DNA from: an uncultured Clostridia bacterium
GTDB taxonomy: Bacteria > Bacillota > Clostridia > TANB77 > CAG-508
Direction: 5' to 3'
Length of the DNA stretch: 64,000 bases
NCBI GenBank assembly: GCA_944389745.1
Contig: CALXNM010000005.1
Span: forward strand, 8,078-72,077
Below are positions 1-64,000 of the stretch, in pieces. Both the position numbers and the translations under genes were made by a program. A model generated the notes under the pieces. That model was not told the origin of the DNA. It was given only the letters and a program-made list of their open reading frames with translations, and made no database searches. Position 1 is the stretch's first letter, and each line of letters starts with the position of its first letter.

Positions 1-1
1 G

Positions 2-556
2 TATAAAATTTTAAATAATGTTTCTTTAACAACATTCTTACAAGGTATGTCAATAGGATTTAGATATTATAGCAACTATGCAATTGTTACAAATAACATA
101 AATAAAGAAGTTATAAAACCTGAAAATATATATGTTGTGGTAGAAAGTAATGGAAATAGAGAATACCATCAACCTGGATGTGAGAAATTATTACAAGGAG
201 TCGAAAATAATAGTTTAACAATAGTAGGAGCATATCCTACATATGGCTTCCAAAGGCAGACTGTAGATATTAATGAAAATAATTCTGTATATTATTATCC
301 GCAAAATGTTGCAACAGAATATATAACGGGCTGTTATAACTGTATTGTAAATGCCACAGCAGAATTCGACCTGCAGGACATAATAGCAGGTGTAGATTTG
401 ACTAAATATTATGATAAAACAGAAAATGGTGGAAGTGGAGATGTTAGTTTTGCTGTGGGAGAATATGAAAGCGTAAGACAAGCATATATGTCGGCATTAG
501 CACGAGAAAGACAAGATATTTACAAATCAAATATTAATTTACAAACAAATGAATAG
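2..556 (+). CDS. hypothetical protein, 5'-partial (frame open to the left window edge)
   Basis: Frame 2 has no stop codon from nt 2 to the listed ORF 47..556. No family motif recognised. Confidence 0.5.
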   Translation, partial: YKILNNVSLTTFLQGMSIGFRYYSNYAIVTNNINKEVIKPENIYVVVESNGNREYHQPGCEKLLQGVENNSLTIVGAYPTYGFQRQTVDINENNSVYYYPQNVATEYITGCYNCIVNATAEFDLQDIIAGVDLTKYYDKTENGGSGDVSFAVGEYESVRQAYMSALARERQDIYKSNINLQTNE

Positions 557-622
557 AACTTATAATAAAATAGTTTAAAAAAATTCAACATGGTTATCCT
601 ATTATTAGAAAGAAGGGTAACC

Positions 623-1834
623 ATGAAATTATATAAGAAAATTTTATTAGTTCTAATATTAATAACTATGTATGCATATATTTGCAATATAACAATGTTT
701 CCAAATAGTATTATATTAATGCAAGGTGAAAACTTGGAGATAAGTACTGTTTTGGGACTAAAAGTAAAAAACAAACAAACTATGCAAGCATCAAGTAGTT
801 TGAATGAAAAATTAACAGAACAAGTTGGTAAAAAAGATTTAGAATTAAATTTATTTAATATAATTCCAGTAAAAGATGTAACAGTTAATGTAATACCAAA
901 AACAACAGTCATACCACTTGGAAAAACAATAGGAATGAAACTATATACTGAAGGTGTTTTGGTAGTAGGAATGTCTGAAATAGAAGGGAAAAAACCATAT
1001 GAAAACTCAGGCATTGAAACAGGTGATAGAATAATAGAAGTAAATAATACAAAAATATCAACATCAGATGAACTTACAGAGTGTGTTAATACTTCTAATG
1101 GAAAGAATATAGAAATAAAGTATATTAATAATGAAGAACAAATAGAAGTGGCAGAGATAGAACCAGCAAAAACATCAAACAATGAATATAAAATAGGATT
1201 ATGGGTAAGAGATGCTGCAGCAGGAGTAGGAACAGTTACTTTTTATGAACCATCAACAGGAAGTTTTGCTTCACTAGGGCATGGAATAAATGATGTGGAT
1301 ACTTATGAATTAATAGATATAGCAAATGGAGAATTGGTAACGGCAAAAATATTAGATATAGTAAAAGGACAAAATGGTTTGCCAGGAGAAATAAGAGGTA
1401 ACATAGATAACAGTATAACTATAGGTAATATTTCTAAAAATACAGAATTTGGAGTTTATGGAACTATTACAAATACAAATGCACTTAATATAGATGCAAG
1501 CAACCAAATGGAAGTAGCTGATAGAAGTCAGATAACTACAGGAAAAGCATATATTTTATGTGAATTAGATAATGGAAAAACTGAAAAATATGAAATAGAA
1601 ATACAAAAAGTTTTTAAAGAAAATAATCAAGACAATAAAAGTATGTTAATAAAAATAACAGATGCAAGACTTATAGAAAAAACAGGAGGAATAATACAAG
1701 GAATGAGTGGAGCACCTATAATACAAAACGACAAATTTATAGGAGCTGTAACACATGTGTTAGTAAATGATGCTAAGTTAGGCTATGGAGTATTTGCAGA
1801 TTTAATGATAAAACAATTGAAAGAGGTAAATTAA
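623..1834 (+). CDS. spoIVB: SpoIVB stage IV sporulation signalling serine peptidase (S55)
   Basis: N-terminal TM helix and a PDZ-like segment (GIETGDRIIEVNN). GTVTFYEPSTGSFASLGHGI and GMSGAPI motifs are typical of SpoIVB. The ORF opens at 590, but ATG 623 (MKLYKK) is the more plausible start. Confidence 0.85.
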   Translation: MKLYKKILLVLILITMYAYICNITMFPNSIILMQGENLEISTVLGLKVKNKQTMQASSSLNEKLTEQVGKKDLELNLFNIIPVKDVTVNVIPKTTVIPLGKTIGMKLYTEGVLVVGMSEIEGKKPYENSGIETGDRIIEVNNTKISTSDELTECVNTSNGKNIEIKYINNEEQIEVAEIEPAKTSNNEYKIGLWVRDAAAGVGTVTFYEPSTGSFASLGHGINDVDTYELIDIANGELVTAKILDIVKGQNGLPGEIRGNIDNSITIGNISKNTEFGVYGTITNTNALNIDASNQMEVADRSQITTGKAYILCELDNGKTEKYEIEIQKVFKENNQDNKSMLIKITDARLIEKTGGIIQGMSGAPIIQNDKFIGAVTHVLVNDAKLGYGVFADLMIKQLKEVN

Positions 1835-2970
1835 TGAAAGAAAAGGGAAGAGTATCAATTTTATCAATTATAATAACTTTATTAATAATAGCAGTATTAG
1901 GTTTTCTTATCTATGAAATGGTATTTTCAGATTTTTTTGGACTTGTAACTAAAAGAGAAGACTCAATTACTATAGGTGGATTAATAAATAGCTTTATTCC
2001 AGCTAGTACTGAAGCAGATACAAAAATAGAAAATGTATCTGCTCATGAACCTATTATTGTAGATGATAATAAAGCAGCAAATAATACACCTTATACAACA
2101 CAAAGTAGCTATTACTATAATCAACTAGATTCATATGGAAAAACAATATATAAAGGGTTTGAAGATAATAAAGAAAATATGAAATCTGGAACATATAAAA
2201 TTGATTTTGGAACAGAGTTTAATGATTTATTAAATTCAGAAGGAGGAGAAAACACCTTAAACTTAGCATTTCAATCTGCTTGGAATGCATATACATACGA
2301 CCATATGGATTTGTTTTATATTGATGTTGAAAAACTTACACTAATTACAAGGACAAAGACTATTGGAAACAGATCAACACATACAGTGGAATTGTCAAAT
2401 GGTGATAATATCTCATATTTAAAACCAAACTTTAGTAATAAAGAAGATATTGACAAAACTTTAAGCTTATTAGAATCTATGAGAAATGAAATAGCAAATC
2501 AAATAGCTCAATATGATAATGTAGAAAAAATGAGACAAGTACATAACTGGTTAATAAATACGGTAGAATATGATATTAATTTTGAATCAGAAGAACCATA
2601 TTCAATTGTAGGAGCACTTGTAGAAGGCAAAGCAGTTTGTGAAGGTTATGCAAGGGCATATAAATATATAATGGATGGAATAGGAATACCATGTATATTA
2701 GTAAGTGGAATAGGAACAAATTCTAATGGAGAAACAGAATCACATGCATGGAATTATGTACAAATAGATAGTAACTGGTATGCAATAGATACAACTTGGG
2801 ATGATCCTGTAGCAGTAGGAAATGCATATATTAGTACAGAAGATAGATATGAAAACTTTTTAAGAGGATCTGATAAATTCTTTATAAACCATAAAGAAGA
2901 TGGATATTTATCACCAGGAAGTATAGAGTTTGATTTTCCAACATTGAGTAAAGAGGATTATCCATATTAA
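1834..2970 (+). CDS. membrane-anchored transglutaminase-like (Cys-His-Asp core) protein
   Basis: N-terminal TM helix. CEGYARAYKY, SHAWNYV and DTTWDD match the transglutaminase-core catalytic triad context. Confidence 0.8.
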   Translation: MKEKGRVSILSIIITLLIIAVLGFLIYEMVFSDFFGLVTKREDSITIGGLINSFIPASTEADTKIENVSAHEPIIVDDNKAANNTPYTTQSSYYYNQLDSYGKTIYKGFEDNKENMKSGTYKIDFGTEFNDLLNSEGGENTLNLAFQSAWNAYTYDHMDLFYIDVEKLTLITRTKTIGNRSTHTVELSNGDNISYLKPNFSNKEDIDKTLSLLESMRNEIANQIAQYDNVEKMRQVHNWLINTVEYDINFESEEPYSIVGALVEGKAVCEGYARAYKYIMDGIGIPCILVSGIGTNSNGETESHAWNYVQIDSNWYAIDTTWDDPVAVGNAYISTEDRYENFLRGSDKFFINHKEDGYLSPGSIEFDFPTLSKEDYPY

Positions 2971-3068
2971 TAGTTAAAAGGCTTTTGAAGTAAGGGCAGA
3001 AGTAGATTTCTTAAAATTATTTCGTAACTTGCCTGTCGCAACCATATATCTACAAATTAAAAAAGTGC

Positions 3069-3097
3069 TTGCAATTCGTATGTTTTTGTGATAAAAT
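3069..3097 (+). promoter_or_regulatory. candidate sigmaA promoter of rpsO
   Basis: TTGCAA (3069..3074), 17-nt spacer, TGaTAAAAT extended -10 (hexamer 3092..3097). Confidence 0.45.
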
Positions 3098-3195
3098 ATG
3101 TAATGTTGAAAGTACCTCATACTTAGTTATAGGAAAAACAACACCACTATAACTCAGTTGGAGGCTAATTAAATAAAATTTAGGAGGTGTATAAA

Positions 3196-3459
3196 ATGAC
3201 AGCAGAAAGAAAACAAGAAATTATAGCAAAATATAGAAGAGATGAAAAAGATACTGGTTCTCCAGAAGTTCAAATAGCTCTTTTAACAGAAAGAATTAAT
3301 GAATTAACAGAACACTTAAAAGTTCATAAAAAAGATAACCATTCTAGAAGAGGACTTTTAAAAATGGTTGGTTCAAGAAGAAATTTACTTAACTACTTAA
3401 GTAAAAAAGATGTTCAAAGATATAGAGATATCATTGAAAAATTAGGATTAAGAAAATAA
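3196..3459 (+). CDS. rpsO: 30S ribosomal protein S15
   Basis: [43 protein letters not shown] is a canonical S15 sequence. AGGAGG at 3182..3187 lies 8 nt before ATG 3196. The track ORF starts at GTG 3187. Confidence 0.95.
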
Positions 3460-3469
3460 ATTGTTGTGG

Positions 3470-3503
3470 TGGACGTTTGGCTTTTTGGCTTAAACGTCCA
3501 TTT
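3470..3503 (+). terminator. hairpin terminator/attenuator between rpsO and pnp
   Basis: TGGACGTTT ... AAACGTCCA stem followed by TTT. Confidence 0.5.
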
Positions 3504-3679
3504 GCGAGAAATTTATTATTAATTAATTTGATAATTAAATAGCACAAACAATTAGTAAGTAGCTTGTATACTGTGCTTTTGTAAAAGCATAGTATAGAGG
3601 TTACAACTAATTAAAGTGCTATTAATTAAATATATAAAAGAAAGGAGTAGTATGATGTTAAATCATACAATAAAAAAAT

Positions 3680-5797
3680 ATGTTTAAAACTTATAGTACA
3701 GAATTAGCTGGAAGAAATTTGAGCATTGAAACAGGAAAAATTGCAGGATTAGCAAATGGAAGTGTAGTAGTAAGATATGGGGAGACAGTTGTAATGGTAA
3801 ATGTTACAGCTTCAAAAGAACCAAGAGAGGGAATTGATTTTTTCCCACTTTCAGTAGATTATGAAGAAAAATTATATTCAGTAGGAAAAATACCAGGAGG
3901 ATTTAATAAAAGAGAAGGAAAGCCATCTGATAAGGCAATACTTACATCAAGAGCAATAGATAGGCCACTTCGTCCGCTATTCCCAAAGGACTTTAGAAAT
4001 GATGTATGTGTTACAGCAACAGTGTTATCAGTAGAACAAGATAACAGTCCAGAGGTATGTGCAATGATAGGTGCAAGTGCAGCACTTTCAATATCTGATA
4101 TACCATTTGGAGGTCCTACAGCTGCTGTAAATGTTGGATGGGTAGATGATGAAATAGTTATTAATCCAACAGTAGAACAAAGAGAAAAAAGTAAATTAAC
4201 TGCAACTGTTGCAGGAACTTTAGAAAAAATTACAATGATTGAAGCTGGAGCAGATGAAATACCAAACGACAAAATGCTAGAAGCAATAGAAAAAGCACAT
4301 ATTGAAATTAAAAAGATTTGTAATTTCATATCAGACATAAAAGCTGAAATAGGAAAACCAAAATTTGAATATCAATCATTTGCAGTAGACCCAGAATTTT
4401 ATCAAGATATAGTAGAACACTTTAAAGATAGAATGTACCAAGATGTACAAGCTACAGATAAAGAAGTAAGAGACGCAAACATTGATAAAATTACAGAAGA
4501 TATTACAGCATATGTTGTAGAAAAATATGGTGAAGATGCAGATGAAGAAAAAAAATCTGATATTGCAGATAGTATACATGACCTAGAAAAAGCATGTGTA
4601 AGAGAAATGATATTAGAAGAACATAAACGTCCAGATGGAAGAAAAATAGATGAAATAAGACCACTTTCATGTGAAGTAGGAGTACTTCCAAGAGTTCATG
4701 GTAGCGCTTTATTTACAAGAGGACAAACACAAGTAATGTCAATTGTAACACTTGGAATGAAAAGTGAAGAACAAATGCTTGATGGAATAGATGAAGAAAC
4801 AGAAAAAAGATATATGCATCAATATAACTTCCCTTCATATTCAGTAGGCGAAGCAAGACCATCAAGAGGACCTGGAAGAAGAGAAATAGGACATGGAGCT
4901 TTAGCTGAAAAAGCATTAGTTCCAGTGTTACCTTCAGAAGAAGACTTCCCTTATGCAATAAGAGTTGTATCTGAAGTACTTTCTTCAAATGGATCAACAT
5001 CACAGGCAAGTATTTGTGGAAGTACTTTAGCTCTAATGGATGCAGGTGTTCCAATAAGAAAACCAGTTGCTGGTATTTCTACAGGATTAATTACAGATAA
5101 AAATGATCCAAGCAGATATATTATGCTTACAGATATTCAAGGAATAGAAGACTTCTTTGGTGATATGGACTTTAAAGTAGGTGGTACAAAAGATGGTATC
5201 ACAGCTATACAAGTTGATATAAAAATAGATGGTTTAACATATGATATTATAAAAGAAGCTTTTGAAAGAACAAAAGTAGCAAGAGACTATATTTTAGATA
5301 ATGTAATGCTTCCTGTTATAGATAAACCAAGAGCTGATATTTCTAAATATGCACCAAGAATAGAGACAACACAAATAAGTGTAGACAAAATAAAAGATGT
5401 AATAGGACCTGGTGGAAAAATGATTAATAAAATTATTGATGAAACAGGTGTAAAAATAGACATTGAAGATGATGGTAAAGTTTGTGTATATTCAAATGAC
5501 CCTGAAAGCGGAAAGAAAGCATTAAAAATGATAGAAAATATAGCAAGAGAAATAGAAGTTGGTGGAATATATGATGGTGTAGTTACAAGAATAATGTCAT
5601 TCGGAGCATTTGTAGACGTAGGCGGAGGAAAAGAAGGATTACTTCATATATCAAAGATTTCAAGCAAGAGAGTAGATAAAGTAGAAGATGTACTTTCTGT
5701 AGGAGATGAAATAAGAGTAAAAGTATATGAAATAGACCATCAAGGAAGAATTAATTTAACAATGAAAGACTTAGAAGCAGGTCATAAAGAAGAATAA
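3680..5797 (+). CDS. pnp: polyribonucleotide nucleotidyltransferase (PNPase)
   Basis: 705 aa with two RNase PH-like halves, a KH region (GPGGKMINKIIDETG) and an S1 region (GVVTRIMSFGAFVDV). Conserved rpsO-pnp synteny. Confidence 0.97.
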   Translation: MFKTYSTELAGRNLSIETGKIAGLANGSVVVRYGETVVMVNVTASKEPREGIDFFPLSVDYEEKLYSVGKIPGGFNKREGKPSDKAILTSRAIDRPLRPLFPKDFRNDVCVTATVLSVEQDNSPEVCAMIGASAALSISDIPFGGPTAAVNVGWVDDEIVINPTVEQREKSKLTATVAGTLEKITMIEAGADEIPNDKMLEAIEKAHIEIKKICNFISDIKAEIGKPKFEYQSFAVDPEFYQDIVEHFKDRMYQDVQATDKEVRDANIDKITEDITAYVVEKYGEDADEEKKSDIADSIHDLEKACVREMILEEHKRPDGRKIDEIRPLSCEVGVLPRVHGSALFTRGQTQVMSIVTLGMKSEEQMLDGIDEETEKRYMHQYNFPSYSVGEARPSRGPGRREIGHGALAEKALVPVLPSEEDFPYAIRVVSEVLSSNGSTSQASICGSTLALMDAGVPIRKPVAGISTGLITDKNDPSRYIMLTDIQGIEDFFGDMDFKVGGTKDGITAIQVDIKIDGLTYDIIKEAFERTKVARDYILDNVMLPVIDKPRADISKYAPRIETTQISVDKIKDVIGPGGKMINKIIDETGVKIDIEDDGKVCVYSNDPESGKKALKMIENIAREIEVGGIYDGVVTRIMSFGAFVDVGGGKEGLLHISKISSKRVDKVEDVLSVGDEIRVKVYEIDHQGRINLTMKDLEAGHKEE

Positions 5798-5804
5798 TTT
5801 TAAA

Positions 5805-5837
5805 TGCCTTTGGGGACAGACCCCTTTGGCATTTTTT
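5805..5837 (+). repeat. REP-like 27-nt palindrome, copy 1 (terminator position after pnp)
   Basis: TGCCTTTGGGGACAGACCCCTTTGGCA followed by TTTTTT, 8 nt after the pnp stop. Confidence 0.7.
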
Positions 5838-5984
5838 GTAAAACAAGTCCTTCCCTGATAGTAAATTGTAAAAAAGTTTAAAATTTTATAAAAACTGTTG
5901 TAAAAAGTTACAATAATTGATATACTAATGGTATTAAAAAGGGCGATAAGCTTTTTTCTTATAAAACTTAAGGAGGTATATGTT

Positions 5985-6443
5985 ATGGAGGAAAATAAAG
6001 AAATAAATGAAGTTGAAAACAATGTTGAAAATGTAGGAAATGAAGGGGAAGTAACACTTGAAAATAACTCTAATATAAAGATTGCAGATGATGTTATAGC
6101 TGTTATAGCTGGAGCTGCAGCATCAGAAGTACCAGGAGTTTCTTCAATGGCTGGAGGATTTGCTGGTGGAATTTCTGAAGTATTTAGCGGAAAGAAAAAT
6201 TTTGCTAAAGGAATTAAAGTAGAGGCTGGAGAAAAAGAAACAAGAATAGATGTAAATATAATTGTTGAATATGGAGTAAGAATTCCAGATGTTGCTTTTG
6301 AAATTCAAAATAGAGTAAAAAAAGCTGTTGAAAGTATGACAGGATTAAAAGTTCTAGATGTAAATGTTCATGTTCAAGGTGTTAATACAGATGCAAATAA
6401 TGTAGAAGAAATGAAAACAGATGGCTCTAATAAACCAGAATAA
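5985..6443 (+). CDS. Asp23/Gls24 family envelope stress protein
   Basis: IADDVIAVIAGAAASEVPGVSSM is a typical Asp23 N-terminal motif. AGGAGG lies 8 nt before ATG 5985. The track ORF opens at 5928. Confidence 0.85.
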   Translation: MEENKEINEVENNVENVGNEGEVTLENNSNIKIADDVIAVIAGAAASEVPGVSSMAGGFAGGISEVFSGKKNFAKGIKVEAGEKETRIDVNIIVEYGVRIPDVAFEIQNRVKKAVESMTGLKVLDVNVHVQGVNTDANNVEEMKTDGSNKPE

Positions 6444-6562
6444 TAGTATAAGGCACTTTTAAAATTACATTATTTCAATATAATTAATATATAAGTCACA
6501 GTGTTTGAAATAAATTAATTTTAAAGTGCTTTTTCTAAGTAATGGAAAGGTAGGAAATATAG

Positions 6563-7138
6563 ATGAAAAAATTAGAAAAATTATCATTAATACTTTTTTC
6601 AACAATAATGCTTATAATATCAGTTGTTCTTTGCTTAACAATATTTGGATGGTTAGATTATAGATTCGTAGAAGATGCTTTAGAAGTTGCAATAAAAAAT
6701 GAAGTAACATCAAATATTCTTTTAGTACTAAGTATCATATTTATTTTATTAGCAATAAAATGTATTTTCTTTGATTCAAGTGCTAAAGATAAAGAAGAAT
6801 ATAAAAAAGGAATATTGTTAGAAAATTCAAATGGAAAACTTTTAATTACCAGAGAAACTATTGAAAATTTAGTAAATGGTGTTGTAAAGGGTTTTGATAG
6901 CGCAGAAGATGTAACTACAAAAATAGAGCTGGATAAAGAAAATAATTTAAGTGTTTTTGTTAATTTAACAGTTAAAGAAAATGCTGTTATAAAGGAATTG
7001 TCTACAAACCTTCAAAACAAAATAAAAGATACAATAAAGAAAGCATCTGATTTAGAGGTAAAAGAAGTAAATATAAAAGTTAAAAATATAGAACCAGTAA
7101 AAGCAGCTGAAGCAACAATATTAGAAAATGACAAATAA
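6563..7138 (+). CDS. membrane protein, AmaP-like anchor of Asp23 (tentative)
   Basis: Two N-terminal TM helices plus a soluble domain. Position directly after asp23 mirrors the asp23/amaP/DUF2273 operon organisation. Confidence 0.55.
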   Translation: MKKLEKLSLILFSTIMLIISVVLCLTIFGWLDYRFVEDALEVAIKNEVTSNILLVLSIIFILLAIKCIFFDSSAKDKEEYKKGILLENSNGKLLITRETIENLVNGVVKGFDSAEDVTTKIELDKENNLSVFVNLTVKENAVIKELSTNLQNKIKDTIKKASDLEVKEVNIKVKNIEPVKAAEATILENDK

Positions 7139-7190
7139 CAAAAGATAACAATTTTAAATGATTGGAATCATAGGAAAGGAAGAAGCTGGT

Positions 7191-7394
7191 ATGGACGATT
7201 TTAAAAATTTCATGGCAAAATATGGTGGCATGATTATAGGGATAATTGTAGCAATTTTATTATTACTAACTAAATTCTATGAATTAATAATAGCTATAGT
7301 TTTAATAGCTGTATGTGGTTATGCTGGATATTATTTTCAACATAACAAAAATAGTGTAAAAGATAAACTTAAAAATTTTATAGACAAATTATAA
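7191..7394 (+). CDS. small integral membrane protein (DUF2273-like)
   Basis: MDDFKNFMAKYGGMIIGIIVAILLLL... forms a two-TM mini-protein in the asp23 operon context. ATG 7191 is preferred over ORF start 7158. Confidence 0.6.
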   Translation: MDDFKNFMAKYGGMIIGIIVAILLLLTKFYELIIAIVLIAVCGYAGYYFQHNKNSVKDKLKNFIDKL

Positions 7395-7413
7395 AAAGGG
7401 GAAAGATAGCAAA

Positions 7414-7872
7414 ATGAGTATGTCAGAAAATAGAAAAGTAGCATTTGAAATAGTATATAGTTTAGAATCACAAAATATAAAATATGAAGATTATAAAGAA
7501 AATGTTGATATGTTTTTTGAAGATAGAAATATACATGGTAAAGCTACAACTAAATATATTAAAGACGTTGTATATGGAACCAAAAGACATGGAAAACAAA
7601 TAAAAAAGCAAATAGAAGAATGTTTATCTGAAAAATGGAGTTATGATAGAGTTTCAAAAGTAAATATAGCGATTCTAGAAATAGCAATATTTGAGATGCT
7701 TTATTTAAAAACACCATATAAAGTAGTAATAAATGAAGCTGTGGAACTTGCTAAAGAATATGCAGATACGAAAGCTCCAAGTTTTATAAATGGAGTTTTA
7801 GCAAGTATTGTTAAAAAGAATAATTTAGATAGCGAAAAGCCAGATAATGAAAATTCAAATAATGAAAACTGA
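7414..7872 (+). CDS. nusB: transcription antitermination factor NusB
   Basis: NusB-like length and motifs (VNIAILEIAIFEMLY, FINGVLASI). Conserved asp23-nusB-xseA order as in Bacillus. Confidence 0.9.
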   Translation: MSMSENRKVAFEIVYSLESQNIKYEDYKENVDMFFEDRNIHGKATTKYIKDVVYGTKRHGKQIKKQIEECLSEKWSYDRVSKVNIAILEIAIFEMLYLKTPYKVVINEAVELAKEYADTKAPSFINGVLASIVKKNNLDSEKPDNENSNNEN

Positions 7873-7906
7873 AATAATGAGGATAACGAGGAGTAGTAGA
7901 AAACTA

Positions 7907-9094
7907 ATGACATATAATCCAATAAGTGTAACAGAATTAAATAAATATATTAAAAATAAAATAGACTCAGACGAAGTATTGAATAATGTTTTGGTAAAAG
8001 GAGAAATTTCAAATTATAAACATCATTATACAGGACATTTATATTTTACATTAAAAGATGAAAATTCTTTAATAAAATGTATTATGTTTAAGAGTTCAGC
8101 AGTTAGATTGAAATTTGAACCACGTGATGGAATGAAGGTTATGGTATTTGGTACAGTTTCTGTATTTGAAAGAGATGGTGTGTATCAAATATATGTAAAA
8201 GCAATGCAGGAAGATGGAATGGGCAGTCTATATAAAGCATATGAAGAATTAAAGGCAAAACTTGAAAAAGAAGGGCTTTTTGATGTTAATCATAAAAAGA
8301 AAATACCTCAGTTTCCAAAATGTATAGGAGTTCTTACATCAAATACTGGAGCAGTTATAAGAGATATAATAAATGTGTCTACAAGAAGAAATCCAAATGT
8401 ATATATAAAATTACTTCCAGTTCCAGTTCAAGGTGAAGGAGCGGCTGAAAAAATTGCAGATGCAATAAAATTAATGAATGAGAAGAACTTGGCAGATGTA
8501 ATAATTGTAGCAAGAGGTGGTGGATCTCTAGAAGATTTATGGCCTTTTAATGAAGAAATTGTTGCTAGAGCAATATATGCTTCAGAATTACCTGTAATAT
8601 CTGCAGTCGGACATGAAACAGATTTTACGATAGCAGATTTTGTAGCAGATTTAAGAGCACCAACACCATCCGCAGCAGCTGAACTTGCAGTGCCAAATAT
8701 ATCAGATATAGTTTTAAAAATAGAATCATATAATAATAGACATAAATTAGCTTTAAAGAAGAAAGTTGAATTTATGAGACTAAGATATGAAAAATGTATG
8801 AATAGTAGGGTGTTTAAAGAGCCAACTCAAAAAATAAATGAAAAATATATGCTCATAGATATGAAGGTGAAATCTATTCAAAATAGCATGATGAGTATAT
8901 ATAAAGATAAAAAGACAAATATGATAAAACAAATATCAAAATTGGATGCTTTAAGTCCATTAAAAACTTTAACAAGAGGTTATTCAATAGTTCAGAAAGA
9001 TACTAAAGTTATAAAATCAGTTAAAGACATACATATAAATGATGAAGTGGATTTACGATTAACAGACGGAACAGCAAAGGCAAAAATTATATAA
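7907..9094 (+). CDS. xseA: exodeoxyribonuclease VII large subunit
   Basis: OB-fold N-terminus (ISVTELNKYIKNKID...GEISNYKHHYTGHLYFTLKD) and catalytic region (GVLTSNTGAVIRDI, ARGGGSLEDLWPFN, GHETDFTIADFVADLRAPTPSAAAE). Start is uncertain. The track ORF opens at 7847. Confidence 0.9.
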   Translation: MTYNPISVTELNKYIKNKIDSDEVLNNVLVKGEISNYKHHYTGHLYFTLKDENSLIKCIMFKSSAVRLKFEPRDGMKVMVFGTVSVFERDGVYQIYVKAMQEDGMGSLYKAYEELKAKLEKEGLFDVNHKKKIPQFPKCIGVLTSNTGAVIRDIINVSTRRNPNVYIKLLPVPVQGEGAAEKIADAIKLMNEKNLADVIIVARGGGSLEDLWPFNEEIVARAIYASELPVISAVGHETDFTIADFVADLRAPTPSAAAELAVPNISDIVLKIESYNNRHKLALKKKVEFMRLRYEKCMNSRVFKEPTQKINEKYMLIDMKVKSIQNSMMSIYKDKKTNMIKQISKLDALSPLKTLTRGYSIVQKDTKVIKSVKDIHINDEVDLRLTDGTAKAKII

Positions 9095-9106
9095 GGAGGG
9101 ATACAT

Positions 9107-9616
9107 ATGAGTAAGGGAGCAAAAAAAGTTTTAGGAGTAATTATAATAGTTATATTAATAGTGTTAGTATCATGGCTTGTATATAGAGGAACTCAAACAG
9201 AGCCAGCTAGCATAAATGAAACAAACGAATTACCAAATGAAGATATGGAAATGGCAAATGAAGTAAATGAAATTAATGTAGTAGAGGAAGAAAATATAGT
9301 AGAAGAAAACACTACAGAATCTGAAAAAAATGTTAATAACGAAGATGAAACAGAGCCACAGACACAATCAGAAGAAGCAGAATCAAGTACTACTTCTAGC
9401 ACTGAAGTTGTATCAGGAACAAAGGCAAGTAGAGAAGAAAGAGCAGTAGAGCTTGCTAAGGAGTATTACGAAAACGAATATGGTAGTGCAGAAGGAATAG
9501 ATTTTGAAGTTGATGATGTAGATGGTGGTGGAAGATATATAGTTAGATATGGAACAGCAAATGCATCAATGTTTTTATATGTTAACTTAAATACAGGAAC
9601 AGTTTCAGAAAAATAA
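9107..9616 (+). CDS. membrane-anchored acidic protein with a PepSY-like C-terminus (tentative)
   Basis: N-terminal TM helix, a Glu/Asn-rich linker, and a C-terminal ...YIVRYGTANASMFLYVNLNTGTV resembling PepSY. It lies between xseA and xseB. Confidence 0.6.
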   Translation: MSKGAKKVLGVIIIVILIVLVSWLVYRGTQTEPASINETNELPNEDMEMANEVNEINVVEEENIVEENTTESEKNVNNEDETEPQTQSEEAESSTTSSTEVVSGTKASREERAVELAKEYYENEYGSAEGIDFEVDDVDGGGRYIVRYGTANASMFLYVNLNTGTVSEK

Positions 9617-9625
9617 AGGAGAAAG

Positions 9626-9862
9626 ATGATGGAAGAAAATACAAGTTTTGAAGATAAAATGAAAAAACTAGAAGAGATTGCAAATGAACTTGAAAAAGGT
9701 GAATTAAATTTAGATGATTCAGTTTCAAAATTTGAAGAAGGAATGAAATTATCTAAAGAATGTAGTAAAATGCTTGAAAAAGCTGAAAAGAAAATTACAA
9801 TGCTTATAAAAGATGATGACGGAAATTTATCAGAAGAAAAATTTGTACAAAATGAGGAATAG
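9626..9862 (+). CDS. xseB: exodeoxyribonuclease VII small subunit
   Basis: FEDKMKKLEEIANELEKGELNLDDSVSKFEEGMKLSKEC matches the XseB helical hairpin. ATG 9629 has better SD spacing. Confidence 0.9.
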   Translation: MMEENTSFEDKMKKLEEIANELEKGELNLDDSVSKFEEGMKLSKECSKMLEKAEKKITMLIKDDDGNLSEEKFVQNEE

Positions 9863-9867
9863 GAAAA

Positions 9868-10305
9868 ATGATGGGGTTTATTTACGAATACAGATATTTA
9901 ATTATACCATTTGCAACATGGTTTTTTATACAACTTTTTAAACTAATATATGATTTAGTTACAACAAAGAAATTTAATTTTAAAAGAATATTAGGGGCAG
10001 GAGGAATGCCTAGTTCTCATTCTGCTGTAGTTATTGCATTAGCAACAATGATTGGAAAAAATTATGGAGTAAATTCTCCAATATTTGCTTTATCTATCAT
10101 ATTTGCATGTGTAGTAATGTATGATGCAGCTGGTGTAAGAAGAGCAGCAGGAAAACAAGCAAAGCTTTTAAATAAAATAGTTCAAACACCAGGGCTTACT
10201 AATGTGGAGGTTACAGAAAGATTACAAGAAGTTCTAGGACATACACCAGTACAAGTTTTTGTTGGTGCTTTAATTGGTTTAATTGTAGGCTTAATCTTTG
10301 GATAA
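9868..10305 (+). CDS. divergent PAP2 family membrane protein (DUF212-like)
   Basis: GGMPSSHSAVVIALA and MYDAAGVRRAAGKQA motifs. Confidence 0.8.
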   Translation: MMGFIYEYRYLIIPFATWFFIQLFKLIYDLVTTKKFNFKRILGAGGMPSSHSAVVIALATMIGKNYGVNSPIFALSIIFACVVMYDAAGVRRAAGKQAKLLNKIVQTPGLTNVEVTERLQEVLGHTPVQVFVGALIGLIVGLIFG

Positions 10306-10321
10306 TGAAAGAGGGAAAGGT

Positions 10322-11983
10322 ATGGAAGATGTAGATATTGCAAGAAATACAAAATTAGAAAAAATACAAAATATTGCAGAAAGTATAGGTATCACAGAAG
10401 ATGATTTAGAATTATATGGAAAATATAAAGCTAAAATAAATTTGAAAATAATGGACAAATTGAAAGATAAAAAAGATGGAAAACTAGTATTGGTAACCGC
10501 AATAAATCCTACGCCTTTAGGAGAAGGAAAAACAACCATGGCAATAGGCTTAGCTGATGGGCTTAAAAAAATTGGAGAAAAGCCAGTTCTAGCATTAAGA
10601 GAGCCATCGCTAGGACCAGTATTTGGAATTAAAGGAGGAGCAACAGGTGGAGGACATTCACAAATAGCTCCAATGGAAGATATTAACTTACATTTTACTG
10701 GCGATATTCATGCAATAACATCTGCAAATAACCTTCTTTCAGCAATGATAGATAACCATATATATTTTGGAAATGAGCTTGGATTTGATAGGGTAACTTG
10801 GAAAAGATGTGTGGATTTAAATGATAGACAATTAAGAAAAGTAGAAACAGGATTATCTGGAGAGAAGAAAATAGTACCAAGAGAAGATGGGTTTGATATA
10901 TCTGTTGCATCTGAAATAATGGCAATATTTTGTTTAGCAACTGATATAAAAGATTTAAAAAGAAGAATTGGTAATATAATTGTTGGATATACTAAAGAAA
11001 ATAAGCCAATAACAGCAAGAGACCTAAAAGCTGATGGAGCATTAACAGTACTTTTAAAAGATGCCATAAACCCTAACTTAGTTCAAACATTGGAAAAGAC
11101 ACCTGCAATTGTTCATGGTGGTCCATTTGCCAATATTGCTCATGGATGTAATAGTATTATTGCAACAAAACTTGCTTTGAAATTAGGTGACTATGTAATA
11201 ACAGAAGCTGGATTTGGTGCGGATTTGGGTGCGGAAAAATTCTTAGATATTAAATGTAGAAAAGCTGAAATTAAACCAAATGCAGTTGTATGTGTTGCTA
11301 CAATTAAAGCATTAAAATATCATGGTGGAATGCCAAAAGAGGAAATTCAAAATGAAAGTATAGAAGCATTGAACAGAGGATTTAATAATCTTTTAAGACA
11401 TGTGGATAATTTGAAAAATAAATACGGATTAAATGTAATTGTTGCAATTAATAAATACACACAAGATACTGAAAATGAAATTGAATTTTTACGTAATAAA
11501 TTAAAAGAGCAAGGTATAGACTTAAGTTTAGTAGAAAGCTGGGAAAAAGGCGGAGAAGGAGCAACAGACCTTGCAGAAAAAATTGTAGAATTAACTAAAA
11601 AAGATTCTAAATTAAATTACATGTATGATTTAAATGAAAGTTTAAAAGAAAAAATAAATGACGTAGCAACAAAAGTTTATGGAGCAGAAGGAGTAGAGTT
11701 TTCAGCAGAAGCGGAAGAACAAATACACAAAATAGAAGAATTAGGGTATGGAAATTTGCCTGTATGTATAGCAAAAACACAATATTCTTTTTCTGATGAT
11801 CAAAAAAACTTAGAATGCTTAGAACCATTCAAAATACATGTAAATGAAATTATATTAAAATCAGGTGCTGAGTTCGTTGTGGCTATAACAGGAAAAATAA
11901 TGACAATGCCGGGCTTGCCAAGAGTTCCAGCAGCAGAAAACATAGACTTAGATGAAAATGGAAATATAATTGGAATATTTTAA
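10322..11983 (+). CDS. fhs: formate--tetrahydrofolate ligase
   Basis: TAINPTPLGEGKTT P-loop and full-length FTHFS-like sequence. ATG 10322 has an upstream GAGGGAAAGG. The track ORF starts at TTG 10298. Confidence 0.95.
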   Translation: MEDVDIARNTKLEKIQNIAESIGITEDDLELYGKYKAKINLKIMDKLKDKKDGKLVLVTAINPTPLGEGKTTMAIGLADGLKKIGEKPVLALREPSLGPVFGIKGGATGGGHSQIAPMEDINLHFTGDIHAITSANNLLSAMIDNHIYFGNELGFDRVTWKRCVDLNDRQLRKVETGLSGEKKIVPREDGFDISVASEIMAIFCLATDIKDLKRRIGNIIVGYTKENKPITARDLKADGALTVLLKDAINPNLVQTLEKTPAIVHGGPFANIAHGCNSIIATKLALKLGDYVITEAGFGADLGAEKFLDIKCRKAEIKPNAVVCVATIKALKYHGGMPKEEIQNESIEALNRGFNNLLRHVDNLKNKYGLNVIVAINKYTQDTENEIEFLRNKLKEQGIDLSLVESWEKGGEGATDLAEKIVELTKKDSKLNYMYDLNESLKEKINDVATKVYGAEGVEFSAEAEEQIHKIEELGYGNLPVCIAKTQYSFSDDQKNLECLEPFKIHVNEIILKSGAEFVVAITGKIMTMPGLPRVPAAENIDLDENGNIIGIF

Positions 11984-12064
11984 TAAAATGTATAATAACA
12001 CCAATTTCGGATAAAATAAGATAAAATTATTTATTTTATTAAATTTAGAAAGTGGTGTTTTATA

Positions 12065-12778
12065 TTGGCTTTAAAAATTAAAAATAATATGAAAGCTATT
12101 ATAGTTATATTATTAGTAAGTTCAATATTTATTTCATATAATGTATTTTTTAGAAACAATGAAACATATGCCTTATCTAAATATGGCTCAAGAGGAGAAG
12201 AAGTAAGAACAATACAAACGAAATTAAAAAGATGGGGATATTACAACGGAAATGTGGATGGAATATATGGTAGTGCAACGCTTGCTGCAGTTAAAAAGTT
12301 TCAACAAAAAAATGGGCTAACAGTAGATGGAATTGCAGGGACAAAAACACTTCAAGCAATGGGAATATTTAATTCATCAGGAAATAGCTCCAGTGGCTCA
12401 TCAAGTAATTCAAGCTCATCTACAAATTCAAATGATTTAAACCTTCTTAGTAGACTGGTATATGGAGAAGCGAGAGGAGAACCATATACTGGACAAGTAG
12501 CAGTAGCAGCAGTAGTTTTAAATAGAGTAAAAAATAGCTCATTTCCCAATACGGTATCAGGAGTAATTTATCAAAAAGGAGCATTTGATGTAGTAAGTGA
12601 TGGACAAATTAATTTGACGCCAAATGATACGGCAAAAAAAGCAGCACAAGATGCATTAAATGGATGGGACCCAACAAATGGAGCAATATATTATTTTAAT
12701 CCAAGTACAGCAACAAATAAATGGATTTGGTCAAGGCCAATGACAGTGACTATTGGAAAACACAGATTTTGCAAATAG
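12065..12778 (+). CDS. sleB: SleB-like spore cortex-lytic cell wall hydrolase with a PG-binding domain
   Basis: PG_binding_1-like GSRGEEVRTIQTKLKRWGYYNGNVDGIYGSATLAAVKKFQ. Hydrolase_2-like YGEARGEPYTGQVAVAAVVLNRV...GVIYQKGAF. Ser-rich linker. Start is uncertain (TTG 12065 or ATG 12089). Confidence 0.8.
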   Translation: MALKIKNNMKAIIVILLVSSIFISYNVFFRNNETYALSKYGSRGEEVRTIQTKLKRWGYYNGNVDGIYGSATLAAVKKFQQKNGLTVDGIAGTKTLQAMGIFNSSGNSSSGSSSNSSSSTNSNDLNLLSRLVYGEARGEPYTGQVAVAAVVLNRVKNSSFPNTVSGVIYQKGAFDVVSDGQINLTPNDTAKKAAQDALNGWDPTNGAIYYFNPSTATNKWIWSRPMTVTIGKHRFCK

Positions 12779-12780
12779 AG

Positions 12781-12808
12781 AAAAAGCACTTGAAAAAAGT
12801 GCTTTTTT
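12781..12808 (+). terminator. rho-independent terminator after the sleB-like gene
   Basis: AAAAAGCACTT-loop-AAGTGCTTTTTT. Confidence 0.7.
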
Positions 12809-12855
12809 CATGTAAAATATAGTAGTTAAAGGGTAATAGAGAGGAAAGAATTTAA

Positions 12856-14256
12856 ATGATAAAAGCAGATATAAAAAATGAGCTAAATTACATAGATAAA
12901 GTTAGAAAAATAAATGAAGGAAAGAATTTAAAATATTATATATTAACAATGGGATGCCAATTAAATGAAAATGATTCAGAAAAAATTTGTGGTATGGCGG
13001 AAGAAATGGGTTATACTAAAACAGACGATATAATGGAAGCTGATTTAGTTATATATAATACTTGTTGTGTTAGGGAAAATGCAGAGGAAAAGTTATTTGG
13101 AAAATTAGGAGAGGTTAAAAAACAAAAAGAAACTAAAGGTACAATAATAGCAATTGGTGGCTGTATGATGCAAGAGGAACATATTGTAGAGAAAATTAAG
13201 AAAAGCTACAAATATGATGTGATATTTGGTACACATACACTATATAAATTTCCAAAGGACTTATATGATGCAATAATAGGTAATAAAAGAATAACAGATA
13301 TTTTAGATATTGATGGAGAGATAATAGAAGGTTTACCTATAAAAAGAGATGATAATATTAGAGCTTCAGTTACAATAATGAATGGATGTAATAATTTTTG
13401 TACATATTGTATAGTGCCATATGTAAGAGGAAGAGAGAGAAGTAGAAATCCAGAAGATATATTAGAAGAAATAAGAGGTTTAGCTAAAGAAGGATACAAA
13501 GAAATAACTTTACTGGGACAAAATGTTAATTCTTATATGAGAGTTGAAAGAGAAAGAGGGGAAAATGTATCAGAAATTGATTCTTTTGCAAAACTTTTAA
13601 GAGCAGTAAATGAGATAGATGGAATAGAAAAAATAAGATTTATTTCACCACATCCAAAGGATTTTACTGATGATGTTATAGAAGCAATAAGAGACTGCAA
13701 AAAAGTTTCAAAATTTATTCATTTACCACTTCAATCTGGTAGTACAAATGTATTGAAAGTAATGAATAGAGTATATACTAAAGAGCAATATTTAAGTTTA
13801 GTAGATAAGATGAAGAAGATGATTCCAGATGTTAAATTTTCTACAGACATAATTGTAGGATTTCCAGGTGAGACAGAAGATGATTTTGAAGATACTTTAG
13901 ATGTTGTAAGAAAAGTAAAATATGAACAAATTTTTATGTTTATATATTCAAGAAGAAAAGGAACACCAGCAGATAAAATGGAAGATCAAGTACTAGAAGA
14001 AATTAAACATAAAAGATTTGATAGATTAAAAGAAGCTTACGAAAATCTAGTTGAAAAAAATAATAAAGAGTATATAGGAAAAACATTTGAAATGCTTGTA
14101 GAAGGTTATAGCAAAACAAATAGCAACTATTTAACAGGAAGAACAGATACTAATAAAGTAGTTATATTTAAAGGAAATGAAAATATAATTGGCAAGGTGG
14201 TAAATATAAAAATAGTATCAGAACATAAATGGTATTTAAAAGGGGAAATTGTTTAG
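12856..14256 (+). CDS. miaB: tRNA (i6A37) methylthiotransferase, radical SAM
   Basis: MGCQLNENDSE and NTCCVRE (N-terminal cluster), CNNFCTYCIVPYVRG radical-SAM motif, C-terminal TRAM region. Confidence 0.9.
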   Translation: MIKADIKNELNYIDKVRKINEGKNLKYYILTMGCQLNENDSEKICGMAEEMGYTKTDDIMEADLVIYNTCCVRENAEEKLFGKLGEVKKQKETKGTIIAIGGCMMQEEHIVEKIKKSYKYDVIFGTHTLYKFPKDLYDAIIGNKRITDILDIDGEIIEGLPIKRDDNIRASVTIMNGCNNFCTYCIVPYVRGRERSRNPEDILEEIRGLAKEGYKEITLLGQNVNSYMRVERERGENVSEIDSFAKLLRAVNEIDGIEKIRFISPHPKDFTDDVIEAIRDCKKVSKFIHLPLQSGSTNVLKVMNRVYTKEQYLSLVDKMKKMIPDVKFSTDIIVGFPGETEDDFEDTLDVVRKVKYEQIFMFIYSRRKGTPADKMEDQVLEEIKHKRFDRLKEAYENLVEKNNKEYIGKTFEMLVEGYSKTNSNYLTGRTDTNKVVIFKGNENIIGKVVNIKIVSEHKWYLKGEIV

Positions 14257-14330
14257 TTTGTGCATACGTAAAACGAAAAGAGAGTAATAAATATAATAAT
14301 TAAGAAAAGAGAAGGAAGGAAAGACTAAAT

Positions 14331-16949
14331 ATGGCAGGATATTCACCAATGATGCAACATTATTTAGACACAAAAAATCAATATAAAGATTGCATACTAT
14401 TTTATAGATTAGGGGATTTTTATGAAATGTTTTTTGATGATGCAATCAAAGTATCAAGAGAATTAGAGCTTACATTAACAGGTAAAGATTGTGGAATGGA
14501 AGAAAGAGCACCTATGTGCGGAATTCCTTATCATGCTGCAGAAAACTATATTTCAAGACTGATATCAAAAGGATATAAAGTTGCAATATGTGAGCAATTA
14601 GAAGACCCTAAAAAAGCTAAAGGAATAGTAAAAAGAGATGTTATAAGAGTTATAACACCTGGAACTGTTATAGAAGCCAATTTATTAGATGATAGAAAAA
14701 ATAATTACATAATGAGCATCTACAAAAATGGTATATATTTTGGTGTAACAGTTTGTGATGTAACCACAGGAGATTTTAGAACCACAGAAATTAAAGAAAC
14801 AAATAATTTTGCGTGCCTTATGGATGAATTATCAAAATACTCACCAGCAGAGCTTGTTGTAAATCCAATGATGTTTGATTGCAAAGAAGAAATCGACAAG
14901 ATAAAAGAAAGATTTGAAGTATATGTAACTAGATTAGATGAGGACAAATTCGTAAATGATACAGAGAAATTAACAGAAAAATATAAAATTATGGATGATG
15001 AAAATAATGAAGTGGAGAACTTAGATACATACAATTTATCAATCTCTGCTACAAATGCGCTTCTATCATATTTACTAGATACACAAAAAAACAACTTAGA
15101 CCATATAAATAAATTAGTTATATATAATACAACTAAATATATGGCTTTAGATATAAATGCTAGAAGAAATTTAGAGATAACAGAAAAATTAAGAGACAAA
15201 ACCAAAAAAGGAACTTTACTTTGGGTGCTTGATAAGTCATCTACATCAATGGGTGGTAGACTCATTAGAAGATGGCTTAATAATCCATTAATTAATACTA
15301 AAAAAATTAATCAAAGATTAGATGCAGTTGGAGAATTAAAAGATAATATTATATTAAGAGGAGATATAATAGATAGTCTTAAGAAAGTATATGATATAGA
15401 AAGATTAGCAGGAAAAATATCATATGGAAGTGCAAATGGAAGAGATTTAATTTCATTAAAAACTTCGGCAAAGCAACTTCCAGAAGTAAAGAAAGTATTA
15501 GCAGGATGTAAATCTGAGCTTCTTGTAGATTTATATAATAATCTAGATATTTTAGATGACATATATGAATTAATAGATAAAACAATAGTTGATGAACCAC
15601 CAATTAGTGTTAAAGAGGGTGGATTAATAAAATTAGGCTTTAATGAAGAAGTTGATAGATTAAAAACTGCTACAACAGATGGTAAGAAGTGGATTGTACA
15701 ATTAGAAGCTGAAGAAAGAGAAAAAACAGGTATTAAAGGTTTAAAAGTTGGGTTTAATAAAGTGTTTGGATATTATATAGAAGTAACAAAATCCAATGTT
15801 TCATTAGTACCAACAGATAGATATATTAGAAAACAAACATTAACAAATGGAGAAAGATATATTACTGAAGAATTAAAAAATCTAGAAAATCAAATTCTTG
15901 GAGCAGAAGAAAAAGTTGTTAACCTTGAATATGATATATTTGTTAAAGTAAGAGATAAAATAGAATCACAAATAGAAAGAATACAAAAAACAGCAGAGTA
16001 TATAGCAACACTTGATGCACTTTCAGCTTTTGCAACAGTAGCAGAAGACCAAAACTATGTAAGACCTAATGTGGATAATAGTGGAGTTATAGATATAAAA
16101 GATGGACGTCATCCAGTAATAGAAAAAATATTACCAAGTGGAAGTTTTGTTCAAAATGATACATATTTAGATAAAGATGAAAATAGATTAGCAATAATAA
16201 CTGGACCTAACATGGCAGGAAAATCTACATATATGAGACAAGTAGCTTTAATAGTTCTTATGGCTCAAGTTGGAAGTTTTGTACCAGCATCTAGTGCCAA
16301 TATTGGCGTTGTTGATAAAATCTTTACAAGAGTTGGAGCATCTGATGATTTAAGCATGGGACAAAGTACATTTATGGTTGAGATGATGGAAGTTGCTCAA
16401 ATACTAAAAGAAGCAACATCAAATAGTTTAGTAATATTAGATGAAATAGGAAGAGGAACTTCTACATATGATGGATTATCAATTGCATGGGCTGTTGCTG
16501 AATATATTTCAAACAAAGATAAATGCGGAGCAAAAACATTATTTGCAACACATTACCATGAATTAACAGATTTAGAAAATAAATTAGATGGTGTAAAAAA
16601 CTATTCTATAGCTGTAAAAGAAAAAGGAGAAGACGTAATATTCTTAAGAAAAATAGTAAAAGGCGGAACAGATGAAAGCTATGGTGTTCATGTAGCAAAA
16701 CTTGCAGGAGTTCCACAAGTTGTAACTAAAAGAGCAAATGAAATATTAAAATCAATAGAAAGAAAAAATGTACTTAACAACAAAAAGATAGAAAAAGAAA
16801 ACAAAAATGTAGCTGATGGACAACTTACAATGTATAATTATAAACTAGCAGAACTAGCACATGAACTAGACAAAATTGATGTAAACGAACTAACACCAAT
16901 AGATGCACTAAACACATTAGTAAAAATAAAGGAAAAAATGTCGTCATAG
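14331..16949 (+). CDS. mutS: DNA mismatch repair protein MutS
   Basis: TPMMQHYL-type N-terminus (SPMMQHYLDTK...FYRLGDFYEMFFDDA), Walker A GPNMAGKST, STFMVEMME, DEIGRGTSTYDG. Confidence 0.97.
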   Translation: MAGYSPMMQHYLDTKNQYKDCILFYRLGDFYEMFFDDAIKVSRELELTLTGKDCGMEERAPMCGIPYHAAENYISRLISKGYKVAICEQLEDPKKAKGIVKRDVIRVITPGTVIEANLLDDRKNNYIMSIYKNGIYFGVTVCDVTTGDFRTTEIKETNNFACLMDELSKYSPAELVVNPMMFDCKEEIDKIKERFEVYVTRLDEDKFVNDTEKLTEKYKIMDDENNEVENLDTYNLSISATNALLSYLLDTQKNNLDHINKLVIYNTTKYMALDINARRNLEITEKLRDKTKKGTLLWVLDKSSTSMGGRLIRRWLNNPLINTKKINQRLDAVGELKDNIILRGDIIDSLKKVYDIERLAGKISYGSANGRDLISLKTSAKQLPEVKKVLAGCKSELLVDLYNNLDILDDIYELIDKTIVDEPPISVKEGGLIKLGFNEEVDRLKTATTDGKKWIVQLEAEEREKTGIKGLKVGFNKVFGYYIEVTKSNVSLVPTDRYIRKQTLTNGERYITEELKNLENQILGAEEKVVNLEYDIFVKVRDKIESQIERIQKTAEYIATLDALSAFATVAEDQNYVRPNVDNSGVIDIKDGRHPVIEKILPSGSFVQNDTYLDKDENRLAIITGPNMAGKSTYMRQVALIVLMAQVGSFVPASSANIGVVDKIFTRVGASDDLSMGQSTFMVEMMEVAQILKEATSNSLVILDEIGRGTSTYDGLSIAWAVAEYISNKDKCGAKTLFATHYHELTDLENKLDGVKNYSIAVKEKGEDVIFLRKIVKGGTDESYGVHVAKLAGVPQVVTKRANEILKSIERKNVLNNKKIEKENKNVADGQLTMYNYKLAELAHELDKIDVNELTPIDALNTLVKIKEKMSS

Positions 16950-16952
16950 TAT

Positions 16953-16980
16953 GCAGATAGGGGACAGACCCTTTTGGCAC
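16953..16980 (+). repeat. REP-like palindrome, copy 2 (degenerate left arm), after mutS
   Basis: GCAGATAGGGGACAGACCCTTTTGGCAC, 4 nt after the mutS stop. Confidence 0.55.
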
Positions 16981-16999
16981 ATAGAGGAGGAAAAATTAT

Positions 17000-18586
17000 A
17001 TGTTAGCATTGGAAAAATTTAAAGATGACAAGGAAAGAAAGATTCTTGCATGCAAATATAAAAACGAAGTAAAACCGCTAAATATGGAAGTTGACAGTTT
17101 AGAGGACGTAGTTCCAATAGATCTTACTAAAAGAGATGGTAGAAGAGTATATCAAAGAGGACTATTATATATAATGGGAATGGCATTTAATAGAGTATAT
17201 CCAAAGGCATATCTTACAGTAAATTGCCAACTTTCAAACTCCATATTTTGTAATGTAGACAATATGAAAGTTACATATGAGATGATTAATAACATAAAAA
17301 AAGAAATGATAGAGATTGTAAATAGTGACTTGCCTATAAAAAAAATAGATATGACTAAAGAAGAAGCGGAAAAATTTTATGAAAGAGAAAAAACATTAAG
17401 GGGAATATTACAACTAGATAATAAATATAAAGATGAAGTTTCATTATACTTCTGTGAGGATTATTATAACTATTTTTATGGAGTAATGCCAATTAGTACA
17501 GGATATATAAAGTTATTTGATATAGTAAAATATCATGATGGATTTTTATTAAGATATCCAGATAAAAAAACACCATATAAATTAGATAAATATAAAGAAA
17601 CAAAAAAATTATTACGAACACTAGAAGAATATGAGGATATATACAGAATATTAAATATAAATACTATATATAAATTAAATAAAAAGATAGAAGAGGGAAA
17701 ATCAAAAGAATTAATATTACTTGCAGAAGCATTACACGAGAAGAAAATATCAGACATAGCAGATAAAATAGTAAAAAGAAAAGGTATAAAAATAATATTA
17801 ATAGCAGGACCTTCATCATCAGGGAAAACAACATTTGCACAAAGATTAGGAATTCAGCTAAAATTAAATGGAATAAAACCACTTACTATTTCAGTAGACA
17901 ATTATTTTGTAGAAAGAGAAGATACACCAAGAGATGAAAATGGACAATACGATTTTGAAAGACTAGATTCAATTGACCTAGAACTATTTAATGACCATTT
18001 ATCTAGATTATTAAAAGGAGAAGAGGTAGAGCTTCCAACATTTGATTTTAAAACAGGACATAAAGTATATAATGGTGAAAAAATGAGAATGAGAAACAAT
18101 GAAGTATTAGTTATTGAAGGAATACATTGTTTAAATGACAAACTAACAGCAGCAATTCCAAGTGAGCAAAAATATAAAATATATATCAGTGCATTAACAG
18201 TACTAAATATAGATTACTATAACAGAATATCAACAACAGACACAAGATTAATACGTAGACTAGTTAGAGACAACAACTTTAGAGGATATAAAGCACTTCA
18301 CACACTAGAAAATTGGGACATGGTAAATAAAGGAGAAGAAAGCTATATATATCCATTCCAAGAAGATGCAGATAGTATGTTTAATACATCATTACTATAC
18401 GAAATATCAGTATTAAAGAAATATGCTTTACCAATATTAAAAGAAATAGACAACACACATCCAGAATATTCAGAAGCACAAAGCTTATGCGAACTATTAA
18501 AATACTTTGACGATATAGATGATAAATATGTACCAAGAAATTCATTATTAAGAGAATTTATAGGTGGAAGCATATTTGACGTGTAA
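17000..18586 (+). CDS. uridine kinase/PRK-family nucleoside kinase with a long N-terminal extension
   Basis: P-loop IAGPSSSGKTTFAQRL and a PRK-like C-terminal half. GAGGAGG SD before ATG 17000. Confidence 0.7.
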   Translation: MLALEKFKDDKERKILACKYKNEVKPLNMEVDSLEDVVPIDLTKRDGRRVYQRGLLYIMGMAFNRVYPKAYLTVNCQLSNSIFCNVDNMKVTYEMINNIKKEMIEIVNSDLPIKKIDMTKEEAEKFYEREKTLRGILQLDNKYKDEVSLYFCEDYYNYFYGVMPISTGYIKLFDIVKYHDGFLLRYPDKKTPYKLDKYKETKKLLRTLEEYEDIYRILNINTIYKLNKKIEEGKSKELILLAEALHEKKISDIADKIVKRKGIKIILIAGPSSSGKTTFAQRLGIQLKLNGIKPLTISVDNYFVEREDTPRDENGQYDFERLDSIDLELFNDHLSRLLKGEEVELPTFDFKTGHKVYNGEKMRMRNNEVLVIEGIHCLNDKLTAAIPSEQKYKIYISALTVLNIDYYNRISTTDTRLIRRLVRDNNFRGYKALHTLENWDMVNKGEESYIYPFQEDADSMFNTSLLYEISVLKKYALPILKEIDNTHPEYSEAQSLCELLKYFDDIDDKYVPRNSLLREFIGGSIFDV

Positions 18587-18639
18587 AAATATAAAAAAGC
18601 AAATATGACAATATAGAAAAAATAGGAGTAAATTAAAAA

Positions 18640-18951
18640 ATGGGAAGAAGATTTACCGAAATAGATGAAGAATTCATATGCGATAATTGCGGAAGCAAAG
18701 TAGCAAAACTAGGTTACTCATGTAGAGACCACTGTCCAGTATGCCTACACTCAAAACATGTAGATAAAAATCCAGGAGACAGAATGGAAGAATGCCATGG
18801 AGACTTAGAACCAGTATCATTAGAAATAGATAGTAAAAAAGGATATGTAATAATATATAAATGTAAAAAATGCGGAGCAATTAGAAAAAACAAAGCTGCT
18901 AAAGACGATAACATGGACTTAATAATAAAATTAAGCAGTAAACAAATTTAA
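18640..18951 (+). CDS. RNHCP-domain zinc-binding protein
   Basis: CDNCGS...RDHCPVCLHSKHVD...CKKCG resembles the RNHCP signature. Confidence 0.65.
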   Translation: MGRRFTEIDEEFICDNCGSKVAKLGYSCRDHCPVCLHSKHVDKNPGDRMEECHGDLEPVSLEIDSKKGYVIIYKCKKCGAIRKNKAAKDDNMDLIIKLSSKQI

Positions 18952-18952
18952 A

Positions 18953-18985
18953 TGCCAATGGGGACAGACCCCTTTGGCATTTTTT
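18953..18985 (+). repeat. REP-like palindrome, copy 3, between convergent genes
   Basis: TGCCAATGGGGACAGACCCCTTTGGCA followed by TTTTTT, 2 nt after the RNHCP stop. Confidence 0.75.
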
Positions 18986-21493
18986 ACACATCTCTATATA
19001 AATTTCCTCTAGTATATTGTTTTCCTTCAATTCTATCACCGAAGAAGGTGGATTTTGCAATAGAGTTTATCACATCTATTGTTTCGTCTATACAATCTAT
19101 CCTAAGCGAATTTACATCAGATTTCACATCTGTTATACAAGTGATTTTACTATTAAAAATTGTTGTAACTGTCTGGATGTTATCTGGTAATATTCTAAAA
19201 TTAAAACCAAGTCTGTCTTTTAAATAATATTTATTAGAAGTTTGGCATCTCATTTTACATTGAGGATAACATTTATTGCTATTACCTAATACACAATAAT
19301 TCATTTTCATTACAGGTGTGTTTCCATATACTATTAATTCTAAAGAAATATCAGTCTTTTTAGTTTTTGTAATATAATTTATATCATTTAAATTTAATTC
19401 TGGTGAAAGAGTTATTTTTGATAGTCCTAACTCTGCTAATGAATTTATACTTATTTGATTAAAAGCATTAAGAGAAAAGTTTCCTATAAATTCAAAATCA
19501 TTTTTATAATTATCAAGAAGTACAAAATCTCCAAGGCTTGATATAACAAATCCTGCAATATTGTAATTGTTTATTATGATGTCTAGACTATGTTTTATTA
19601 TATTTTTATAATTAGCTTTTACTATAGCTGGAATGTATATGTATGTTTTAAATTTTTCAGTAATTTTCTTTATTCCATCAGTATAATTTTTATTCATAAA
19701 ATGTCTTAAAGGAATATATATACTTGAAATATATTCTTTAGAAAGTTTTGTATAATCAAATTCAGGATGTATTTCATTTAAATAAACTGTTATATTTTTA
19801 ATATTGGTTTTGGAGTTATTAGCAGTTGAGTTATTATTGTCTGAAAAAGAGTTGTTATATTCACTTTTTAGCAAATTGTTTAAATTTTCATCTGTTAACT
19901 TACTTGTATCTCTTTTTAATCTACCAATAATAATTTTTTCTATTTGTGATAATATAGATCTTCGAATTTCATTAATTTCTTTAATACTAGGAATAAATAT
20001 ATTATCACCCATTTCCACATTAATTTTCTCAAATTTAAATGGTGTATCATTTGTTTTTGTTAGTTGAGATATAATTCTTTCTTTAGTAGTTGGAGTTTTT
20101 ATTGCTTCTTCTGGTATTATTTCACTTTCATAGTTTACGGAAATATTATTATACAAACTATTTCTCATATAATTGCATACATAAGCATTAGCTGAAAGAT
20201 TAACTCCTTTTTTTGCTACTATTTTGCACCCTATTGGAATTTTCTTATTTTCAGAATTATATGTTAGTTTGGCTTTTTCAATTTGCTTTTTACTAGATAA
20301 TTTATATATTTTATCACCAATGTGAATATTACCTTTCATTCTTCCAACAATAACTTTATCACCGCTCTTTGCCTGAAACAATATTATTATTGTCCTTTAT
20401 AAGTTCTGATACTGTGTATCTAGTATTTTCATTTTCAAAATTAATTGTATCTCCAATATCAAGTTGTTCATTTAATAATATTCGTATATGACCATTTATT
20501 TTATTATAATAAGCAACATTGCCTATGTATATTCCCATATTATTAGGTTTTTCCTTGCAAACTAAATCACGATTAGCATGACTGTTTAAGTGTCCAGCAG
20601 AAAATCCACCTCTATTAAATATTTGTTTCAATTCGTGAACATCATTTTCATCAATAATATATTCAGCTCCACTTAAAGCCATATCAATGTATTTTCTATA
20701 TATTCTAGTAACAGTTGCAACATATTCTGGAGACTTTAGTCTTCCTTCAATTTTGAAGCTTTTTACACCAGCTTTAATGAGTGATGGAATATATTCTAAT
20801 GAACACAAATCTTTTGGACTTATAAGATAGCCTTTATCTATTTTATGCTCGGTTATTTTTTTGCCGTTAGACTGTTCTTCTATTAATTCATATGGAAGTC
20901 TGCATGGTTGTGCACATTTACCTCTGTTTCCAGATCTACCACCAACCATACTTGAGAATAAGCATTGGCCAGAATAAGATATACAAAGTGCACCATGTAT
21001 AAAAGTTTCTATTTCAATATTGGAATTTTGAGCAATAAATTCAATCTCTGGAAGTGATAGTTCTCTTGATAGTACCGCTCTAGAATATCCAAGCTTTTCT
21101 AACTCTTGAACACCCTCTAAATTATGTATTGTCATTTGAGTGCTTGCATGTATAGGTATATCTGGAAATAGCTTTCTTAAAAATTGAGCTAAACCAATAT
21201 CTTGAATGATTAAAGCATCTATACCAAGCTCTATAGCTTTTTTTGCCATTAAAACAGCATCTTTAAACTCTGTATCTTTTACAAGTATATTTAAGGCAAG
21301 ATGTGTTTTAACATTTCTTAAAGCACAATAATTAATAACTTTTTCAAGTTCTTCAAAATCAAAATTTGTAGCAGCAGCTCTAGCATTAAATAGGCTTCCG
21401 CCAAAATACACACTATTAGCACCATTTTGAACTGCTGCTTTTAAACATTCAAAATCTCCGAGCAGGAGATAAAAGTTCAATATCGTATTTCAT
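18984..21493 (-). pseudogene. U32 family peptidase gene interrupted by two apparent frameshifts
   Basis: ATG 21493 encodes MKYDIELLSPA, then the frame is lost near 21460. The sequence continues in another frame as GDFECLKAAVQNGANSVYFGG... (ORF 20359..21480). A second frame switch near 20360-20400 joins it to ORF 18984..20381. Together they resemble one ~830-aa U32 peptidase. Confidence 0.7.
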
Positions 21494-21658
21494 TTTGAAA
21501 ACCCCTATTCCTTAATTAAATTGTTATCTAATATATAGAGCGCATATGTGAAATCTCTATAAATAAATTATATTATAGAGATTAAAAAAAATCAAATCAG
21601 TAACAAAAAGTACTTAGAGCGAATAGTATATACAAATAAAAAGAAAGGGGTTTTATAT

Positions 21659-21811
21659 ATGCAAGAAGAAGTAAGAAATTGTGGATGCGGATGTGACAAT
21701 GGTGGACTTTTAGGAAACATTTTTGGCGGATGTGGTTGCCAAGATAATAGTATGCTATTTTTTATACTAATATTCCTAATACTATTCTGTAATTGTGGAT
21801 GTAATAGATAG
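21659..21811 (+). CDS. 50-aa Cys/Gly-rich small membrane peptide (not in the ORF track)
   Basis: ATG 21659 is preceded by AAAGGGG. It translates to MQEEVRNCGCGCDNGGLLGNIFGGCGCQDNSMLFFILIFLILFCNCGCNR with stop TAG at 21809..21811. CGC/GCGC motifs flank a hydrophobic helix. Confidence 0.45.
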   Translation: MQEEVRNCGCGCDNGGLLGNIFGGCGCQDNSMLFFILIFLILFCNCGCNR

Positions 21812-21975
21812 TAGAAAACATACATCATATCATATAAAAAATATATAATAAGATTATATGAAAAATAAAACTAAGGAGATAAAGTAAAAAATACTTTATA
21901 AACCTCTTTAGTTTTTTACTTTTTTGGAAAATAAAAACAAAAAGCATTATAAAAATACAGAAAAGGTGAAAACTC

Positions 21976-22536
21976 TTGACAAACACTGCACATATTGATA
22001 ATATTATGGTTGTAGAAATGGAGGAAAACGTGTTATATCCAAAAGAGTATTTTAATAGTGTAAAAGATATAAGTTTAGAATTATTGAATAAATATAATAT
22101 AAAGGGATTAATACTAGATGTAGATAATACACTAATAAATTTAGAAAGAAAAATGCCTGAAGGTGTTTCTGATTGGGCTAAAAACTTAAAAGATAATGGA
22201 ATAAAAATATGTCTTTTATCAAATAGTAATAAAGTAGATAAAGTTGGAGCAGTAGCTAGAATACTAAATGTACCATATATCTTTTTTGGAAAGAAACCAT
22301 TAAAATCAGGCTTTTTACGTGCGAAAGAACTTCTAAAATTAAATAATGAAAATATTGCAGTAGTAGGAGACCAAATTTTTACAGATGTAATTGGTGCAAA
22401 TAGATGTAATATGTTTTCTATATTGGTAAAACCTTTAGAAGAAAAAGATTATTTAATAACAAGAATGAAAAGACCAATAGAAAAACTTATAATAAAAAAT
22501 TATGAAAGAGATAAAAGAAGAAAAAGTTTAAAATAA
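21976..22536 (+). CDS. YqeG-family HAD-IIIA phosphatase
   Basis: LDVDNTL, LLSNSN and GDQIFTDVIGANR motifs. The likely start is an internal ATG (22006 or 22018). Confidence 0.8.
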   Translation: MTNTAHIDNIMVVEMEENVLYPKEYFNSVKDISLELLNKYNIKGLILDVDNTLINLERKMPEGVSDWAKNLKDNGIKICLLSNSNKVDKVGAVARILNVPYIFFGKKPLKSGFLRAKELLKLNNENIAVVGDQIFTDVIGANRCNMFSILVKPLEEKDYLITRMKRPIEKLIIKNYERDKRRKSLK

Positions 22537-22569
22537 AACTAAAAGTAATACATAAAACGGAGGAGAAAA

Positions 22570-23310
22570 ATGTATATTAATGAATTACATATATTAACAT
22601 ATGTTATAGTAGGAATAATAGGGCTGATAGTAGGACAATTAATAGATTGGTGCAACTTAAGAATGACTGAACATAAAAAATTGTTTTCAAGAGATTTTTT
22701 TAAAGAATATTTAAAAAATACTAGACCAAAATATTTATTAATGATTATTGTAGCTGTTGCATATATCGTTTTACTTTACTGCAAAGGATTAACAATAGAT
22801 ACACTAAAATTTGCATTCTTAATACCAATGTTAATAAGTGCATTTATAATAGATTTTAAATCACAAATAATACCAAATAGATTAACTCTTACTGTATTTG
22901 AGATAGGTTTAATATTTACATTTGTAGAAACATTACAAAATACAAATTTAGGAATTAATATATTTATAGACAATATGCTAGGAATGATAATAGGAGGAGG
23001 AATCTTTTTATTAATAACATTATTAGGAGGACTAATGGCAAGAAAAGAAGCCATGGGATTTGGAGATGTAAAATTCATGGCAGCATTAGGTTTATTCTTT
23101 GGCTGGATGAACATAATCCTAATATCAGTAATGTCATTCCTTTTTGCAGCAATTGTAAGTATAGTAATATTAATAAGCAGAAAGAAAAAATCTAGTGAAT
23201 ATATTCCGTTTGGACCATTTATTGTAATTGCAAGTTTAATACCAATATATATGTCTACATCAGATATATTAATGGTTTTATTAGAAATATTTTCATTAGG
23301 TACATATTAA
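22570..23310 (+). CDS. prepilin peptidase (A24 family)
   Basis: Polytopic membrane protein with GFGDVKFMAALGLFFGW and a second Asp context typical of A24. Confidence 0.8.
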   Translation: MYINELHILTYVIVGIIGLIVGQLIDWCNLRMTEHKKLFSRDFFKEYLKNTRPKYLLMIIVAVAYIVLLYCKGLTIDTLKFAFLIPMLISAFIIDFKSQIIPNRLTLTVFEIGLIFTFVETLQNTNLGINIFIDNMLGMIIGGGIFLLITLLGGLMARKEAMGFGDVKFMAALGLFFGWMNIILISVMSFLFAAIVSIVILISRKKKSSEYIPFGPFIVIASLIPIYMSTSDILMVLLEIFSLGTY

Positions 23311-23373
23311 GATAGATATTATAATAAATAATTAATAAATATAGCAGTATATGTAGTAATAAGGGGGGATTTT

Positions 23374-24441
23374 ATGAATCCAAAGATTAAATGGTTAAGA
23401 GATAAAATAAATATGGAGAATATGCAAGGAATGATAATATCAAACCCTGTTAACATACGATACCTCACAGGAATAAAAGCAGAGGGTGTATTGCTAATTA
23501 CAAGAAAAGAAAACTTTTTTATAACAGATGCAAGATATTTAGAAGAAGTAAAATCTACATTAACAATTAATGATGAAATAATAGTTAGTGATATAGCAAC
23601 TATTACAAGAGATGATTATGAAAATTTCTTTTTATTTTGTGAAAATGTAGGATTTGAAGAAAATTATATAACTTATGCTACATATAAAAAATGTATAGAA
23701 AGATATAAAATTAACAATTTTGAAGAAACAGAAAACTTAATTGAAAAACAAAGAATGATTAAAGATGATGAAGAAATAGGATTAATAGAAAAAGCATGCT
23801 ATATTACAGACCAATGCTTTACACATTTATGCAATTATATAAAAATAGGAATGACAGAAAGACAAATTGAATTTGAAATAGAAAAATTCTTTAAAGAAAA
23901 TGGAGCAGAAGGTTTAGCATTTGATTCAATTGTTGCATCAGGAAAAAATTCATCAAAACCTCATGCGGTACCAACAGACAAAAAAATAGAAGCAGGAGAC
24001 GCAATAACAATTGATATGGGCTGTAAATACAAAGGTTATTGCTCAGATATGACAAGAACAATTTTTGCAGGATATGTTCCTGTCCAAGTTCAAAAAATAT
24101 ACGATTTAGTTTTAAAAAACGAACTTCAAACTTTAAAAGAATATAAAGATGGAGTAAGTATCAGATTAGTAAGTAAAATGGTAGAAAATGATTTTAAATT
24201 AAATGGATATGATTTAGTTCATAGTTTAGGTCATGGAGTTGGTTTGGATATTCATGAGATGCCATTTATAAATGGAAAAAATGATAATACTTTAAAAGCA
24301 AATATGGTAGTTACAAATGAACCAGGAATATACATACCAGGAAGCTTTGGAGTTAGAATAGAAGATACAGTATTAATTACAAAATCTGGATGTATAAGTT
24401 TAACTAAATCTGACAAAAATTATATTATAGTAGATAAATAA
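23374..24441 (+). CDS. Xaa-Pro aminopeptidase (M24B)
   Basis: M24 metal-ligand context (DMGCKYKGYCSDMTRT, HSLGHGVGLDIHE, NEPGIY, RIEDTV). Conserved position upstream of efp. Confidence 0.9.
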   Translation: MNPKIKWLRDKINMENMQGMIISNPVNIRYLTGIKAEGVLLITRKENFFITDARYLEEVKSTLTINDEIIVSDIATITRDDYENFFLFCENVGFEENYITYATYKKCIERYKINNFEETENLIEKQRMIKDDEEIGLIEKACYITDQCFTHLCNYIKIGMTERQIEFEIEKFFKENGAEGLAFDSIVASGKNSSKPHAVPTDKKIEAGDAITIDMGCKYKGYCSDMTRTIFAGYVPVQVQKIYDLVLKNELQTLKEYKDGVSIRLVSKMVENDFKLNGYDLVHSLGHGVGLDIHEMPFINGKNDNTLKANMVVTNEPGIYIPGSFGVRIEDTVLITKSGCISLTKSDKNYIIVDK

Positions 24442-24538
24442 GAACTTAAATACAAGGCTTTTATACTTGATTTACGGTAAAACATATGGTAAAATAGTTA
24501 AAGCTTAAATTTACGTTAATTTGAAAGGAGAAATAGAT

Positions 24539-25105
24539 ATGGCAGAAGTATATTCAGCAGGAGATTTTAGAAATGGAACAACATTTGAAATGGATGGAAA
24601 CGTATTTAAAGTAGTAGAATTCCAACACGTAAAACCAGGAAAGGGCTCAGCTTTTGTTAGAACAAAACTTAAAAATGTAATAACAGGAGCAGTAATAGAA
24701 AAAACATTTAACCCATCAGAAAAATTCCCAGCAGCAGAAATAGAAAAAAGAGAAATGCAATACTTATATAATGATGGAGGATTATATTATTTCATGGATA
24801 ATGAAACATATGAACAAATGCCTCTTAATGAAGAACAAATTGGTGATGGATTAAAATTCTTAAAAGAAAATATGAATGTAAAAATATTATCATATAGAGG
24901 AAATGTATTTTCAGTTGAACCACCAATGTTTGTTGAATTAGAAGTTACATATACAGAACCAGGATTTGCAGGAAACACAACAACTACATCAGGAAAACCT
25001 GCAACACTTGAAAATGGATACAAACTTACTGTACCTCTATTTGTAAATATTGGTGATGTTGTTAGAATAGACACAAGAACTGGTGAATATATGGAAAGAG
25101 TATAA
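24539..25105 (+). CDS. efp: elongation factor P
   Basis: [41 protein letters not shown] is canonical EF-P. AAAGGAG lies 8 nt before ATG 24539. Confidence 0.97.
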
Positions 25106-25122
25106 GGAGGAAATTATTATAT

Positions 25123-25665
25123 ATGTCTGATATAAAGGGTAAATATATGCAAATATTAGAAGATTTAGAATCTAATATTAAAAATAAAGAGGATCTAGCT
25201 ATAGCAAAAGAAAAATTTATGGAACTAACCGTAGTTTTTATGGATATAGTAGATAGATTGACATTTTTAACAGATGAAAGAATTAAAAACATAGAAGAAA
25301 AACAAGTAGAAATAAACAATAGGATTAGTAATGTACAATCAATTGTAGATGGAATAGAAGAAGATATATATGATGAGGAAGACGATGAAGATGGATATGA
25401 ATTTGAAATTGTTTGTCCTTATTGTAATTATGAATTTACCACTGATATAGCAGATGAAGAAAAAAATGAAATAAAATGTCCTCAATGTAATAATATTATA
25501 GAATTAGACTGGAATTCTGATGAAGAATATGCTTGTTCAGGAAATTGTTCACATTGTCATGGAGAAGGAGTAGCCGAAGATAGTATAGAATATAATAAGA
25601 ATTCTAAAAATAAGAAGAAAAAAGATGATAACCAAGAAGAAAATAATGAGGATGACGATATGTAA
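25123..25665 (+). CDS. acidic zinc-ribbon protein, function unknown
   Basis: CPYCNYEF...CPQCNN plus CSGNCSHCHG cysteine clusters. Glu/Asp-rich tail. Confidence 0.7.
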   Translation: MSDIKGKYMQILEDLESNIKNKEDLAIAKEKFMELTVVFMDIVDRLTFLTDERIKNIEEKQVEINNRISNVQSIVDGIEEDIYDEEDDEDGYEFEIVCPYCNYEFTTDIADEEKNEIKCPQCNNIIELDWNSDEEYACSGNCSHCHGEGVAEDSIEYNKNSKNKKKKDDNQEENNEDDDM

Positions 25666-25788
25666 AACAAACTAAAAAGACTTAGAGAATTAAATTTCTT
25701 TAGGTCTTTTTTTGTTTATAAAAATATTGCAAAAAAAATCGAATAATTGTATAATGGAAATGTGTAAAAAACGAAATAAAAGGAGGAA

Positions 25789-26385
25789 ATGTTTATGTTT
25801 TGTGAAAAATGTGGAACTCAAATTCCTGAAGACGCAGCTTTTTGCCCTAACTGTGGAGCAAGTACTTCAGGAGAAATAAACCCAGAAATTACCAAAAAAG
25901 AGAAAATAGAAGATAATGAAATACAATTAAAAGTTAAACCAACTTTTAAATGGGGGGTTGCATTATATCCATTTTTTATTACACTTATAATTATTTTAAT
26001 AGTAATGCTACCAATAGCATTTGTCTCATTTACTACGGGAATTGGAGTATTAGTTGCTATGCTAGTATTTGCTGTATTTATGGGACTAATATATTTAATA
26101 CAAGCATTAATAAACAAAAAACAAATAGAAAATTATACATACGACTTTTATAAAACAAAAGTTATATATAAAGATAGTTTTATAAACCTAGCAGAAAAAG
26201 AGGTAAAATATAAAAACATAAGAGAGATTACAATGCGTCAAACATTTTTCCAAAGATTATTTAATTTAGGAACAATTATATTATTTACCAACGCAGAAAC
26301 AGGATTTGGAAACGGAATTTTTATTAATAATGTTGAAAATGTTAAAGATGTGTATAACCAAATAAAAACAGTAGTTGAAATTTAA
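25789..26385 (+). CDS. zinc-ribbon membrane protein with a C-terminal bacterial PH (bPH_2/DUF304-like) domain, paralogue 1
   Basis: CEKCGTQIPEDAAFCPNCG, two TM helices, then YDFYKTKVIYKD...REITMRQTFFQRLFNLGTIILFTN. Confidence 0.75.
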   Translation: MFMFCEKCGTQIPEDAAFCPNCGASTSGEINPEITKKEKIEDNEIQLKVKPTFKWGVALYPFFITLIIILIVMLPIAFVSFTTGIGVLVAMLVFAVFMGLIYLIQALINKKQIENYTYDFYKTKVIYKDSFINLAEKEVKYKNIREITMRQTFFQRLFNLGTIILFTNAETGFGNGIFINNVENVKDVYNQIKTVVEI

Positions 26386-26441
26386 TAAGTATATCAAATA
26401 GGTTAAAGATATACATAAAAAAGAAAGTAAAGGAGAATATT

Positions 26442-27068
26442 ATGTTTTGTAGAAATTGTGGATCAGAAATGAGTGATACTGCTAAATTTTGCCCCAAATG
26501 TGGCACACCAAGAATAGGAGTACAAACTGAGAAAAAAGAAATAGTAGAAGATAATCAAATTATATATGAATTAAGACCAGAATTTAATTTATTATACAAA
26601 ATTTTAGAAAATATAGGAATAGTATTGTTCTATGTAATTATATTTTCTCTAATATTTAACTTTTTCGCATTATGGATGGTATATCCTGTATCAATAATAA
26701 TAACACTTGGAATTGTATTTATAATTGTTTTAATAAAAACATTAATTGATAAAATGCAATATAATGTTTTAGAATATAACTTTTATAAAACAAAAATAGA
26801 ATACAAAGATGGTTTCTTTAATAAAGAAGAAAAAGAATTAAAATACAAACATATAAGAGAAACTACAATGTCTCAAAATCTTTTAGAAAGAATGTGTGGA
26901 ATAGGAACAATAAGAATATTTACTAATGCTACTAGTGGTGTATATAATCGTAATAATCATGGTAGTATGAGAGGAAGAAATGGTATTTATATTCATTGCG
27001 TAGAAAATGTTCAAGAAGAATATAAAAAAATAAAACAAATTATTGATGAAGGAACACCAGAAGATTAA
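26442..27068 (+). CDS. zinc-ribbon membrane protein with a bPH_2-like domain, paralogue 2
   Basis: CRNCGSEMSDTAKFCPKCG, TM helices, then YNFYKTKIEYKD...RETTMSQNLLERMCGIGTIRIFTN. Same architecture as 25789..26385. Confidence 0.75.
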   Translation: MFCRNCGSEMSDTAKFCPKCGTPRIGVQTEKKEIVEDNQIIYELRPEFNLLYKILENIGIVLFYVIIFSLIFNFFALWMVYPVSIIITLGIVFIIVLIKTLIDKMQYNVLEYNFYKTKIEYKDGFFNKEEKELKYKHIRETTMSQNLLERMCGIGTIRIFTNATSGVYNRNNHGSMRGRNGIYIHCVENVQEEYKKIKQIIDEGTPED

Positions 27069-27123
27069 AGAATCTGAAGTATAGTAAGTTAAAAAACAAG
27101 TAATTATATAAAATAAAAATGTA

Positions 27124-27726
27124 CTAATTGAATAAAGTTAAAGGATCAATATAATTATTATTAACTCTAACACCAAAATGAAGATGAGGACCAGTAGTTG
27201 CACCATTAGTTGGATTACCATTTGAATCATAATATTGGTTTCCTTTAACTCCATATACATTTTTAGGACCCACATAACCAATAACTTGACCCTGAACAAC
27301 AGGGTCTCCTTTTTTTACTATATAAACAGGAGAAACATGACAATATGTAAATTTCATATTATCTTTAGAAAGAGTAATTGTATATCCACCACCACCTAAA
27401 AATCCTGTAAAAGTGATTGTACCAGAAGTTACGGCAATAAGTGTACTTCCTTCAGGTGCGCCAATATCTAACCCAGAGTGATACGAAGAAGCACCAGCAG
27501 TTGGAGAAGTTCTATAACCAAAATATGAATTGATAGTGGTATAACCAGGGGAAGGCCACACATATCCAGAAGAACTAATATCCATAGATGTAATTATATT
27601 TGAATGTGGAGAATATGCTAAAGAAGAATCTTCCATGAACGGTATAAAAAATATAGAAATAAAAAGAATCATAGAAATTATAAAAAGAATTAAAAATTTA
27701 AAAGGCATAAAAAAACTATTAGACAT
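27124..27726 (-). CDS. M23 family metallopeptidase (secreted)
   Basis: YHSGLDIGAPEGSTLIAV and GPHLHFGVRVNNNYIDP motifs with a signal/TM N-terminus. AGGAG SD before ATG 27726. The track's longer ORF to 27801 runs through the palindrome. Confidence 0.85.
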   Translation of the reverse strand: MSNSFFMPFKFLILFIISMILFISIFFIPFMEDSSLAYSPHSNIITSMDISSSGYVWPSPGYTTINSYFGYRTSPTAGASSYHSGLDIGAPEGSTLIAVTSGTITFTGFLGGGGYTITLSKDNMKFTYCHVSPVYIVKKGDPVVQGQVIGYVGPKNVYGVKGNQYYDSNGNPTNGATTGPHLHFGVRVNNNYIDPLTLFN

Positions 27727-27771
27727 AAAAACTCTCCTTTTTATTTGAAATTTATCTAATAGCCCCCGAAA

Positions 27772-27798
27772 TGCCAATGGGGACAGAACCCTTTGGCA
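27772..27798 (+). repeat. REP-like palindrome, copy 4, downstream of the gtrA-like gene
   Basis: TGCCAATGGGGACAGAACCCTTTGGCA, 57 nt past the stop of the - strand gene 27855..28382. Confidence 0.65.
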
Positions 27799-27854
27799 CA
27801 TATATCAATACCAGCAATGGCATTTGAAAAATTAATTAACTTAAGTTATTATTA

Positions 27855-28382
27855 TCACCTTTGTGTTGATTTAAATGCGAAAAATTTACTAATAAAGAAA
27901 TTCAAAATAACAACAACAACAGTTATTAGGCATTTACTAATTATAGGAAGGAAAGGTGCATTATTGAAAAGTAATGTACCTCCAAAAGATTCAATAAACA
28001 TAGTAAAAAGTCTACCTAAAATAAATTTTGAAAATTCTATAAATTTTTCACCAAAGCCTTTGGCTTCAGAATGAAAAACCAAATCTTTATTTGTAACATA
28101 AGCAACCAATACAGCAAGAACAATTGCAATATTATTTGCTGAAGTTTCATTAACACCAAAGAAAGATGATAGCACATAAAAAGAACCTATATTTACTAAA
28201 GTAGTTAATGCTCCAAAAACAACATATAGGATAACTTCTTTACAGAAAAGTTTTTTAAAAAAACTTTTCTTAGGTTTCTTTTGTTCAATTAATTGATTAT
28301 TATCTGCTGCAATATTTTCAGCATTTTCTTTATTCAAGTCAGTATTTTCAACATTATTTATATTATTATCTAAATTCTTCAT
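27855..28382 (-). CDS. GtrA-family membrane protein
   Basis: Four-TM GtrA-like core (VVFGALTTLVNIGSFYVL..., ...FISKFFAFK) with a hydrophilic N-terminal extension. Confidence 0.7.
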   Translation of the reverse strand: MKNLDNNINNVENTDLNKENAENIAADNNQLIEQKKPKKSFFKKLFCKEVILYVVFGALTTLVNIGSFYVLSSFFGVNETSANNIAIVLAVLVAYVTNKDLVFHSEAKGFGEKFIEFSKFILGRLFTMFIESFGGTLLFNNAPFLPIISKCLITVVVVILNFFISKFFAFKSTQR

Positions 28383-28456
28383 AAAAAATTCCTTTTAGCA
28401 TTATTAAATTAAAAAATTAAAATAAAATGCACAATTAAAGAAATTGTGCAAATGGT

Positions 28457-28532
28457 TTGGCAGGGGTACTAAGACTCGAACTCAGACTTGTGGTTTTGGA
28501 GACCATCGTGCTAACCATTAACACTATACCCC
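28457..28532 (-). tRNA. trnW: tRNA-Trp (anticodon CCA)
   Basis: The reverse complement AGGGGTATAGTGTTAATGGTTAGCACGATGGTCTCCAAAACCACAAGTCTGAGTTCGAGTCTTAGTACCCCTGCCA folds as a cloverleaf. Anticodon loop is CTCCAAA, T-loop is TTCGAGT, and the CCA end is encoded. Confidence 0.92.
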
Positions 28533-28627
28533 TATGAAATTACTTTATTATCTTAGCACAAAAAATAAATTAATGCAAGAGGAAAAAAGAAAAAATTATG
28601 AATAACTTAATTAATAAAATAAATGAT

Positions 28628-28655
28628 GGAGCCCCCAGTTTGCACCGGGGGCTCC
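28628..28655 (-). terminator. GC-rich hairpin terminator of foreign cassette A
   Basis: GGAGCCCCC-10 nt loop-GGGGGCTCC, 27 nt beyond the stop of 28682..29146. An A/T-rich run follows on the - strand. Confidence 0.6.
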
Positions 28656-28681
28656 AAATTGGCCGCTCTTCCTGGAAAAGA

Positions 28682-29146
28682 TTACTTCTTCCAGAAGTAG
28701 AGCTCCAGCTCCTCATCGGTCTTAACGACCACAGCAAGGAACCTCTCGTCCTCGAAAACGAACGTGTTCTCCATGCCGTCGACAACCTTCCAGCTGTCGT
28801 TGTCGCTGTCACGGCTGATTCCCGGAATCTTGCACGGGTTGATCATGTCGTAGCAGGACAGCTTGAGACCCTTGTCAGGGTACTCACAGATGGGGTCGAG
28901 CACCTTAATTGCCGTAGCAATCTCAATGCCCATGGTTCCGGTTGCACCGCAGATGGCGTCAACGACGTAGGGATAACCGTTGTAGGTGCAGTCACCCTTG
29001 TCATACACCATAAAAGCGGTGCGAGGTCCGAGAATGGTCAGCGCCCGTTCGGCATTGACATTTTCGGCCTCATCGATGATCGAATTGTCCTTAAACTGAA
29101 AGAAGCTGTTGTTTGGGCAATAGCCCAGATTCTCGTACTTTGCCAT
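28682..29146 (-). CDS. foreign-composition cassette A: 154-aa Cys-rich, His-free cytoplasmic protein, family not recognised
   Basis: ATG 29146 (MAKYENLGYCPNN...) is preceded by AAGGAGG with a 9-nt spacer. Hand-counted GC is 48%, 55% and 55% over three 60-nt blocks, against ~23% in the next native gene. The track ORF extends to 29254 but lacks an SD. Confidence 0.75.
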   Translation of the reverse strand: MAKYENLGYCPNNSFFQFKDNSIIDEAENVNAERALTILGPRTAFMVYDKGDCTYNGYPYVVDAICGATGTMGIEIATAIKVLDPICEYPDKGLKLSCYDMINPCKIPGISRDSDNDSWKVVDGMENTFVFEDERFLAVVVKTDEELELYFWKK

Positions 29147-29224
29147 GATGCAATTCCTCCTTTTGATAGTAGTACAATGGCCAATACAGTTAAATGCTCC
29201 GATTATTCCGGAAACATTAAATAT

Positions 29225-29254
29225 ATTATACAATAATTTACATAAAAAAATCAA
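29225..29254 (-). promoter_or_regulatory. candidate promoter of cassette A
   Basis: On the - strand: TTGATT, 18-nt spacer, TATAAT. This implies a ~70-nt leader. Confidence 0.4.
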
Positions 29255-29460
29255 ATTATGGAAACAAACACTATCTAATAACGGCTAAACTAATAAAAGT
29301 TAATAATAAATTTTAATAAATATAAAAATAAAAAATTAAAAAAATCAAAAACATAAAAGTTAAAATAAAAAATAAATAATAAAAAACATACTTTTTTAAA
29401 TTAATGTGATATAATGAATGCGAAAAGTTAGAATAAAATAAAGAATAAAAGGAGGAAAAA

Positions 29461-30078
29461 ATGGAAAACGAAAAAGTAATTAACAAAAGAATAAGAGAAT
29501 ATTCAAAAGGAACAGATATTGCACAAACAATAGTAATATTTTTATTAGCACTATTAGTGCCAACATTTTTAGGACAAGTATTAAACAAAGTATTTGGTGC
29601 AACAAGTACCATCGCAACAAACTCACAATTAATAATAGGAACAATAGTAAATATGGCATTAGTAATGACAGCAATTAACTTAAAAGGATGGGCAAAAATT
29701 CTAGGAGTTGTAACAATGCCAAGTATAGCCACAATATTAGGAGGATATGTATTTGGCACATCTTCTGTATTTATGGTGTATATGATACCAGCAATATGGG
29801 TTGGAAACTTTATTTTAGTATATGCATATAAATGGATAATGCTAGATAAAAAACAAAACTATTTTTTAGCAGGAATAGTTGGAATAGTATTAAAAGTATT
29901 AGTAATATTTGGTGTATTTAATTTACTTAATGTATTTAATATTTTCCCAGAAAAAATGGTAACAATGCTTCAAACATCAATGGGATTAACTCAATTAATA
30001 ACAGCAAGTTTAGGAGTGGTTTTAACTTCAATCATATATTATGCAGAGAAAAAATATAATAAAACAAAAGATTTATAA
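29461..30078 (+). CDS. polytopic membrane protein (possibly an ECF-type substrate-capture component)
   Basis: 205 aa with 5-6 hydrophobic helices. AAGGAGG SD. Native AT-rich composition. The functional call is weak. Confidence 0.6.
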   Translation: MENEKVINKRIREYSKGTDIAQTIVIFLLALLVPTFLGQVLNKVFGATSTIATNSQLIIGTIVNMALVMTAINLKGWAKILGVVTMPSIATILGGYVFGTSSVFMVYMIPAIWVGNFILVYAYKWIMLDKKQNYFLAGIVGIVLKVLVIFGVFNLLNVFNIFPEKMVTMLQTSMGLTQLITASLGVVLTSIIYYAEKKYNKTKDL

Positions 30079-30084
30079 TAAAAA

Positions 30085-30129
30085 AACAAGCTAGTAATAT
30101 ATATGAATGCCTTACTAGTTTGTTTTTTT
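30085..30129 (+). terminator. rho-independent terminator
   Basis: AACAAGCTAGTAA ... TTACTAGTTTGTT stem followed by a T-run. Confidence 0.7.
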
Positions 30130-30329
30130 ATTAGTGTAATTTGTGAAAACACAGTAAAATACTAAATTTTAGCACATATATATTGAAAAAAAGGAATAAA
30201 CATGATAATATAAGTGGTAATTATGTAAATTAAAGAATATGGAGATGAGTACATTCAACATATATCATTACGATATATATGAGAAGTTTTAAATGATTTT
30301 GAAATAAGATAATTGTTGGGGGATTAAGA

Positions 30330-31934
30330 ATGAAAATTGATTATAAAAGCATGGAAGAATTAGCAGAAGAAGGCATGAGTTATGGAAAAATAGCTGATAT
30401 ACTAGATGTTGATTTGAGGACAGTAGTAGAATATTTGGAAGGACTAAAATCACAAGCTGGCAAAAGAGAAAATGAAGCTATACAATATGGTGCAAGTAGA
30501 AGAGAACAAATAGCACAATTACGATTAGAGCAAAAAATGTCGGTTGCAGATATAGCAAAAAAAATGGAAATTTCTGAGTCTTTTGTAAAAGAAGATTTAA
30601 TGGCAATGGGAATTGATGCATTTAGTTTAGAACCAACAGCAAAACCAAAAAAAAATACTAATAAAGAAAGGATGAATTCTAAACCTGATATTCCAAGTAC
30701 TCAAACTGAATCACCAGAAGCTGAAGCCGAAAGAAGAAGACAGATTGTAAGATTAATGTATGAAAAGGATAAAAAACCAGAAGAAATTTATTCTATGTTT
30801 AGTGATATACCACGTAGTGTGATTTCTAAGGATATTAGATATATGTTAAGAAATAAAATATATAGAGCAAGGGATGTAAGTGTGGTTGTAAGACCTGACA
30901 CTTCAATACAAAGCGAATCTAGTGATGAAAGATTGAAAACAAAAAGTAAAACAACTAGAGCCTCAAAAACACAACGCAGTGAAAGAAGGGAGAAGTTGTT
31001 AGATTTACTAAGAGGTAAAAAGATGACTCAAAAGCAAATGGCAGAAGCATTAGGAGTATCGCAACCAACAGTTAGTGCAGATATAAGATATTTAATAGAA
31101 GCAGGAATAATAACCAAAGAAGATATATCTGCTAAAGGAAAGAAAAAAGAAGAGGAAAAGCCAGAAGGAGAAACACAAATTAATGAGAGGGGCAAGAAAG
31201 AAACAGGAAGAAAATCACAAATTCGTGAAAGAAGAGAAAAATTATTAGGTTTATTAAGAAGCAATAATAATATGATGACTCAAGGGCAAATGGCAAAAAT
31301 CTTAGATGTATCACAAGCTACTATTTGTAATGACATAAAATATTTAATAAGAGAAGGAATGATAACTAGAGAAGAAATCAACAAAGGCGAAACACAAGAA
31401 ACTGTAAGAATTACTACAGAAACTCCAACGGAACAAACCTCAGAGCCAAAACTAGAACCAAAATCAGAACTATCATTAGAACCAGTGGTATCACAAAAAT
31501 CGGATGAAGAAGTATCACCAAAACAAGAAGCAGAACAAGCACAACATATAGAAACAGAAGTAGAATCTGAGCTAATAAAAAAAGAGGAGTCAGATGAAAA
31601 AATAGAAACAGAAACTACAAATCCAGAAATAGAAGTACCTAATCAAGTGCAACAAAAGCCGGAAGAGAAAACGTCAAAAGGAATAAAAAGAAATAGTGCA
31701 GAAAGAAAATATATACTAATGATGATTGGAAAAATAAAAAGTTTATCTGTTCAAGGAAAAACAGAATTAGCAATCCAATATTTAGAAACACTGCTAAAAG
31801 AAATGTCTTTTACCGAAGCTGAAAAAAAGCAATTCTTTGGAATTATGAAAACATTACAAGGCGAAAGAGTAAAAAAGATAAAGCAACGTTACTTTAGTGC
31901 AGATAATAGTGATATAGGTGCTAATGAACGTTAA
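30330..31934 (+). CDS. 534-aa protein with five tandem helix-turn-helix modules and an acidic low-complexity region
   Basis: Repeated modules, e.g. MTQKQMAEALGVSQPTVSADIRYLIEAGIITKEDI and MTQGQMAKILDVSQATICNDIKYLIREGMITREEI, plus three more divergent HTH-like units upstream. Confidence 0.75.
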   Translation: MKIDYKSMEELAEEGMSYGKIADILDVDLRTVVEYLEGLKSQAGKRENEAIQYGASRREQIAQLRLEQKMSVADIAKKMEISESFVKEDLMAMGIDAFSLEPTAKPKKNTNKERMNSKPDIPSTQTESPEAEAERRRQIVRLMYEKDKKPEEIYSMFSDIPRSVISKDIRYMLRNKIYRARDVSVVVRPDTSIQSESSDERLKTKSKTTRASKTQRSERREKLLDLLRGKKMTQKQMAEALGVSQPTVSADIRYLIEAGIITKEDISAKGKKKEEEKPEGETQINERGKKETGRKSQIRERREKLLGLLRSNNNMMTQGQMAKILDVSQATICNDIKYLIREGMITREEINKGETQETVRITTETPTEQTSEPKLEPKSELSLEPVVSQKSDEEVSPKQEAEQAQHIETEVESELIKKEESDEKIETETTNPEIEVPNQVQQKPEEKTSKGIKRNSAERKYILMMIGKIKSLSVQGKTELAIQYLETLLKEMSFTEAEKKQFFGIMKTLQGERVKKIKQRYFSADNSDIGANER

Positions 31935-32049
31935 TATTTATAGCATGTTTAATTTAATTTTTATTTTATATAACCTTTATATAAACAAAAATACAAAAAA
32001 AAGAAACCCCTTTCGGGGAAAAGAAATAGTTTTCTTTTTTGGTGTAGTA

Positions 32050-32340
32050 TTAGTAGTCATACCGATGATCAATTAAAGATTTTATGAAATAAGCTTCAAG
32101 TATGCTCCATGCGATAATTGAAACTATTATAGGCCAAGAATTGTTGCCAAGCATTGCATTCACGATTATTATCAGAATATCGAGTATAATCATGATTGCA
32201 GCTACTACAATCAAAACCCTTGATATTAGGTTTGGCCGGTCTGCTGGTGTTATCAACAAGAACAAACTTGAGGCTACTAGCACAAGAGATTTAATCAACA
32301 TCAGTGTGAAATGCATGTCGGCATACGATACTACTACCAT
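32050..32340 (-). CDS. foreign-composition cassette B: 96-aa protein with three predicted TM helices
   Basis: ATG 32340 (MVVVSYADMHFTLMLIK...) is preceded by AGGAGG. Three hydrophobic helices. Hand-counted GC is 37-43%. The track ORF starts at GTG 32415 with no SD. Confidence 0.65.
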   Translation of the reverse strand: MVVVSYADMHFTLMLIKSLVLVASSLFLLITPADRPNLISRVLIVVAAIMIILDILIIIVNAMLGNNSWPIIVSIIAWSILEAYFIKSLIDHRYDY

Positions 32341-32630
32341 GGTTCCTCCTAAAAGTTGTGGACGACACGAACACTTTGCAAAAGCTAAACCTACAGAGGA
32401 ATTCACTCCCTTCACTAATTACTAGTAAAATGGATTGACAACATAGGTTGGAAACCTATATATTCTTATATTATACCACATTTACATAAATAAGATAAAT
32501 GAAAATTAAATTCATAATTTATATAAAATAATATAGAAAAAAGAAATAATTAATAGTATAATGAACGTGATTGAAATAATAAAGCACTGGGTAAAAGCGA
32601 AAGAAAAAAATAACAAAAGGAGAGGTTTTT

Positions 32631-34091
32631 ATGGAATTAAAATATATAGAAAGCGATATAGGAAAGAAGAAAATAAAAAAATATAAAAGAATAAATGCAA
32701 TGTATATAATTTGTTATATATTAATTTCAATTATATATATTTTAATGGCATTAGATGCAAGAAAAATGATAGCTTTAATAGTTTTTTCCATTTTATATAT
32801 TCTTATTATACTATTATTACGCTTTATTAAAGATGGACATTTAAATAGATTTATGCAGGAAACATTAACACAGGAAATTTGTATAGATGGATTTATAAAT
32901 TTAAATGTTTATAGGGCAAAAAGAGCTGAAAAGAAACTAAAAAATCATAGATATAATAAAATATATAATTATACATTATTAAACATATTAGATGGCTATA
33001 TAAGAATGGAAGATTTTGAACAAGCAAATAGTATTATTGGATTTTTAGAGAAAAGGGAATTAGATAATTTATCTAAAGCATTTTTAATCAGAACTAAGGG
33101 AAGTATGGCTTTTTATCAAGAAAATAAAGAAGAATTTAACAAAAAATATAATAACTTTATAGAAACAGTAAATTTGTTACCTGAAAAACAAAGAAAAGTA
33201 TTGGAAACATCATTAGATTTACCAAAATATATTTTTGAAAATAATGAAAGTGAAGTAAATAAAATATGTGGCCAATTATTAAATAGCCAATTATTAATAA
33301 ACAGAGTTGTGGCATCATATTATAAAGGAGTAATTTCAGAGAAAAACAATAAAGAAGAATACAAAAATTACTATAAATTTGTAGCAGAAAATGGAAATGA
33401 CTTGTACATCACAAAAGTCGCGAGCGAAAAAATAAATATGCCAATAGTAGTAAAGTACAAAGGAAAAAAACATATAGGATTTAAAATATTAACTACCATA
33501 CTATTTATACTTATTTTATTTACAACATTATTTGTGTGTGATTTTTATATAGAAGATTCAAAACCTAAAAAATGGGATATAGGAATAGTGAGCATAAATA
33601 ATATAGAAATAAGATTACCTTGTTCAATAGAAGAACTAGAAAATACATTAGATGTGCAAATAGATAGTTCATTAATAGATGAATTAGGATATTATGATTT
33701 ATACTTAGACGGACAATATTTCACTGTAGGAGATAGTACATTTGTGGCAGGCGATAAATGTATTACATTAAAGATAAATGGAAATGAAGTTGAGGGAATA
33801 GAGATAAACATAGCAAATCTTTGGAATGATGAACTAAACACAGAATTAGGAGATATGGTAATATTCCCAGGAAATATTACAGCAAATAGTACAATTGACG
33901 ACATTAAAGAAACATATAAAACAGGAATTATAAATCCTGCAATGCGCGAATGGCATGAAGATATAGACAATAATACTAACGATAATAATGGAGATAAATC
34001 TTATGGAATTAATTATTCAGGTGATAATTTTGATATTAGTATAAAAAGTTTAAATGGAAAAGTAACTTCAATATATTATTATAGTAAATAG
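32631..34091 (+). CDS. 486-aa membrane protein of unknown function
   Basis: Two N-terminal TM helices, a helical cytoplasmic region, a third TM helix near residue 290, and a C-terminal extracytoplasmic domain. GGAGAGG SD. No family recognised. Confidence 0.7.
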   Translation: MELKYIESDIGKKKIKKYKRINAMYIICYILISIIYILMALDARKMIALIVFSILYILIILLLRFIKDGHLNRFMQETLTQEICIDGFINLNVYRAKRAEKKLKNHRYNKIYNYTLLNILDGYIRMEDFEQANSIIGFLEKRELDNLSKAFLIRTKGSMAFYQENKEEFNKKYNNFIETVNLLPEKQRKVLETSLDLPKYIFENNESEVNKICGQLLNSQLLINRVVASYYKGVISEKNNKEEYKNYYKFVAENGNDLYITKVASEKINMPIVVKYKGKKHIGFKILTTILFILILFTTLFVCDFYIEDSKPKKWDIGIVSINNIEIRLPCSIEELENTLDVQIDSSLIDELGYYDLYLDGQYFTVGDSTFVAGDKCITLKINGNEVEGIEINIANLWNDELNTELGDMVIFPGNITANSTIDDIKETYKTGIINPAMREWHEDIDNNTNDNNGDKSYGINYSGDNFDISIKSLNGKVTSIYYYSK

Positions 34092-34186
34092 AAAATTATA
34101 AAAAATAACAATTTGTTAGTCTTAGCAAGTTGTTATTTTTTTCTTTATTAAAAAAAGACACAAAATAGTTAATTTTGCGTCTAAAA

Positions 34187-34546
34187 TGGTGGAGATGATG
34201 GGATTTGAACCCATGTCCAATAATCCGTCCATAAGAACTTCTCCGAGTGCAGTTTGTTAATAAAATTCCCTAAAAACTAATTAACAAACAAATTATATTT
34301 TTAGGTAGTCAAATAAATACCCTTTATTCCTATGACGAGGAAATAAATTCGTTTCCCACGTTTATGACGTTTTATCTAAAGCTGTGGGGCGCTAAAGTAA
34401 AACGAGCTGCTAATCTTAAGCAGCGTAAGCTAATTCTCTATTATCAGCGTTTATATTTAAATTTCGCTTTTTTATAGTGGCCGAAGCGACCATCCACTAC
34501 TCGCTATTCATACTTCAGGGTTACTGTCGAAACCAAATACATCCCC
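34187..34546 (-). ncRNA. ssrA: tmRNA (SsrA)
   Basis: The reverse complement starts GGGGATGTATTTGGTTTCGAC and ends GGGTTCAAATCCCATCATCTCCACCA. Internal tag reading frame is GCT GAT AAT AGA GAA TTA GCT TAC GCT GCT TAA (ADNRELAYAA*). Confidence 0.93.
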
Positions 34547-34678
34547 ATAAAAAGTACAATAATAATTATACTATAAATTATGAAAAAATACAAGATAATA
34601 TGAATGAATAAAGATGAAAAATTAAAGGCTAGAAAAGACAAATAAAGAGGAAATTAACATGCAAATAGATTTGAAAAA

Positions 34679-34707
34679 TTGAATTTTACATAAAATTGTG
34701 GTAAAAT
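34679..34707 (+). promoter_or_regulatory. candidate promoter of cassette C (GNAT)
   Basis: TTGAAT (34679..34684), 17-nt spacer, TGgTAAAAT (hexamer 34702..34707). Confidence 0.5.
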
Positions 34708-34738
34708 ATAATTGTCCGTATAGTGGAGGTGTTTACAC

Positions 34739-35206
34739 ATGGAAAAATTGGAACGGACAAATGTAGTTCTGGAAACAATCCATGAGGACGATGATGCTGA
34801 GGAGTATTATCAAATCGCACAAGACTCTGGAATACAGGAGTATGTAGGCTTCATGTATCCCACTGATCTGATGCATGCACAGGAAATCCTGGACTTCCTG
34901 TCTGATCCCAGACTCATCTGCTTCAAAATCATTGAAGTGGATACCGGCGACATGGTCGGAATCATTCTGGGTGACCCGTTAACTAGCACCATTATTGACA
35001 TATCATATTTTGTGGGTGCAGATTACCGTGGTCAGGGATACTGTTCATCAGCTGTCCAACAGCTGGAGGAGTATCTGAGAGAAGATACCTGTTTCACAAT
35101 TATGAGGTTCTTTGTCAAGGAAGACAACGAGGAGTCTCAGAATGTGATGAGCAGGCTCGGTATCGAGCGGAGGTTCGGGAACGTTTATATGCTGGACATT
35201 GATTAG
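34739..35206 (+). CDS. foreign-composition cassette C: GNAT family N-acetyltransferase (RimJ/RimL-like)
   Basis: IDISYFVGADYRGQGYCSSAVQQLEEYL (motif A, R/Q-x-x-G-x-G/A) and VKEDNEESQNVMSRLGI. GGAGG SD lies 9 nt before the ATG. Hand-counted GC is 42-50%. Confidence 0.8.
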   Translation: MEKLERTNVVLETIHEDDDAEEYYQIAQDSGIQEYVGFMYPTDLMHAQEILDFLSDPRLICFKIIEVDTGDMVGIILGDPLTSTIIDISYFVGADYRGQGYCSSAVQQLEEYLREDTCFTIMRFFVKEDNEESQNVMSRLGIERRFGNVYMLDID

Positions 35207-35221
35207 AAACTCCTGCATCAT

Positions 35222-35259
35222 GGTGCCATATCTCGTGAAGAGTGTGGCACCTATTTTTT
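35222..35259 (+). terminator. rho-independent terminator of cassette C
   Basis: GGTGCCA ... TGGCACC stem followed by TATTTTTT. Confidence 0.7.
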
Positions 35260-35387
35260 GCAAAAACAAACAAAAAAATATTAGAAAAATTTATCAAAAA
35301 TTGTTTACTTTTGTAAATTTTTTGTATACAATATAAATAGTAATTTTTAAGAGATAATCAAAAGAAAAATGAAAGGGGCTATTGCCG

Positions 35388-36680
35388 ATGAAAATATTAA
35401 TGTTAACATGGGAATATCCACCAAGGATTGTTGGCGGAATAGCAAGAGTTGTACACGATTTGTCTAAAAGATTAATAAAAGATGGCCATGAAGTCACAGT
35501 AGTAACATATAAAGACGGAAATGTACCATATTATGAGAATGATAAGGGTGTTGATGTATATAGAGTAGATAACTATATGATCCATCCTAATAATTTTATA
35601 GATTGGATATTACAACTTAATTTTAATTTAGCTGCAAAAGCATCAGAAATAATAAATAAAAATGGAAAATTTGATGTTATACATGCGCATGATTGGTTAG
35701 TTGCAAATGCTGCAAAAACATTAAAGAGTGCATTTGATATACCTGTTGTTTCTACCATACATGCAACAGAATCAGGAAGAAATTCTGGAATACATGATGA
35801 AACACAAAGATATATAAATGATACAGAATGGCTTTTAACATATGAATCTACAGAAGTTATAGTTAATAGTAATTACATGAAAAGTCATGTACAAGGTTTG
35901 TTTGGACTTCCATTTGATAAAATAAATGTAGTACCAAATGGAATTAATTTAAATAACTTTAACGGAGTAGATAGAGATTATGATTTTAGAAGACAATATG
36001 CAATGGACAATGAAAAAATCATACTTTATTTAGGTAGATTAGTATATGAAAAAGGTGTACAATATCTAATTTCGGCTATGCCTAAAATTCTAGACAATTA
36101 TCATGATGCTAAATTAATAATAGCAGGAAAAGGTGGAATGCTAGACGAATTAAAAGCACAAGCTGAACATATGGGACTTTCAAATAAAGTATATTTCACA
36201 GGTTATTTAGGTGGAAAACAAGTTCAAAAAATGTATAAATGTGCTGATGTGGCTGTATTCCCAAGTACATATGAACCATTCGGAATTGTTGCCTTAGAAG
36301 CTATGCTTGCAGGTGTTCCAACAGTTGTATCAGATATTGGAGGATTAAACGAAATAGTAGACCATAGAGTTAATGGAATGAAGAGTTATGCTGGAAATCC
36401 AAACTCAATTGCTGATTCAGTTTTAAGTTTACTATTTGATGGGCAACTTTCAGCAAACTGTGCTAAAAAAGCAAAACAAAAAGTAAAAGAAGAATATAAT
36501 TGGAATAAAATAGCTCAAGATACACACTATATATATGAAAAAGCTATTTGCAAAACAATGGCTCAAAGACAAGCTGAGCAAATGGCTCAAGAAAAAGCTA
36601 AGAAAACAACTAAAGCTAAAAATACAGAAAGAGAGATTACAAATTTGTTAAGCTTCAAGAAGAAACATGCTTATGCATAA
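35388..36680 (+). CDS. glycosyltransferase family 4 (GT-B, EX7E motif)
   Basis: MKILMLTWEYPPRIVGG N-terminus, FPSTYEPFGIVALEAMLAG, Lys-rich C-terminal tail. The track ORF begins at TTG 35382. Confidence 0.85.
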   Translation: MKILMLTWEYPPRIVGGIARVVHDLSKRLIKDGHEVTVVTYKDGNVPYYENDKGVDVYRVDNYMIHPNNFIDWILQLNFNLAAKASEIINKNGKFDVIHAHDWLVANAAKTLKSAFDIPVVSTIHATESGRNSGIHDETQRYINDTEWLLTYESTEVIVNSNYMKSHVQGLFGLPFDKINVVPNGINLNNFNGVDRDYDFRRQYAMDNEKIILYLGRLVYEKGVQYLISAMPKILDNYHDAKLIIAGKGGMLDELKAQAEHMGLSNKVYFTGYLGGKQVQKMYKCADVAVFPSTYEPFGIVALEAMLAGVPTVVSDIGGLNEIVDHRVNGMKSYAGNPNSIADSVLSLLFDGQLSANCAKKAKQKVKEEYNWNKIAQDTHYIYEKAICKTMAQRQAEQMAQEKAKKTTKAKNTEREITNLLSFKKKHAYA

Positions 36681-36717
36681 GAAAATTGGCTTAATAATAA
36701 GGAAGGGTAGATAATAA

Positions 36718-37050
36718 ATGAATGTGTATGATACAGCAAATAGATTAGCTTATGAAATACAAGAATCAGACGAATACAAACAATATAAAAAGCTAAAAGA
36801 TAGTGTAATGTCAAATAATGAAACAAAAGGAAAAATAGAAGAATTTGAAAAATTAAGATATGACGTTCAATTAATGGACTATACAGGTGAGAAAAAGGAT
36901 GAAGAAAAAACAAAGAAATTAGAAGATATGTATAGAATGTTAGTTGAAGATAAACAAATAAAAGAATATTTTGATTTAGAAGTGAAATTTAACGTTATGA
37001 TAGCAGACGTTAATAAGATAATAGCAGAAGCAATACGAGACGTACTTTAA
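36718..37050 (+). CDS. YlbF/YmcA-family (UPF0342) protein
   Basis: MNVYDTANRLAYEIQESDEYKQYKKLKDSV... has typical YlbF-like helical-bundle sequence and size. Confidence 0.7.
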   Translation: MNVYDTANRLAYEIQESDEYKQYKKLKDSVMSNNETKGKIEEFEKLRYDVQLMDYTGEKKDEEKTKKLEDMYRMLVEDKQIKEYFDLEVKFNVMIADVNKIIAEAIRDVL

Positions 37051-37110
37051 AATTGATTTTAATGTTGGCCGATTATAAAAATTTTATTATATAATAAATA
37101 TGTTGTTAGG

Positions 37111-37150
37111 AGCTTTTGATATGTACATAAATACATATCAAAAGCTTTTT
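37111..37150 (+). terminator. rho-independent terminator
   Basis: Perfect 15-bp stem AGCTTTTGATATGTA / TACATATCAAAAGCT with a 6-nt loop and TTTT. Confidence 0.8.
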
Positions 37151-37191
37151 AAATAATTTATTATAAAATACTAAAAGAAAAGGTGAATTAG

Positions 37192-37941
37192 ATGCTTTAC
37201 TATATTTTAACAATTGTGTTTTGTATAATTACCATTATTGTACTAAAATTTGGATTTAATATAAAACTTAAAAATATAAAAAGAATAAAAGAATTAGGTT
37301 ATGATAAAGATTTAAATAGAATAGCAGATAAATTTCCTAATAATAAAGAAATTTGTGAAAAAATCCTAGATAAATTAGGTAATAAAACAGTAAAAATAGA
37401 AGAAAATAAGGATTCAAAAGCAAGTTTATATATAGCTGCTACAAATAAAATAATTATAGCAAATATAAAAGATACATTTACAAGAATACAAACAATATCA
37501 CATGAGTGTTTACATTCTGTACAAAACAGAAAAATTTTAATGTTTAATTTTGCTTTTTCAAACATATACATTCTTTATTTTGTTGTTTCACTTATTCTAA
37601 TTTTGTTTAATGTAGGAGAAGAATATTTTAATATATATATTTTAGTATACTTTTTATTAACATTAATATATGTAGGAATAAGGATGTATTTAGAAAACGA
37701 AGCTATGAGTCAGGCTATGTATGTGGCAAAAGATTATATGGAAGAATATAAAAATGAAATAGATTCAAAACAAGAAACTCAAAAAAATGAAACAAAAGTA
37801 GAAATAAAAGATGAAGAAATAGGAAAACTTGTAAAAGGATTTAGTGAAATAAATAAAATAGGAATACCATTTACAAATTTCTATTTAATAACACTATGCC
37901 TAATAAAAATAATAATATTATGTATAATTGCACTAATTTGA
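37192..37941 (+). CDS. membrane protein with an HExxH motif (putative zinc metallopeptidase)
   Basis: ISHECLHSVQ (HExxH) lies between TM helices. The function is tentative. Confidence 0.55.
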   Translation: MLYYILTIVFCIITIIVLKFGFNIKLKNIKRIKELGYDKDLNRIADKFPNNKEICEKILDKLGNKTVKIEENKDSKASLYIAATNKIIIANIKDTFTRIQTISHECLHSVQNRKILMFNFAFSNIYILYFVVSLILILFNVGEEYFNIYILVYFLLTLIYVGIRMYLENEAMSQAMYVAKDYMEEYKNEIDSKQETQKNETKVEIKDEEIGKLVKGFSEINKIGIPFTNFYLITLCLIKIIILCIIALI

Positions 37942-38043
37942 CCAAATTTTGGTCAAATTTTTTTAATTTTGCTATAAATATACTTTAAAAAAAGTATATT
38001 TTGTAGTAGAATATATGGTATATTGTGTTTTAAGGAGTTTTAA

Positions 38044-39729
38044 ATGAATAAAAAATGGGAATGTTATGAAGTTGACGAAAGCAAGGTAAAAGAATTAGCA
38101 CAAAAATATAATATAAATGAAATTTTAGCAAAAATATTAGTTAATAAAAATCTTACAAAAAAACAAGATATAGATTTATTTATTAATCCTACAAGAAAAG
38201 ATTTCCATGATCCTTTTTTTATGCCAGATATGGAAATAGCAGTAGAAAGAATTTTAAAAGCAATAGATAATAAAGAGAAAATCATGATTTATGGAGATTA
38301 TGATGCTGATGGAATAACAAGTATAACTGTTTTAAAAAGTTATTTAGAAGAAAGAGGTTTAGAAGTTTCTTCATATATTCCAAATAGAATAAATGAAGGT
38401 TATGGATTAAACAAAAAAGCAATAGAAAAAATATATAATGATGGATACAGGCTAATGATAACAGTTGATTGTGGAATAACAGGAGCTGAAGAAATAGATT
38501 ATGCAAATTCATTAGGAATAGAAACAATTATAACAGATCATCATGAGCCAGCTGAAGAAATTCCAAAAGCAGTTGCTGTAGTTGATGCGAAAAGAAAAGA
38601 TAATAAATATCCATTTAATCAATTAGCAGGAGTTGGAGTAGTTCTTAAACTAATTCAAGCAATATCAATAAAACTTAATTTAGAAGAAAAAGAATACTTA
38701 AAATATTTAGATATTGTATGCATCGGAACAATATCTGATATAGTTCCTTTAGTTGATGAAAATAGAGTAATTGCAAAATTAGGATTAAAGCTAGTAGCTC
38801 AAACAAGAAATATTGGATTAAGAGCATTATTAGATATAATTGGATTTAAAAAAATAGATTCCGGAGCAGTATCATTTGGAATTGCTCCTAGAATAAATGC
38901 TTGTGGCAGAATGGGAAATGAGCAGCTTGCCTTGGATTTGTTTCTTTGCAAGGATTATGAATTAGCTAGAAAATTAGCAATTAAGCTAAATGAATACAAT
39001 GTGGAAAGACAATCAATAGAAAAAAAGATTTTTGATGAAGCTGTAGAAAAAATAGAACAAAATGAAAAAGATAGTAGCTGTATAATAATTGGAAATGAAG
39101 GATGGCACCATGGAATTATAGGTATAGTAGCATCAAAGGTAACAGAAATGTATTTTAAGCCATCCATTTTAGTTTGTTTTGAAGACGCCGTTGGCAAAGG
39201 TTCCGGAAGAAGTATACCAGGATTTGATTTACATGAGGCTTTAATGAACTGCTTAGATTATTTAGATAAATTTGGCGGACATGAAATGGCAGTTGGTGTT
39301 ACTTTAAAACAAGAAAACTTTGATAAATTCAAAGTTGAATTAGAAACATATGCAAAAAAATGTGAAATAGATAAAATAGTTCCAATAATAAATATTGATA
39401 GTGAAGTGTCACTAAAAAGTGTTAATATAGAAAATGTAAAAAGTTTATCACTATTAGAACCATACGGTGAAGCAAATAAAATGCCAATATTTTTATTTAA
39501 AAACTTAAAAATAAATTCAATTAGAGCTTTATCAGATGGAAAACATTTAAAACTAAGTTTAAAAGATGATGGATTTATGGTAGATTCCATTGGATTTAAT
39601 ATGGGACAGCTTTCAGAAGAATACTTACTAGATGATAAAGTGGATATTGTTGGAAACTTAGATATAAATTCATTTAACGGAAATGAAAGTGTACAAATTA
39701 TAATTAAAGATATAAGAAAATCGTACTAA
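38044..39729 (+). CDS. recJ: single-stranded-DNA-specific exonuclease RecJ
   Basis: DHH motifs IYGDYDADGITS, VDCG, ITDHH and the DHHA1 region GGHEMAVG. Confidence 0.93.
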   Translation: MNKKWECYEVDESKVKELAQKYNINEILAKILVNKNLTKKQDIDLFINPTRKDFHDPFFMPDMEIAVERILKAIDNKEKIMIYGDYDADGITSITVLKSYLEERGLEVSSYIPNRINEGYGLNKKAIEKIYNDGYRLMITVDCGITGAEEIDYANSLGIETIITDHHEPAEEIPKAVAVVDAKRKDNKYPFNQLAGVGVVLKLIQAISIKLNLEEKEYLKYLDIVCIGTISDIVPLVDENRVIAKLGLKLVAQTRNIGLRALLDIIGFKKIDSGAVSFGIAPRINACGRMGNEQLALDLFLCKDYELARKLAIKLNEYNVERQSIEKKIFDEAVEKIEQNEKDSSCIIIGNEGWHHGIIGIVASKVTEMYFKPSILVCFEDAVGKGSGRSIPGFDLHEALMNCLDYLDKFGGHEMAVGVTLKQENFDKFKVELETYAKKCEIDKIVPIINIDSEVSLKSVNIENVKSLSLLEPYGEANKMPIFLFKNLKINSIRALSDGKHLKLSLKDDGFMVDSIGFNMGQLSEEYLLDDKVDIVGNLDINSFNGNESVQIIIKDIRKSY

Positions 39730-39745
39730 AGGAGGGAAAAAACGT

Positions 39746-41944
39746 ATGTCAGAATATAAAAACAAAGAAATTGAAGATGTAATAGCAGTGGTGAAAAAGA
39801 AAAAGGGTAGACGTGATACAAAGCTAATACAACGTGCATATGACTATGCAAATTCAAAACATGGAGATCAGAAAAGAAAGTCTGGAGAACCATATATAAT
39901 ACATCCTGTACAAGTAGCGTATATTCTTGCAGATTTAGGCATGGATGACAACACTATTTGTGCAGCACTTTTACATGATGTTTTAGAAGACACTGATACT
40001 ACATACAATGATTTAGTAAAAGAATTTAACCAAGAAATTGCATATATGGTTGATGGAGTTACAAAACTTAGTAAACTTCAGTATGCAAGTGTGGAAGAGC
40101 AACAAGTTGAAAACTATAGAAAAATGTTTTTAGCAATGGGAAAAGACATACGTGTAATCCTAATAAAACTTGCAGATAGACTTCATAATATGAGAACTTT
40201 AAAGTTTTTATCTAGAGATAGACAGATAGCAAATGCTAAAGAAACAATGGAACTATATGCACCACTTGCAAATAGACTTGGTGTATATTCTCTAAAATGG
40301 GAACTAGAAGATTTAGCTTTTAAATATTTGTATCCAGAAGAATATAGAGAATTAGTAGAAGGTGTGAATAGGAAAAGAGAAGAAAGACTTAAATTTATTG
40401 AGCAAATAATGGATCAAATAAGAGAAGAATTAAAGAAACAAAGAATAGATGCCGAAGTAACTGGAAGAGCAAAGCATCTATACAGTATATACAGAAAGAT
40501 GAAAAGAGATAATTCAACTCTAGACCAAATATATGATTTATTTGCATTAAGAATAATAGTAAACTCAGTAAAAGACTGTTATGCAGCACTTGGAGTAGTA
40601 CATGACTTATATAATCCAATGCCAGGAAGATTTAAAGACTATATAGCAGTACCAAAACCAAATATGTATCAATCACTACATACAACATTGATTGGACCAA
40701 AAGGAACACCTTTTGAAGTTCAAATACGTACATGGGATATGCACAGAGTTGCAGAATATGGTATTGCTGCACACTGGGCATACAAAGAGTCTAGTTTCGC
40801 AAAAGGCAAGAAGGCAAATGTAAAAGTACAAGATGATAAACTAGCATGGGTAAGAGAAACACTAGAATGGCAAAGCGAAATGCAAGACCCAGACGAATTC
40901 ATGTCTACATTAAAGAAAGAATTATTTGTAGATGAGGTATATATTTTTACTCCAAAAGGAGCAATAAAAGTACTTCCAAAAGGTTCAACACCAATAGACT
41001 TTGCTTATCAAATACATGAGCAAATAGGACATAAAATGGTTGGCTGTAAAATAAATAGCAAAATGATGCCAATAACAACTAAGTTAAATAATGGTGACAT
41101 TGTAGAAATAATAACATCAGACCAATCAAAAGGACCAAGTAGAGACTGGCTTAAATTTGTAAAAAGTTCAAGAGCAAGAAATAAAATATTAGGATGGTTT
41201 AAGAAAAACCAAAGAGAAGAAAATATAGAAAAAGGTAAAGACATAATAGAAAAAGAACTTAAAAAAATAGGTGTAAAACATGACGAACTATTTAAAAATG
41301 AATTTGTACAGCCAGCATTAAATAGATATAAATATAACAGCTTAGAAGACATGTATGCAAGTGTTGGATTTGGTTCAATATCTGCAGGAAAAATTATATC
41401 TAGAATGTTAGAAGAATACAGAAAAGTACATAAAGAAGACGATATAGAAAAAACCTTACAAGAGCTATCAAAAGAAAAAGTACATAAAGAAAAACCATCA
41501 TCAAATGGTATCATTGTAAAGGGAATAGATAATTGCTTAGTAAAACTATCAAAATGTTGTAACCCAGTACCTGGAGACGATATAATAGGATATGTTACAA
41601 GAGGTAGAGGAGTATCTGTACATAGAACAGACTGTGTAAATGCAAAAAATCTATTAACAGATGGGAATAGAATAATAGATGTATATTGGAGCAATCAAAA
41701 AACAACATATAGTGTTGATATAGAAATATATGCAAATGATAGAACAGGACTATTAGCAGACATAATAAATGTAATAGGAAATACCAAATGCAAACTACAA
41801 GCAGTTACTTCAAAAGCAAACAAAGAAAAAATTGCAGTAACAGAAGTAACAGTTGAAGTAGAAAATATAGAACAATTAAACAAAGTATTAAAAGCTCTTA
41901 GAAAAGTAGATAGTGTATACGAAGTAAAAAGAAAGAAACAATAG
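39746..41944 (+). CDS. relA: bifunctional (p)ppGpp synthetase/hydrolase Rel (long RSH)
   Basis: HD domain (HPVQVAYIL...LHDVLEDT). Synthetase motifs GRAKHLYSIYRKM, DLFALRIIV, KPNMYQSLHTT, EVQIRTWDMHRVAEYG. TGS and ACT regions present. Confidence 0.97.
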   Translation: MSEYKNKEIEDVIAVVKKKKGRRDTKLIQRAYDYANSKHGDQKRKSGEPYIIHPVQVAYILADLGMDDNTICAALLHDVLEDTDTTYNDLVKEFNQEIAYMVDGVTKLSKLQYASVEEQQVENYRKMFLAMGKDIRVILIKLADRLHNMRTLKFLSRDRQIANAKETMELYAPLANRLGVYSLKWELEDLAFKYLYPEEYRELVEGVNRKREERLKFIEQIMDQIREELKKQRIDAEVTGRAKHLYSIYRKMKRDNSTLDQIYDLFALRIIVNSVKDCYAALGVVHDLYNPMPGRFKDYIAVPKPNMYQSLHTTLIGPKGTPFEVQIRTWDMHRVAEYGIAAHWAYKESSFAKGKKANVKVQDDKLAWVRETLEWQSEMQDPDEFMSTLKKELFVDEVYIFTPKGAIKVLPKGSTPIDFAYQIHEQIGHKMVGCKINSKMMPITTKLNNGDIVEIITSDQSKGPSRDWLKFVKSSRARNKILGWFKKNQREENIEKGKDIIEKELKKIGVKHDELFKNEFVQPALNRYKYNSLEDMYASVGFGSISAGKIISRMLEEYRKVHKEDDIEKTLQELSKEKVHKEKPSSNGIIVKGIDNCLVKLSKCCNPVPGDDIIGYVTRGRGVSVHRTDCVNAKNLLTDGNRIIDVYWSNQKTTYSVDIEIYANDRTGLLADIINVIGNTKCKLQAVTSKANKEKIAVTEVTVEVENIEQLNKVLKALRKVDSVYEVKRKKQ

Positions 41945-41954
41945 GATGTCATTG

Positions 41955-41981
41955 TGCCAATGGGGACAGACCCCTTTGGCA
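41955..41981 (+). repeat. REP-like palindrome, copy 5, after relA
   Basis: TGCCAATGGGGACAGACCCCTTTGGCA, 11 nt after the relA stop. Confidence 0.7.
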
Positions 41982-42006
41982 CAACACAGGCACAAAGGAG
42001 ATAAAG

Positions 42007-42657
42007 ATGATTTTAAAAGAATTAAGATTACAATCTGATTTTGAAAATATAATTACAAATTGTTACATAATAGAAGATGAAAAAACAAAGGAAACAATGG
42101 TAATAGACCCAGGAGGAGAGCCAGAGCGAATATTAGAATTATTACAAATATTGGGTGCTAAGGTTAAATATATTTATTTAACACACTGCCATGGAGACCA
42201 TATGGGAGCTTTAGAAGACATAAAAAATAAAGTAGGTGGAAAAATATTAATTCACTCAGATGATTATGAAGGACTACAAAATCCTGAAATTAATCTTACG
42301 GGTGTAGTATCAGAAAATAAAAAAAGTATCGAAGCAGACTCTAGGGTAAATGACGGAGATGTAATCCATATAGGTGATTTAGAGTTTAAAGTAATACACA
42401 CACCAGGGCATACAAAAGGCGGAAGCAGTTTATATTGCGAAAAAGAAAACATGTTGTTTTCTGGTGACACATTATTTAAAGGAATGTGGGGAAGAACAGA
42501 CCTTCCAACAGGTAGTTTTCAAGATATAATACAATCAATAAGTAATAAATTATTAGTATTACCAGACGAGACCATAGTATACCCAGGTCATGGAACATCT
42601 ACTAAAATTATAGAAGAAGAACCAATTTACTATAATCTAATGCCTGGGGACGAGTAA
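42007..42657 (+). CDS. MBL-fold metallo-hydrolase (glyoxalase II-like)
   Basis: THCHGDHMG motif and downstream HTPGHTKGG. Confidence 0.88.
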   Translation: MILKELRLQSDFENIITNCYIIEDEKTKETMVIDPGGEPERILELLQILGAKVKYIYLTHCHGDHMGALEDIKNKVGGKILIHSDDYEGLQNPEINLTGVVSENKKSIEADSRVNDGDVIHIGDLEFKVIHTPGHTKGGSSLYCEKENMLFSGDTLFKGMWGRTDLPTGSFQDIIQSISNKLLVLPDETIVYPGHGTSTKIIEEEPIYYNLMPGDE

Positions 42658-42679
42658 AAAGTAGAAAGGAGCAAATTTT

Positions 42680-43990
42680 ATGAAAGTGGAACCAAAAACT
42701 TTGCCAGGTTTTATGGAACTTTTACCAAATGACCAAATACAATTTAATTCTATGATGGATAAGATTAGAAAATCATATGAGAGGTTTGGATTTTTACCAT
42801 TAGATACGCCAATTATTGAAATGGCAGATGTACTTTTGGCAAAAGCAGGTGGGGAAACAGAAAAACAAATATATCGTTTTAACAAAGGTGATAATGATTT
42901 GGCTTTGCGTTTTGATTTAACAGTGCCACTTGCTAAATATGTTTGTGAGTATTATAACGATATAAGTTTTCCTTTTAAAAGATACCAAATAGGTAAAGTA
43001 TATAGAGGGGAAAGACCTCAAAAAGGTAGATATAGAGAATTTTATCAATGTGATATAGATATTATTGGAGATGGAGAGTTAAACTTAATAAATGATGCAG
43101 AAATTCCAAGTGTTATTTATACAACTATAAAAGAACTAGGATTTGATAATTTTACAATTAGAATTAATAATAGAAAAATATTAAATGGATTATTTGCAGA
43201 GCTTGATTTAGAAAAAGAGTCTATAGAAATAATGAGAATTATTGATAAACTTGAAAAAATAGGAAAAGAAAATGTGGTAAAATGTTTACAAGACTTAAAA
43301 ATTGAAAACGAAAAGATAAATAAAATAATGGAATTCCTAGATATAGAAGGAGATACAGATTCAAAATTACAAAAACTTCAAGAATTAGGATTTATAAACG
43401 AACTATTCTTACAAGGCTTAGTAGAACTTTCTGAAGTAATTAAAAATGTAAGATTATTTGGAGTTCCAGATACTAATTTTAAGGTAGATCTTACAATAGC
43501 AAGAGGATTAGATTATTATACAGGAACAGTTTATGAAACATTTTTAAATGATTATAGAGAGCTTGGAAGTATATGCTCAGGCGGTAGATATGATAATTTA
43601 GCAGAGTTTTATACTGATAGAAAAATGCCAGGTGTTGGAGTATCTATAGGACTTACAAGATTATATTCAAAACTAAGAGAGCTTGATATAATAGAAAACA
43701 ATCAAAAATCAATTTCTAAAGTTTTAGTTGTATCAATGCTAGATAATAATGATAGAGCAATAGAAGTAGGAGCAATGCTTAGAAAAAATGATATAAATAC
43801 AGATGTATATTTAGAAAACAAAAAAATAAAAGCTAAATTTAAATATGCAAATAGATTAAATGTTCCATATGTTGCAATAATAGGAGAAGAGGAAGAAGAA
43901 AACGGAACAGTAAGTCTAAAAAATATGGAAACAGGAGACCAAAAAGAAGTAAGTATAGATGAGCTAATAACTATATTAAAACAAGATTAG
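42680..43990 (+). CDS. hisS: histidine--tRNA ligase
   Basis: Class II motifs (RFDLTVPLAKYV, YQIGKVYRGERPQKGRYREFYQCDIDIIG, GGRYDNL) plus a C-terminal anticodon-binding domain. Confidence 0.88.
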   Translation: MKVEPKTLPGFMELLPNDQIQFNSMMDKIRKSYERFGFLPLDTPIIEMADVLLAKAGGETEKQIYRFNKGDNDLALRFDLTVPLAKYVCEYYNDISFPFKRYQIGKVYRGERPQKGRYREFYQCDIDIIGDGELNLINDAEIPSVIYTTIKELGFDNFTIRINNRKILNGLFAELDLEKESIEIMRIIDKLEKIGKENVVKCLQDLKIENEKINKIMEFLDIEGDTDSKLQKLQELGFINELFLQGLVELSEVIKNVRLFGVPDTNFKVDLTIARGLDYYTGTVYETFLNDYRELGSICSGGRYDNLAEFYTDRKMPGVGVSIGLTRLYSKLRELDIIENNQKSISKVLVVSMLDNNDRAIEVGAMLRKNDINTDVYLENKKIKAKFKYANRLNVPYVAIIGEEEEENGTVSLKNMETGDQKEVSIDELITILKQD

Positions 43991-44036
43991 TTAAAAGTGA
44001 ATGTTAATAAAAAAGTGGAAAGCTATATTGAGAGAA

Positions 44037-44076
44037 AATATAACCTAAGATTTAAAAAATTAGGTTATATTTTTTA
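44037..44076 (+). terminator. rho-independent terminator after hisS
   Basis: AATATAACCTA ... TAGGTTATATT 11-bp stem followed by a T-run. Confidence 0.75.
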
Positions 44077-44185
44077 TGCTTTACGAATATATTTATATAT
44101 AGGAAACTTGTACCAATAGAAATAGCCAAAAAAAGAAAAAAGCAAGTTCTAGCAAAGAGTATTTTAGGAAGGAATAAAGCCAAAC

Positions 44186-45313
44186 ATGATTAATTTAGCT
44201 GTAATAGAATTAAAAGATATTATAAAATACTTAATAAAAATAACAATTATAATATTGCTTGCTGTGAGTCTTACCAAATTTTTTTCAAGCTTTAAAACAA
44301 AATTAAATGTAGAAAAAAAATCTTTTCTCTCTTGTTTAGATGTAGTTATACCAAGCATGATAGATGTAAATGAGAATGAAGAGAATACAAAAAAAGTAGA
44401 TAAAGCTGAAATAAAACCACTAAAAATGGCATTAGAAACTGAATTAGGAGTTATAAATGCATTAGAAAAAAATGGAGAAACAGAAGCTGATGAAACATCA
44501 AGTGCAAATAAAGAAGAAACAGAAGCTGACGCTGGAAAAGTTGAAGAAGCAAAAACAGGAGTAAAAACAGAGGTTATAGAAACTAATGTCCCTGAAAAAT
44601 ATACTACAGAATATAATGGAGTAAAAATAAGAAATGAAACAGATAATATAAAACTAACAAAAGCAATGTTAAAACCTGATGTAACACTAAATACAAAAAA
44701 TATCATTATCTATCATACACATACTTGTGAAAGTTATACAAAAACAGAAAAATATAAATACAAATCAACAGGAAACTTTAGAACAACTGATATAAATTAT
44801 TCTGTAGCAAGAGTTGGAACTGAACTTACTAAGTATTTAAAATATTATGGATATAATGTAATACATGATACTACTTTATATGATTATCCATCATATAGTG
44901 CATCATATGATAGATCACTAAAAGGAGTAGCAAAATTATTGAAAAAAAATAAAGATACAGACATATTATTTGATATTCATAGAGATGCAATTGGAGATAG
45001 TACATATGCACCAACAGTTAAAATAGGAGAAGAAGAAGCGGCTCAAATGATGTTTGTAATAGGAAGTAATGGAGGAGGAAGCGAGCATGATAATTGGAAT
45101 AAGAACTTAAAATTTGCAGTAAAAATACAAGAAAAAGCAAATGAAATGTATCCAGGATTATTTAAACCGATAATTTTAAGAGACAGTAGATATAATCAAC
45201 AATTAGCAGATGGAGCAAGCATTATAGAAGTAGGTGCTACAGGCAATACTCTAGAACAATGTTTAAATAGTATGAAATACTTATCAAAAGTATTAAAAGA
45301 AGTATTAAATTAG
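44186..45313 (+). CDS. spoIIP: stage II sporulation protein P (SpoIIP amidase/endopeptidase)
   Basis: IIIYHTHTCESY and DIHRDA motifs, N-terminal membrane anchor. Confidence 0.82.
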   Translation: MINLAVIELKDIIKYLIKITIIILLAVSLTKFFSSFKTKLNVEKKSFLSCLDVVIPSMIDVNENEENTKKVDKAEIKPLKMALETELGVINALEKNGETEADETSSANKEETEADAGKVEEAKTGVKTEVIETNVPEKYTTEYNGVKIRNETDNIKLTKAMLKPDVTLNTKNIIIYHTHTCESYTKTEKYKYKSTGNFRTTDINYSVARVGTELTKYLKYYGYNVIHDTTLYDYPSYSASYDRSLKGVAKLLKKNKDTDILFDIHRDAIGDSTYAPTVKIGEEEAAQMMFVIGSNGGGSEHDNWNKNLKFAVKIQEKANEMYPGLFKPIILRDSRYNQQLADGASIIEVGATGNTLEQCLNSMKYLSKVLKEVLN

Positions 45314-45318
45314 CAATT

Positions 45319-45390
45319 GGGGACGGATTTGTTTTGTAAATCTAAATATAAATTTACAAAATAAGTCCGTCCCCATCTGCTAATTTTTTT
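45319..45390 (+). terminator. long hairpin after spoIIP (GGGGACGGA...TCCGTCCCC), possibly a distant relative of the palindrome family
   Basis: ~56-nt hairpin GGGGACGGATTTGTTTTGTAAAT...ATTTACAAAATAAGTCCGTCCCC. A T7 run follows 9 nt downstream. Confidence 0.55.
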
Positions 45391-45482
45391 ATATTACAAC
45401 TTGACAATTAAAAAGAAAAAAATTATAATAAAATATTGTTAGAAGCCTAACAATACAGTGGAGGTGATATAAAATAGAAAGG

Positions 45483-45902
45483 ATGAATGTAGGTAGAAGT
45501 ATTCATATATTATCAAGGCAAGTTAAGAGAAAAATAGATGAAGCGGTAATTAAATATAATGTTACATCAGTTCAATGTAGTTTTATTGGCTATATAGGCT
45601 ACAAGAACAAAAAGGGAAATGTTTATGCAAAAGACATAGAAAGAAAATTTAATATGAGAAGGGCTACTGTTGCAGAGATACTTAGTTTGATGGAAAAAAA
45701 TGGCTTAATAGAAAGAAAAGCGAATGAAAAAGATGGAAGATTAAAACAAATTGTATTAACAGACAAATCATTAGAAATAGAAAATAGTATAAAAAAAGAA
45801 GTAAATAAAGTAGAAAATAATTTAAAAAAAGGCCTTACTGAAGAAGAGGTTAATGAGTTCATGAAAACATTAAAGAAAATGTCTGAAAATTTGGAATATT
45901 AA
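45483..45902 (+). CDS. MarR family transcriptional regulator
   Basis: Winged-helix region RATVAEILSLMEKNGLIERKANEKDGRLKQIVLT. Lies upstream of an ABC exporter pair. Confidence 0.85.
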   Translation: MNVGRSIHILSRQVKRKIDEAVIKYNVTSVQCSFIGYIGYKNKKGNVYAKDIERKFNMRRATVAEILSLMEKNGLIERKANEKDGRLKQIVLTDKSLEIENSIKKEVNKVENNLKKGLTEEEVNEFMKTLKKMSENLEY

Positions 45903-45927
45903 AAACAAAAAAATATAGGAGGTAGAA

Positions 45928-47679
45928 ATGATAAAGAAATTAGCAAAATATATAATAGACTGTAAGAAAGATACAATTTTAACACCTATATTTGTTATTT
46001 TTGAAGTTATTATGGAAGTTGTAATTCCATATTTAATGGCAAAAATAATAGATGTAGGTATTCAAAACAGCGATGTTAAATATATTCTAGAAATTGGTAT
46101 ATTTCTAATTGTATCTGCAATATTATCACTTACTTTTGGTATGCTATCTGGAAGATTTGCTGCAAAAGCATCTGCAGGATATGCTAAAAATTTAAGAAAA
46201 GCTATGTTTGATAAAATCCAAACATATGCATTTGAAAATATTGATAAATTCTCAACATCAAGTTTAATTACAAGACTTACAACAGATGTGACTAATGTAC
46301 AAAACGCTTTTCAAATGATTATAAGAATATTAGTAAGAGCTCCAATAATGCTAATATTTGCTCTTGTAATGACATTTACAATAAGTGCAAAACTTGCTTG
46401 CATATTCCTAGTTGCAATACCTATCCTAGGATTCCTTTTAATATTTATAGCTAAAAAAGCACATCCATATTTTGAAACAGTATTCAAGAAATATGATAAA
46501 TTAAACAGAGTTGTTCAAGAAGATTTATCTGGAATAAGAGTTGTTAAAGCATATGCTAAAGAAGATTTAGAAAAAGAAAAGTTTAGAGGCGTAAATAACG
46601 AAGTATATAGCATGTTCAAAAAAGCCGAAAAAATAGTTGCTTTTAACTCACCAGTAATGCAATTTACTGTATATTCATGTATTTTATTAATATCATGGTT
46701 TGGTGCACAGTTAATTGTTGGTGGAGAAATGCAAACAGGACAATTATCAAGTTTAATTACATATGCATATCAAATACTTATGAGTTTGATGATGCTTTCA
46801 ATGGTATTTGTTATGGTAATAATTGCTCAATCTTCAGCTGAAAGAATTATAGAAGTATTAGATGAAAAACCAGCAATTAAGAATAAAGAAAGAACTATAA
46901 AAGAAGTAAAAGACGGTGGAATAGTATTTGATAATGTAAGTTTCTGTTATAGTGACGAAAAAGACAGAACAAAATTTGCTTTAAGGAATATTAATTTAGA
47001 AATTAAACCAGGAGAAACAGTAGGTATTATTGGTGGAACAGGAAGTTCTAAATCTACGCTAGTACAATTAATTCCAAGGTTATATGAAGTAACTAAAGGA
47101 AGAGTTAAAGTTGGTGGAGTAGATGTTAGAGATTATGACCTAGAAACTTTAAGAGATAGTGTTTCTATGGTTCTTCAGAAAAATGTACTATTCTCAGGTA
47201 CTATTAGTGAAAACCTAAGATGGGGAAATAAAGAAGCTGATGATGATGAACTAGAAAGAGTATGTAAGCTTGCTCAAGCAGATGATTTTATAAAACAATT
47301 TCCAGCAAAATATGAAACAGTGCTAGACCAAGGTGGAACTAATGTATCAGGAGGACAAAAACAAAGAATTTGTATTGCAAGAGCATTACTTAAAAAACCA
47401 AAAATATTAATATTAGATGATTCAACAAGTGCTGTTGATACAAAAACAGATGCTTTAATTAGAAAAGCATTTAGAGAAGAAATACCAAATACAACAAAGA
47501 TAATAATTGCACAAAGAATTAGTTCTATAGAAGATGCAGATAAAATAGTTGTATTAAATGAGGGAAGAATTGATGGAATTGGAACATCAGAAGAACTTCT
47601 AAAAACTAATAAAATATATAGAGAAGTATATGAATCTCAAATGAAAGGAGATGACGAAGAAGATGGAAAAGAAGACTAA
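45928..47679 (+). CDS. ABC exporter, fused permease/ATPase, subunit 1
   Basis: Six-TM domain plus Walker A GGTGSSKST, signature VSGGQKQR and Walker B ILILDD. Confidence 0.93.
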   Translation: MIKKLAKYIIDCKKDTILTPIFVIFEVIMEVVIPYLMAKIIDVGIQNSDVKYILEIGIFLIVSAILSLTFGMLSGRFAAKASAGYAKNLRKAMFDKIQTYAFENIDKFSTSSLITRLTTDVTNVQNAFQMIIRILVRAPIMLIFALVMTFTISAKLACIFLVAIPILGFLLIFIAKKAHPYFETVFKKYDKLNRVVQEDLSGIRVVKAYAKEDLEKEKFRGVNNEVYSMFKKAEKIVAFNSPVMQFTVYSCILLISWFGAQLIVGGEMQTGQLSSLITYAYQILMSLMMLSMVFVMVIIAQSSAERIIEVLDEKPAIKNKERTIKEVKDGGIVFDNVSFCYSDEKDRTKFALRNINLEIKPGETVGIIGGTGSSKSTLVQLIPRLYEVTKGRVKVGGVDVRDYDLETLRDSVSMVLQKNVLFSGTISENLRWGNKEADDDELERVCKLAQADDFIKQFPAKYETVLDQGGTNVSGGQKQRICIARALLKKPKILILDDSTSAVDTKTDALIRKAFREEIPNTTKIIIAQRISSIEDADKIVVLNEGRIDGIGTSEELLKTNKIYREVYESQMKGDDEEDGKED

Positions 47680-49522
47680 GAAGTCAAAAACAGCATTTAG
47701 ACTTTTAAAATATGTATTTACAACATATAAACTACAATTTTTTATAGTACTTGTAGCAATCATACTTAGTTCACTTGCTAATGTAATGGGAATTCAATTT
47801 ATCCAAAGATTAATTGATAACTACATAGTGCCATTATTAGGTAATGAAAATCCTGATTTTTCATCATTATTACAAGCAATCCTTTCAATGGGTGTAATTT
47901 ATATAATAGGTGTTTTAGCAACATATATTTACAACAGATTAATGATTAATATTTCACAAGGAATATTAAATAAAATACGTACAGAAATGTTTGAACATAT
48001 GCAAACTTTACCAATTGGATATTTTGATAGCCGTTCACATGGTGAAATAATGAGTACATACACAAATGACGTAGATGCTTTAAGACAAGCTTTAAGCCAA
48101 AGTATTCCACAAGTATTTTCAGCAATTGTAACAATGATAACTGTTTTAGTATCAATGTTTACTACAAATGTATATTTAACTTTAGTTGTTATTGCAATGG
48201 TTATAATAATGACATTTGTATCTAGATATTTAGGTGGAAACAGTTCAAGATATTTCGTACAACAACAAGAGGATTTAAGTAAAGTAAATGGATACATAGA
48301 AGAAATGATGGAAGGACAAAAAGTAGTAAAAGTTTTCTGCCATGAAGAAGAATCAAAAAATAAATTTGATGAATTAAATGAGAACTTATGTGATAGTGGT
48401 GCTAGAGCTAACACATATGCAAACATCTTAATGCCTTGTATAGCAAATATTGGTAACTTAGGATATGTGTTAGTTGCAGTTATTGGTGGTATTCTTTCTG
48501 TAAATGGAATATTAACAATAGGTAATATTGCTGCATTCTTACAATATGTAAAAGCATTTACAAACCCATTAAGCCAAGTTTCACAACAAATGAACTTTAT
48601 AGTAATGGCACTAGCTGGTGCTGAAAGGATATTTAAATTAATTGATGAAAAACCAGAAGTAGATGATGGTTATGTAACACTTGTAAATGCTAAAATGGAA
48701 AATGGTAAAATTGTAGAAGCAAATGAAAGAACAGGTTTATGGGCATGGAAACATCCTCATCAAGATGGTAGAATTACTTACGCAAGATTAAGAGGAAAAG
48801 TTACCTTTGATGATGTTGTATTCGGATATACAGATAAAAAGATTGTATTACATAATATATCATTAGAGGCTAAAGAAGGACAAAAAGTAGCATTTGTTGG
48901 TGCAACAGGTGCAGGTAAAACTACTATTACAAACTTAATAAATCGTTTCTATGATATACAAAGTGGTAAGATTAGATATGATGGAATAAATATACAAAAA
49001 ATTAAAAAAGCAGATTTAAGAAGATCACTTGGTATGGTTTTACAAGACACAAATTTATTTACAGGAACAATTAAAGACAATATAAGATATGCAAGACCAG
49101 AAGCATCTGATGAAGAAGTTTATGCTGCAGCAAAACTTGCAAATGCAGATTACTTTATAAAAAAATTACCACAAGGTTATGATACAATGATAACTGGAAA
49201 TGGAGAAGGATTATCACAAGGACAAAGACAATTACTATCAATTGCAAGAGCAGCATTAGACAATGCGCCAGTATTAATACTAGACGAAGCAACATCAAGT
49301 ATTGATACACGTACAGAAAAAATAGTTCAAGACGGTATGGATAAACTTATGAAAGGTAGAACAGTTTTTGTTATAGCACATAGACTATCAACAATTAGAA
49401 ACTCAGATTTAATTATGGTACTAGACCAAGGAAGAATAATTGAAAGAGGAAATCATGATGAATTAATAGCTAAAAAAGGTATGTATTATGGACTATATAC
49501 AGGAGCAATAGAAATAGACTAA
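47663..49522 (+). CDS. ABC exporter, fused permease/ATPase, subunit 2
   Basis: Walker A GATGAGKTT, signature LSQGQRQ, Walker B VLILDEATS. Start may be ATG 47663 or 47651. Confidence 0.93.
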   Translation: MEKKTKKSKTAFRLLKYVFTTYKLQFFIVLVAIILSSLANVMGIQFIQRLIDNYIVPLLGNENPDFSSLLQAILSMGVIYIIGVLATYIYNRLMINISQGILNKIRTEMFEHMQTLPIGYFDSRSHGEIMSTYTNDVDALRQALSQSIPQVFSAIVTMITVLVSMFTTNVYLTLVVIAMVIIMTFVSRYLGGNSSRYFVQQQEDLSKVNGYIEEMMEGQKVVKVFCHEEESKNKFDELNENLCDSGARANTYANILMPCIANIGNLGYVLVAVIGGILSVNGILTIGNIAAFLQYVKAFTNPLSQVSQQMNFIVMALAGAERIFKLIDEKPEVDDGYVTLVNAKMENGKIVEANERTGLWAWKHPHQDGRITYARLRGKVTFDDVVFGYTDKKIVLHNISLEAKEGQKVAFVGATGAGKTTITNLINRFYDIQSGKIRYDGINIQKIKKADLRRSLGMVLQDTNLFTGTIKDNIRYARPEASDEEVYAAAKLANADYFIKKLPQGYDTMITGNGEGLSQGQRQLLSIARAALDNAPVLILDEATSSIDTRTEKIVQDGMDKLMKGRTVFVIAHRLSTIRNSDLIMVLDQGRIIERGNHDELIAKKGMYYGLYTGAIEID

Positions 49523-49529
49523 CACAAAA

Positions 49530-49568
49530 TGCCATGGGGACAGACCCTTTTGGCATTTTATTTTTTTT
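49530..49568 (+). repeat. REP-like palindrome, copy 6, after the ABC exporter
   Basis: TGCCATGGGGACAGACCCTTTTGGCA followed by a long T-run, 8 nt after the stop. Confidence 0.7.
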
Positions 49569-49660
49569 GATTAAAATACTTGTAAAAAAATAGTTTGTAT
49601 AATATGATATAAATGAAATAATAAAAAAGTTTTAATATATTTTTACAAAGGAGGAGTATT

Positions 49661-50977
49661 ATGGAAAATATAAAAGTAAACTTTGATAATGCAAAGGTTT
49701 TTGAGAGCAAGATAATGAAGTATTCTAAACAAGTTGAGGAGATTCATAAAGAATTACATGAAAAAGCAGATGATAAAAATGAGTTTTGCGGATGGCTTAA
49801 TTTGCCAACAAATTACGATAAAAACGAATTCGAAAACATAAAAAAGGCTGCTAAAAAAATTCAGGCAGATTCAGATATATTATTAGTTATAGGAATAGGA
49901 GGATCTTATTTAGGAGCTAGAGCGGTAATAGAATCTCTAAACAATACATTCTATAATATGCAAGACAAATCTCAAAGAAGAACACCACAAATATTATATG
50001 TAGGAAATTCATTAAGTCCGAATTATATAAGTGATTTAGTAAATTATATTGGAGATAAAGATATATCTATAAATGTTATATCAAAGTCTGGAACTACAAC
50101 AGAGCCAGCAATAGCTTTTAGAATTTTTAGAGAGATAATGGAAAATAAATATAGCTTAAAAGAAGCAAGGTCAAGAATTTATGTAACATCAGATAGTGAA
50201 AAAGGTGCGCTAAAAACTCTTGCTGATAAAGAAAAATACACAACATTTGTTATACCGGATAATGTTGGAGGAAGATATTCAGTATTAACAGCAGTTGGAT
50301 TACTTCCAATAGCAGCAGCTGGAATAAATATTGATGAATTAATGGAAGGAGCAAGAATAGCACAAGATAGATATTCAGATGGAAACTTGAAATATAATGA
50401 GTGTTATAAATATGCGGCTTTAAGAAATGTGCTATATGAAGAGGAAAAGAACATAGAAATTTTAGTTACTTATGAGCCAAAAATGCACTACTTTATTGAA
50501 TGGTGGAAGCAATTATTTGGTGAAAGTGAAGGTAAGGAGAAAAAAGGAATATATCCATCAGGAGCTGAATTTACTACTGATTTACATTCACTAGGACAAT
50601 ATATTCAAGAAGGAAGAAGAAATTTATTTGAAACAGTAATAAGCATAGAAAATTCAGAAAACGATATAAAACTAAAAAAAGAAGAAGATGACATGGATAA
50701 TCTAAATTATTTAGCTGAAAGAACACTTGACTATGTAAACAAAAAAGCAATGCAAGCAACTATAGCAGCACATGTTGAAGGAGATGTGCCTAATATTGTA
50801 GTAAATATTGATAAATTAGATGCAAGCAATATGGGGCAATTAATATATTTCTTTGAACTTGCCTGTGCTATGTCTGGATCAATTTTAGGAATCAATCCAT
50901 TTAATCAACCAGGGGTAGAAAAATATAAAACAAATATGTTTAAACTATTAGGAAAACCAGGATATGAAGAAAAATAA
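49661..50977 (+). CDS. pgi: glucose-6-phosphate isomerase
   Basis: Gram-positive-type PGI of ~440 aa with [26 protein letters not shown] and GESEGK motifs. Confidence 0.93.
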
Positions 50978-51007
50978 TTCTAATGAAAAATAAAAGAGGA
51001 AAAAGTA

Positions 51008-53992
51008 ATGAACAATAAAGTAGAAAGTTTTAGAAGACTATTATTTATATTAGTTGTTTTATTAGTATTAGCTTTTTCAAATAAAGTATATGCTATAGGA
51101 ACACTAACTGTTGTAGAGCAAACAGAAGAATACAAGGAATATACAGAACTAAGTGATGAAGAAAAGAAAAATGTATTGCCACCAAAGCAATATAATATAA
51201 TTGCGCCTCAATCAACTTCTACTTATTTAAATCGAATGAATAATTTATTTAAACTTACTGATATACTAGAAGATTCTTTAGATAAAGAATATGATTTAAG
51301 AAATATAATTCTAAATAATGTTAAAGTAAGAGACCAAATGCAAACAGATTCATGTTGGGCTTTTGCAGGAATAGGTATGCTAGAAAGTAGCTTAGGAATG
51401 AATGATTATAAATTGAAAAATACTCAAAACATATATGATTTCTCAGAAAGACACATGTTCTATGCGTCAAAAAGGAGTTTTTTTAATAATAATCAAGTTA
51501 ATGAATATGGATACACCACAGACCATTCTGGAGGAAACTTTAATGAAGTAAGAAACTACTTTACTAATGGAATGGGAGCCATAGAAGAACCTGATATGCC
51601 ATTTGAAAATAATGAGGAGTATATCAATCTTTCAGAAATACAAAATAAAGATACTGTAACTACTTTATATGATACAATTGAATTTGAAGATGTAGATGAT
51701 ATTGGGAAAACACAGCTTATGGCAAAAATGAAACAAACAATATCTAACTATGGGGGAATATTTGCAGGAGTTCATGGAGCACAATTAATGTCAGATGCAT
51801 ATAACAATTCAACAGGAGCAATATATTGTGACCCTAACGATGTAGAAAATTCTTATACAATGAATCATGCAGTTGTAATAATTGGTTGGGACGACAATTA
51901 TAGTAAAGATAATTTTAATGAAGCACATAGACCTTCAAGCAATGGTGCATGGATAGTAAAAAATTCATGGGGAGACAAATTAACTACTAATTTGTTACAA
52001 CAAAAACAAACACTATATGATAGATATACTGAACAATATAACGAAAAAGGTTGGTATTCTGCTGAGCAAATACCAGATGACTATATAATACAATTATATG
52101 TTGCAAATGGATATGGAGAAGGCAAAGTCTCTATAGAAGGAGAAAATATAGTTGTTGAAGTCGGAGACCAAGGCTATATGTATATTTCATATGAAGATAA
52201 AAATATATACAGTAATTTATATGGAGTAGCAAAAGCTTCAAATGAAAAGGACTATGATAAATTATATCAACATGACAAAATTGCAGCAAATATACCAATA
52301 AGTTATACAGCTAATTCAGGATATATAGCTAATAAATTTACAAGAGACTCAGGCAAAACAGAATATTTAGATAAAGTAAGTTTTTATACATATCAAGAAG
52401 TTACATGTGAGGTATATGTAAATTCAGAAGATGGAGATTTAATAAATACAAAATTAAATAAAGTAAATTTAAAAAATGGTAGCAGTATCACAGTAGAGCC
52501 AGGTTATCATACATTAGAATTTGCAGAGCCAGTTCAATTAACAGGAAGCTCATTTGTTGTAGCTTTACATATATCCACAACAGAAGGCAATATAACATTT
52601 ACAGCAGAAACTAAACTAACAGATGAAAATGTGGATGTTGGAGCAAATAGAAGCTTCTTTACAGATGATAATAATTTCCAAGTAAATGATTGGAATGATT
52701 TAGGAACTTATTCAGACGAAAATGTGAGAGGTAACTTGTCAATAAAAGCATATACAGATAATGAATTGCCAGTTGCAACTTTGGAAAAAATAGAAGTAAC
52801 AACACCACCAAATAAAACAGAATATACAGAGGGAGAATCATTTGATAAAACAGGAATGGTAGTAACTGCAAGCTATAGTAACTCTAGCTCAAAAGAGATA
52901 ACAAATTATGAAATAGTTGATGGAAGTAATTTATATTACGGTCAACAATATGTAACAGCAGTATATAAAGAAGACGGAACAATCAAAACAGCAACTCAAA
53001 CAATTACAGTAAACAAAAAAGATGTATCTGGTGATGTAAATGTAACTGATGTAAAAATAGCAAAACTTCCTAATAAATTAAAATATATACAAAATGAAGA
53101 AGAATTAGACTTAGAAGGAGGTCTTTTAGAGGTAACATATAGTGATGGCAAAGTAATTCAAATAGATATGAGATCTAGTGCAGTTGTTGTTACAGGATTT
53201 GATAATACAAAACTTGGAAAACAAACAATAGTGGTAACATGCTCAAACAGACAACTTACTTTTGAAGTAGAAGTTGTACAAAAAGATGAGCCAGAAAATC
53301 CAGAGAATCCAAGAGAACCTGATAATCCAGATAACCCTGAAAATCCTGGTGAGCAAGTAACACCAGTATTATCAGACCTCACTAATATGAGAACAGAATA
53401 TCGTCAAGCATTAATATATCTATACTCTAATGATGAAGAATCATATATAGATTTTACAATACAAGTTTCTAACATTGTAAATGGTAGTGACCAAACTAAT
53501 TATACATACTATTATTACTTCTCAGGAACAGACTCAAATGAAAATATAGATAATTGGACAAAAATAGAAAATCCTGAAATAAACATGGCAAATGATGGAA
53601 CAAAAACATTAACTTTTAAAGTAAATAGCAAAGATATACCTAATTTTAGCCAAATATCAGCAAGTACAAGCCTATATTTATATCTAAGAGAAGATGCTGA
53701 AGCCTCAGGAGAAACATTAAGCCAAACAGTAGTAGATGAAGTTGAAAAAACAGAAAACACAGTAGTAAAAATATATAATGATGAAGAAGAAGTAGGTTCA
53801 ATAGATGATGTAATAAATATATCAGGAAATAATTACAATAGTGCTGATACCAATGGCTCAGATGGAGTAGATAATACAGTGGCAAAAGGAATTCTACCAC
53901 AAGCAGGTATAATAACAATAGGAATAGCAATAATTGTATTGGTAGGATTTGGAATATACATATTCATACGTCATAGAAATATTGATAAATAA
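51008..53992 (+). CDS. cell-surface C1 (papain-like) cysteine peptidase with Ig-like repeats and an LPxTG-like anchor
   Basis: Signal peptide. QTDSCWAFAG (Cys), NHAVVIIGWDD (His), VKNSWG. Repeated PNK(T/L)xY..GE..D..G..V.A.YS modules. PENPENP linker. C-terminal LPQAG, TM helix and RHRN tail. Confidence 0.85.
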   Translation: MNNKVESFRRLLFILVVLLVLAFSNKVYAIGTLTVVEQTEEYKEYTELSDEEKKNVLPPKQYNIIAPQSTSTYLNRMNNLFKLTDILEDSLDKEYDLRNIILNNVKVRDQMQTDSCWAFAGIGMLESSLGMNDYKLKNTQNIYDFSERHMFYASKRSFFNNNQVNEYGYTTDHSGGNFNEVRNYFTNGMGAIEEPDMPFENNEEYINLSEIQNKDTVTTLYDTIEFEDVDDIGKTQLMAKMKQTISNYGGIFAGVHGAQLMSDAYNNSTGAIYCDPNDVENSYTMNHAVVIIGWDDNYSKDNFNEAHRPSSNGAWIVKNSWGDKLTTNLLQQKQTLYDRYTEQYNEKGWYSAEQIPDDYIIQLYVANGYGEGKVSIEGENIVVEVGDQGYMYISYEDKNIYSNLYGVAKASNEKDYDKLYQHDKIAANIPISYTANSGYIANKFTRDSGKTEYLDKVSFYTYQEVTCEVYVNSEDGDLINTKLNKVNLKNGSSITVEPGYHTLEFAEPVQLTGSSFVVALHISTTEGNITFTAETKLTDENVDVGANRSFFTDDNNFQVNDWNDLGTYSDENVRGNLSIKAYTDNELPVATLEKIEVTTPPNKTEYTEGESFDKTGMVVTASYSNSSSKEITNYEIVDGSNLYYGQQYVTAVYKEDGTIKTATQTITVNKKDVSGDVNVTDVKIAKLPNKLKYIQNEEELDLEGGLLEVTYSDGKVIQIDMRSSAVVVTGFDNTKLGKQTIVVTCSNRQLTFEVEVVQKDEPENPENPREPDNPDNPENPGEQVTPVLSDLTNMRTEYRQALIYLYSNDEESYIDFTIQVSNIVNGSDQTNYTYYYYFSGTDSNENIDNWTKIENPEINMANDGTKTLTFKVNSKDIPNFSQISASTSLYLYLREDAEASGETLSQTVVDEVEKTENTVVKIYNDEEEVGSIDDVINISGNNYNSADTNGSDGVDNTVAKGILPQAGIITIGIAIIVLVGFGIYIFIRHRNIDK

Positions 53993-54044
53993 ACTAATAG
54001 CAAACTATTGACATAATATAATTTACGGGTGTATAATAAGAAAT

Positions 54045-54277
54045 GTATTAAAAAATAAAAACATAAATGAGAAAAAGTAAAATAAAGGTTATTTACAGAG
54101 AGGAGTAGTTATAAGCTGAAAGCTATTCTAAATAAACATATTTGAAAAACTACCTCATTGTTTCTAGCAAAACTAGACGTACACTTGCGTTAAAAGTTAA
54201 TTAAGTTAAATAAAGGGTGGAACCGTGTAATATATGCACCCCTCTATAGTTAATAGCTATGGAGGGGCGCTTTTTTT
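54045..54277 (+). promoter_or_regulatory. T-box leader (Thr specifier) with terminator, upstream of thrS
   Basis: Promoter TTGACA (54008)-18-TATAAT. Stem I elements AGAGAG (54097) and GCTGAAAGC. ACT-ACC Thr codons at 54149..54154. T-box sequence AGGGTGGAACCGTG at about 54213..54227. Terminator CCCCTCTATAG/CTATGGAGGGG followed by T7. Confidence 0.8.
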
Positions 54278-54311
54278 AGGTGATATCTTATAAAAAGAAA
54301 GGATGGTTTTT

Positions 54312-56222
54312 ATGAAAATTACTTTAAAAGATGGCTCTGTAAAAGAAGTAAAACAAGGAATCAGTGTTTTAGAGTTAGCAAAAGAAATAAGCGAAGGATT
54401 AGCAAGAATGGCAACTTGTGCAAAAGTTAATGGAAAAGTAAGAGATTTAAGATATGAAATTAATGAAGATTCAGAGGTTGAAATTTGTACTTTTGAAAAT
54501 AGTGAAGATGGTAAAAAAGCATATTGGCATACAACAGCTCACATTATGGCACAAGCTATAAAAAGAATATATGGTGATGATGTAAAATTAACAATAGGAC
54601 CTGCTATAGATAAAGGTTTCTATTATGATTTTGATGTTAAAGAAAATATATCTTCAGATGATTTTGAAAAAATAGAAGCTGAAATGAAAAAAATAATAAA
54701 AGAAGACTTACCAATAGAAAGATATACACTTCCAAGAGATGAAGCTATAAAATTTATGAAAGAAAAGAATGAAGACTATAAAGTAGAATTAATAGAAGAA
54801 CTTACAGAAGGAGAAGAAATATCATTCTATAAACAAGGTGAATTTACAGACCTATGTGCTGGTCCGCATTTAATGAGTACAGGAAAAGTAAAAGCAATAA
54901 AAATACTTTCTTCTTCAGGTGCTTATTGGAGAGGCGATGAGCACAATAAAATGCTACAAAGATTTTATGGAATATCATATCCTAAAGCTAGCCAGCTAGA
55001 AGAATATTTGAACATGTTAGAAGAAGCTAAAAAACGTGATCATAAAAAACTAGGAAAAGAATTAGAACTATTTATGATAGCACCAGAAGGACCTGGATTT
55101 CCATTTTTCTTACCAAAAGGAATGGTATTAAGAAATGTTCTAGAAGATTTCTGGAGAGATATTCATAGAAAAAACGGATATGTAGAAATAAAAACTCCTA
55201 TGATATTAAACGAAGAATTATGGCATCGTTCAGGACATTGGGACCACTATAAAGAAAATATGTATACAACAAAAATAGATGGTGTAGATTATGGAATAAA
55301 ACCAATGAACTGCCCAGGAGGAATGCTTGTTTACAAGAGTAAAATGCATTCATACAAAGATTTACCAATAAGAGCAGGAGAACTTGGATTAGTTCATAGA
55401 CATGAAAAATCAGGAGAACTAAATGGTTTATTTAGAGTAAGATGCTTCACACAAGATGATGCGCATATCTTCTGTTTACCAAGTCAAATTGAATCTGAAA
55501 TAGCAGGAATAATGAAACTTGTAGATGAAGTATATAGCATATTTGGATTTGAATATACAGTAGAACTTTCTACAAGACCAGATGATTCAATGGGATCTGA
55601 TGAACAATGGGAAATGGCTGAAGGAGCATTAAAGAAAGTACTTAAAGATATGGAAATGCCATATGAAATAAATGAAGGAGACGGAGCTTTTTACGGACCA
55701 AAGATTGACTTCCATATTAAAGATTCATTAGGACGTGAATGGCAATGTGGTACAATACAATTAGACTTCCAAATGCCAGAAAGATTTGATTTAACATATA
55801 TAGGAGAAGATGGAGAAAAACATAGACCAGTTATGCTTCACAGAGTTATATTTGGAAGTATAGAAAGATTTATTGGTGTATTAATAGAAAACTATGCAGG
55901 AGCATTCCCAACATGGCTAGCACCAGTACAAGTAGAAATACTACCAATTGCAGATGCGCACAATGAGTATGCAAATGAAGTAAAAGCAAAACTAGAAGAT
56001 GTTGGTATAAGAGTAGAAGTAGATAGTAGAAATGAAAAAATAGGATATAAAATAAGAGAAGCACAACTACAAAAAATACCATATATGTTAGTCTTAGGAG
56101 ATAAAGAAAAAGAAGCAGGAACAGTTGGTGTACGTTCTAGAAAAGATGGAGATATTGGAGCAATGGATTTAGATGAATTCATAGCAAAAATAGTAGAAGA
56201 AATAGATACATTTGCAAAATAA
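54312..56222 (+). CDS. thrS: threonine--tRNA ligase
   Basis: TGS N-terminus (KITLKDGS), editing domain (HTTAHIMAQA), class II core (FRVRCFTQDDAHIF) and anticodon-binding domain. ATG 54312 is preferred over 54303. Confidence 0.96.
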   Translation: MKITLKDGSVKEVKQGISVLELAKEISEGLARMATCAKVNGKVRDLRYEINEDSEVEICTFENSEDGKKAYWHTTAHIMAQAIKRIYGDDVKLTIGPAIDKGFYYDFDVKENISSDDFEKIEAEMKKIIKEDLPIERYTLPRDEAIKFMKEKNEDYKVELIEELTEGEEISFYKQGEFTDLCAGPHLMSTGKVKAIKILSSSGAYWRGDEHNKMLQRFYGISYPKASQLEEYLNMLEEAKKRDHKKLGKELELFMIAPEGPGFPFFLPKGMVLRNVLEDFWRDIHRKNGYVEIKTPMILNEELWHRSGHWDHYKENMYTTKIDGVDYGIKPMNCPGGMLVYKSKMHSYKDLPIRAGELGLVHRHEKSGELNGLFRVRCFTQDDAHIFCLPSQIESEIAGIMKLVDEVYSIFGFEYTVELSTRPDDSMGSDEQWEMAEGALKKVLKDMEMPYEINEGDGAFYGPKIDFHIKDSLGREWQCGTIQLDFQMPERFDLTYIGEDGEKHRPVMLHRVIFGSIERFIGVLIENYAGAFPTWLAPVQVEILPIADAHNEYANEVKAKLEDVGIRVEVDSRNEKIGYKIREAQLQKIPYMLVLGDKEKEAGTVGVRSRKDGDIGAMDLDEFIAKIVEEIDTFAK

Positions 56223-56258
56223 AATAAAAAAACAGAAATTAACATAAAACACAAAAGG

Positions 56259-56292
56259 CAGGCGTGTAAATAAATCAAACACGTCTGTTTTT
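56259..56292 (+). terminator. thrS rho-independent terminator
   Basis: CAGGCGTGT ... ACACGTCTG stem followed by TTTTT. Confidence 0.75.
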
Positions 56293-56300
56293 GCTTAAAT

Positions 56301-56329
56301 TTGAGAAAAAGCTCAAAATGTGCTATAAT
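56301..56329 (+). promoter_or_regulatory. near-consensus sigmaA promoter of cassette D
   Basis: TTGAGA (56301..56306), 17-nt spacer, TGcTATAAT (hexamer 56324..56329). Confidence 0.6.
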
Positions 56330-56374
56330 TAAAGAGTAAACCGTTTTACTAAACAACCGAAAGGAGTATGCTAC

Positions 56375-57286
56375 ATGAAAGTAACGGACACCCTGGAATT
56401 TCCTGACATGCAGGAAATTCTGGAAAAAGCGCACAACATCGATGATGTTTGGGATGCGCTTATCGCATGGTTCAGTGAGGACCCCAACGATCTGGAGAAG
56501 GTCGCATGTGCTAACAAGCTCATCGAGTTTAACAACATGCGGAATTCGGACCTGGTCATTAAGCTTGATCAAGATGTTAGTGAAATCAAAGATGTCCTTC
56601 GTGGGATATCGAGACGATACGGACACACGATCACCGTAACCAGGCGCCAGAAAGCGTTGATTGGCGTTATTGCCAAGATGGTAATACTCATCCAGCGTGG
56701 AGAGAAGCAAGGCATGAACGTGTTTTCTTCTCTTGAAGGTCTGAAAGATTTTATTGGCATCAGGATTGTTGCCCAGACCGGAAAGAAAGACACGCCGGAG
56801 AGTCAGCAGATGGCTTACGACATCATGAACGAGGTACTGAGGTTCCTCGTTGTCGAGAAGAAGAATACTCTTTCGACTGTCCTCCAAGACAGAACTGTCA
56901 GAGAACTGAAAGGCGTCTTAATTCCAGAGCAATCTGGAGTATGGGATGTCTTCAAGGACAACGTGAAGGATTACTTCTACTATGCCAAGCCAAATGGCTA
57001 TCAGTGCCTGCACGCTGTTCCTATGGGACCTGACCAGCAAACTGTAGAGATTCAGGTGAGGACTCAAGAAGCCGAAGTTCGAGCAGAGTATGCGGAAGCA
57101 ACTAGCCATGAGGCTCACAGGCTGCTTCGATATGAAGGCTTCGAGGTTCCGGTTGACCTGTCTAAGGTTGACATCGAAGGAGTAACCGTGGTTGACTTTG
57201 GGGGAGAGACCTCGCTTACGGGAGTTACCATCTACGACAGGGTTGGACTTGTCCACGCTGTTGACCCGCTGAACCTTCTGCGATAA
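56375..57286 (+). CDS. foreign-composition cassette D: stand-alone RelA/SpoT-homologue nucleotidyltransferase (SAS/toxSAS-like), 303 aa
   Basis: Synthetase motifs align by eye with the native Rel in this window: TRRQKALIGVIAKM, DFIGIRIV (56747..56764), KDYFYYAKPNGYQCLH, VEIQVRTQEAEVRAEY (E225 at 57047). No HD, TGS or ACT region. AAGGAG SD lies 8 nt before the ATG. Hand-counted GC is 47-52%. Confidence 0.85.
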   Translation: MKVTDTLEFPDMQEILEKAHNIDDVWDALIAWFSEDPNDLEKVACANKLIEFNNMRNSDLVIKLDQDVSEIKDVLRGISRRYGHTITVTRRQKALIGVIAKMVILIQRGEKQGMNVFSSLEGLKDFIGIRIVAQTGKKDTPESQQMAYDIMNEVLRFLVVEKKNTLSTVLQDRTVRELKGVLIPEQSGVWDVFKDNVKDYFYYAKPNGYQCLHAVPMGPDQQTVEIQVRTQEAEVRAEYAEATSHEAHRLLRYEGFEVPVDLSKVDIEGVTVVDFGGETSLTGVTIYDRVGLVHAVDPLNLLR

Positions 57287-57292
57287 CGGTTA

Positions 57293-57332
57293 GCGACCGC
57301 CCGGGGGTACTTCCCTGGGCAGTTGCTTTTTT
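57293..57332 (+). terminator. GC-rich rho-independent terminator of cassette D
   Basis: GCGACCGCCCGGGGG-TACT-TCCCTGGGCAGTTGC (with G-U pairs) followed by TTTTTT. Confidence 0.75.
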
Positions 57333-57451
57333 ATTTCTTATTACCATCATCTGAAATAAATTTCATAAAACTCTTTTTTAATATAGAATAATGTAAAAAC
57401 TTATGATATAATACAGTACGAAAAAATAAGAATTATTGAAGGAGGTAAATT

Positions 57452-59977
57452 ATGGCTAGAACTGCTAAAACTACGAACAAAACAGAGGCTACAGAAGAAA
57501 TAGAAACTACAAAGACCTCAAAGACTACAAAGACCAAAAAGGCTGAGAGTACCGCAAAAACTACAAAAAGAACCACTAAAACAGCCAATAAAGCAGCGGC
57601 GAAAACAACAACTAAAACAGAACCAGAAAATGAAGTAGATAACAAATTAAAATATATCGGACTAAATTTAAATAGAATTCCAGCATTTTTAAAAGAGCAT
57701 GAAAGCCTAAATTTCAGACCTTCTAAATCATATGATGATACAATTTATAAAGTATATAGATATGTTAATATAAAAAATATAGAAATTTTGATAACTCCAC
57801 GTGATAGATTAACAGATTTAAAAGAAAAATATAAATTAGCAAGTCCAATTCGTGACTATTTAGATAAGAAAAACATAGAAAATGCTGAAAAGCATGAAGA
57901 TTTTATGAAGCTTGTTGAAACTATTAATGAAAAGAGAATAGAAGAAATAGCTAAAGAACAAGAAGAATTAAATGAAAAAATACCATATGAGGTTAAATAT
58001 CCTAATAACTATATATGGCAAATATATTATTCTGATTATGCAAAAAAATATTTTATGCTTGCAACAACTAAAGAGCAAGATAATAATGCTATGTTTTATT
58101 TGTTAAAAGAACAAATAGCAAATACAAGATCAAGAAAAGGAAAATATATTTTTGTTCCAATAAGTCATTTAGAATATTCAGGGTTATTTTTAACAAAATC
58201 AGAAATTTCAGATGTAGAAAATTATTTATGGTATTTTACAAAAGAATGGCCAAATGTATATGAAATATTTGACAAAGATAATAATTTATTTATAAAAATC
58301 GTGGGAGTTACAAATATATATGACAAAATAAAGACAACATATAGTATATATTTAGATTCAAAAGAAGAAGCACTAAATTTTTACAAATTATTAAAAGCAA
58401 TGTTCATATTAGCTACAGGTGCAAAAGAAGAATTTAAATTTGTAACTAAAATAAATGCAGATGGACAGATAGAATTTTGGCATAAAGATCATTTAGTAAA
58501 ATATGAAAATCTTTCAGAATACATAAAATTAGAGTACCTAGATAAAATTGATAGACTAAAAAAAGAAGTTAAAGACGGAGCAGAGTTAGAAAGAAAGTTA
58601 AGTAAATTTAAAGTTGTTATAGAAGAATTAACCCAAGATTATTTACAAAGACAAAGACAAATAGCAACATTTCTTGAATGTAAAAAAACATTCTTTGGAA
58701 AAGTAAAATATTTCTTTAAAAAGAAAAAAGATAATAAAGATATTAGAACTCTGAAAGAGCAAAGACCACTAAGCAGAAGAGAAGAAAGTAAAACTAAAAA
58801 TGATGAATCAAAAGACGAAACATTAAAAGAGTTATATGCATTAAAACAACAATACACAATAGAAGATTTAATAAATATATGCACAAAATTAGAAGAAGTA
58901 GTTAAGAAAAATACAAATTTAAAATTAGATATTAAAGCTATAGAAACAAAAAAAGATATATTAACTAAAAAGATTGATAATGCCGATTTATATATAAAAG
59001 AAATAGATAAACACAAAAAGAGTATTTTTGAATTTTGGAAATTTACAAGTAAAGATGAAGTACAAACCCTAAATGAAGCCGAAGAACAAGAAAAAACAGA
59101 ACATACTAAAATGAGAAAATACTTTGATTATAAAGATGATTTAGAAGATTTAGGAAAAATTGTAGACGAAGTTCAAAGAAGGAAATTATCAAAAAATGAA
59201 ACAGATGCAATATTTGTACTAAAACAAGTACCAGAGTCATTTAAAGAACTAAACAGTGAAAAAGAAACTGATGTTGAAGTATTTGTGGAAAAAGAAGAAG
59301 AAGCAAAACCAAAGAAAAGGACAAGAAAAAAAGAAAATCAATTAGCAACAGACTTAGAAAATCTAAAAAAAGAATATGAAAATGATATAGAAGTAATAAA
59401 CAGCAAAGACTTTGACATATTTGGAGGATTAATAGAAGATAAAACAAAAGTAAAAAGCATTAATAATGAAAAACATAGAGAAATAGAAAAAGACAAATTC
59501 AAAATATTAAATATAAACCTAGACACAGATATAAAAGCATATACAGAAAATTTGGAAAGTTATTTAGCATTAATAAAAGAAGCATTAAATAAAATAAAAT
59601 CACCATATGATATGTCTGTATATTGCATAAATAATAAAAAAACAATTGAGGGAATAAATATATTTAATATGAATCCAAAAGAAGCTTTAAAAGAAGAGCT
59701 ATCTGGAAAAAAATCAAAAATAACACTATGCAAAATAAATATAAAAGAAAATACACCAGCAGTATTTTACAGTAACATTATTTTTTATGACAATTTCAAC
59801 AAAACATTACCAGTTGGAATGAATTTATCATCAGAAATAGTATTAGACGTAAATAAATTAAAATTAGACTTTGTAAAAGAAGATACATTTTATATTAATT
59901 ACAAAGTAAATGAATTTGAATTTGCAACAAAAGAAGTACAAATATATGAATACAATTCAGAATGCAAAAGCAAATAA
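57452..59977 (+). CDS. 841-aa protein of unknown function with a Lys/Thr-rich N-terminus and coiled-coil regions
   Basis: GGAGG SD. N-terminal ~60 aa of KT(T/A)K-type low complexity. Long Lys/Glu-rich helical stretches. No NTPase or nuclease motif recognised. Native AT-rich composition. Confidence 0.75.
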   Translation: MARTAKTTNKTEATEEIETTKTSKTTKTKKAESTAKTTKRTTKTANKAAAKTTTKTEPENEVDNKLKYIGLNLNRIPAFLKEHESLNFRPSKSYDDTIYKVYRYVNIKNIEILITPRDRLTDLKEKYKLASPIRDYLDKKNIENAEKHEDFMKLVETINEKRIEEIAKEQEELNEKIPYEVKYPNNYIWQIYYSDYAKKYFMLATTKEQDNNAMFYLLKEQIANTRSRKGKYIFVPISHLEYSGLFLTKSEISDVENYLWYFTKEWPNVYEIFDKDNNLFIKIVGVTNIYDKIKTTYSIYLDSKEEALNFYKLLKAMFILATGAKEEFKFVTKINADGQIEFWHKDHLVKYENLSEYIKLEYLDKIDRLKKEVKDGAELERKLSKFKVVIEELTQDYLQRQRQIATFLECKKTFFGKVKYFFKKKKDNKDIRTLKEQRPLSRREESKTKNDESKDETLKELYALKQQYTIEDLINICTKLEEVVKKNTNLKLDIKAIETKKDILTKKIDNADLYIKEIDKHKKSIFEFWKFTSKDEVQTLNEAEEQEKTEHTKMRKYFDYKDDLEDLGKIVDEVQRRKLSKNETDAIFVLKQVPESFKELNSEKETDVEVFVEKEEEAKPKKRTRKKENQLATDLENLKKEYENDIEVINSKDFDIFGGLIEDKTKVKSINNEKHREIEKDKFKILNINLDTDIKAYTENLESYLALIKEALNKIKSPYDMSVYCINNKKTIEGINIFNMNPKEALKEELSGKKSKITLCKINIKENTPAVFYSNIIFYDNFNKTLPVGMNLSSEIVLDVNKLKLDFVKEDTFYINYKVNEFEFATKEVQIYEYNSECKSK

Positions 59978-60069
59978 TAAAAAAAGATATATTAAAAGTA
60001 CTCCAGATGTTGGGAAAAGTCCAGCATTTGGAGTACTTTTATGTGATTTGAAAAAAAGATAAAAAAATA

Positions 60070-60131
60070 TTGACAAAACGAACAAATGGTTGTAAAATAT
60101 AACAAGTAAATAAAAACGAACAAATATTCTG
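60070..60131 (+). promoter_or_regulatory. recN promoter with two LexA (Cheo-type) boxes
   Basis: TTGACA (60070)-17-TAAAAT (60093). CGAACAAATGGTTG (60079..60092) lies inside the spacer. CGAACAAATATTCTG (60117..60131) lies before the SD. Gram-positive consensus is CGAACnnnnGTTCG. Confidence 0.65.
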
Positions 60132-60144
60132 TGGGAGGATTAAT

Positions 60145-61767
60145 ATGATATCTACATTACATATAAAAAACATTGGAATTATAGAGGATATAGTAATAGA
60201 TTTTAATGAAGGGTTTAATGTGTTAACCGGTGAAACAGGAGCAGGAAAATCATTAATTATAAACTCGTTAAATATTATATGTGGAGGTAGATTCTCAAAA
60301 GAAATGATTAGAACTGGTGAAAAATTTTCTTTTGTAGAAGCAAGTATTTATTGCCCAGAAAATCCGCATGCTGTAGATGGAAATATTATAGTTTCTAGAG
60401 AAATATATTTGAATGGTAGAAATTCTTGTAAAATAAATGGGAGATTAGTAACTGTAGCTGAATTAAAAGAATTTATGCAAGATGTAATAGATATTCACGG
60501 ACAGCAAGATAACTACAACTTGTTAGATGAATCTAGACATATTTCATACTTAGATGATTTTGCAGGAAAAAACTTAATAGAATTAAAATCTAAATATTTT
60601 GCTTTGTATGATAGATATTGCAATATAAATAAAGAACTTAGTCAAAATTATGGTGATGACAAAGAAAAAGAAAGAAGATTAGATTTATTAAATTATGAAT
60701 TAAAGGAAATAACAAATGCAAAATTAAAAGCAAACGAAGATATTAAATTACAAGAAGAACATAATATAATGAAAAATTCAGAAAAACTTCAAGAAAACTT
60801 ACACATAGTAGATGAAAGTTTATCAAACCAAGCAATAGAAAGTATTTCTACATCTATAAGAAGCTTAGAAAAAATTGCAGGGCTTGGGGATAATTATGAA
60901 GAAAAACTTTCTGAGCTAAAAAACATTTATTATGAAGTACAAGAATTAGCAAGAGATATTTCTATGATGAGCGATGAGATTAGCTTTGATGAAGAAGAGA
61001 GAGATACAATTGAAAAAAGATTGGACGAAATATATTCATTAAAAAGAAAATATGGCAATACTATAGAAGAAATATTATTGTATAAAGAAAAATTAGAAAA
61101 TGAAATTAATGAAATTGAAAATGTAGATGAAATCAACAATAAGCTAAAAAAAGAAAAAGAAGAAATAGAACAAGAAATGTTAAAACTATGCAATAAAATG
61201 ACAATAATAAGAAAAGAAAAAGCAAAAGAATTATCAAAAGCAATTAATAAGGAACTAGCAGACTTAGAAATGAATAATGCAGTATTAAGAGTTGAAGTAA
61301 CAATTAAAGAAGAATTTGATAAAAACGGATTGGATAATGTGAGAATCTTAATTTCAACAAATAAAGGAGAAGGAGAAAAAGAACTTATAAAAATTGCATC
61401 AGGTGGAGAAATGTCTAGAGTAATGCTTGGAATAAAAACAGTACTTGCAGATGTAGATAAAGTTTACACTTTAATATTTGATGAAATAGATACAGGAATT
61501 AGTGGAAAAGCAGCTAGATCAGTTGGAGAAAAATTAAAGAAAATTTCTAAAAATCATCAAGTTATTATAGTAACACATTTAGCATCTATTGCAGCTAAAG
61601 GAGACTATAATTATTTTATAAGCAAAAATGTAAAAAATGAAAAAACATATACAAATATAAGAAGATTAACAGAAGAAGAAACAATTGAAGAAATAGCAAG
61701 AATATCAACGGGAGACATAACAAAAACTTCAATTGAACATGCAAAAGAATTAAGAAAAGCATCTTAA
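60145..61767 (+). CDS. recN: DNA repair protein RecN
   Basis: N-terminal Walker A GETGAGKS, long coiled-coil, C-terminal SGGEMSRVMLGIK signature and LIFDEIDTGISG Walker B. Confidence 0.93.
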   Translation: MISTLHIKNIGIIEDIVIDFNEGFNVLTGETGAGKSLIINSLNIICGGRFSKEMIRTGEKFSFVEASIYCPENPHAVDGNIIVSREIYLNGRNSCKINGRLVTVAELKEFMQDVIDIHGQQDNYNLLDESRHISYLDDFAGKNLIELKSKYFALYDRYCNINKELSQNYGDDKEKERRLDLLNYELKEITNAKLKANEDIKLQEEHNIMKNSEKLQENLHIVDESLSNQAIESISTSIRSLEKIAGLGDNYEEKLSELKNIYYEVQELARDISMMSDEISFDEEERDTIEKRLDEIYSLKRKYGNTIEEILLYKEKLENEINEIENVDEINNKLKKEKEEIEQEMLKLCNKMTIIRKEKAKELSKAINKELADLEMNNAVLRVEVTIKEEFDKNGLDNVRILISTNKGEGEKELIKIASGGEMSRVMLGIKTVLADVDKVYTLIFDEIDTGISGKAARSVGEKLKKISKNHQVIIVTHLASIAAKGDYNYFISKNVKNEKTYTNIRRLTEEETIEEIARISTGDITKTSIEHAKELRKAS

Positions 61768-61971
61768 AACGTAAAAATAAATGAAATAAAATTAAGGAGA
61801 TAATACGTAAAATAAAAACAAAAAGTATTGTCTTCTTAATTTTCTTAATTAATTATTAATTTTGATATTAATTTATTTACTAAAAAAATGCAATACTATA
61901 TAATAGCGATTAGAAAGGTTTGGATAAACAAAATAAAAAAGTAAATAATTAAAACAAAAGGAGAATGTGGT

Positions 61972-62511
61972 ATGAGATTAGGAATTGATATAGATGATGT
62001 TCTTGTAGATACATCAAAATTAATGGCAGAATATATAGGTAAAATTAAAGATAACGAAAATATTAAAAATCACATGGAAGAAATTATGAGAGGTGAAATT
62101 CCTGATAATTTAATTTCAAAATTTATTAATAATAATATTGCAAATATCCTAGATAATGTGCAAATAAAGCCACATGCAAAAGAAGTACTAGAAAAACTAG
62201 AAAAAACTAATGAAATAATATTTGTAACATCAAGAGGAGATGAAAAATTTAAAGGAACAGAAAATATCACATTAAATTATTTAAAAAGAAACAATATAAA
62301 ATATAATGGAATAATATTCAATGCATATGACAAAGCTAAAGTATGTAAAGAAAACAACATAGATGTACTAGTAGATGATTCAGTTAAATTATGCGAAGAA
62401 GCAAAAAGGGCAGGAATAAAATCAATTGTATTTACGTCTATAGTTAACAAAAATAAACAAACAAGTGTAAAAAGAGTGGATAACTGGTTAGAACTAGAAA
62501 AAATAATATAG
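61972..62511 (+). CDS. HAD-superfamily 5'(3')-deoxyribonucleotidase-like protein
   Basis: MRLGIDIDDVL (DxDxV/T nucleophile motif) and a downstream VDDS motif. Size is typical of the NT5C/YqfW-like group. Confidence 0.6.
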   Translation: MRLGIDIDDVLVDTSKLMAEYIGKIKDNENIKNHMEEIMRGEIPDNLISKFINNNIANILDNVQIKPHAKEVLEKLEKTNEIIFVTSRGDEKFKGTENITLNYLKRNNIKYNGIIFNAYDKAKVCKENNIDVLVDDSVKLCEEAKRAGIKSIVFTSIVNKNKQTSVKRVDNWLELEKII

Positions 62512-62603
62512 TTTAAATAATATAATTGGTTTACAAAAATGGCAAAATAGTATATAATATTGAACGTATAAGTTATTAGGATACTTGGAATGGAGGAATT
62601 TTT

Positions 62604-64000
62604 ATGAGCGAAAATAATAGCAACAACAATGTAGAACAAGAATTAGACATGAACCAATTAATGAAGGTAAGAAGAGAGAAACTAGATAAATTAAAACAAG
62701 AAGGAAAAAATCCATATGCAATAACTAAATTTAATAGAACTCATTTAAGTAAAGATATAAAAGATAATTATGATGAATTAGAAGGAAAAGATGTAACAAT
62801 AGCAGGAAGATTAATGGCAAAAAGAATAATGGGTAAAGCATCATTCTGTCATATACAAGATAGCACAGGAAGAATCCAAAGTTATGTAAGTATAAATGAT
62901 TTAGGAGAGGAAAGCTATAAAGCATTTAAAGAAGATGATATTGGAGACATTGTAGGAATAACAGGTTTTGTATTTAAAACAAAAACTGGAGAAATATCAA
63001 TTCATGCAAAAGAATTTACACTTCTTTCAAAATCATTAAGACCACTTCCTGAAAAATTCCATGGATTAAAAGATACAGATTTAAGATACAGACAAAGATA
63101 TGTTGATTTAATAGTTAATCCAGAAGTAAAAGATACATTCATAAAAAGAACAGAAATAATTAAAGAAATAAGAAAATTTATGGATGAAAAGGGATATATG
63201 GAAGTTGAAACCCCAATTCTTACAACAGTCGCAACAGGGGATGCTGCAAGACCATTTATTACACACCATAATACATTAGACCTTGAAATGTATTTGAGAA
63301 TTGCACCAGAATTAAACTTAAAAAGACTAATTGTTGGTGGATTTGATAAAGTATTTGAGATTGGAAAAAACTTTAGAAATGAAGGAATGGACATAAAACA
63401 TAATCCTGAATTTACAAATATGGAATTTTATGCTTCATATGAAGATTATAATGATATGATGAATATAGCAGAAGAGTTAATTTCAACTGTTGCAAAAAAT
63501 ACATTAGGAACAACAACTATTAATTATGAAGGTAATGAAATTAATTTGGCACCAGGCTGGAAAAAAATTACGATGATAGATGCTATAAAAGAGGTAGCAG
63601 GGATTGATTTTAACACTATTAATACTGACGAAGAAGCACAAGCTATAGCTAAAGAAAAAGGTGTTGAATATGAAGATATTAAAAATACAAGAGGTCATAT
63701 TATAAATGAATTCTTCGAAACATTTGTAGAAGAAACATTAATTCAACCAACATTCATCATAGATTATCCAGTAGAAGTGTCACCACTTACAAAAAGAAAG
63801 CAAGATGATCCAAGACTAGTAGAAAGATTTGAATTATTTATTGGAGGAAGAGAATATGGAAATGCATATTCAGAATTAAATGATCCAATAGACCAATATG
63901 AAAGATTTTTAAAACAAGTCGAGGCAAAAGAAAAAGGTGATGAAGAGGCAGGTGGAATGGACGAAGATTTTGTTAATGCATTAGAAATTGGAATGCCACC
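62604..64000 (+). CDS. lysS: lysine--tRNA ligase (class II), 3'-partial at the window edge
   Basis: Not in the ORF track because no stop occurs within the window. ATG 62604 follows GGAGGA. Translation [38 protein letters not shown]...[13 protein letters not shown]...[13 protein letters not shown]...[19 protein letters not shown] is canonical LysRS. Confidence 0.93.

Follow-up and report, generated by a model that had tools for sequence, protein, structure and literature searches.

Organization of the locus

The window, i.e. the whole 64,000-nt stretch of DNA that was analyzed, carries between thrS and a gene for a 780–840-aa protein (p841) a coding sequence on the + strand (56375..57286) with an ATG start and a length of 303 aa. 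It specifies a single-domain RelA/SpoT-homologue (RSH) synthetase (SAS), and is also the body of a predicted hyper-structured mRNA.

The original prediction described this gene as a self-contained unit, and a promoter, a Shine-Dalgarno (SD) sequence and a terminator of its own were all located. The sigma-70-type promoter (56301..56329, +) has the form TTGAGA-17 nt-TATAAT with an extended -10 element (TG at 56321-56322; 11/12 matches), and the TGnTATAAT element is invariant in the upstream regions of 10 orthologues. With the transcript start placed ~7 nt past the -10 element, the 5' UTR would span positions 56336..56374 (+). Within it, AACCGTT (56339-56345) and AACCG (56355-56359) each complement the 3' UTR, and AAGGAG (56361-56366) is the SD sequence. 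The sequence AACGGTT, which lies over the stop codon (57285..57291, +), complements the AACCGTT/AACCG elements of the 5' UTR and represents the 3' arm of a predicted end-closing helix. The intrinsic terminator (57299..57332, +) is composed of a GC-rich 9-bp stem (57299-57320) followed by T6 (57327-57332), and its helix (helix 19) shows compensatory changes between orthologues.

Both flanking genes, thrS and p841, have a host-typical composition and their own promoters. Neither of the two intergenic gaps holds a credible partner ORF, as had been proposed, and no conserved partner gene was found in the clade sharing the thrS/p841 context. The search for an antisense promoter yielded two weak, unconserved minus-strand matches only.

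Protein sequence and predicted structure

The assignment to stand-alone RSH proteins was borne out by a Pfam check, in which RelA_SpoT (PF04607) matched residues 91-240 (49.4 bits; cut-off, 27). This synthetase domain (56645..57094, +) is the sole Pfam domain of the 303-aa protein, with HD, TGS and ACT absent as claimed, and is present in 22/22 close homologues. The window also encodes a long Rel (39746..41944), in which HD_4, RelA_SpoT, TGS, AH/RIS and ACT domains were all found. The motif pairs previously aligned by hand between the two proteins were recovered by BLASTP: across 52 aa of the KDY...AEY block, 42% of the residues agree (E 8e-9), and a second, weaker segment places TRRQKALIGVIAKM of the gene product opposite GRAKHLYSIYRKM of the window Rel, and DFIGIRIV opposite DLFALRIIV.

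The acidic residues D125 and E225, singled out earlier as conserved, are invariant in the 22 close and ~150 distant family members. They belong to a larger set (R91, K93, K101, D125, R130, K198, Y209, H213, E225, Q227 and H245) that is invariant or nearly so in the same proteins, with R91, K93, K101, D125, R130, Y209, E225, Q227 and H245 invariant or at least 89% conserved; the residues from R91 to Q227 lie within the domain interval 56645..57094. The equivalent residues of RelP, matched here by motif alignment and not by superposition, serve in adenine stacking, phosphate and Mg2+ binding, and acceptor-base stacking (PMC5794853). Residues N207 and G208 of the G-loop are variable among the close orthologues.

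The termini had been described as unrecognisable. Structure prediction, however, folds them with confidence, and they are conserved features of the family. In the AlphaFold2 model (mean pLDDT 89), the N-terminal part is helical, and the small C-terminal part is rich in beta structure. The N-terminal part comprises 85 aa and is acidic, with a net charge of -8 (pI 5.1 for the whole protein), and an insertion of ~35 residues precedes the KDY motif. In the C-terminal part, Y253, G269, D288 and G291 are conserved across ~150 representatives. The length of ~300 aa and the family-specific N- and C-terminal parts are as atypical as had been claimed. Judged by its sequence, the product of 56375..57286 is a true RelA/SpoT-type alarmone synthetase of the stand-alone kind, and its catalytic set is intact.

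Composition and codon usage

The anomaly in composition proved sharper than the earlier hand counts had suggested. The GC content is 0.47-0.52 in the gene and 0.21-0.34 in its flanks, with an abrupt step at the gene borders, and GC3 is 0.55 compared to 0.13-0.16 in the neighbouring genes. Among 11 genomes, the GC3 of the RSH gene was 0.28-0.57 compared to 0.10-0.28 for its neighbours (0.10-0.22 except for p841 of genome L015), and it exceeded the neighbours in all 11. Codons rare in the host make up 11-42% of the RSH orthologues, compared to 3-5% of the neighbours, while the host's favourite codons TTA, ACA, TCA, ATA and AGA are nearly absent from the window gene, making its codon usage almost the inverse of that of the host.

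Two possible causes were rejected. Amino acid composition does not account for the GC content, since GC2 (0.31) is neighbour-like and the excess falls for the most part on position 3 and to a lesser degree on position 1. An overlapping antisense gene is not supported either, because the stop-free antisense stretches (68-199 aa) are unconserved and because the folding of the sense strand exceeds that of the antisense strand: the sense strand gains more stability in 7/7 orthologues.

A GC content inherited from a donor, as in a recently acquired foreign cassette, would fit the abrupt GC step at the borders, the self-contained promoter-to-terminator unit and the almost inverse codon usage. This explanation is already contradicted by the distribution and divergence of the gene described below, and we regard it as very improbable.

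Conservation of the locus and mode of inheritance

The gene order thrS-RSH-p841-recN is kept in at least 12 species-level relatives, all uncultured Clostridia (the synteny genomes were L001-L015, L018 and L094), among which recN is only 70-88% identical. The clade has small genomes with ~28% GC. The branching of the RSH tree agrees roughly with that of the recN and p841 trees. Even in comparison with the closest genome, L007, dS is 0.84, and GC3 is nevertheless held at 0.55-0.57; the dN/dS value of 0.06 in this comparison indicates purifying selection. A recent horizontal transfer was rejected in view of the synteny, the roughly congruent tree and a GC3 excess persisting despite saturated synonymous sites.

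The close homologues found were all from a single group of uncultured Clostridia. No close relatives were detected in phages or plasmids, where the searches returned only generic RSH-motif matches, and an origin from such elements was rejected on this basis. The original prediction had called the gene foreign and an orphan. Neither description is supported: it is a conserved core gene, present at the same locus in at least 12 relatives, with a raised GC content in each of them, an outcome that the original prediction itself had named as counting against it. Synteny and phylogeny indicate that it is old and vertically inherited in this clade of uncultured gut Clostridia. For genome interpretation, it is a plain counter-example to equating atypical GC content and codon usage with horizontal transfer; its GC anomaly dates far back, has passed down vertically and seems to be kept up by selection on RNA folding.

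The protein evolves ~3x faster than those of the neighbouring genes, with RSH identity ranging from 32 to 92% where that of recN is 70-88%. Such fast divergence is unusual for a housekeeping SAS and resembles that of arms-race or toxin genes. Nearly all orthologues retain an intact ORF. In L018, the promoter and the N-terminal half of the gene have been lost; the gene is therefore dispensable. The wider family comprises >100 full-length representatives after clustering at 50% identity, and its gene contexts differ, being thrS/p841, Tad4-like or CoaD-like.

Predicted folding of the transcript and its conservation

It should be noted that all evidence concerning the RNA is computational, and that minimum free energy (MFE) structures cannot be relied upon in detail for a 1-kb RNA. 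The full transcript had an MFE of -374 kcal/mol compared to -303 +/- 8 kcal/mol for shuffled sequences (z -8.75), and z values for folding of the coding sequence of the window gene ranged from -5.7 to -8.75. Dinucleotide shuffling gave z values of -6.3 to -8.6 for six orthologues, compared to -1.2 to +0.1 for thrS, p841 and recN. When synonymous codons were permuted, with protein and codon usage unchanged, 30-80 kcal/mol of stability was lost (z -3.1 to -10.5 in nine orthologues). It is therefore the arrangement of the codons, and not only their frequencies, that has been selected. The controls relA and rlmD of E. coli, at a GC content of 0.53, gave z values of -1.0 to -1.9.

The fold also appeared to be shared between orthologues. 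For the codon alignment of nine orthologues, the alifold energy was -74.9 compared to -28.6 +/- 4.2 (z -11). In the consensus structure, 89.6% of the cells were paired, as opposed to 33-51% when the partners were slid. Double changes were found at 36 pairs and in 66 cells, compared to 22.7 and 31.4 in shuffles, and none of 500 shuffles reached the observed values; the consensus structure tested for covariation came from the same alignment. Synonymous divergence is not reduced (pS 0.51 compared to 0.44-0.48 in the neighbours), and individual pairs therefore turn over instead of being frozen. Paired third positions exceeded unpaired ones in GC3 in 8/9 orthologues, the two values being nearly equal in L007.

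Among the local elements, a 13-bp hairpin spanning codons 7-17 (56393..56423, +) was present in both the MFE and the centroid structures. Its arms, CTGGAATTTCCTG and CAGGAAATTCTGG, enclose the loop ACATG, and its codons encode the conserved peptide LEFPDMQEILE. This helix (helix 1) is 95% paired in the nine orthologues, with one-sided changes, e.g. U-G to U-A and G-U to A-U.

In the predicted folds, the 5' UTR is base-paired to sequence past the stop codon. Pairing between the UTRs was scored by ungapped helices, with shuffled and with non-cognate sequences as controls. Helices of 7-15 bp between the 5' and 3' UTRs were found in most orthologues, with lineage-specific sequences. The mean score of cognate 5'/3' pairs was 7.3 compared to 5.6 +/- 1.7 for non-cognate pairs; the helices of 9-15 bp in L008, L010, L014 and L094 reached p<=0.005, while several other single helices were not significant. 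The unpaired probability of the translation initiation region was 0.43-0.72, compared to 0.31-0.40 for the coding sequence. Sequestration of the SD sequence and AUG as in hok was consequently rejected, the initiation region being predicted to be comparatively open.

Taken as a whole, the folding data suggest that GC-richness tracks RNA structure, and the whole mRNA appears to have been selected for a compact, conserved fold. The converse explanation is that the GC-rich codons were selected themselves, either because rare codons throttle translation or because they use isoacceptors that stay charged during starvation, the structure being a by-product. The 42% of host-rare codons, compared to 5% in the neighbours, and the near absence of the five favourite codons agree with this, and for a stress enzyme starvation-robust codons would make sense, an idea that reportedly goes back to Elf et al. 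2003. However, selection on codons would not explain why their synonymous permutation removes 30-80 kcal/mol (z -3 to -10), why helices are kept with compensatory changes, why GC3 is concentrated at paired positions, or why the UTRs join the structure. We consider this explanation improbable.

GC-rich segments in AT-rich genomes are a classic signature of structured non-coding RNAs (the GC-IGR principle; PMC6429828, PMC11109978), and the locus resembles such RNAs in that its GC peak coincides with a conserved secondary structure. A large structured non-coding RNA with an incidental or decaying ORF would account for the strong conserved-structure signal. It hardly deserves credence, given that the segment is protein-coding and under strong purifying selection (dN/dS 0.06), with the ORF intact in nearly all orthologues, a significant Pfam domain, and catalytic residues invariant over ~150 diverged representatives. 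Furthermore, Rfam gave no match for the gene: region 56200-57400 had only chance-level matches, and in the window only tmRNA and tRNA-Trp were identified.

Comparison with known RSH proteins and type I toxin mRNAs

The nearest matches in sequence and fold, identified by a PDB profile search and Foldseek, were long Rel/RelA, RelP and RelQ, with the Rel proteins of B. subtilis, S. aureus and T. thermophilus and RelA of E. coli among the top matches. The product of 56375..57286 shares with the long RSH proteins the motif block KDY-x4-K-x3-YQ-x2-H ... E-x-Q-x-RT, but differs from them in missing HD hydrolase, TGS, AH/RIS and ACT; it therefore has neither a ribosome-sensing apparatus nor hydrolase activity.

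It resembles RelP and RelQ (SAS2 and SAS1 of Firmicutes) in being a single-domain synthetase encoded beside a long bifunctional Rel, in a monocistronic unit without an antitoxin, and in having identical residues (R, K, K, D, R, Y, E, H) for ATP, for Mg2+ and for acceptor stacking. Structures of RelP and RelQ were among the best Foldseek matches. However, the similarity did not extend over the full length, being limited to ~50 residues (positions ~196-254, E 8e-9 to 2e-4). RelP and RelQ are ~210-230 aa long and ~50% similar to each other, whereas the protein described here has ~300 aa. It is further distinguished from them by the acidic N-terminal part, the insertion preceding KDY, the beta-rich C-terminal domain, fast evolution and the hyper-structured mRNA.

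With the toxSASs (FaRel, FaRel2, PhRel, PhRel2, CapRel) and Tas1, the protein has in common the stand-alone fold, the conserved Asp, the Tyr of the G-loop, rapid divergence and family-specific extensions. The gene differs from those of toxSASs in lacking an adjacent or fused recognisable antitoxin, and in its core chromosomal position, which is kept across the clade and is not a toxin-antitoxin, prophage or defence context. No toxSAS, CapRel, FaRel2 or Tas1 chains, as identified by description, were retrieved in the PDB profile search at E<=10. Among the Foldseek matches listed, none was a CapRel or FaRel2 chain by description, and Tas1 was found at rank 39. FaRel2 requires a basic N-terminal patch for tRNA binding (bioRxiv 10.1101/2021.04.30.441581), whereas the N-terminus is acidic here. 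Membership of a defence system was rejected, as PADLOC reported only PDC-S33 (20.6 bits over 37 residues) and PHROGs gave no match.

The transcript can be compared to type I toxin mRNAs such as hok and aapA1, which are likewise compact and show 5'-3' long-distance pairing (PMC6733600, PMC9841398). These encode small membrane peptides, while the gene described here encodes a 303-aa enzyme with structure extending across the whole 0.9-kb coding sequence. In addition, no antisense RNA was found, and the prediction leaves the SD sequence and AUG fairly accessible instead of locked.

The suggestion that the protein is a toxSAS or CapRel-like candidate has to be weighed against these comparisons. 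Such an enzyme would synthesize (pp)pApp or pyrophosphorylate tRNA, with its toxicity curbed by its own folded mRNA, in the manner of type I toxins, by the C-terminal domain in cis or by a neutraliser encoded elsewhere, in place of an adjacent antitoxin. Several observations are compatible with this: the intact catalytic residues, the fast and uneven evolution of the protein, the compact message with paired ends as in hok and aapA1, the heavy use of host-rare codons, the conserved, family-specific C-terminal domain, and, in distant members, a divergent GC-rich structured gene with a Tad4 domain next to the RSH gene. SASs are, moreover, probably placed on a continuum of toxicity (Jimmy et al., PMC7229694). 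They are opposed by the missing conserved partner or antitoxin-like neighbour in the clade, the lack of an antisense promoter or RNA (the two weak minus-strand matches apart), the relatively open initiation region, the ranking of Rel, RelP and RelQ above Tas1, the acidic protein and N-terminus, the housekeeping context and the short PADLOC match. The toxSAS or CapRel membership proposed originally found no positive support, and we consider a toxSAS-like enzyme unlikely, albeit less so than the explanations based on codon selection, a foreign cassette or a non-coding RNA.

Proposed function

We favour, as reasonably probable, an interpretation in which the gene represents a new SAS subfamily that probably makes (p)ppGpp, with the structure of its message serving to control or stabilise it. 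The enzyme would bind ATP-Mg2+ and pass its beta,gamma-pyrophosphate on to a purine nucleotide, at the 3'-OH. To judge from active-site similarity, the acceptor would most probably be GDP or GTP, giving (p)ppGpp. This product could be degraded by the bifunctional long Rel, whose gene lies 14 kb upstream.

The strong extended -10 promoter would give rise to a monocistronic mRNA of ~1 kb, predicted to fold into dense, conserved local and long-range helices, in which the 5' UTR pairs just past the stop codon and the ribosome-binding region stays comparatively open. The GC-rich codon usage may then be the footprint of selection on the transcript, maintained during vertical inheritance of the thrS/RSH/p841/recN locus throughout the clade. 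We infer that this architecture may result in a long-lived or RNase-resistant message and/or throttled translation, which would mean RNA-level control of a potentially growth-arresting enzyme lacking a protein antitoxin.

For the stringent response, the gene would add a SAS subfamily of ~300 aa with N- and C-terminal domains of its own, unmatched here to described subfamilies and confined to abundant but uncultured gut Clostridia. Should whole-message structure be confirmed by experiment for this set of genes, it would amount to a layer of post-transcriptional control that is unusual among bacteria and specific to one class of genes, and would suggest a way to curb a potentially toxic alarmone synthetase without a protein antitoxin.

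Related structured cassettes

In distant members of the family, the RSH gene lies next to a divergently oriented gene that is similarly GC-rich and structured and encodes a Tad4 (Thoeris-inhibitor) domain. A Tad4-like partner in the window was sought with tblastn and rejected, as none was found.

It is possible, and is put forward here tentatively, that the RSH gene belongs to an undescribed class of monocistronic, clade-specific, fast-evolving genes of these uncultured low-GC Clostridia, whose whole mRNAs are selected as compact, end-closed, GC-enriched structured RNAs, the SAS being a growth-arresting member controlled through its RNA in place of an antitoxin protein. The other members proposed for this class are a GNAT acetyltransferase, Tad4-domain proteins and small unknown proteins. 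Were such a class to exist, potentially toxic or conflict-related proteins would be subject to a post-transcriptional regime of their own, in which messages could be long-lived, could withstand RNases or host shut-off, or could be translated under particular conditions only.

Three more GC-rich single-gene cassettes in the window, encoding a GNAT protein and proteins of 154 and 121 aa, fold in a similar way (z -2.8 to -6.2). For the GNAT and 154-aa cassettes at least, the relatives likewise show restriction to the clade, synteny and a high GC3.

The stand-alone synthetase gene and its protein

The 303-amino acid ORF at 56375..57286 (+), encoding a RelA/SpoT homologue (RSH) of the small alarmone synthetase (SAS) type, was found as originally described. 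A RelA_SpoT synthetase domain (Pfam; residues 91-240, 49.4 bits vs a cut-off of 27) was the sole Pfam domain of the protein, in agreement with the predicted lack of HD, TGS and ACT regions. In NCBIfam, only the catalytic core of the long Rel/RelA models was matched, with scores far under the cut-offs. BLASTP reproduced the pairing of the earlier hand alignment with the native long Rel of the window (39746..41944, +): the KDY...AEY block showed 42% identity over 52 residues (E 8e-9), while a weaker segment paired RSH TRRQKALIGVIAKM with GRAKHLYSIYRKM of the long Rel, and DFIGIRIV with DLFALRIIV. The gene forms a self-contained unit on the + strand, with a promoter (TTGAGA-17-TGcTATAAT) matching at 11 of 12 positions and a terminator (57299-57320) followed by T6. 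It is also GC-rich (0.47-0.52 vs 0.21-0.34 in its surroundings), with GC1/2/3 values of 0.59/0.31/0.55 compared to about 0.45/0.30/0.13 in the neighbouring genes; the excess is mainly at third codon positions, and the host-preferred codons TTA, ACA, TCA, ATA and AGA are nearly missing. This confirmed the observation on which the original prediction was built. The long Rel (HD_4, RelA_SpoT, TGS, AH/RIS and ACT; bifunctional) is an ordinary AT-rich gene (GC3 0.16), and likely hydrolyses whichever alarmone the SAS produces.

An exhaustive profile search identified 519 representatives of the RSH family at E<=1e-10, of which more than 100 matched over their full length (270-330 aa); among the members is OKZ60075.1 from Clostridium sp. 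CAG:354, annotated as a 'hypothetical protein'. Only 22 relatives, all of about 290-320 aa, came from a word-indexed search covering 5.8 billion proteins, and when one genome was scanned for each GTDB species, every full-length member lay in a MAG named as uncultured Clostridia or as Clostridium. In about 150 representatives, residues R91, K93, K101, D125, R130, K198, D199, Y200, K205, Y209, Q210, H213, E225, Q227, R229 and H245, as well as the C-terminal Y253, G269, D288 and G291, are invariant or near-invariant, while N207 and G208 of the G-loop vary among close orthologues. In Staphylococcus aureus RelP, R78 and R112 stack the adenine, K80 and K88 bind phosphates, D107 and E174 bind Mg2+, and the G-loop Y151 stacks the acceptor base (PMC5794853). 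Judged by motif correspondence, conserved RSH residues are the counterparts of all of these and of RelP H190. We infer that RSH is an active pyrophosphokinase, for which GDP/GTP is the most likely acceptor; the product would be (p)ppGpp. The AlphaFold2 model (mean pLDDT 89, pTM 0.87) comprises a helical N-terminal part (residues 12-82), the alpha/beta core of the synthetase and, at the C-terminus, a small part rich in beta structure. The protein is acidic (pI 5.08), with a net charge of -8 in the N-terminal part.

The proposal that RSH is a toxic SAS (toxSAS) was weighed against these features. The best structural matches in the PDB (Foldseek) were Rel catalytic fragments, RelA, RelP and RelQ; Tas1 appeared at rank 39, and none of the 50 matches listed was a chain described as CapRel or FaRel2. 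Similarly, the RSH family profile matched Rel/RelA (E 1e-13), RelP (8e-9) and RelQ (9e-5), but no chain described as toxSAS at E<=10. The tRNA-modifying FaRel2 requires a basic N-terminal patch, and the equivalent region of RelP/RelQ carries negative charge (bioRxiv 10.1101/2021.04.30.441581); the acidic N-terminal part of RSH contrasts with this basic patch. Jimmy et al. remarked that toxicity probably varies along a continuum among SASs (PMC7229694). No positive support for membership in the toxSAS was obtained, and we consider it unlikely. RSH is an intact, selected SAS gene whose family could not be matched to a described subfamily in the comparisons made here (toxSAS being compared by chain descriptions), and its protein appears to represent a SAS subfamily distinguished by an architecture of its own.

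Inheritance and genomic context of the RSH gene

The gene order thrS-RSH-p841-recN (p841 being a conserved gene for a protein of 780-840 aa) is kept in the related genomes L004, L007-L015, L018 and L094, with identities to the window of 32-92% for RSH, 70-88% for recN and 64-83% for p841. The gene for P0004, a protein 68% identical to RSH, is found on contigs as long as 445 kb, always within the same order (peptidase C1, (DUF4190), thrS, RSH, a ~790-aa gene without Pfam match, a 135-aa gene and a recN-like gene), and is likewise GC-rich (0.42-0.46 vs 0.18-0.33). The complete 1.70-Mb chromosome OZ006978.1 carries an RSH of 91% identity. In a neighbour-joining tree, the main RSH groups, {window, L007, L004, L008} and {L013, L014, L018}, were those of the recN and p841 trees. 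Compared to the closest genome, RSH showed a dN of 0.051 and a dS of 0.84 (dN/dS 0.06), a synonymous divergence similar to that of its neighbours (0.66-0.77). RSH exceeded the neighbouring genes in GC3 in 11/11 genomes (0.28-0.57 vs 0.10-0.28, or 0.10-0.22 except for the p841 of L015), and host-rare codons made up 11-42% of RSH vs 3-5% of the neighbours. Taken together, these data show RSH to be an old, vertically inherited, functional and fast-evolving gene of the clade, whose deviant composition has been kept despite turnover of synonymous sites.

The original reading of this composition as foreign did not hold, since relatives carry the gene at the same locus with the same anomaly. The fixed locus, the similar tree groups and the persistent GC3 excess essentially exclude recent horizontal transfer. 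No close relatives of RSH were found in phage and plasmid collections, and a viral structure library returned remote RSH folds only. In L018 (7609-8108), the promoter and the first ~146 codons are deleted, leaving a C-terminal remnant right after the thrS terminator, so RSH is dispensable; the gene is complete in the sister genome L014 (recN 97% identical).

The absence of an adjacent partner was borne out: both neighbours resemble host genes in composition and carry signals of their own, and the two intergenic gaps flanking RSH hold no credible small ORF. PADLOC gave only a partial match to RSH (20.6 bits). Distant family members have a gene context other than that of the window clade, some lying downstream of a CTP_transf_like gene. 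In CAG-354-like genomes (L087-L092), RSH divergently adjoins a gene with the Pfam domain PF25186 'Type I Thoeris inhibitor Tad4' (43.8 bits), whose products have 217-221 aa with the domain at the C-terminus, e.g., L090 5181-5834 (-) and L091 17-682 (-); in L087 it is reduced to a 91-aa fragment. No Tad4 homologue was detectable in the window.

Within the clade, p841 (57452-59977, +; 841 aa, 773-822 aa in relatives) is always downstream of RSH, which is not so in distant family members. It has host-typical composition, a Lys/Thr-rich N-terminus and no Pfam match. The upstream thrS (54303-56222 in the window; L013-L018 among the relatives) occurs within the clade in two sharply distinct types (85-95% vs 64-69% identity to the window). 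The distances of recN and p841, in contrast, form a continuum, and synteny is intact, which suggests that thrS was replaced in one sub-lineage.

Predicted conserved RNA structure of the RSH message

The inferred RSH transcript (56336-57335) is predicted to fold at -374 kcal/mol; shuffles that preserve dinucleotides reach -303 +/- 8 (z -8.75). The corresponding z-scores of the coding sequence were -7.1 in the window, -6.3 in L007, -8.6 in L004, -7.8 in L008, -8.0 in L013 and -6.7 in L014, compared to -0.7, -1.2 and +0.1 for equal-length pieces of thrS, p841 and recN. Permutation of synonymous codons, in which codons trade places between positions for an identical amino acid so that protein and codon usage are unchanged, gave z -3.1 to -10.5 in nine RSH orthologues (thrS -0.7, recN +0.1). 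Escherichia coli relA and rlmD segments (GC 0.53) reached z of only -1.0 to -1.9 and were less stably folded than the window RSH at GC 0.49. The stability gain over shuffles was greater for the sense than for the antisense strand in 7/7 orthologues. The GC3 of paired third positions exceeded that of unpaired ones in 8/9 orthologues (e.g., 0.55 vs 0.30 in L004), the values being near-equal in L007 (0.57 vs 0.56). The transcript region had no match in Rfam.

For a codon alignment of the nine orthologues (57-92% amino-acid identity), the RNAalifold energy was -74.9 vs -28.6 +/- 4.2 for shuffles in which codon columns moved only inside their conservation class (z -11). When the nine transcripts were aligned with MAFFT, RNAalifold predicted 144 pairs, 34 with compensatory changes; the structure includes long-range helices (e.g., columns 156-163 of the alignment pairing with 961-968, and columns 406-417 pairing with 774-785). 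In the 138 pairs counted, using a consensus structure derived from the same alignment, 89.6% of cells were paired vs 33-51% with partners slid by 1-3 columns. Changes on both sides affected 36 pairs and 66 cells, values reached by 0/500 shuffles (22.7 +/- 2.9 and 31.4 +/- 4.5), the slid versions giving 10-21 pairs and 11-27 cells. The synonymous divergence of RSH is not reduced; hence the structure is kept by turnover and compensation, not by frozen sites. These computations tie the composition anomaly to RNA structure that is conserved and formed by the sense strand. The surprising part is that a vertically inherited protein-coding gene looks foreign through the RNA structure of its whole message, which computationally explains its composition.

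The RSH 5' UTR is complementary to the sequence directly past the stop codon. The predicted pairing involves lineage-specific sequences: AACCGTT/AACGGTT in the window and L004, CCACAAC/GTTGTGG in L099, GTAAACCGTTA/TAATGGTTTGC in L008, AAATTTTGCTAAACG/CGTTTAGCAAAGTTT in L014 and AAAACTAAATA/TATTTAGTTTT in L094. The best-helix score averaged 7.3 for cognate vs 5.6 +/- 1.7 for non-cognate UTRs, some individual helices not being significant by themselves. Predicted accessibility is greater in the translation initiation region (P unpaired 0.43-0.72) than over the remaining coding sequence (0.31-0.40). The predicted end-closing helix resembles those of the hok and aapA1 toxin mRNAs (PMC6733600, PMC9841398); unlike in these systems, neither an antisense RNA nor SD sequestration was found for RSH. 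The structure could stabilise the message and/or limit its translation, and in this way may take the place of an antitoxin that would keep a growth-arresting enzyme in check.

A near-perfect 13-bp palindromic hairpin (56393-56423) encodes the conserved RSH peptide LEFPDMQEILE. Here, amino-acid sequence and RNA helix appear to constrain one another, which may contribute to the unusual evolutionary rate of the protein.

Other GC-rich structured cassettes

Three further GC3-rich cassettes of one gene each are present in the window, all with an extended -10 promoter as well as a terminator; they encode a 154-aa protein (28682..29146, -; no Pfam match), an apparently hydrophobic, possibly membrane, 121-aa protein (32050..32415, -; no Pfam match) and a GNAT acetyltransferase (34739..35206, +; PF13302, 59.5 bits). 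All three coding sequences are over-structured (z -2.8 to -6.2); in the window's 47 AT-rich ORFs, the folding z averages -0.47 (sd 1.29). Both the 154-aa gene and the GNAT gene are confined to the same clade as RSH and syntenic in relatives. At distant CAG-354-like loci, RSH (z -5 to -6.6) and the Tad4-domain neighbours (z -4.6 to -5.4), which share the GC3 elevation, are over-structured, while flanking genes are not. By computation, the other cassettes share the design of RSH, and whole-message structure is common to a small class of clade-specific genes.

The monocistronic 154-aa cassette (GC 0.52, GC3 about 0.45-0.5; synonymous-shuffle z -4.4 to -6.2) adjoins tRNA-Trp (28458-28533); its syntenic orthologue in L096 has a GC3 of 0.77 vs about 0.12 for the genome. 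The GNAT cassette, also monocistronic (GC 0.45, GC3 0.53; folding z -3.5 to -5.7), adjoins the tmRNA gene (34187-34546). Only 6 clusters of GNAT homologues were found, and the L097 orthologue is syntenic (GC3 0.55). The 121-aa cassette, with a TGGTATAAT promoter and a terminator, shows a milder GC rise (0.38) and a folding z of about -3. Two AT-rich ORFs, 10322-11983 (+) and 25123-25665 (+), also gave z about -3 in a 450-nt, 12-shuffle screen, which may be noise or local structure.
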